Shown: positions 1-64,000 of the stretch, one piece after another
Layout: the number at the start of each line of letters is the position of its first letter
Position numbering within the stretch: position 1 is the first letter of the stretch
Assembly (NCBI GenBank): GCA_009103225.1
Contig: RHPI01000638.1
Coordinates: 186,001-250,000 of the forward strand
Direction: 5' to 3'
Length of the DNA stretch: 64,000 nucleotides
From: Chlorokybus atmophyticus
Taxonomy: Eukaryota; Plantae; Mesostigma and Chlorokybus algae
Position numbers and translations under genes: made by a program
The notes under the pieces: model-generated
The model's input: only the letters and a program-made list of their open reading frames with translations
What the model was told of the DNA's origin: nothing
Databases searched by the model: none

Positions 1-3000
1 CCGCCGGCAAAGACCACCCCGCGAAACTGCTGCAATGTTATACGCCCCTCGAGAAGATCAGACATGGTAACGTCCCATGGCTCCATCCCCGCAGCATGAA
101 AAGCGCTGGCCATTTCACGGTCCCCGTTCACGCCCTCTTCGCGTATGATGGCAACCTTGTGCTTGGCAGCAGAGGCCATCGCGGACGGCGACGTCGCCTT
201 GGGTGTGAACGGCACCTGCCAAATGGGACCTAAACACAGCGCAACTTAGCAGTCAACACTCTTTTTTTTGTTGTTGCAAGTGTTGAGAACGTGTCGTTGT
301 GTACGCTTGATGTTGCAAGCTGGTAACCTACTTTGCCGGAGTTGGAGTCCTTGCTGCTCAGCGGCCACACAACCTGCTTCAGACTGCAACTTCTCCAGCT
401 CAAAACTGGTTTTCTCCCATGCATCCCGTAGCTTGGGCATATCTTCCTATTATCCAACAACTCCACTGCATAAGCATTGTGAAGCAGATCACTCCAAGAG
501 TCCCACAACCTAACGAGATATAATTACCTGAATCACGACAGCGCCTCCAACAGAGATCTCAATGACTGGTGTTGAGGTCGCAATGCCCAGAACTGAGCAT
601 GGTACCTCTGCCTCCCTGAAAGCCGTCAGCACAGCATCCTCATTGCTTCTGGAAACCTGCACAGTACACACATCATCCATCAGCTAACTACTTAAGTAAA
701 AAGGACGCAGTCTTTAAGGCTAGTGCAACCTTGCCAACCTCAAGTACGTATCCCAGCTCTTCTGCAAACAAAGTGCGCAGGACAGAATCACCAGAGCCAT
801 CAGCATGGTTTGTGGCTTCTGGTACTTCCACACGCAGTCCACAGTTGCCAGCAAACGCCATCTCTGCAAGAGCTACTGCAAGACCGCCATCACTAACATC
901 ATGACCAGCAGATATTTTGCGATCCGCGATCAGAGTCTGTACCACAAGAGTATGCGTTAAGGCCAAACAGAGTTTTGCAAACAAAGTAACTCGCGTCAAC
1001 AAGGTGCTCACCTGCATTGTCTCAAACGCACGCTTGAACATCTGAACATCATCCATGTCCGGGCTAGTATCCCCCAGCTGCGACACAGCAGGAGTAAATT
1101 GAATGACTGGCCCGATGCCAAGAACACACAAGCTACCAACAAACCTGCTGATAGACTTGGGCTAAGGAAGAGGCACCAAGCCGGCGACGCCCTGCAGCCA
1201 AGTCGATATGAAGCAGCACGCCATTGTCTCTCAACTTCAAGTCGGGTGTGACGGTCAGGGTAATGTCAGGGCAGGTGACGTAGGAGCTGATGACAAGATT
1301 GCCGGGTGCCATCACGGTTTCGCCTCCAGCCTGAAAACCAAACAGCCAAGCGATACGTTCCATGGTCGGTTCAAGTCCAGACAGCCTCTCCAGACAGGCA
1401 ACTATGTTGCAGGATTTCGAAACCAACCTGTGCTGCCATGGACAAGGAGTCTTTGCCGCCATCAATAGCAACACCCAGCGTAATCATAGCTTCCTTTAAC
1501 GCAATGGCAGCATCATACATGGCAGCGCCTTCTCCGCCAAGCTTGGCAGCATACATCCAGTTACCGCTTGCCTTGACATCTTTCAGAGCAGTTATCTGCA
1601 CGTACGACACCAACATAAGACGCATTGATGCCCTACTGCTCACACAGTTTGAAAGGATGTCAACGCGAGCATGATGCAACGGCTGCATACCTTTGCCCAC
1701 ACCAGATTGGTGAGAGACTCTCCAAGGGCCATGCGCGCCATAGCAGATGAATCTAACAGGCCATTGATAGGCTGCTCGCCAATGGAGATCGCTGCACCGG
1801 TTGTGCCTAGATGGCTTTGCGCTATGACAGCAACATCTGCAAGTGGCAGCTGTAGGGGACCAACTGTCTGTTGCTGTGCAACAAGGCCTGTCACGCACCG
1901 ATCAACCTGCAAAGCATTGTGCTTAGCTACATGCAAGTCACACAACAATAGCCTATGTAACCTCATCATAAGCACACCTTGGTAGTCAAGAAACGCTTGG
2001 AGCACACTGCTGGTAACCGCAAGATGCGCAAAAGCGCCTCTTCAGCAGTTGCTTCTGCTGGGAACTCAAGCGGCACACGCTTCTGCTGTTGGCGCATAAA
2101 TCGGAAGGTCTTGTTAGGCATCTTGCCAAGAACCTGTGACATACGTATACAGAGCGTCAGCTACTTGAACCCCTGAGGTATGCATGATATGCAGTACATC
2201 ATACACTGTCACCTTTTCAAGCTCCAGATCCACCGCAGGAGGGGGCGGAGATACTCCAGCAGCATGGGCTTTAGCTTCTTCAGCAGAGTCAATTAGCGTG
2301 ATGTACCCACGACCGTCAATGCTGCCCAGCACGGCCATGGAAAGTCGTTCACGCTCGCAAATTGCACGGAGCAGACCCTCACTGTCGGGCTTGATCAACA
2401 GCGCATCTTGCTCCTGATACTCCGCTCCCCAGATCTCCAGTACAGACATAGTTTCATCGCCTAAGACAACCTTACGAATGTCAATCTTTGCTCCTTTTGG
2501 ATCTATGATCTCCTTGACCACATTGCAGTTGCCCCCTGCTCCCTGATCATGGATTGACATAATTGGGTTCTTGTCACCAAGCTCCACACACGTGCGCACC
2601 ACGCGGTTGAGCTTGTTGGACATCTCGGCATCGCCACGCTGCACTGCATTAAAGTCCAGCTCCACAGCATTGGAGCCGCTGACCATGGAGGAAGCCGCGC
2701 CGCCTCCCATGCCAATGCGGTAAGCAGGACCGCCAATTTTGACAACCAACATCCCAATGTCTGCGTCAGCCTTCTTGAGATGCCTGTGATCAATCTGGCC
2801 GACACCACCACTGAACATGATTGGCTTCAGCCACTCCCTCCTCTCCCCTGATGGCAATCGCATGCCGTATGTGCGGGTGTAGCCCTGACGTGCACGGCTG
2901 GCTCAGGCAACTTCGAGACACATATATGCGAGCATGCACCGTGAGTGGCCAACAGACAACTTACCTGGATCAGAGGCTCTCCAAACTTGTTGCCATAATC

Positions 3001-5831
3001 TGACGCACCATTGCTGGCATCTATCATGATCTGAAGTGGAGAGGCCAGGTTCTCAGGGTATGCGAAGGAGGTATCTTCCCAGGGCTCTACCTGCTCAGGA
3101 AGCTGCAAAACGTGTCAAGTTAGTGCTCATCTTGGAGCAACACAATGCCAGCCTTCCCAAGCTGGTTGTCTGATTGAAGATCTGAACACACCTGCAGATT
3201 GCCTGTACAGTACCCTGCTGTTGAAGCAACAACAATGGATCCGATACCAGTAGCGTGCGTGTCACGTATTCTGCCTCCCGCCCCCGTTTCAGCTCCCGGG
3301 AAAGGTGCCACCTGTATAGCATGTGATATACTGCACGGCACTTCACTACACGTGAAACAGCATGATACAAGAATCGACTTACGGCGCATGGGAAGTTGTG
3401 CGTTTCAGCAGTAAACAAAATGTCGAGATCTCTGCTATGCTCCTTCAAAGCACTGGGGTGACCTGGCTTCTCTGGCAGAATGCTTGTGACTTCACGCCCT
3501 CGAATCGCACTGCAGATCAGCTCTGGGGTTCATACATACCGCTAACATGTACCATGACGCGCGCAAACTTGCGAACAGCAGACGCCTTGCCTCGAGTTGT
3601 CTTTGTAACCTATGACTGAATTGCTTGGATTGGCCTCCAGTGTATCCATAACAAGCTGCAGCAGTGTGTGCGGCATCTTCTCGCCATCTATCACTAAGTC
3701 ACCCTGCATGGTTTGCGACTCGCTGTCAGGTCGTGCCATATCCTATATGAACACACTCCTTAACAGGTAGTAACTCTCACCTTGAAAAACCAGTGCCGTG
3801 AGTGTTCGCTGTTTGACTGTGCCATGTCAAACAGCTCCACTGTAGTGGGGTCACGCTTGATGTCATCCCTGAACATCTTCGTGTAAAACTGCAGGCTAAC
3901 CAAAGATCAGAAGCTGCAAGGAGCAGGCAAAACGATACATAAACATGCCGCCTACGGGCTAAAAGCGATGACCAACTTTAACCTCAAGGTCCCAATCATC
4001 AAATGCAAGCCCCATGGTTTTGTTGACTTGCTCCAAGGCTTTGCGTCCTTCCTGTAAGGCCACCAGTGAGCTCAGCATGTGCTTACCAGCCTCCAGCAGC
4101 TTTGTCTCAACTGTACACATTGCCGCACCTTCATGACAGGAACACGCACGACAGGTGCTGGCACAGCGTCCACAGCAAATGACGTAATCGGCGCTGGGTA
4201 GACAGTCTCCGTCATTCGATCATGCACCTGCACAACCACAGCATAAACATGCCTTTGGTTGAAAACCCCAGAACCAGGTCAAGCCCTGTGTGCGCAGCAA
4301 GTACAACTCATGCTTAACACCATGCAAACAAGTTACCATAGCAGCAAATGCAGTCAACTCGTCCTGCGTGAGAGGAGTTGCTGTTCGCAGCTTGTACCGC
4401 CGTGAGCGCTCAATGCGAGTGATCTGTAAAAGACCACACGACCGGCAGATCGACACAGCGTTTGCTGACCAGGCTGTTGTGAAAGTCATCCTCGGTCCAA
4501 CCTCCACAATTGAAGCCTCACCTACATCCAAAGCCCTTCAAAATCTCTCTGCTCTTCCCAACCAACAGCAGCGACCAAGACTTACCATCATCAATACTGC
4601 TGTACGGTGTCAGCTTCTCAGGTTCAAAAGTTTCTCGCAGCAGCCACGCCAACGTACTCGCTTGTGTTTCGCTCAACTGTGATGTCACTAAAACATTGAA
4701 ACACTGTTCTGTTTCAATGCCCTCAATAGCCTGTGACACCTTCTGCTGTGCCTGCAAACACAATGCCAACATTGGCGCCATGGGTGCAATGACGTGCACG
4801 CTATCAACACACCTTTCTGATCAAAGCGTCGCTAGCCGCTTCGCTTAATAAAGGCTGGCGATAAAGATGTAGTATCCCCTCTTTACGGTTTTTGAGATCC
4901 TGGACAATCGGCTCCACTGCCTGACAAGAGCCACGACACGCGCATGTATACATCAGTGACAGCTGCACATGTATGATACACATACACAATAACAGCTCAT
5001 GCAAACAACTTTGACACAAATAACATGACATGAGCAGCAGAGACTGCATACCGCTGGCGAGTCCGCTGTAGCAGTACCAGAAGCCACCAACCGATGTTGT
5101 GAACAAGGTTCCCGCGCTAAGGCCTCTTGGTCTTGCCCTATGTGTAGCAGCCAGCACACATGGTTAATCGGATAGACAATGCGGGATGCCGTGATGATTG
5201 CATGTAGCTTTATATAACAAAAGAGCTGCGCACATTGAACAGCTTCGCCTGCTAATTGTGCGTGCGAGCTCGCAAGCCGTATGTTCGTCGAGCGCAAAAC
5301 GTCACGGCGTTGCCGCTGGACTCTGCAAACAGCAAGCATTGGTATCCGTCGTAGAAAGGCTCATCACTACACTCGCAGTTGTTGCTCATCTAACAGCATA
5401 TGCTTTCAGCAATATTCTGCTGATGTATTCATGCCAAGCAGACTCGACTTCACAAGGACCACACCTCCCCCCTCCCCAGCGACTCTACAGCAACTGCCTT
5501 CGCATTGTGAAAACAATGCAACCAACCTTTACTGAACTGCAGTCGTTTGTCAAGCTGCAACAGGGAGTCTCCCACTACAGGCAAACCACCACCCAATGCA
5601 GTGCTTGTAACTTGTAAGTTGCTTGTGATTTAAAGAACAGAATTTATAGCAACATAGTTCGACACGCAGCATGTGTTCAACAAGTCGGGACAACTCCAGC
5701 AGCTGCTCAGTACACCATGCGCACCGCCTCTGGCGGCTGGCATGACTGGCAGCGGATTTGGAAGAAGTGGATGCAGATGCAGCCGAAACAGACACCGCAG
5801 TGCCGGCAGCAGCGACCGCTGCGGGCGCCAT
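1..5831 (-). CDS. purL: Phosphoribosylformylglycinamidine (FGAM) synthase, large eukaryotic PurL; multi-exon, C-terminus runs off the left edge
   Basis: Spliced minus-strand exons give [107 protein letters not shown]. The glutaminase domain KVAIIREEGVNGDREMASAFHAAGMEPWDVTMSDLL..FRGVVFAGG lies at 1-215. Likely ATG at 5831 (MAPAAVAAAG.., Ala/Ser-rich, transit-peptide-like); the ORF-track start at 5852 is a GTG. Confidence 0.96.
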
Positions 5832-6314
5832 GCTTCTCTGCAGCACTGCCACCGCCGCCGCCGCCGCCAGGCCGCCTAAGGAGGCCGTGATGGAGTATGC
5901 TACGCGTTGTGCTCAGCGTAACGCTTCGGCAGAAACACATCACAGCGTCATGGAATGACGACAGTGTGACTCATGACGCTGAGTTTAGGGTTTGCTGCTC
6001 AGTTGCTGTGCCATTGCGCATGCTGCTAGCTACCGTGTAGGCGAGGGGAGCTGCTTGCTTGTTTGTTGGGCGGGAGAGGTGCAGTTGGCGATGCATGTTT
6101 GTGCTGCTGAGGGCAGAGCTGATGGACAACCAGCTTGAGCAGCGGATCTAGCATTTGCACGCTTGGCTGAGCTCTGAAGCATGGCTTTGTAGCCCGGGCT
6201 GCTGCCCACATGGAGCGCAGCTTCTTGAGCTCAGCTGCACTTCTATATTTCATGCTTGCTCCGTGCTGCATGATAAACTAGTAGTTCAGATTATTATCGT
6301 GTCGTTCTTCAAGC
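5832..6314. promoter_or_regulatory. Divergent (probably bidirectional) promoter region between purL and XPO7
   Basis: 483 nt between opposite ATGs. Contains TGACG/CGTCA x3 and TGACTCA (5946-5978) and a telo-box-type TTTAGGGTTT (5984-5993). Promoter function is inferred from position only. Confidence 0.55.
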
Positions 6315-9300
6315 ATGGAGAGCCTGGCTCAGTTGGAAGATCTCTGCGAGAGGCTGTACAAGTCGCAGGTACGCTCATTGCGCATACTGTTGCTGCTATC
6401 GTTTATTGTCTATACGTTGCTGCTGTGCATGTAGCTGCAGCTGCAATTTGTACATGCAAGTGCGAGCACTACTTGTGGTATGGGTTCTGAGCTTGCAGGC
6501 TGGGAACCAAGCAATGTCAACTTGATGTATATTAAATTTCACGCTTGTTGCGTCTTGCTGTGGCTGATTAACACAACGGCAAGCTACCGCAGCTGACATC
6601 ATTGTTATACAACGCTTGTGTGGAGTTGATGCCGTGGTCAAGCCTCTGGGATCAGCTTACACCATGCTTGCACCTCAATTCATGAAGCGATAGTGGTGCT
6701 GAACATGTGTTCTTGGGTTTTTACCAGGATCCACAGGAGAGACAGCATGCAGAGCGCACGCTGGCTGTGTTCAGTGTCAACCCCGAGTACATTAGCCAGT
6801 GTGAATACATCCTTACCAGTTCCTCCTCACCATACGCACAGCACCTCGCCTCGTCCAGTCTTGTGAAGCTGATCAGCGACAACAACATCGCCCTGCAGCC
6901 GCGTTTACAAATACGTGAGTTCAAGAGTAAACCTCTTGAACCTCTTGAACAGGCTCACGTTTGCAGTTTCCTTGTCAACTGTGCACGATTGCCGTTTACT
7001 TCGTACAATAGGTTGTGCACGCTTGACGAAGACAAGGTCAACAACTGACACTCTGTACAGGCAACTTCGTTCTCAACTACCTCTACACGAATGGACCCAA
7101 GTTGCAACCATTCGTCACGATATCGCTCGTGCAGCTATTGTGTCGTCTGACAAAGCTTGGATGGTTTGATGACGATCAGCACAGGGAGATAACAAAGGAG
7201 TCGATGAAATTTTTGACGCAGGTACTTCACACTGAACTGTGTTAAATTTATTTCTATAACAATCATTGGCGAGCTGCCATTAAGCAGCAATGGTGTATAC
7301 AATCATGCAAATGCTTGGCGTCTTTGTGTACAGCGTGCTGACCTGTATGCTTGCTGCAGAGTTCACAGCCGCATTATCTTCTTGGTTTGAAGATCATTAC
7401 TCAGCTGGTAGCAGAAATGAATCAGGTGGCAAACTTTGTTTTTTCCGCTTCCAACTGATTCTGTGAGTTTATTGCCTGATGGCTCACACTGTGATGCAGC
7501 CAAATGCTGGTAGACCGTTGACAGTGCACCGGAAGACGGCCGTTTCATTTCGAGATCTTGCACTGTATGAGATCTTCCAAATCTCCTTGACGTCTTTACG
7601 TCAATTGCAGACAGATGGTATGTGTGAGGACAGCTTTGTATTTGCAGCGGCTGCATGATCTGTGTTTGGAGCGCATGTGTGGTCAATGGTCACGGTCAGT
7701 TTCAGGCTGACAATTACTCGTCTGCAAGCTGCTGATGTAGGGTTGCGGGAACAAGCGCTCAATCTGTCATTGAAGTGCCTGTCGTTTGACTTTGTTGGCA
7801 CATCATTGGATGAAAGCACGGAAGACCTTGGCACGATACAGGTGCGTAGTCAGAAAAAGCTGGCATTTTCCCTCATCATATCAATAAGCACGTGTGGATG
7901 AGTTCCAATGTGTCTACACTTGCGGCGTTGTGGCTGCACTAGTGTTGTGGGCAAGACTCCATGACTAGCGTCACACAGCAATGCCGACAACTTTGCAGAT
8001 ACCATCTTCGTGGCGACCAATACTAGAAGAACCGAATACAATGCAGCTGTTCTTCGACTACTATGCAATCACGGCACCTCCGTTGTCAAATATGGTGAGC
8101 GCGGTGGCTTTACCATATGTTGCCTTCAGCTTGGTTGGGTGGCTAAGTACTGTGGGCAGTGCTTTTTGCTGCAGCTACACCACTGTTGCGTTTACAGGCA
8201 CTGGAATGCTTGGTGTGGCTGGCTTCTGTAAGAAGATCCCTCTTTTCCAATGAAACAGAGCGTTCCAAGTTCTTGAAGCGCTTGATCAATGGCACTCGTG
8301 AAGTTTTGCGTACTCAGCACGGTACCCTTGCAATTATAGCATCATTTCGCACGTCTGCACTTACTACTACAATGAAATACCTACGAGTTTGGGCCTTGCA
8401 TATGCACGTGAAGATGACTTTGGCCTTGCGTGGAAGCATGCCTGTCACGTCCGTATAGATATTGATGCTTAGCTGCCCTTTGCTTGGCACATGCAGGCCT
8501 GGACCAGCACGCCAATTACCATGAGTATTGCAGGTTGCTCGGCAGGCTAAAGACCAACTACCAGGTTTGAAATCGTAACCTCCTTGTCTGTACTCACCTC
8601 GCACTGCCAGGTGAGTCTATCAGTGTTCTAACCAACATGTGCCTTGCTGCAGTTGTCTGAGCTTGTCAGCGTTGAGAACTACAGTGAGTGGATTCAGCTA
8701 GTCGCTGACTTCACAATCCGATCACTTCAGTCTTGGCAGGCAAGTTCAAGAAACCATGCATCAGTGTCATTCAGTTCGCGGTGCTCATGACACTGTGGAC
8801 GCAGTGGGCAAGCGGCAGTGTATATTACTTGCTGGGACTTTGGTCGCGGCTTGTGTCCTCCATGCCATACCTGAAGGGTGATTCACCAAGTTTGCTCGAC
8901 AACTATGTGCCCAAGATCACCGAGGCTTATATCACATCTCGTCTTGACTCTGTACAGGTTTGCAGATGTCTATGCGGAACCTGGCATGTTCACAGCATAC
9001 TTGGAAGCTTTGGTTGATCTCTCTCTCTGTTGTGCAGGCCGTTCTCCAGTCAAACTTCACTGACGATCCACTTGACAACGAAGAGCAGTTGCAGGACCAG
9101 TTAGACAGCCTGCCATACCTTTGCCGCTTCCAGGTTATACACGCTGAAAGTTTGCTACAGTTTTGTCAATGCAGCTGACCCTTTTGTTGTGCAGTATGAG
9201 AAGACAACTGAGTATCTCACAACACTACTGGAACCAGTCCTAACGGCATACACGGTGAGTATCGCATTTGCCTGTTGTTCAGCAGGTGTTGCAACTTTGC

Positions 9301-11774
9301 AATTGCATTGCAACCCTATATGTTTACAGGACTTCTCGCGAGCGCAACCAGCCAGCTTGGATCCCATTCGCTTACAAGTTTGTGAGGGTCAGCTCACCTG
9401 GCTGGTGCACATCATTGGGGCCATCATTCGCGGGCGCATCAGCTCTAGCAGGCACGCCTAACATAACACCATCACTGCATGCATGTGCATGCGCAGTAGG
9501 GCAGCAAGGTTCTTAGACAGCATCCATGCCGCAGGGATTCTCTGGATCCTCGGTTGCTCACCCAGAATGGAAGGTGCCTTGTTTTCACCATGAGAGTGGA
9601 TGAGCGGTCCAGTTTCATTAGTGGCATGTCATGGCTTGTGTTATGGCACCTTGCATTACCACCCTTCAACAACCCAGCTGACCCCGTATTCTGCCTTGCA
9701 GCACTGAGTCGCAGGAGGTCATAGATGGCGAGCTTGCTTCAAGAGTTTTCCAACTCATCCAAGTGACAGATACAGGCATTCACAGCCAGGTGACTGCAGT
9801 GCTGCCGGACTCCCATACAGGATGTGTTTACGATGCGTGGAAATACTCCTTTGCCAAAAGACATGTCTGAGTCAGCATGTGCTTTTGTGCTTGCAGAGGT
9901 ACGCCGAGCGAAGCAAACAGAGGCTAGACATTTCTATTCTCTCGTTTTTCCAGAATTTCCGCAAAATATACGTGGGAGAACAAGCGATGCACTCATCCAA
10001 GGTTAGCTTGACCATACAGGCCATACTTGTGCGAGCTGCTCACCTGGGTGTTACGTTTTCAGCAGGTGTACACCAGGCTGTCAGAACGTCTGGGCTTGGC
10101 AGACCACCTCATGGTTCTGAATGTCATTATTGGCAAGATAGCGACAAACCTGAAATGTTTTACACAGGTACCAACCTCACTGACTCCTGCAAGCTGCAAT
10201 GCATCATGACGCTGGCAGGGGCTTTGAGCCAGTGGCACCTTGCATTTGGGTCATTTCTCTCATGTGCATGCGCTGTCGCAGTGTGAAGAAGTCATTGAAA
10301 TGTCGTTGAACCTCTTTCAAGATCTGGCTGCCGGGTAAGTTGCGTGGGGGTTAGCAGAACAAGTTGATTGGCTAGCTGGCATCTGACAAGCGTGTCAGGT
10401 ATATGAGCGGGAAGTTGCTCCTCAAACTAGACGGAATCAATTACATACTCGGCAACCACACAGTAAGTAGCTGCTGGCATGGTTGCACTTGGTTGATTGA
10501 CAGAATCAACTGACTGGCAGAGGGAACACTTTCCTTTCCTGGACGAATACCGCAACACGCGGAACCGTACTATATTCTACTTGACATTGGGTAGACTACT
10601 ATTCATGGAGGACACCCCCCAGAAGTTCAAAGCATTCATGGCTCCGTTGCAGCAAGTGTTGCAAATGCTGGCGGCTACAACAGCTGACAACTTTCGCACC
10701 GATGGAGCAAAGTTCGCGTTGATAGGGCTATTTCGCGACCTCAGGGGCATTGCGATGGCAACGAACAGCAGACGGACATACGGGTTGCTCTTTGACTGGC
10801 TGTACCCAGCACACATGCCTGTTCTGTTACGCGCGGCGGAGGTTTGGGCAGACACGCCAGCAGTAACAACGCCGTTGCTGAAATTTATGGCAGAGTTTGT
10901 GCTGAACAAGACGCAGCGCCTTACCTTTGACTCCTCCTCACCCAATGGCATCCTCTTATTCCGTGAAGTCAGCAAGCTGATTGTTGCATATGGCACGCGC
11001 GTGCTTGCCCTGCCAACAGGGCCGGACCCTTATGATCAGAAGTATAAAGGGATCTGGATCTGCCTCACCATACTCACAAGGGCGCTTGGCGGCAACTATG
11101 TGAACTTTGGCGTATTTGAGCTCTATGGTGACCGCGCCTTGGCAGATGTGCTTGACATTGCACTGAAGATGGCACTGTCCATCCCGCTATCAGACATCAT
11201 GGCGTTTCGCAAAGTTGGGAAGGCCTACTTTGCACTTCTGGAAGTGTTGTGCCACAACCATGTGTCTGTCATCGCCGTTCAAGACATGGCTACCTTCACG
11301 CACCTCGTGTCTTCTATTGAAGCCGGCCTCAAATGTTTGGACGTCAGCATATCTTCCCAATGTGCATCCGCGATAGATAACCTTGCAGCGTTCTACTTCA
11401 ATAGCTATGTTTCTGCCGTGACAAGCGGTGAGGTGCCACCTCCTGCGGCACAGAGCATGGCCAAGCATCTCGTTGAGTCCCCGCAGCTGCTCCCCGAAAT
11501 CCTCAAGTCCCTATTTGAAATTGTTCTGTTTGAGGACTGCGCCAACCAGTGGAGTCTCAGCCGACCCATGCTGAGCCTGATACTGATAAACGAGCAGATC
11601 TTCAACGAGTTGAAAGCGCAGCTGCTTTCGTCGCAACCTCCCGACCGCCAGCAGAAGCTCCTCGTGTGTTTTGACAAGCTAATGGCCGACGTCTCGCGCT
11701 CGCTGGAGTCCAAGAACCGCGACAAGTTCACGCAAAACTTGACAGTCTTTCGCCATGACTTCAGAGCAAAATGA
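6315..11774 (+). CDS. XPO7: Exportin-7 / RanBP16-17 family karyopherin, multi-exon
   Basis: Exon 1 MESLAQLEDLCERLYKSQ (6315-6368), then [119 protein letters not shown]. Terminal exon ends LESKNRDKFTQNLTVFRHDF, stop at 11772-11774. These match recalled plant/animal XPO7 motifs. Confidence 0.95.
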
Positions 11775-12096
11775 GAAGGTTGCTCTGTCCTCGTGTGATG
11801 CTGTTTGCATGCTCATCTGTACAGCGTCTTGCACATTGCTACAGACAACTGACGCACATTCGCGACACAGTGTTACCAGCCCAGTGTTGTGACCACCAAC
11901 TCAGCCCCAAGTTCCCTGGCAATATGTGCTCCATTGTACAATCTGACACTGGGTCTGTATGGATAGATTCATCATAACACTCGGAATGCACGCAAAGGAA
12001 CAGTTTAGTTACCACCCACGCGCAACCATGTGTTGCTATGGTTAATCACCACCTGATACTGTTGGCTGTATTGGGGTTGCTTATTGGCAGATCGAG

Positions 12097-15000
12097 TTAT
12101 GCATCACAGCGCTCAAGAGCAAATGCTGTGATGAATGCTGCATTGTGCAAACAGCTGACCACGGACATCACTGGCCACATGCCAAGCTCACCGCAACACA
12201 GCAACGGCACTGCGACAGGGAGTGCGGCGTGCTGTGCATATGCATGCTGCGCGCCGATGGGCGCAAACCCTAACGACGCACTCGCGTTGAGCAAGGACGA
12301 CGCTGTCGTGGGTGGCGGCCGTGATGTGGGCGGAGGAGGGGGAGTCCGTTGAGTCAGCTGACGCTGCTGCTGCTGCTGCCTGCTGGATAATGGAGGCGCT
12401 AACCAACGGCCGTGGTGCAGGTGATGCGCGTGCATGCATGCTTGTCTAACGGGGTTTGGGCTAGTAGTGAAGTTAGGTAGGTCGTAAGTAGGAAGAGCAC
12501 TTGGTGGTGAATGTAAGTGTTGTGTGCTGCTGTGTGTGGTGTGCAATGCATGCCTCACATTGTGATACATGCCACAATCTCTGCATCCTATATATTGTAC
12601 ACCGTATCATACCCCTTATATACAGTTTGCGTACAGGATATGCGCGAGGCAGTTAGTTAGTTGTGCACATACTAACATTGGTTTCAAGAGTACGCAACAT
12701 GCACTCAGTGCTGAGCACACGTTTGCCCTGCATGTCTGCAAGCACATGTGATGTGGTTGTGGCATGGCATGTGCATGTGGATTTGCGTGTGCAAGTTGCA
12801 CCTTGTATCTTCTGTACACGCGTGCTTGGTATAGGTAACTACACGTGCATGCATGTATAACATCATAGTAGCATAGGCAAGCCAGCAAGTGTGCATGCTT
12901 GTAATCACAGTTTCACCAGCACAACCAACAAGTCTCAGTCACGGTAGCATGGGCTGGCCCAGGCCCCTACACATAGCAAACAAACAACGGCATCACCATA
13001 GGTAGGCGAGGTTGATGTAGCTTGCCAACCCGCCCAGCCCAATGCCGCACCTGATCACGCAAAGGCTGAGTGAGACAGTTGCCTTGCGGGCAACCTGTAT
13101 GTTTGACGGGGTAAGGGCAGTAGTAAAGGTAGGTAGGTAGCAACTAGGTGGACAACCCGGTGGTCAATGTAACTGTGCGATGGTGTAGTGTGATGACTGC
13201 CTGCGCGTGTCACACTCTCATGCATGCCACAGTCCTTGCTTACTATATGCTACACCACACATCCATTCCACAATCACCACAGCAACGACTTTGCACAAGC
13301 TGGACCACCGGGGTCTGAACACACTGCGTGTACTACTTCACACTACAGCTGTGTGTCCATCTATACCCACTGGTGCTAATCTGGATGTGGTGTTCTTTCA
13401 ACGACTGCAGTTGTACCATTTTCATTATGTGACATTTTTGAACACGCTACTTACGCAGTGTGTCTGTCGCGCCAATGCCGCCAGGTAAATCTGTTCAGCC
13501 GCAGACCATGGCCTCACAGCCCTAATGTACACAATAAGCTGTTGTACCTGCAAGCTTGTGCAAGCCTGCACTCACAAACTTGACCACAAACCAGAACGTG
13601 ACATGTAAAGCTTGGCACAGTCCCTCAAAACCGCCGTCACGTCTTTGTGGCAGCACTCCGAAATTGCATGCAGTTCCAAGCGCAGCGCCATAGCGTCTTC
13701 ATACCTGAATCGTCAGCAACATGAGTGCGCTGGTGGGAAGCACAGCGTTATATTGTAATTATATACACGATTGACCATTCTCTTGATGCGCGTGCTGGCA
13801 CCTACCGCTCTTGTAGTATGGCTTCTCGGAGGCGTTTCTGCAAACGCAATACAACATTTTTGGGAGGTACACAACATCAACCCTGAAGACAGTGCAAACA
13901 ACATGCTGTATGATCTGCGACATGTCATATGAGGGAGGAGGTCGATGAATACCTTGAGCGGTGAGGGAGCCTGCTGGACATGTCGCAGCCTCTCATCTGC
14001 AAGCGCTAAGGCAGCCAGGAAGTCTGCATCGCTAGACTCGAGCTGCCCAATCAACCGCAGCCTTGCTATAGCCTGCCAACAAACATGCCTGCACTGCTAT
14101 AATTATCATCACCACCATCATCATCACCATCGTCATCATCATCAGTACGGCCTACCTCTCTGTTGGAGGACACCAGCAAAGACGGTGCTACCAGCAGTGG
14201 GTGCCGAAATCGCACCTGCAGGAGGTTGGCGCTTAATTACCTCGTCTTGTATGCAGCGGTGGACAACAGTAAGCAACTTCCTGAGCAAACGATACCGCTA
14301 GTGCCAGGCATTGCGCGGGAGGAGCCATGAAGCTCTTGTGCAGAGCTGCATCCTTGTCGTCTTTATCAACCTTTGGCGACATTGGACCTGACAACACCAC
14401 TGACTTGTCTGCTGCAAGGCAAGATTCTTGACTGCTGGCATCAACTTTCATCAACCAAGAAAAAGCTTCAGAACAATGGCCGTGTGCATGCGGAAGGTGG
14501 GGGTTAGGGGGAGCACCCAAGGGTGTTTAACCTGGACGAGACGTACCTATACATGAATGTGGTGGAGACACAACAAGTAATGAATCTGAATACACGACAG
14601 CTAGCATAGCTGTCCACTCACCTATGACCCTTTGCACTACCAGCTGGCCGCCTGTAGCTAGGTCATCGGCCGAGAGTCTCCTGCACAGGGCAGCTATATG
14701 ACAATCACACAAGTCAACCTCAGCAAGTGTTATCTGCGCATAGCACAAAAACAAAAAAAGAAGGTACTTGTTTTACACAATGACTACCTGATGACAATGT
14801 GCTTGAACTCCCAGTGTGGGCTCATAAAGTAGCGCTCTGCGCGGGGCTCATTCACGTGCTGCACAAGCTGCTCCATGCACTGCATGCACACCACCATGCT
14901 GGGCATGAGAGTTTGTATGCGACTGCCAGTAAGCCTCCTTGTTTATTGGGAAAATGTGTTTGTGACAAACTCAGCTTACATTGTCGCGGTTGATGGCGGC

Positions 15001-16424
15001 AGCGAAGGCAGCAGCAACTTGGGAGTTGAGAAACAGCGGGAAGTCGCCAGCTAATATGCCCGACTCGCGCACCTCACTGCACGTGATGTTAACCATCTGG
15101 TCATGACTGAATTCACCACATTTCCCGAACACACGCTTATACGCGACTCATTGCGTCTGTGTGCCCGTACGCGTGTGTGAGCCATGCATGGCTCACATCA
15201 CTCAAAGGAAAGAGACACATATCAGTTGTGTCTCTGTCATAACGTGCACACAGCAACACGGCCACCTGATATGCATGCATGCCAGATACCACTTGCCTGG
15301 CAAGTCGGGCGACGCCAGCGCTTGCATTGGTCCTCACAACCTGCCGCCAAACGGCAGCTTGCATGCGCGCCTGCACACTGTCTCCTGCACCACCCTGCCA
15401 GCCACCCAGTACACTCTAAGCACAATGTACCACATCACAATGACGCTGTGCAGCCACACGCACCGCATTCGCTTCATCCTCCACATCATGTGGGCGCAGC
15501 CTGTCAGCATGCAGCTGCCGCAGCATCACGAGTGCCCCCGAGCTCGCGAGGCTATGGACGGTTGCTGCAGCGCACTCCAGCAAGCCCTCGTTGACATCCT
15601 CGTCATGGAAGACGTTGGGCACGTCACTACCGTGATCGTCACTGCTCCTGCTGCAGGTTGCTTTGCGTGAAGGCCGCCTCAAAGACGCCCTGTCAAATGC
15701 TCATCATCAGCGCTTGCAAACCGCAGAGCACGACTTGCATATCCAAACGGTTGCACAGCTTGCGTGTCTCAAGCTGCATGTGTAGTTTGTCAAACTACAC
15801 ATGCAGCTGGCGAGCGCAATGACTACTGCTTTAACGAAGGCAGCAACACTTGGTCAATGTCCCACGTTAGCAGCTTATATAACCCAGGTTACAAGAGGGT
15901 GTACTGACACTCCGTTCCATGCGTATGTGTGTGTATATGCGTGCCCACGCGTGCATATGGGTGTGCATGCGCGTAAGCGTGTGCATGTGTGCGTGAATGT
16001 TAATGTAGGCATGTGTACAAGGGAGTTTCTATATATTTGTGTGTGTGTGTGCTAAAAGCACATACAAACACTGCAGTCAGCGACCTAGTGCGCTTCTCTC
16101 AACTGTGCTTGGCTCAAGAAAAGCAAGCTGATTAATGAAGTGGAAACAGACGCCCACTGCACGCTGCTCGTGGCAATGCTTGGGAAGAACACAACAAACG
16201 CATAAACAAACACGCACAAGGACACAGCTGATTCCTCCCTCGCACCTTTCTACAGGAGCAGTGGTAGTGGTCGTTAGGCTCAGCCCTGACCTCCGCCTGC
16301 TGGTCAACCTCGTCGGCTGCGACGTTCCTGGAGACAGCTGCGGCCCGCAGCTGTAGCAATTGCCGCGGCCAGTGCTGCTAGCGTAGGCGCACACTAGCTG
16401 TTGATCTGCGGCCGCCGCCCGCAT
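12097..16424 (-). CDS. Hypothetical multi-exon protein gene, no recognisable family; ends and exon phases uncertain
   Basis: Run of minus-strand open segments bounded by plausible AG/GT sites: SGILAGDFPLFLNSQVAAAFAAAINRDN|gtaagc, MPSMVVCMQCMEQLVQHVNEPRAERYFMSPHWEFKHIVI, QLESSDADFLAALALADERLRHVQQAPSPLK, YEDAMALRLELHAISECCHKDV, and a Q/P-rich ORF ending at 12097. Candidate ATG at 16424. I could not join all exons in one frame. Confidence 0.35.
12443..13265. repeat. Diverged direct duplication of an ~170 bp unit (about 12443-12610 and 13100-13265)
   Basis: tgtctaacggggtttgggctagtagtgaagttaggtagg..ggtggtgaatgtaagtg aligns with tgtttgacggggtaagggcagtagtaaaggtaggtagg..ggtggtcaatgtaactg. The downstream catgccac..ctatat..tacacc block is also shared. 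Confidence 0.7.
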
Positions 16425-16916
16425 GACGCACACAACAACAATGTGCTGAACTATGACAACGATGACGACGACACCATTACGTGTAAGCACAATCACTACG
16501 GCGCCGACAGCGACGGCGACAAGGTAAGCTTCAGCTTTCATCAGTGAGAAAGGTTGCAGGATTCACAGAGGCTGAACTGCGAGTCAGCGTGCAAGCTGCG
16601 AGCTCAGCTTTAAGCTGCCAATTACGTTAGGTTAGCTTGGCTGTAAGTTGTACGCCAAACAGCCAAGCTAATCTGCTGTATGAGCGAAGCTACGTGCGCT
16701 GTGAGTTTGTTCTAGCTGTGCATAAGTTGAAATCAGGCTTCAAACTGCCTGAGCCAGGCTCAACTCAAGCTAAGTGTAGTGCTAGCAGCCCATCAAGCCA
16801 GGCGGTGCACTAGCATGGTCTAGTACAGGGATGGTATGGCTAACAGTACGCAAAGCTTGCACAGAGTAGTCGTTGAGGCTGTGGCCAGCGGTTAGGTGCA
16901 GATATTGTGTGCCATC
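16425..16916. promoter_or_regulatory. Probable divergent promoter/5'UTR region between the orphan gene and the EDM2-like gene, containing a 13-bp perfect inverted repeat
   Basis: TTAGCTTGGCTGT (16632-16644) and ACAGCCAAGCTAA (16659-16671). A strong + strand donor aag|gtaagc near 16523 suggests a 5'UTR exon. Both flanking starts are inferred. Confidence 0.4.
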
Positions 16917-19900
16917 ATGGCTGGGGCGGAGGACCTCTCGGAGGACGCCAGGCAGCTGCGAGAGGACGTGGTGAGGGTTTGGAGGCTGGTTGAGGACCAC
17001 GCCTTGGACTCCGATGTAAGTACAAGAGGTCTGGCATAAGCAAAAGTACATGCCGTTCATGCAGGCAGGCAGGCAGGCAGGCATGAGCGAGCTGCCCGTT
17101 CAGTTCAACATTCCGCAGTCAAGCCAAACCTGATTGTAACCCACAACGCTGTTTTTGTCATGGTACCCGCCAACAGTGATAATCACCAGTGTTGTTGACG
17201 CGCATTGCAGTCGTTGCGCTGTGCACAATGGCGTGACCATACTCAGTCTGCCACTGGTTTACATAAGAACAGAAACTCGCTCAATCAGTCTCTGCTTGTC
17301 TTTGCGCCGCGCAGTTGGTAACAGTCTTAGCTGTTCAGCCACCCTTAGAGTAAGCTTGTGCACTGTGCGCTGTTACACAACAAACACAGGAACGCTGTTT
17401 CAGTGATATTCCGTGGATATGGCCTGCTTAGTTGCTGCTTGGTGTTGGACTAGCATGCATTCATGATTTATTCCTGCTGCAACTACGACGCGCGCGCATG
17501 CACACATACACGCGCACACGAACATGGACAAGACGTGAACATGGACACTCACGCACGCACCCGCGCACGGACAGACAACAGGGCGCGCATTGCGGCTTTC
17601 TGCGGACGCGCGGATGCATGCGCTTGATACGCATGCGCGCGCACATAAGCGTGTGTGCACACGCACCCAGATAGCCACACCAAAGGCTGCCAAGCTCAAG
17701 CGAGGGTGTCACGAGCGCATGCGATGTTCTTGACACCTTGCAGCACCGCTTTTATTGTGGCTTGCCATGTTGATTGTTTGGTGTTGTGACCTTGCATGTG
17801 TAGTAAATGCGTACTTTACCACACACACATGTTTGTGGTAACAGCGCGCAAATTGTTCTTCATGAGCAGCACCAATTAAAGGTGTTGCAAAGCCCATGTG
17901 AGCATCCGCTTCTCTAACACTCCCTTGCCCCCTAGACAAAATGCATGCTGAGGAAAGAGCTGCAAATCATCGAGGAGCGCATGGCGAAGGAGTTGACAAA
18001 TGCAACAGCCGCACGTATTCGCCTCATTCGCGGCCGTCTCATTCTTGCGCAGGAAACCGCTGAGCTCGCCATCACTGAGTTGCAAGAGGTGAGGTGTTTT
18101 GAAGGGATCAACTCAACCTGCAGTCTTCTCCGCTTGCTGTGAGCGCCATTGAGCACTGATGGACGTTGTGCACAACTACGCAGGCCACAGCTGCGTCTCA
18201 CCAACCTTCTGGAACACAAGCTGCAGGCAATGAGCCAGTCAACACGAATGATGGTAACAGTGTCAACATCACGGCGAAGCATGAAGTCACCCCCATGCCC
18301 CAGCAAGCGGCAGCTATGGTTGGGCCGGAAGGTACATTGGCACACTTGTTCTTGCCACCTCCGCTGGCATCAATCACAAGCGTATGGCTGACTACAACCA
18401 TACGTATGGTGCAGCGGAACAGATGCAAGCAGGGTCTGTGAGCGAAAAACAGGCTGCAGGCAAACAAGTTGAGCCAGACACGACACCAACAACGTCATGT
18501 GTACAGGAGAATGTGCGTACACTCGGTATGCATAGCGTCTGCCTCACATTCACTCGTTTGCTAAACTTATATGCGGTTTGTCTCACAGAACTATGGCACA
18601 CTATTAGCACTTGCTGAAGTCACACATGCAGCAAGCAGCAAAGCAGCTACTCTCCATTTGTCCCCAGCTGCTGAGTCTACCACATCATTGCTAAGTGCGC
18701 GGGATATGAAGGCAGAACACCAAGACATTGCACCAGCTTCAACCATACAGCCCGCAGATGCTGTACAGGTGGATCATGATGATGATGGCATGGAGGACAT
18801 GCCGCTGACAGCGCGAATGAAAAAAGTTGCTGGGACACAATGTAGCAAGGGTGCTGCTGGCGACAATGCAGCTGACAAGGACACTAAGCCTAGTGCTGTA
18901 CAACAGGTTGATAACAACGACAAAGATGACGTCCCGCTTGCCAAGCGCAGAAAGCTTACCAAACTGGGTGCCAGTGCAGCTTCAGACACGACAGCAGCCA
19001 ATATGGCAGGCATGCAGGCGTTACTCCAACTTGCAGACGCGTGCAACAGAAGGGTTGGTGAAGCTGCGGATGGCAGCGCAGGTGATGAAGATGTAAAAAT
19101 TGAGGAAGAACCGGAGCCAGTAGCAGATGACGACAATGATGATGACAACGATGATGGAGAAGAGCCCGGTGACAATCTGTGCTCTTGGTGTGATGATGGA
19201 GGCATGCTGATTGGGTAAGCAAGCGGACTGTAACAGTGCCGGTATAACATCTACTGTCTCGCACATGCATGCAAGTACTCACAAATGCAGTCCAGCTTGT
19301 AAGGTAGCAACATACCTTGCAGGTGTGAAGGGGAGTGCTGGCGCTCATTCCACGCCGTTGAAGGTCAGGGCGCAGACGGCTGTCCTACATTGCATATGTC
19401 TCTTGGAACTTATGAGGTAAGGTGTTTGTTGGTGAATTTGCATTCGTTCCGTTATGCTGTCTAGATGGAATCTGACGCCACGTACAGGAGTACCAAACTG
19501 ATAAGACAAAGCGATGGCTTTGTGCGGATTGCGAGAATGAGTATCATATATGCTATGAGTGCAAAGAGTACGGGGATGCCGCCGAAGGTCCCAAACAGGA
19601 GGTTTGTGTTTAGGACATTGTTAACAGTTGCAGTTTGGCGCTTGGAGAATGGTTGGGTTGTTTGAGCTGCGATAATTTGGCAGAGTGTGTGTGAAGCAGG
19701 TGTTCAAGTGTGAGTACTATGGTTGTGGCAAGTACTATCATCCTGCGTGTTTCACGGGTTCAAAGGCAGAATATGGTCGCAAACTTTCTGCCAGGAAGTC
19801 CAGGTTGTCAACCGCATCTGCAATCGCGCCAGATGATGAGTATGAGCAAGCCTTTTTCTGCCCTCTCCACTCCTGCCACACATGCAACAAACCCAGCAAC

Positions 19901-22634
19901 GAACCCGATGACCGACTCATCTGCTGCCGACGCTGCTCCACCGCCTTTCATGAACAGTGCTTGCCTCGGTGCGTGAGCGTGCTGTTGCTATGCTGGGATT
20001 TGTGACCATGACTGTTACCGCGTGGTGCTGTTGTCTTGGGGCGCATGCAATGCTCTTCACTTCCAAATTGCGCAATGCAATCAACCTCTCAGCATGTGTC
20101 ACAGTCATGTCATCTGTCTCTCACAGTAATTGTATGTTCAACATCAGCGTATTTGCTTGTCATATGAACGCAGGTGCTCGTGTCATGTGTGCAGTTGAGA
20201 CAGCAGTGTTTACACACTCGCTGTGGTAATACTCTCCATCACATACCTGCTCAGCGGCAGAAACTCAACTCGGTTTTCATTTTTTCTACTGCAGGGAGCT
20301 GGCGATTGCAACTGATGCAGCGTATACTCCACTCAAGCAGCGTGTCTGGCTGAGCAAAGAGATCTGGTGCTTGTATTGCACGTAAGTTCTGTGGTCCTTA
20401 TTCAGCATCAGTCTACCTGCCGCATACCATCATGTTCAAGCTTGAGAACATGTTACTTTGCCTGCAACGCTGCAATACCCTTCCAGGCTGCACCCATTGT
20501 TGGCCAAGTACGGCCGCCCCAAAACAATGCGCTTGCTCAAGCCACCCGACCGCAAGTTACAACGGAAGCTGCAACATATGTTGGAACAACAACAGCAACA
20601 GAGAGAAGCGCAGCAGCAGGAGCTGCTCAAAGCCCAGTCAACAAATGTCCCGCCAACCGAAGTGCCACAGGAGGTAAACTTGGTTGCTTGCTTGAGTTGC
20701 ATGCCACCTTCCAATCACACTCATCGTCTCGTTGTGCGCATGCAGAAGGAGATTTTTGATTTAAATAAGCCGCCTGTTGAGGTTGAAAAGCCCAGCGAGG
20801 TTTTGCCAGACCCTGAGGCCCTGAAGGCTGCTTTGGTCAAGTGAGTCTGTACTTGTTGCATGCTCATTGCATGTGTGGGTCGCTTGTTGTGAATAGTTTG
20901 TGCAAGTACAGACTGGAGCAGATTGAGGCCAAGGTGGAGAAGGAAGTGACCTTGGAGATGGTGAGCAAGTGCATACGTAGATCAGTAGTCTACGATACCA
21001 ATGAGATATCAGGAGGCCGCCGTGTCATTACCAGCCTCAAGCTCCGCCAGATCAAACAGGTGCCTGTACATGTTTATCATGCGAGTGATTGACACAATGT
21101 GCTGAGTTGTTGGCTAAGTAGTGCATACTCTTCCTGTCCAGACTTGTGCAAATGCCAAGAAAGCATGGCAGGCCAGGCGGTTTGATGAGGCCAGGCAGCT
21201 TATGTCGCACCAGCTGCTGCGGGATTTGTCATCAAGTGAAGTAAGGGACAGTATGTGGGACAGGAAATGGGTTTGTAGTAAGCCTTGTGCGCGTGTGTCC
21301 AGCTACTCATATATGTGTCTTCTCTGTTCTCTTATGCAGAACCCGCTGAGAGTGTGGCTGTCACCTTACATGTATCGCAACCGCTTCACGTCTTTTGGGC
21401 GCCACTTCACCACCGATCAGAAGCTTCGAGAGGTGAGGCATGGAGAGCAGCAAACGATGGGTGTGTTGGTAGTACCAAACTCAACCTGACTGGACTTCAA
21501 TGTGCTAGGTGGCGATGCGCATGGCATTTGTCATACATGAAGGCGATACGGTATGAGTGTCACCTGGCAGCTTGGGCACTGTGAATGCTTGCGTGCGTGT
21601 GCATCTGCTTACAAGCTTGGGTACACATGCGCAAGGCCGCAAGGTTCGACCAATTACGTCAATTATGATAATTATAGTGACTGCGTGCAGGTAGTGGACT
21701 TCTGCTGTGGAGCCAATCACTGGTCAGTTTTCCTAGCCGAGCAGTGTAAGGAGCTGGGCCATCGCAACGTATCCTTTCGCAACTTTGACCTTTTCAAAGC
21801 GGAGGTGCAAATGACAATTGATTGCTTCACGGGTCCTTGCTGGCATCATACTTGTGGGTGATTTCCAGTGCTGACACTCATGCCACGTGTGCAGAACTCA
21901 TTCTGCTTTGAACAGAGAGACTGGTTTGAGGTCAAGCCTGGCGACTTGCCACCAGGAGAAAGATTGGTGTGTATTCCAAAGTAACATTGGTGGCATCCGG
22001 ATCATGCATGTGCATGTGCATGTGCTCATATGAAATGGCTGTAGGTGATCGGATTGAACCCGCCTTTTGGCACACAGTGCGCGCTGGCCAATCGCTTCGT
22101 GGCACATGCCGTTGAGTTCAAGCCCAGGGTGATTGTCCTAATCGTCCCCAGGGAAACACGGCACCCGTAAGTGGTGCAAAGTGTGCATGGTTCCTTGCGC
22201 ATAGCTGGCACTATGCCAGCTTGATGTTGAATCGTTTTTGTTCACAGTCCTGCAATGGATTGCAATGGCGCTCCTGGATACTCGCATTTGGAGGAGAACA
22301 GGACCCTTTTAGGTGGACACGTAAGTACACAAACCTCTAGAGCAACGTCCTCATGTGTGACTCCTGTACTCAGATATTGCATGTCATGTTTCCCATACAG
22401 GCATTCTACATTCCCGGGTCATATGACGCAAACACCAACGCACCGTTTTCGGATTGGAACAAGGATCCCCCATCGTTCCGCATATATATCCGCAACGACT
22501 TGGTCTCGCAGGAGACTGCGGCCTGGCAACGCCTCGACATGGTTGCACCCTACTTTGAGGAGGTCATGCCACCTCCCATGCCAGGCTACAGCCTGCATGA
22601 ACCCTACTTTCCAGCCGGGTTTCTACCTCAATAA
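16917..22634 (+). CDS. EDM2-like protein: composite PHD fingers plus C-terminal N6-adenine-methyltransferase-like domain; multi-exon, start uncertain
   Basis: Spliced PHD cluster NLCSWCDDGGMLIGCEGECWRSFH..WLCADCENEYHICYECK..VFKCEYYGCGKYYHPAC..FFCPLHSCHTC..LICCRRCSTAFHEQCLPR. C-terminal block RFTSFGRHFTTDQKLRE..VVDFCCGANHWS..RNFDLF..FCFEQRDWFEV..VIGLNPPFG..VLIVPRET..AFYIPGS follows Arabidopsis EDM2 order as recalled. Stop at 22632-22634. First exon MAGAEDLSED..DSD|gtaagt splices in frame to TKCMLRKELQ at ~17935. Confidence 0.85.
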
Positions 22635-23160
22635 CCCTTGGCTTTGAAAGCAAGCCATGCGTCGTTGAGGTAGAAACCTTGCTTTTACTTCACAAGCAGC
22701 ACATATAGATATAGTTTGGTATTGCACGCTTAGGTGGATGTTTTGATGTAAGTGTGTAGTTATGTGTGTAGGTACTGTACTGTGTGTTTGTAGCCATTCA
22801 CCAAGGCCAACCTGATGTTGCCAGTATGCGCAGCACGTGCAATGCTGACAGGAGTACTTTGGCTTGTGCTGCCATAGGTGCCCGCTGTATATGCTTCAAA
22901 AGCGAGATGCGCACACAATCGTGTTCTGCATTGTGTGTACATGTAGGGTTTGGTGCCGATGTGGTTCCAGCAGGTCAACATGTGAGCGGATTGTTGCACA
23001 AGGGAGGGAGCGTACAAGTGGTACCTATAACTAGAATATGGGCAAGTGAGGGAGCGCTTGGGAGTTCCTAGGACGTGGGCGGACATGAAGGCAGAACATT
23101 AATAACAATGACAATGACAATGAGCAAGACCTTGCACACGCGCCAGTGCGGGTGCGCTCT

Positions 23161-24018
<858 letters not shown>

Positions 24019-24881
24019 CTCGGCCACGCAGAAGCACAAGTGCAGCTTGCACAGCAGATCGTGGCGGTCTCAATCAATACAGACGAAAACAGAGCCACAG
24101 AGCCAGCAGCAAAGTACGTGCACGTCATGCAAGCTACTGGTGCACCAACACCGAGCGCTCAATTATAGCATAAGCAATAACCTGAAGTGACACTGCCGTG
24201 GTGCCAGGTATGCCCAGAGCAGCCATCATCTATAGCCTGAGTCAGCTGCGGTGAATTTTGCATGTAACTCGGAAACGCCTTCCGTAGTCTGCGATCGCAC
24301 CTGCATGCTACTGAAGGGAAGGGAATGTACCGCAGGTATGCAATCAAATGGCCCTTTTCCCCCAAGGGGAAGCAAGGCAGGAAGACCAACCGGCATTGCA
24401 CCTACGCAGCCCCAACATGCAGACTGGCGCTGAACAGGTATTTGCTCAGTGCCAGTCTGCGCTGTACTCGTAGAAGCTGACTTCTTATGCACACATCAGC
24501 AGTGCACTCAGAAACGTACCATCAAGCGACAGTCACTTGCACACAAGACACGCCTTCACATTGGTTAATGCAAAACTACCCAGGTAGCATGCCCTGCAGC
24601 AAGTGCTGAAGACGGAGCTCATAAAGACTACAGTGTAACCATCTGACGGTCCACACTGCAGTCAAGATGCCTGCATGCCGAGGTTCACATGCTGCTGCTG
24701 CTTCTGACCATGCGCAGATTGCAGTTGCTCGATGCCCTTGAGGAGGTATCTCTAGGACGCCCGTCCAACACGCTTGTGCGTTAAGTTGGTGCAATGTGCA
24801 CCAGATGAGGCTGTTATTTATCCACTGCTCGGGTCGGAACAGGTTGATCAACTGCGCTTGCACAACATAAGGAATCAGGCA

Positions 24882-27800
24882 CTAGGAAGGACGTTTAGCA
24901 GGCAAGCAAAGGTCGTGGCTGCCAGCCATGGTCGCCTGGCACACATTGTTACCGACTGTTAAGGACTGCAATGTGGGCTTACTTTGAACACCAGCTTTGC
25001 CATCTTCATTGACAACGGGTATGATGCTACGATATAACCCTGTGTCATTGGGTGGAGCTTGTGCAACAACAAAGATGGTCGCTTCGGTGGCCAGCTGAAT
25101 GTTAACCAACAGACCATGCAGGCGCCTGCAAGCAGTGAATGCCCAATCAACACAGGTGCAGACCGTAGCTTATAGTTCATCACGTTCCACAACAAACCTG
25201 TGCTTGTTGCGCACAAGTCAGCCTCATACCTGCAGCCTTCCTGGTCCAGATGTTGCATGACTTGATCAAGGACGATGAGGTTGCAACTGAACCCCAGCCT
25301 TTCATGAATGTATTTGTTATAGGCAAGCGCCATTACAATTGCCAATTGGCGCAGCTCACCACCAGAGAGCTGCTGCAAGGTTTGCGATACCAGACATCCA
25401 TTGATTTTGACTTGCACTTTTCCTTTGATTTTTGTGGACTCCTGCCAAGTCGCACATGTATGTCACGTGCAATTTAGATCGGTATCAGCGACGTAGTCAC
25501 CAAGACATATTGCATCTCAAAACACAAGCATACGACGCTCACCATTTGTAGGTTTAGCTCAATGTTGGCATCGGAAACCAACTTGAGATACTCCGAGACA
25601 CAAGCTTGTAGATGCTTCAGTTCAGCGCGGACAATACGGGCCTGTTGCGCATACAAAGTGACAATGCGCTCAAACCACATTGCATCGACAGCAACTGACC
25701 TGAATGCCATCGGGCCCTAGTGCCTTGTCAACGGCAGTCAGGATCGCCGTCTTCTGCCTCAGCTCAGTTGCTTTTTTGTGGTTGTCCAACATTTCCAACA
25801 TGTTTGCTGATTCCTGCTGCCTGCTGACAATTGGGTGCAGTGGCGTCATCACTCGGCACTGCAGTGGTTGCAGTGCACCTACGTCAATATAGAAGCCTCG
25901 GTAGAATACATTATTGAGGTCCTGTGCTAACGGACGGCTCTAGAAGTCCATTTATTGCACACTATGACTTGCGCATGCTCTCTCCAGGCTTGGGTTGCGC
26001 AAACCTACTGTGACCGTTTACACACTCTGGAGTATTTCCATGCACTTGACTCCTTGCTAGCACTGCCATGACACCTACCTGCTTGTAGCTGTCGCATCTT
26101 CCGCATCACTAAGGGATGCACTGTTGGCAGCTGAAACGTCCTGCACACAATGCGCAGTCAGTCCTCAGTACGGTACTGCAGCGGGGTAATCTTCTGAAAT
26201 GGTGTGACCGACACTTTGGCACTGTGCTCAACAGCTGCTGCGATTCCCTCACCGTACTCCCCACACTGGCCACTGGCTGGTCAACCTCCTGTTGTGAAGA
26301 TTGGAACGAGTTAAACCAACCAAGCAAGGGCAGCAGTTGTTTGGCACAGCTAGCAACACAAACTGAACGGACTTGGCTACTATCAGTCCCTTATGACTGT
26401 GAGCAGTACAGCGTATGTACCTGTTGTCCACGGCTCACATCGACAGCCGAATTCGGTCTTTCCTCAAGAGCTGATTGCCGATCCAAAACTTTGTTGATCT
26501 CAAGTTCCAGTTCCTCAATCTCTTGGGTAATTTTGCTTTGCTTTTTACCTCGTAACTTCCTTGCTTCACACCATACTCGATCAATAGTGCAAACGAGCAC
26601 TTGCTTCAACTCCATGTCACCCAAATCCAGCAGGACTTTGATCGCATGCTGGTGGTGAAATGCTATGCGAGAGATTAATGCAGTTCTGAGTTCTTTGTCG
26701 ATCAACTTCTGGATGACATCTTTCTTGCCTGTCCGGTATGTCCAATTGCGCCGATACTTCAGCTTATCCCTGCCGACCAGATGCAAAAGGGCCCTTGAGT
26801 GGCGTGTCTGAAATCTGCACTTTACCTCATGCGTCCAGAATGCGATACGGTGCACTGCGTGTGTAAAGTACCTGTCATCATCATTTGAGCGATTGCTGTG
26901 CTTGGACACACATCGCTCAACTTCGAATTCCTCGTCGGTCGTATCGTACTGCAATCTGCCTGAGAGCCACACTGTAGCACTGTCTGCTTTAGGATGAATC
27001 ACGGATGTTATAGCCAAACTGGAAGGTCCAAGTCTTAGATCAAGTTTTCCTGCCAGGGACAACCTCAGCTTGGACAAGTGCTTGGGCTAACCAATCGAAT
27101 GAAGCAACAGCCATCGTCAACACACAATGTGCGCGCTACTGGACACAACGCGATGCCACCCAAATCTCCATCAATGATCAGAGCAAGCATGCAAATGCAA
27201 AGGGACCTGACGAGTCCGTGTCCTCAGAGCCTTGCGGTTTATGATGAACATATGCGCTACCTGTGAGAGCCCACAAGGCTGCCATAACAAGAATGGTTTT
27301 GCCTGCGCCATTGCTGCCCTGTACCAAGTGAATGCCATGATCGTCAAGCTGAAGTTCTGTTTTCTTCAGAAATGGACCGAACCCTTCAAGCTCCACTTTG
27401 CACAATTTCACCACTGCACACGCAGGATTACTCGCGCATCATGTAGGGTGCACCATGTGCAATATTCTGCTATGCCATGGTTGATGAGGCAGATGAAACC
27501 CACCAGTACCCATTCGTTGAAAGAGTGAACAATCATTATAACTTGGCGTGCTCTTTAGCAGTTCTTGGCCAGCTTTTATCGCCTCCGCGCTCATGTTGGT
27601 GCTTCTGCCATATTTGGCAAACACCTCAACACGATCCTATGAGGAGCACGAACACATGTATGTATCAGCACACAAGCCCAGATTCGTCTGTAGCTTCGAT
27701 GGAAACGTCCGTCGCATAGCAGCATGCCAGGGAATCGTGCTGTACAGATCGGATAAACAGAAAGAGCCTACAGCACACGTAATGCTGGTGGCACTGCAGA

Positions 27801-29288
27801 TAGTAGCACAATGTACACGTACAGATCCATCCTCAAGGTGGAGGTGTGCGGCATCCAACTGATCCTCTGTTTCATAGACTTCCATTGGCACAATTTCCTT
27901 CAGTTTCAGCTCCTCCTAAAGCCCAAGCAAGTGCAGTGTGCCTCCTAAGTCCTCTGGCAGCAGGCATTACTTTGATGCCGCTTACCTTCACCTTAATAAC
28001 ATCTTCGTCCCTTGTTTTATAGCATAAGCGAACAAGGTCGTGCTTTTCTATGTTTGCGAGCTGCTTCTGCGGAGGCTGATATACACCACGCTCATCATGA
28101 AGCCTGATAACATGATGGCGAGGCCCCACGCATATTGCTTCTTCAGATACCACCTGGGAACCACCACATTGGTTTGCACATTTGTACAATGGCATTGTAA
28201 CAAGTGAGACCCATGCCGAATCTCTTGAAGTTCATTACCTCAAAATCCTTGTTCAAGATGAACAAAGATTTGTCTTGACCCGCTTCTCGGAAAGTCGTCT
28301 GAACACAGAAGCACTGCTTCGCGACGCTGTATGCATAAAGCACAGTTGCTAACTATGTCTAAAACAGTCTCAACCTCATACGGTGAGCCAATGTATGTGA
28401 CCGTGCCAGCAGACTGTTCGATAGCAAGTTTGACTTCGTGCTTTTTGTGATAGTGTCCTGAGAAAGTCCGACTTGAGGCAGGAAATACGCTGCGCTTCAC
28501 TGCAAAATTCTGCTGCGCGTTTTCATTTGCCTCAGCGGTTTCCTGCCATCACCAATTGCCTGCCATCAGTACCAATAGCTGACTGTACAGCTTCTACATT
28601 TAACTTACCACGCCCACATGAGCAAAGATGGCCTTTGCGCCGATACCAAATTTTTTCACTGCGTCTGCAAAAGCCCTTGGGTCGTGTTGGTAGGGGATGA
28701 AACAGGCGTTGCCGTCTAGAAACCTACAAGGTTCCTGCAACACCTTGATGTACCCGTCACTGGCATACTCCAGCAGCATCAGTGCTGCGCTGCCTACTTC
28801 ATTTGAGTACACCTGCAATGCAGAAAACGTGTAAGGAGACCGTGCAACAGATCGCACGCAAGGGCTCACCTAAGAGTGGACAACATGGACTACCTGGTCA
28901 TGGTTTCCTGGTATCATCACCATCGGCTGTGTCCACAAGCGCAGCAACTTTACGACTTCATGAAGCAATTCAATTGGCATCAAGTGGTTTGCCTCGTGCC
29001 AGAAGTCCCCCAAGAACAGAATGCCTGCTTTCCTGCGGGTGCACAGGTGCTGTGACTGCATGAGCGTCCACCTGTGCTTGTGTCCAGATGAGATACTTAC
29101 CGTTCTACTGCTAACTGATGAACCCGATTCAGGACTTTCTTGCAGGTAGCCAGCGATCGCATGCTCAGATGCAAGTCGGAAAATAACACCCAGTGCTCGT
29201 ATATCTTGTAATCTGGGGCATAAGGCTCGCGGCGCCCCATGACAGCTTCAGTATAGGACGATGAGGCCTTGCTGCTGACCTGCTCCAT
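24882..29288 (-). CDS. SbcD(Mre11/gp47-like nuclease)-SbcC(Rad50/gp46-like ABC ATPase) single-chain fusion, ~15 introns; N- and C-termini uncertain
   Basis: Calcineurin-like nuclease motifs SDLH (29169-29180), LGDFWH, GNHD (28897-28908), AHVGV, GHYH (28447-28458), GSPYE. GT-AG intron 27414-27509 joins ..SLFQRM in frame to VVKLCKVELEGFGPF..GSNGAGKT (Walker A 27295-27318). Later come FHHQ (Q-loop), LSGGE (25355-25369) and LIVLDQVMQHLD. The model may extend further 5' (exon-like pieces up to ~29880) and 3'. Confidence 0.85.
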
Positions 29289-30966
29289 TCTATAGCCAGG
29301 CTGTGGGTCAAAGGAGCGTGCGTCTGGACAGACTGAGCATGCCGTATGCGTATACTCAGCAACGCTCTTGAATGTTGCTTGCCAGCATACCAGCTATCAC
29401 TGACCACCCATTGCTAAGAGAGCAAGCGAGCAAATGCAGCCAACCGCTGACCTTGGCTGCTTATGGCTCAATTACCACAGCTGACAAGAAGGGGGCCGTG
29501 CCGCTTTGTTCTGAAGTCCCTCACCCAAATCGTGAGCCTGCAATGCGCTTGACTAGCATTGCGGATCTGCGTGAAGGCAACAGCACTACTGAAGTGGAAA
29601 AGAACAAGCGGCACACAGAGCGAGCAAAATTCACCGGTGCGTGCGCTGCTCTGCTCTGTTAGGCTATGCTCGCCCAGCAAATCTCCCACAACTTAGCAGT
29701 ACCTGCCATGGGCATGTATCAGCTGCGTCGTTCAGCAGATGCTGGGCGTCCAGCCAATGTAGGCCTAAGGCCAAGGGTCAGCAGCATCAAGAGCTAATAA
29801 AGGCTGGCAGGCCACTAAGCTGCGCCGCCTCAAGTGCTCTCGCCGCCAAGCACACACCCCAATTCTTCACTGTCGCTAGGCATGTCAACCTCCTCCTGCG
29901 CGTCTCAGTGCGACAAGCGTGCTGACATCAGCAATGTCAGTGCACTCCATGCTTCGACTCAGTGCCGTGGAACTCTACCAATGCCACCGTGGCAGCGCTA
30001 GACTTCCACGTGGCTTCAATGCACTGCTGGTGGCAGTCTCGTAACGACTCTTGTTGCTGTTGTCTGTGTATCTGGTCATATTTGTATATCTCAACGGTGT
30101 CTATGTTGATATATACAAATATGTCTGAATTTTGATTGATCAAATCCAGTTTAATCGTAAAAATGCAAGGACTAACAGTTGCATTAGTATATATGATTTC
30201 ATATCATGATATGAGATTTGCTCAAGAGCTCATGTTGCGTAGCACAAATATTACGATATAATCATAGTTAAACACATGGTAAATTTGTAATCCAATCTTA
30301 CTTTAAGATATGAAACCATAACTTGTATAAAGAGCTAATACTAGCTCTGGTGTTGTTACAATTGTGTAGTAATCACATTGGTGCTCGATGAACTTTTGTA
30401 ACACTGTAAGCATCATGCTTTATACCACATAACTCGCAATAGAGCTGCTTGAAAAATTACGCTCAAGGTCACATGCTATCCATATGCTATCAGCATTGAT
30501 TGTAATGTAATGAAACAAAAGTAAAGGGAGTTGTGCTTGGGACACTTGATCGTAGGGTAGTGGAAGTATATGATGAATGTATAGGGCACCCGCAATAGCA
30601 CACAGACTCACGCACACGCACGCACTCACCTGCAGCCAACAGTCAGGAGGCAAGCACAGACTGATGGGGGTGGGGGGGGTGTAAAATTAGCGAAGTGAAG
30701 TTACTGTACCACACAATCACACCCCACTAGATGCAATGCAAGTGATGGTGGGGAGCAGAGCAGATAGGCCAACCCATACGTATGACATGTATGCCCAACG
30801 TATTAACCAACTCATGACACTACCAGTAGCCAAATACTCAAATGCTGCACTGAGTGTTCGTTCAAGGGCATACGTGCTCGGCGCTAAACCACCAAGTGAC
30901 AAAAATGTAGTGACCAGATTCCAGGGAGATAGGTTGTCGTGCTAGCTTTGTGCTTTGCTTCACATG

Positions 30967-52700
<21,734 letters not shown>

Positions 52701-53231
52701 CTCGAACGACGACAGCCACGCCGCCGCCGCCACCGCCGCCGCCGTCACGTGACGGGCGGACGACGTCGCTGGAGCTGCCGCCACGTGGCACGGTATGTCA
52801 ACGCCCTAACGGCCGTGCACAAGCAGTGCGTCTTAGCGCACAAGCCGCACAGAGCGGCCATGCTGATTCAGCACGCGGCTTCTCGACCCCTCTTCCCACA
52901 GCGATCGCGATCCAAACCGGCAATGCTCGCTCGCCTGCCGGTTCTAAAAGTCTGGTTCCCCGTTTTGTCGAGTTCCAACCTCGCTATCCTGTCCGGTCGA
53001 GACAGGTGAAATGAGCGAGCGCCCCTTCTTAAACCGGATCGGCTAAGCCTGTTCAAGAATATCTGCTGATAGCTTCAGCCAATGAACGGCAGCCAAGCGT
53101 TTCTCCTTAGCCACCAATTTGATTGGCGAAGTGGTCAGTAGTGTTGCAGAACGCTGTAGTTGTTGCTGTGGGTGTGCTTGGCGTAGGCGGCGGCGGTGTT
53201 GTGTCTGGCGGGTGAGGCGAGGTCTTTTACC
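52701..53231. promoter_or_regulatory. Divergent promoter region between dynein-2 HC and psbO with CCAAT boxes
   Basis: 531 nt between opposite ATGs. CCAAT at 53079-53083, and an inverted pair CCAAT-TTG-ATTGG at 53114-53126. Confidence 0.55.
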
Positions 53232-54380
53232 ATGGCGGCGGTGGCATTGCAGAGCTCTGTGGCTCTCCGGGGCGTAGCGGTCCCCTCCCAGAAGAAGGCG
53301 TCGTCGTCGTCATCGTCCAGGGCTGTCCCAGCCAGGTGCTCCGCCGTCCCGCAGGAGAGCAAGAAGCAGCATGGCCTGGTGCAGCTCGCCGGTAAGGCGG
53401 CTGCGGCGTTCGCCGCCGCCGCCCTGGTGGCGTCGTCCCCCGCGACGGCCCTAACCCAGGAGCAGCTCAACGCCCTCACCTACATGCAGGTCAAGGGCAC
53501 AGGCATTGCCAACACCTGCACCACAGTGGAGCCATCCAAGGGTGGCGCCTCCGTCAACCTCCCCGCCGGCAAATACAAGATCACCAAGCTGTGCATGGAG
53601 CCAACCTCCTTCACCGTCAGGGACGAGTCCCCCTTCAAGGTCAGTCTGGCAGAGGCTCCTTCTATTGTTGCCATGCTTATCACCGCTTGCTTCTAGTCTA
53701 ACTGTCTCTGTCTATCTTCGCCAACAGGGTGGCGAGCCTGAGTTTGTCAAGACGAAGCTCATGACCCGTCTGACCTACACCCTGGATGAGATCGACGGCG
53801 ATGCCACTGTCGGCAACGACGGCTCCTTCACCTTCAAGGAGAATGATGGCATTGACTATGCTGCCACCACTGTCCAGCTGCCTGGTAAGATGGCATTACA
53901 CTTGAACAGTTGCTTGGCTGCATGGCTTAGTGGTCAATTGTTGTGTTTCGTCAGCGCCCAGCTTGAACTAACATACACACCTTTGACAACACAGGAGGCG
54001 AGCGTGTGCCTTTCTTGTTTACCATCAAGGAGTTTGAGGGCAAGGGTTCGCTTCAGAAGTTCGCTGGCAACTTCTCTGTGCCCTCATACCGTGGCTCCAC
54101 CTTCCTTGACCCCAAGGGTCGCGGTGGCTCCACCGGGTATGACAATGCTGTTGCCCTGCCTGCTGCTGCTGACTCTGAGGAGCTGGAGAAGGAGAACAAC
54201 AAGTCCACCAAGGCGTTGAGCGGCACCGCCACCTTCCAGACGGCTGTTGTCAACGACGAGACCCAGGAGATTGCTGGCGTGTTTGAGAGCCTGCAGCCAT
54301 CAGACACGGACTTGGGCGCCAAGGTACCCAAGGATGTCAAGATCTCTGGCATCTGGTACGCTCAGTACCAGAAGCTGTGA
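53232..54380 (+). CDS. psbO: Oxygen-evolving enhancer protein 1 (PsbO, 33 kDa), 3 exons (53232-53639, 53728-53884, 53995-54380)
   Basis: Bipartite presequence ending in a hydrophobic stretch and ATA. Mature [128 protein letters not shown]. Confidence 0.98.
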
Positions 54381-56368
54381 ATGGGTGTTGTTTGTTGAGT
54401 TTGATCGCCTGAGTTCACCCGCCCCGCACGCGCTTAGTACTGTAGTAGAACCATTAGGTAGAAGCCCTGCCACCTTACCCCCTCCCTGACTGTCGTCATC
54501 CCCGTACATATTATAAACCCTGTGCATCTGCCTGCTTTAACCATGAATAAGTTGTCTGGCTGTGGTATAATGTTGGCTTGCACCTGTTTGTTGCCCAATG
54601 TGTTATCTGATGCACATTATTTGAGCATGCGTTGCTGCCAGCAACCTGCAGTTGGTGTGCATAGAGTGTCTTTAACAGAGGTGTTCAGCCACTGGCACAA
54701 GTTGTGGCGTGGTATGTTCAGCCCAAGGCAACCACTTGATGTCCGATGCATAGGACGGGCATATACTCATGTCGATCATATTGATTATGCAAGTAAGCAG
54801 TATGGTTACTCGCATAGGGTTGTATGTGCTATGTGCTGACAGGCTGGTGATACGTCACACACAGGCAGACAGGTAGGAGCAGCAGCAATGCTGACAGCAC
54901 CTCATTTGATATGAGAATCGCACAATACCCAGTGCATGTACATTACTAACTGTTTTATGCTTGGCAAGCAAGTGGTGTAACAAGTTGCATGGTGGTGACT
55001 TTGGTACTTGATTAGTATTAGACATCATTTGCTTCAATACTTATGTGACATAAATGCTGGCCAACAAAACATGATATACCACTTGCATACTACATGGGAA
55101 AACTATAAGCATCTCGTGTTTAGAAATGCACAAACTACGTCCAACAGCCCCAATGCAAGAATGGTTGAACTTTGACTTATGCTCCAATATGTGTTCGTGC
55201 GACAAGTGTAGTAGTACCATATTTGATGACATTTGACAATTCCATTCTCATTAACAGTGTAGACAACCTTTTATTCATATTGAGGCTTGTAAAAGAGCAT
55301 AAACGGTAACAGTACCAAATCATCATGCAATCTGCACATCAACGCACAGCACTCCCGCCTTCACGCCCTGCTCCCTCACCTTGTTGTTGATGTTGCTGCT
55401 GCGCCGCTCTCTTGGGGACCTTACCTTGCGCCTGTGCATGTGTGCTCAGGTTGGTTGGATGGTTGCTTCTGCCTTGCTGCTTGCCACTGCATTCAACCGC
55501 CCCGCCTAGAGCACATAGTGCATGTAGTGCACATAGTTGTAAAGCCCCTATGATAATTGAAGTGCTGATGTTGCCCGTCTTTGTCTTTGTGGCTGCATCA
55601 GTTGTTGTTGGTGCTGCTTGTTGTGCATTTGGACTGCTGCTTTGCCCTATGACTTATACCTTGTGCAAACGTTTTGTACATCAAAAAAGTATGCACATGG
55701 TTTTGTAATACACATACGGGATGCTTGCACTAATGCTAACATTGCTGCATTGCTAGTCAAACTGTTACCTCATCATATTTACATGTTTGACAGATTAACA
55801 GTACGTAAATATATACACCATGAATGAAACCACTACTTAATAACCATGAGCCAGATCATCACTAATCTCCCAATAGATTTACTACTCTACGCATGCTAGA
55901 GGATTTGACCTGAATGTTCGTGGGATTACCCAACCAAGTAAGACTCGAAGCTAACAGGGGGCAGCAGAAGTAGAGGTAGAGTAGATGACATAGTTAGCCC
56001 GGTAGTCATGCGTGTCACATTGAGGTGCGTGTGTGGCATGTAATGCATGTCGTTGACCCGCATGCTTGTAACAGCTTCGTACTCCAGTCAGCGACAGCAA
56101 TGAGGTTATTGTACATGTAGCATCGGGTTTGCGGGCTGACAACCAGCACACTTACAGACCACACGATAAGTGTGCATTGTAGAAACATTGGCAGGTGTGT
56201 ACGCACCACAATTGCAATCACAAGCAGAAAGCGAGCAGAGTCCATTAGCCAGAAACAGCTGTGCAGCTGCTAGCTTACTCACTCACTCGATTATGTACAC
56301 CTGATCCTGTGACCTTCCTACTATTACTATATCCATAGCCATGTGCCAACAGCAGGAACACTGCATGC

Positions 56369-58419
56369 CTACTCAGCACCCGCTGACACAATTGTGGGCT
56401 CCAGTGCTCCGCGTTTAGGGATATTGTTTCCGCCGTGCAACACTTCCTCGGTGGAGGCGCCAATCCTCATCTGCACCTCCGCATCCAACCTCTGCTGGTC
56501 AGGGTCAATGTACTTGCCAACTTTCCTGAACTTGTCGTGCCTGATCTTCATGAGCTCTGCAGGCGACTTCTCGAGCAGCACCTGTCAATGGTTCAGACAT
56601 CAGCAACGCGCTAGCACACATGGTCACGTACATAGTCAACAACAATTAACTAGTGGCGTCCATGATGCACAAAACTCACATTCATCTCTCGCATCAGTGC
56701 CTGCTTGACATAATCGCATGCTTGCAGTGGGTTAGCATGAGCTGCACCAAGAGGTTCCTGCAATGCATAACACGTGTCAATAAACAGAAGGTGCAGCACT
56801 TGCTAAGATGCAAGGGCCATTAGTTCTAAACACATACCGGGATGATGGCGTCAACAATGTCCAGACTCATTAGGTTCTCTCCTGTGATGCGCAATGCTTG
56901 AGTAGCTTCAGGAGACTTCTTGGAATCCTTCCATAGAATGGCGGCACATGCCTCAGGGCTACAAGCACATACTCATGTCAGCAACTGCTACTCGCAAACA
57001 AGCAGAGCACAAGCAATGGTACAACAACAAATCACTGCACAGCACAACGCCACTGGTCCTCAAACCTAAAAAGGCGCAACTGTCCAGACTGCATGCAAAT
57101 CACGTACCTGGCAACATAGTACACTGCATGCTCCATACAGAGCATCTTGTCGCAGATGCCAATTGCAAGGGCACCTCCGGACCCTCCCTCTCCAATAACA
57201 GTGCTGATGATTGGCACCTTGACGCCAAACATGGTGTGCAGGTTGTTTGCAATGGCCTCTCCCTGCGGACATGTGGTAGGCAATCTACTTCAGCACAATG
57301 CCATCAGCAAAAGTGCAGTAGGTAATCTGGTGAGAGATTTTGTAGCACAGCACCTGACCCAACTCCTCGGCCGACAAGCCCGCATAGGCACCAGGTGTGT
57401 CAATGAATGTGAAGATGGGGAAGCCATGATGCTCTGCATGCTTCATCATCCTCAATGCCTTGCGGTAACCATTGGGCGTCGGCATGCCAAAATTTCGCTG
57501 GATGTTCTCCTTTGTGTTCCTTCCCTTCTGATGGCCCATGAACATGTAAGTCTTGCCATCGATTGTTCCAAGACCGGTCACCAGGGCAGGATCGTCATAA
57601 CCACCGCGGTCGCCATGCAGCTCTACAAACTGCGAACACTCCCAACCGAGCATTAGTACCCTGCCTCCAATGCAAGTGTGAGGGCAGCATACGCATGTGG
57701 CATAGCCACTGTGCAACCACCATCACGTAATCATGTGCTTTTGACGTGACTGACTGCGGATGTCTGAATGGCAAGTGCACGTGAATGTGCATGAGTATGT
57801 GTGCGTCAAGGCGACTGACATGCGGTTTGAAGTTTAGAAGTCCAGGACCAAAGCCCACCTTATCAGTGATGTTGAGGACGATGTCAAGGAATGTTGGTCG
57901 CTGGGCGTGGCGAGCCACCTGAAGGCGCTCCATGGGGGTGAGGCGGTTGTAGGTGTCCCTGCGCAGCTGCATAGCTCGCTCCCTGAGCTGGTTGATGGAG
58001 TCGCTGACGTCGACCCCATTCTCCTCGGCCATGCGCAGCACATCCGCGATGCGCTCGTCCAGCTCCACCAGCGGCTTCTCAAAAGGGAGCGGCAGGTTCT
58101 TCTCCGCCCTGCTCTGCACAGGCTTGAACTTCGCAGCGAGCAGCGCCAGGAGACCCCCGCTGGCAGCCTTGCCATCTACCTCCGTTGGCCTGGCGGAGGC
58201 TGCGCCAACGCCAACGCCCCCGACGGCCTTCTTGGCTGGGGCAGCTTCCGCCCTAACCGACAGCCGCGGATGGCAGCTGCTCGTGTTGCTGGACGACGGC
58301 GGTGAGCTCACCCTCAAGCTCCGCCTCCTTCCACCCCAGCTGCTTGTGCTGCTTGTGCCACTTGTGCTGGGCGCCGCCGTGGTCAACCGGCAGGACGACG
58401 GCGTGGAACACAGCGCCAT
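56369..58419 (-). CDS. accA: Plastid acetyl-CoA carboxylase carboxyltransferase alpha subunit, multi-exon
   Basis: Ser/Arg-rich transit peptide, then [127 protein letters not shown]. Stop TAG at 56369-56371. In-frame upstream ATGs also exist at 58443 and 58458. Confidence 0.96.
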
Positions 58420-58989
58420 AGTAGCACTTGCTCCGCCCACCATTGCAACCTCCAGCATGACACAACCCCGTCCGTGCACCCAACCGCCCACTCAACCCCA
58501 GCACCGGCGGCGCTGTCCACAAGAACCCGTAGCACAACAACGACAACACCACTCACTCAGTGGCCACTCTTCACCCTGTAGCCGCCTAGCTTGCTTGTGT
58601 CACACAAGATGTGTGTGTGCGTATGAGCGCGAGAGTGACTGTTTTTTTTCATGCCGTCCACTCCGCCGACAATATCCACTCGGTACGGTCGGCCCAGGTC
58701 GCTCCGTTCCAGCTGGCACCTACTCACAACATGCGATCTCAGCGGCCCAGGGGCTGGAGCTCCGAGCTGGGCTGCGCTGGCATGCCATCAACCGACCGTC
58801 GGCGTTTCAGCGGCGGGCGGCAGAGTTTGCTCGAGTCCAGCTCAGATCCAATCAGCATTATTCAGTGATTGAAAATCGGTGTTTCTTTCGCCGCCTCTTG
58901 CGCTAACGTTATCAAGCTTGTAGCTTGCCACTTTGCTGGTGGCATTGCTGGCGGCATTGCTGGCGGCGGCGGTGTAGGTGGTCGGCGCG
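58420..58989. promoter_or_regulatory. Shared divergent promoter region of accA and BCCP
   Basis: 570 nt between opposite ATGs, GC-rich, with CCAAT at 58848-58852. Function is inferred from geometry. Confidence 0.6.
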
Positions 58990-60673
58990 ATGGCGTCTAC
59001 GGCTGCGACGGGCGTCGTCGCTGCGGCGCGGCTGTCTGGTGCTCAGGCGCCTGCTTCCCGGGGCGCTGCGGGCGTGGCGCAGCCGGCCAGTGCTCTGTGG
59101 GGAGCCAGGCTACCCGCTGGCCAGCGCCGCGCCTCCTCCTCCTCCTCCTCCTCCTCCGCCAGGTTTCCCTCTGGCCGCCGGCATGACGGCGTTACCCGAG
59201 CCATTGCCGCAGATGATGGTCTGGAGGTGGACCACAGCGTGGACTTTGACGAACTGCAGGTGAGGATGCTGTGCTTTGGCTAGCTTAGAAGCAATGGCGC
59301 ATTGCAGGCGTGCAAGCTTTAGCAACTGGTCTGCACGGCGTTATGCAACTCATTCCAGCAGACAACAGTAATCAGGCAGGACAGGCATGCTAGTGGCGTA
59401 TGCCAGTGCATTGCGTCAGCGACTCATTGCAATGTGATTGGGCATGTTGACACGCCATGCCACATGCTGACATGCTATGCGACATGCTGCTTATGAGCTG
59501 CTTGATTGCACCGCACAAGCACAATTACGTCTTATACAGCAACATGGCACAGAACAAAGCAATCGTAAACAGTGAGGTGAAGCATTGCTTCGTCCCTGCA
59601 TGTAGGCAGCAATTGTGGAAAATGTTGTCATTCCCTGCAGGAGCTGATACGGCTGGTAAACTCGAGTGACATTGTGGAGTTTGAGCTGAAGAACTCCAAG
59701 TTCGAGATGACTCTCAAGAAGCATGAAGTCAGTATGCTCGCTTGAGTCCCCTGTGTGCGCCTTCTATGTGTCGTTCGTCCGTGTTATGAGGATTAACGCA
59801 TGGTGCCCTAGGCGCTTGCACCGCCCCCGGCCGCTGAAGCATCTTACGCGCCCAGCTTCTATCCTGGAAACTTCCAGCAATATGCAAGTCCCCCTCAGCC
59901 AGCACCGGCTGCACCTGCGCCTGCACCGGCTGCAGCAGCGCCTGCACCCGCGGCTACTTCAACTTCAGCTCCAGCAAATGCAAACTCAAGTCTCCCAAGG
60001 ATACTGTCACCCATGGCTGGCACTTTCTACCGATGCCCGGCGCCTGGCGAGCCGCCGTTTGTTGAGGTCAGGACGCTTGCTGAGTGTCTGGTTGATGCGG
60101 GTTGTGGCAAGGCTGCCGCCTCAGCTTGGTTTGGGTGCGCAGGTTGGTGCCAAGGTCACTAAGGGTCAGGTCATCTGCATTGTGGAGGCCATGAAGTTGT
60201 TGAATGAGATTGAGGTACGTACTGAGTGCCCACTTCTGCATGTCCTGCATCTATGCCATTGTTGCTTCGCTGCCAAGCATCTGACCCAGAGTGTGCAAAT
60301 CTTCAATTCAGGGTTGTGTGCATGCACGCGTGTGTGTGTTTGTGTGTGTGAGGAGGTGGATGGGGCGCTGGGGGTGGCTCATGCCTCAGTGCACTGTCAG
60401 TGCTGATATAATGAGCAATCTCCCTTTTCGTGTGCTCATACATATATGCGCATCTACGCAGTCGGAGTTTTCCGGGACCATCGTCGAAATGTTGGCTGTC
60501 GATGCAAAACCGGTTGAGGTGAACCAGGTAAGCCTGTTTTTAAGCAGCAAGCAGTGTACATGCAGCAGGGAGGTGAATGATATTATCTTGCCTGATTGTC
60601 AACAGTGTTTGCCACGTACTGACACTGTGCTTGCTGCCTGCAGCCGCTGTTTGTCATTGACCCCAACGCTTAA
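58990..60673 (+). CDS. accB: Biotin carboxyl carrier protein of plastid ACCase, 6 exons (58990-59259, 59641-59727, 59812-60066, 60143-60214, 60462-60527, 60644-60673)
   Basis: Transit peptide; ELIRLVNSSDIVEFELK; Pro/Ala-rich linker; ILSPMAGTFYRCPAPGEPPFVEVGAKVTKGQVICIVEAMKLLNEIESEFSGTIVEMLAVDAKPVEVNQPLFVIDP. The biotin-acceptor Lys of EAMK is present (60194-60196), so this is a true BCCP rather than a BADC. Confidence 0.97.
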
Positions 60674-62261
60674 GCATATGGAAGGAGTCGGGTGCTTGCT
60701 AGAAGTACAGCTACGTCTGTGCTATGATTTTGGTTTGGACAGGTGTGCACTCACAGGCTGTTTCACCAAAGAGATATGGTTTATGTATAGGCTTATTCTG
60801 GTACTCATACAGAGCAACTGCAGATATTTCGTGTCCAGCTTCGTAGCTGCGCTCAACATGACTACGCTGTGCGTGCGCATGATGTTCAGTCAGTCAACCA
60901 AACAGTAACTTCTTTTCTACGCTGCGTGTGCTGTCAGTGTGACGTGAGTTTTCTCCTTGCCTTTGTAGTCACTGATCTAGTGGTCTGTTTGGTCCCCCTA
61001 GACTAGTGCCCTGGTATTTGAAGCGCAGTGCAGGTTACTAGCATCAATGCACGCGCATATGAATACGTATGACTGAACCTGCATGTAGGCTGTGCGGGCC
61101 TTACCATGGTATGCATAGGCAAGTACAGTAGCAAGATGATAGGCAGGGATGACAGTACGTAGCTTGGTGTGACGATGTTGCTGTTAGTGGGGAGAGAGCA
61201 AGACCTCTAGCAATGTAAACTGCGAAGTCAGGTAGGAAATGTGCAGTGATTGTAGGAGAAGACACTGGTAGTGGTTGGTAGGTAGCAAGGTTAGCAAGTT
61301 AGTAATAGGCAAGCAGAGCAATGGCAATGTGCTGGGTCTCACAGTCGCACGTCAAGCAAGAACTGCAAAGCACAGCTAAGGTGCTCCTCACCTTATAGCA
61401 GTGCCTCAATTAGCGAACTGCAAGAAAAGGGATAAATGCTATTGTGGCCTATCGAGATTTAGCCATGGGTTTCAACCATGTACTCTGCGCGTACTTTAAG
61501 GCTTTGTAGTGAGAGGCGAGCTTTGATTAGTGAGTATGTTATGTGCAACATGTGGCTATCATTCCACAAGCTGGTGGTGATTAGCTAAACATCATTTCCA
61601 GCATGAGGGTGTTCACACCCTCCCCTCATTTGGCTGATGCACATAGTATAGCATGATACATAAATTTCAATGCCGACCATACCACAACCGCAAGTCCTTC
61701 TTAATGAACATGCTTGCAGGAGCTTGAGCAATGCATCATTTGTAAAATGTATCAGATCGCGGTAGTGCGGACAATGCAAGGCGTGTTGATATGATATCAC
61801 TTTTGTGTGCAAGTGCTTACTTATGCAATCTGAAGTAGGTGTGCGAGGAATCTGCTAAGTATGCACAACCATTAAGCCTAGCGACCTTTGATGTGCAGAT
61901 TTGCCAATCATGGTATATAGTCAAGTCACAGATGATCTGCTTCATATCTAAGTACCTGCATTGTCCGTTTGACCTACCCATATACTTGCAAGACCAACTC
62001 AGTAGGTCGTTGGTCAGATTGATCGTGACCTACACCTCTGGCGGCGCTTGCAATGCTCACTTTGCGGGGTAGTGGAGGGTTCAGGGGCTATACAGTATAT
62101 AGCACACACAGAACCGCATTTGCCTTATCTTGCTTGCCCTACCTCTGCTGCTTGTCCAAGGACTGAACCTCGCTTACAGGTATGATGACGTTGGTGACTG
62201 TTGTTGCCTCCTGCATTAAACTTTCATTGCACGTAAGCGCAACAGAAGGGTAGGTGAAAGC

Positions 62262-62640
62262 CTGTAACAACCATCTCGGCCATGGTAGCAAAAGTCGCTA
62301 CCATGAGAGAAGGCGCAACGGTTTTATGATTTATCAATAAGCACGGCGTTATATTCCTCCCGGTCTTAACCTGCGGCTGACAACCACGTCCCGTGTACAA
62401 CAGAGCAGTCTTTACAGGACTACATACTAGCCAAATACCATAGCCGCGCGACTAGGCGCGCAGCCGCATGCGGAGCGACCCGCACGTTTGGCCTCAATAA
62501 CTGAAAGCATAAGCACAATCGCCTTTCTCATCCATCCGCACGAAGTGAGAGTCAAACCTGTGCCCCAAGCTCGCGATATTACTGTAACAACCATCTTGGC
62601 CATGGTAGCAAAAGTCGCTACTTTATTAGGCACGGCGTTA
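62262..62640. repeat. Intergenic 40-bp direct repeat (62262-62301 and 62582-62621, 1 mismatch) with an internal hairpin
   Basis: ctgtaacaaccatct(c/t)ggccatggtagcaaaagtcgctac occurs twice, each followed (at different distances) by gcacggcgtta. Confidence 0.85.
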
Positions 62641-64000
62641 CAAGGCCCCCGGTATAATGAATTGTGCTCGCTGACCAAGCATAGGCACAAAGGGGCCCTT
62701 TATCTGCTGTATGTTTGGGCATTAAGCATGTTCGTGTGGACAACTGATTATGACATATATGATATGCTGGTTATTGGGTCTATAATATCAAGAATAAAGT
62801 TCAATATAGTGACAAGTCATGAGGCATTACCATGAATGTGCATTGGAAGGCAGCAAGGGAGAGTACATGAGAAGGGGCGTTGCCAACAGTGTGAGGATAT
62901 TCAACTGTTGTGTGTGGAGTGCCTAACATACTTGTGTAAGGGGCCCTTGAAAGGGTGAAGCTGTGTGCACGTGGGTAAGATTTGATAAGTGCTGCAGCTG
63001 GTTGACCAAGCTATCTGCTACACTTGGGCCTGTAAGTCTATGGCAGGCGTCATAGTTTTATTAGAGCCGCTTGCTGTACAGCAACATGTTCAAGTAACAA
63101 TGGGTTGTTGTTGGTTGATACTATTGTACATACATGTAAATGTTTTCTTCCTCCGGTACAATGCAATTGTATGTATATTATGCATACTATGCATATGCAA
63201 CTTTGTATGTCACATAACCAATGCATAACGTGACAAGATAAGGATGTGTGTATGGAAGTGGGTATGATATCATGTCGATGTTTGTGGTTAACACGTAAAT
63301 CTACCACACACAATGTTCTCGCGCATGCTTGTGCCCCTTATGTTTTTTTCAAGCTAATCTTCGTTATTTGCGCTGTTGAGCAGCGTATGTTTTACATTAC
63401 ACCGCCAGTAACATATTCACATTGTACGCACAAGTCTTACATGTACAATGTGTACAACCGGTTCCAAACGATGCTAGCTATAGCAAACTTGGTTGCTGTG
63501 ACAAGAATATTGGATACTGATGCTATGACATATTTGCAAAGGGCTAGCTCAAGGTAAGCATCCATTATATGCGGACGATAGTGCGACAATTTGCAATCGA
63601 TACAATAAATAAAGTGCAATAGATTCAAACACTGCATGCGACTGATACTGATTAAAAACAGAATAAGCCTTACAACGTGTTATTGCCCAAAGTATATGTC
63701 GTACAGTACCTGTACAGTTATGAACAAGTGCTTGTTATAGCTCACTTAATGGGATGAAGCTGGTACGCCTATTAGTTGATCATTTCAAAGCGAATTGCGC
63801 ATATGTGTTGGTCATGTTTATGTCATGCACATATTAACATTATGCATGTTATGATAGTACTGTTGCATATCCGCTGTTTTATAATAGCTAATGATAGCTA
63901 ATGTACACGAGCATTGTTACATCGTCGTGATGCCTTAATATATGTATTGAGATTGAATGGAAACGTCGATCATGACACATGTGTTTGTTAGGTTGCAAAT

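Follow-up and report, generated by a model that had tools for sequence, protein, structure and literature searches.

Results

Gene structure and transcription

The window, a 64,000-nucleotide stretch of Chlorokybus atmophyticus DNA, carries on its minus strand (24814..29288) what is in all likelihood a transcribed nuclear Chlorokybus gene for a fused Mre11/SbcD-Rad50/SbcC protein of a known family, a fast-evolving duplicate that is devoid of the zinc hook, has Gln at the Walker B catalytic position, and would work outside the organelles with slow ATP turnover. The coding region, catalogued as JGI Chlat1/2493 and Chrsp175S02368 with the annotated protein P0001, was delimited by a hand-built model, RNA splice joints and the self-match to P0001. 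It contains 18 exons and 17 introns, GT-AG throughout, and the introns were verified by spliced RNA contigs from run X1. The rebuilt coding sequence is a single uninterrupted frame of 847 codons, from the ATG at 29288 to the stop at 24814-24816. The product is ~847 aa in the RNA-supported model, which ends in ...KAGVQIDQPVPTRAVDK, versus 842 aa as annotated. The original prediction had correctly anticipated many spliceosomal introns but put their number at about 15, and the gene end that it gave, 24882, lies inside the last intron (24852..24982, 131 nt, minus strand), as defined by a 1427-nt RNA contig that carries the joint 24851|24983.

The N-terminus, for which the original prediction gave no solution, is now resolved. 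The sequence covered, up to 29500, includes an unspliced leader (29289..29481, minus strand) overlaid by RNA contigs at 29100-29334 and 29305-29481, and an in-frame TAG at 29394-29396 within this leader makes the ATG at 29288 the first usable start. Three short upstream open reading frames of 4, 10 and 10 codons, with ATGs at 29411, 29388 and 29340, are also present in the leader.

The two halves of the protein are joined across intron 8 (27414..27503, minus strand, 90 nt, GT..AG), which separates the last nuclease exon from the first ATPase exon. The corresponding RNA joint, 27413|27504, lies in a single 1886-nt RNA contig that spans 29334 to 26420 and has introns spliced out on either side as well. 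The codons ATG GGT ACT G|TG GTG AAA read through the joint in frame, giving QRMGT|VVKLCKVELEGFG. A junction intron had been predicted at 27414-27509; the intron and its in-frame joint were real, but its end is at 27503 and its length is 90 nt rather than 96. Contig evidence by itself cannot establish one transcript, and two neighbouring genes could in principle have been merged by a faulty gene model or a chimeric assembly. This explanation is extremely improbable in view of the in-frame joint flanked by further spliced introns within one contig, the lack of an ATG at the beginning of the ATPase half, and the same single-chain architecture in over 100 homologs spread across many phyla. The proposed nuclease-then-ATPase single chain in a nuclear, intron-rich, transcribed gene was thus borne out by the spliced RNA contigs.

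Domain organization

Exons 1-8 (27504..29288, minus strand; aa 1-384) encode the Mre11/SbcD-like half, which was identified by Metallophos, PHROG 100 and an AF2 model and is composed of a phosphodiesterase core, a capping-like domain and C-terminal helices. Five nuclease motifs were located in the translated frame on the minus strand: FSDLH (29183-29169), GDFWH (29010-28996), GNHDQ (28908-28894), FAHVG (28626-28612) and GHYHKKH (28458-28438). All invariant metal-ligand columns of the fused family (D38, H40, D72, N106, H107, H174, H207 and H209) are kept in P0001, as is the nearly invariant ligand column H75, while a near-invariant Asp after motif IV is replaced by Gly in the family alignment. 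Metallophos was matched by exon 2 alone in Pfam and by whole P0001 at 4.2e-5, and PHROG 100 was matched at 3.1e-23. The best PDB matches of the aa 1-392 model (pLDDT 79) were all Mre11/SbcD (3av0_A, 5dny_A, 7yzo_B, 4tug and 4lty), and the predicted fold aligned with them over ~330-400 columns at E about 1e-12.

Exons 9-18 (24814..27413, minus strand) encode the Rad50/SbcC-like ABC ATPase half, identified by AAA_23, SMC_N, SbcC_Walker_B, PHROG 77 and an AF2 model. The translated frame on the minus strand contains Walker A (GSNGAGKT, 27318-27295), the Q-loop (FHHQH, 26660-26646), the signature (LSGGE, 25369-25355), Walker B (LIVLDQ, 25279-25262), the D-loop (QHLD, 25255-25244) and FVVAQA at the H-loop position (25073-25056). 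The His-less H-loop was considered as a peculiarity of Chlat1/2493 and rejected, as Gln is nearly invariant there across the fused family. Whole P0001 matched AAA_23 at 3.7e-14 and SMC_N at 2.2e-11 in Pfam; among single exons, exon 9 matched AAA_23 from profile position 1 and exon 16 matched SbcC_Walker_B. PHROG 77 was matched at 3.9e-28. The AF2 model of this half (pLDDT 84) had Rad50 and SbcC heads as its top structural matches, with the modelled similarity at E about 1e-18. Single exons as queries otherwise gave weak or generic ABC matches in Pfam and the PDB. The coiled coil is short, with model helices at 567-605 and 625-673 and a disordered apex (606-625) that has no CxxC. Translation and Pfam agree with the initial reading of five nuclease motifs and a split ABC ATPase in one frame.

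Membership in a described family of fusion proteins

The search for fused homologs proposed at the outset returned 323 homologs of P0001 at E<=1e-3. The best named homologs are from green algae, bryophytes, a lycophyte, red algae, diatoms and a haptophyte, and more fused homologs were found in Spirogloea, a cryptophyte, Chromera and Euglena; lengths are ~1050-1450 aa. Eukaryotic members in the homolog lists come from plastid-bearing lineages only, and no fern or seed-plant member was found among the listed homologs. The family tree broadly matches the green-lineage species tree.

Mre11/Rad50 fusion proteins were described in 2011 by Yoshida, Claverie and Ogata (Virol J 8:427, PMC3175470), who defined the family on sequence analysis alone. 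Their 'moss-diatom-prasinophyte group' consists of Physcomitrella A9RK34, Phaeodactylum B7FXD6, and Micromonas C1N0B1 and C1FJU6; these organisms also retain canonical MR genes, and the fused forms fall outside the canonical clades (PMC3175470). Judged by its sequence, Chlat1/2493 belongs to this fusion family, and the nuclease-then-ATPase order on a single polypeptide was confirmed by the RNA joint, Pfam and structures. Assignment to the 2011 group was made via organisms and architecture, with accessions unmatched: Physcomitrium, diatoms and a prasinophyte recur among the homologs of P0001. The group and the window gene have in common the domain order, a short linker and nuclease motif II GDxxH, and both lie far from the canonical Mre11/Rad50 and SbcCD proteins. 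In contrast to group members, the window copy is ~300-600 aa shorter, has neither the CxxC hook nor the N-terminal extension, retains roughly half of the coiled coil and carries the Walker B Gln. The novelty originally attached to the fusion has largely fallen away, since SbcD-SbcC/Mre11-Rad50 fusions encoded in eukaryotic nuclei were already on record in 2011 and the headline finding is ordinary. With present data, the family no longer seems sporadic: in the homolog lists it extends over green, red, diatom, haptophyte, cryptophyte, chromerid and euglenid lineages.

The literature search found no experimental work on the algal/plant fused family, no occurrence of the UniProt accessions from PMC3175470 in other literature, and no mention of the locus tag of the Marchantia ortholog. 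Literature citing the title of PMC3175470 was virological throughout.

Viral, phage, bacterial and canonical relatives

The nearest non-eukaryotic relatives found are fused genes on giant-virus contigs. Two environmental NCLDV open reading frames, L013 (adjoining an Rpb2 gene on a 372-kb contig) and L014 (adjoining a mitochondrial-carrier gene on a 311-kb contig), grouped as sister to the fused clade of eukaryotes (100*, both trees), and fused frames of this type form a large environmental family. Like the window gene, L013 and L014 (~1030-1050 aa) are single frames with nuclease before ATPase; unlike it, they are intronless and retain CxxC. Their identity to the Chlorokybus paralog Chlat1/5253 (P0002), used as query, is only 26-29%. 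Mimivirus R555 is the type of the giant-virus fused Mre11/Rad50, with the R555 sequence itself outside the data compared.

This viral kinship speaks for the possibility that the assembly contains a bacterial contaminant or a newly inserted giant-virus gene here. Such an origin for the window gene is hardly credible, as 17 spliceosomal introns are spliced out in RNA, which upholds the earlier argument from introns against bacterial contamination, and P0001 falls within the streptophyte clade next to the host paralog. For the fused family as a whole, the viral identity of the nearest relatives outside eukaryotes makes a horizontal origin reasonable. The acquired origin proposed earlier is retained in that form, whereas its endosymbiotic or cyanobacterial version was not supported. 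The matches listed in the bacterial genome scan were remote two-gene homologs from Chloroflexota and Armatimonadota, and the sole cyanobacterial match listed was an ATPase-only Spirulina alignment of ~150 residues at 27% identity; a cyanobacterial origin was set aside on these grounds.

More distant relatives, found in phages and a few bacteria, are encoded as pairs of separate ORFs. The folds of both halves match those of phage gp47/gp46-type and bacterial SbcD/SbcC proteins (E. coli SbcCD 6S6V and 7YZO), which are separate polypeptides from adjacent genes, as opposed to the single chain in Chlorokybus, and presumably act as ATP-gated nucleases on DNA ends and hairpins. The window protein is far closer to phage-type SbcD/SbcC than to bacterial SbcCD or archaeal Rad50. 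In NCBIfam, P0001 scored 28.2 bits against TIGR00618 (sbcc; cut-off 478.5), 15.7 bits against TIGR00619 (sbcd; cut-off 77.65) and 34.3 bits against PRK01156 (archaeal Rad50 equivalog; cut-off 847), and it matched none of the curated models for eukaryotic Mre11 or Rad50. This last result and the two PHROG matches agree with the view of the nuclease as SbcD/gp47-like and not eukaryotic Mre11. A PDB sequence search with P0002 gave marginal Rad50 matches (1e-5). Eukaryotic nuclear MRE11-RAD50(-NBS1) has the same Mre11 and Rad50 folds, but consists of two separate polypeptides and has a zinc hook and coiled coils of great length, whereas the window protein is single-chain and hookless. PADLOC returned generic SMC/ABC-type similarity (mad3, LmuB and PbeC) and assigned no defence system.

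A divergent duplicate of a canonical Chlorokybus gene

The best match of P0001 is Chlat1/5253 (P0002, 1178 aa), at 39% identity. Trees were built from relatives of the fused proteins, to the exclusion of canonical Mre11/Rad50 and SbcCD. In the careful tree, P0001 lies within the Viridiplantae/streptophyte fused clade, as sister to P0002 with moderate support (94/84) inside a Mesostigma+Chlorokybus clade (98/99*); a quick 45-row tree placed it likewise beside P0002. This placement makes Chlat1/2493 a duplicate of the canonical Chlat1/5253 that arose in the Chlorokybus lineage. No branch in the tree is longer than that of P0001, at 3.46 versus an end branch of 0.44 for P0002, about eightfold.

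The two Chlorokybus proteins have in common the nuclease motifs, Walker A, Q-loop, signature, D-loop and the Gln at the H-loop. P0002 differs in having a 133-aa presequence-like N-terminus, the hook cysteines C796 and C799, IVLDE as its Walker B, and 577 aa between Walker A and signature. In P0001 the Walker A-to-signature span is 310 aa versus 505-717 in the family, and the coiled coil is reduced by about half. The CxxC zinc hook is nearly invariant in the family alignment, and C796, C799 and Q801 of P0002 are deleted in P0001. The Walker B catalytic Glu (E1120 in P0002 numbering) is replaced by Gln, encoded by CAA at 25262..25264 on the minus strand. This column is E in 25/25 other aligned family members, and of the 39 top homologs scanned, 37 showed a VLDE-type Walker B, whereas the pattern was not detected in the remaining two. 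The X1 contigs showed no difference at the CAA codon, and the sole difference listed for that exon in the second RNA sample, X2, is at 25345. Further otherwise-invariant residues are altered as R1080Q, R1092Q and D1163I.

These losses raise the possibility of an expressed but decaying duplicate under relaxed selection, without a role of its own after losing targeting, hook and catalytic Glu. The eightfold branch fits such decay, as do the alteration of 31 of 142 conserved family positions (C796, C799, Q801 and E1120 among them), the amino-acid change caused by all three exonic codon differences in X2, and the failure to find an ortholog of the window copy outside Chlorokybus in the homolog list or in a whole-library HMMER search with the largest exon, which matched solely the gene's own annotated protein. 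Decay is nevertheless judged unlikely: the 847-codon frame is whole over 18 exons, every splice site is intact, the gene is transcribed and spliced, AF2 models it with confidence (pLDDT 84), and the 111 conserved positions kept include the full set of nuclease metal-ligand motifs as well as those that bind ATP (Walker A, Q-loop, signature and D-loop).

N-terminus and localization

The action on organelle DNA suggested in the original prediction was not supported for this copy. In P0002 and the majority of orthologs, the N-terminus is lengthened by a presequence-like stretch that is poor in acidic residues and rich in Ser and Arg, ~50-170 residues long in most orthologs, a trait outside the 2011 family definition, and the fused family is confined to plastid-bearing lineages in the homolog lists; both features are consistent with a horizontally or endosymbiotically acquired end-processing machine for organelle DNA. 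P0001, however, has 35 residues ahead of motif I and six acidic residues among its first 40, an in-frame stop lies within the RNA-covered leader, and no cyanobacterial fused ortholog was seen among the matches listed. An organellar role for the window copy is thus very unlikely. Organelle targeting is plausible for the family, and the missing presequence suggests that the window copy probably resides outside the organelles.

Discussion

The preferred reading is that Chlat1/2493 encodes one polypeptide made up of an Mre11/SbcD-type Mn-phosphodiesterase and a Rad50/SbcC-type ABC ATPase. On the model of the homologous Mre11-Rad50/SbcCD complexes, two chains may pair via their ATPase heads around ATP, DNA ends may be clamped by the heads and the short coiled coils, and the tethered nuclease would cut the DNA. 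Replacement of the Walker B Glu by Gln is known for its effect on ATP hydrolysis from engineered Rad50, SMC and ABC mutants. By analogy, the window copy probably binds ATP yet hydrolyses it slowly, which would point to a long-lived clamp or a regulatory variant and not to a processive end-processing machine.

A bolder reading, quite unlikely at present, is a neofunctionalised, ATP-locked, hookless, non-organellar copy beside a canonical family that serves as an organellar double-strand-break machine with giant-virus kinship. If so, the window protein would sense or cut DNA ends in the cytosol or nucleus, for example those of foreign or viral DNA, or alternatively serve as an asymmetric partner of the canonical copy, and the canonical family would be the organellar double-strand-break processor of algae and non-seed plants. 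We know of no nuclease identified for organellar double-strand breaks in plants, and the traits of the fused family make it a testable candidate. The giant-virus kinship is relevant to the question of which way genes moved between virus and host, which the trees leave unsettled. The window copy itself is a natural experiment, in which targeting, hook, part of the coiled coil and the catalytic Glu have been lost while the nuclease site is kept and the gene is expressed.

Gene structure and expression of Chlat1/2493

Reverse complementation and ORF listing placed the window gene, JGI Chlat1/2493, on the minus strand, and a hand-built model gave one open frame from ATG 29288 with GT..AG introns. 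A run search returned one RNA run, X1, in which half of the words sampled from the stretch are present, approximately the share that spliced mRNA would hold. Joints in the X1 contigs read CT..AC on the plus strand, i.e. GT..AG on the gene strand, showing that the transcript is spliced. A 1886-nt contig spans 29334 to 26420 and crosses the boundary between nuclease and ATPase through an in-frame joint, 27413 to 27504 (product QRMGT followed by VVKLCKVELEGFG). The 3' exons are covered by a 1427-nt contig, and 26288 is joined to 26421 by a loose end among the X1 contigs. An intron does separate the two halves as originally predicted, but its extent by RNA is 27414-27503 (90 nt) and not 27414-27509.

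A further intron (26770-26871, minus strand, 102 nt) splits a long exon, and the last intron (24852-24982, minus strand) contains position 24882, previously taken as the stop; the true stop lies at 24814-24816 (minus strand). In the final RNA-based model, 847 codons are spread over 18 exons with 17 introns between them. The gene is indeed intron-rich and spliced, although the earlier intron count was about 15. The N-terminus, which the original prediction had left unresolved, is fixed by the 5' leader: RNA contigs show it to be unspliced to at least 29481 and it carries an in-frame TAG at 29394-29396 (minus strand), making ATG 29288 the start. The RNA-covered leader (29289-29481, minus strand) also contains three short upstream ORFs, which begin at ATGs 29411, 29388 and 29340, have 4, 10 and 10 codons respectively, and may exert translational control. 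An AT-rich low-complexity tract lies upstream of the gene (30060-30500) in surroundings of roughly 50% GC. About 0.6 kb downstream of the stop, ~1.1 kb of simple repeats (23031-24190; GA-type and other short-unit tracts) give rise, in five reading frames, to spurious ORFs 320-370 aa long.

When the largest exon was used as query in a whole-library HMMER search, only one protein was returned, P0001 (842 aa, 100% identity), which a word-indexed search identified as Chlorokybus eukprot jgi/Chlat1/2493. The protein of the window gene is already present in public databases. P0001 and the RNA contigs disagree at two sites, 28299-28374 and 26253-26288, with the frame kept in both versions. P0001 adds seven residues, VETVLDI, corresponding to 21 nt spliced out in the RNA, and skips a 36-nt exon (EVDQPVASVGST) present in the RNA. 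These differences could reflect alternative splicing or an annotation error.

Domains and predicted fold

Searching the exons singly against Pfam placed Metallophos on exon 2, AAA_23 on exon 9 and SbcC_Walker_B on the exon that encodes the signature together with Walker B (numbered 16 in the final model and 15 in the first). Since the AAA_23 match begins at profile position 1, exon 9 encodes the very N-terminus of the Rad50/SbcC head. Whole P0001 matched AAA_23 (3.7e-14), SMC_N (2.2e-11) and Metallophos (4.2e-5) in Pfam, and SbcC-like phrog_77 (3.9e-28) and SbcD-like phrog_100 (3.1e-23) in PHROGs. NCBIfam scores were 28 bits for sbcc (cut-off 479), 15.7 bits for sbcd (cut-off 78) and 34 bits for archaeal Rad50 (cut-off 847). 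An AlphaFold2 model of the window protein, built on 40 homologs, had a mean pLDDT of 84 and gave Rad50 and SbcC heads as top PDB matches; the best matches of a separate model of residues 1-392 (pLDDT 79) were all Mre11/SbcD, over ~330-400 columns. The single-chain nuclease-ATPase fusion first proposed from the DNA is therefore confirmed by sequence, transcript and predicted fold, and is expressed.

Distribution of the fused family

A homolog search with the window protein returned 323 proteins. The best homologs, of ~1050-1450 aa and sharing its Metallophos, AAA_23 and SbcC_Walker_B architecture, belong to chlorophytes, Mesostigma, bryophytes, a lycophyte, red algae, diatoms and a haptophyte. 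A second query, the lycophyte protein, extended the range to Spirogloea, a cryptophyte, Chromera, Euglena and Galdieria. Neither query listed a protein from a fern, gymnosperm or angiosperm, which suggests that the fused family was lost in euphyllophytes.

The fusion had been presented as new, but Mre11/Rad50 fusions as a kind have been known since 2011, when Yoshida, Claverie and Ogata (PMC3175470) described them in Mimivirus (R555), in a supported "moss-diatom-prasinophyte group" (Physcomitrella, Phaeodactylum and two Micromonas species), and in slime moulds, some bacteria and plasmids, and a phage. These fusions fall outside the canonical clades, and the same cellular organisms also retain canonical MR genes (PMC3175470). 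Among works citing the 2011 title and its accessions, no later literature on the algal/plant fusion group was found.

At least 12 distant loci were detected in a bacterial and archaeal genome scan. The four with ORFs examined, from Chloroflexota and Armatimonadota (L001, L003, L004 and L008), encode nuclease and ATPase as separate adjacent ORFs, and among the matches listed a Spirulina showed a short match to the ATPase only. A viral scan gave 299 relatives, with a single fused ORF in 2 of the 18 loci examined: L013 (ORF at L013:4998-8147, 372-kb contig), adjoining an RNA polymerase Rpb2 gene, and L014 (ORF at L014:4986-8078, 311-kb contig), adjoining a mitochondrial-carrier gene. Both ORFs are intron-less, encode ~1030-1050 aa and include a CxxC; contig size and neighbouring genes indicate that both are giant-virus-like. 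Environmental sequences include more than 100 relatives of the L014 protein, ~1000-1045 aa long. The eukaryotic fused proteins grouped together (SH-aLRT 94) in a tree of 45 rows, with L013 and L014 as sister to the group (100) and the two-ORF phage and bacterial pairs set apart. Because the tree is unrooted, it does not show the direction of any transfer between viruses and hosts.

A diverged paralog in Chlorokybus

The best hit of the window protein was a second Chlorokybus fusion, Chlat1/5253 (P0002, 1178 aa, 39% identity), here called the canonical copy. A more careful tree (IQ-TREE, LG+C20 PMSF) recovered the two as sisters (94/84) inside a Mesostigma and Chlorokybus clade (98/99), with end branches of 3.46 for the window protein and 0.44 for Chlat1/5253. 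Long-branch attraction would pair the window protein with another long branch, whereas its partner here is short, which counts against such an artefact. Judged from sequence, this placement and the branch lengths mark the window gene as a lineage-specific, fast-evolving duplicate.

Conservation was scored over 142 alignment columns, each shared by 88% or more of 25 other family members; P0001 keeps 111 (78%) and has changed 31. A deletion removes both cysteines of the hook and the Gln after them. From Walker A to the signature, the window protein spans 310 aa versus 505-717 in the family, and the modelled coiled-coil arms are only ~40-50 residues long with a disordered apex. The Walker B Glu is replaced by Gln (codon CAA, 25264-25262), a change peculiar to the window gene in the family comparison and with no difference listed at that codon in X1 or in X2, a run from a second sample under the same organism label. 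Two Arg, 5 residues before and 3 residues after LSGGE, and the Asp after nuclease motif IV are also changed. At the H-loop position, by contrast, Gln is nearly invariant across the family and does not set the window gene apart.

Only 35 residues precede motif I in the window copy, with 6 acidic among the first 40, compared to 133 residues in P0002 and 50-170 in most orthologs, which typically have no acidic residue within the first 40 or more. The P0002 N-terminus has no acidic residue before position 65 and abounds in Ser, Ala, Gly and Arg, a composition as would be expected of an organellar presequence. What sets the window gene apart is that its product is a shortened paralog that lacks both hook and presequence and has Gln in Walker B.

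X2 contains a diverged version of the gene (24700-26106); some segments were too diverged to align at 95% identity and some contigs were unspliced. The paralog is consequently present in a further strain or species, where it is also evolving fast. Each of the three exonic codon differences alters the encoded residue (G817K, L750V and E647T), which, like the long branch, fits the main rival explanation, a duplicate drifting under relaxed selection. Against such drift, the 847-codon frame is intact, the gene is correctly spliced and expressed, and more than three quarters of the conserved positions are retained.

Proposed function

In Mre11-Rad50 and SbcCD, ATP brings two heads together as a dimer, DNA is clamped by the complex and the ATPase gates the nuclease. 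The single transcribed chain of the window gene combines a metal site of Mre11 type, which is intact, with a Rad50-type head that binds ATP. By analogy, the heads of two fused chains would dimerise around ATP, the complex would clamp DNA and the nuclease would be gated by the ATPase. Helices preceding the head (349-387 in the model) may stand in for the helix-loop-helix by which Mre11 binds the base of the coiled coil, as has been argued for the fusions (PMC3175470).

For the window copy, we infer no organellar import, no tethering through the hook and, because of the Glu-to-Gln change, slow ATP hydrolysis. The organelle role proposed for it is unlikely given its short, acidic N-terminus. For the canonical family, N-terminal composition and phyletic pattern make organellar action plausible, and studies of how organelle genomes are maintained could reasonably take up the fused family.
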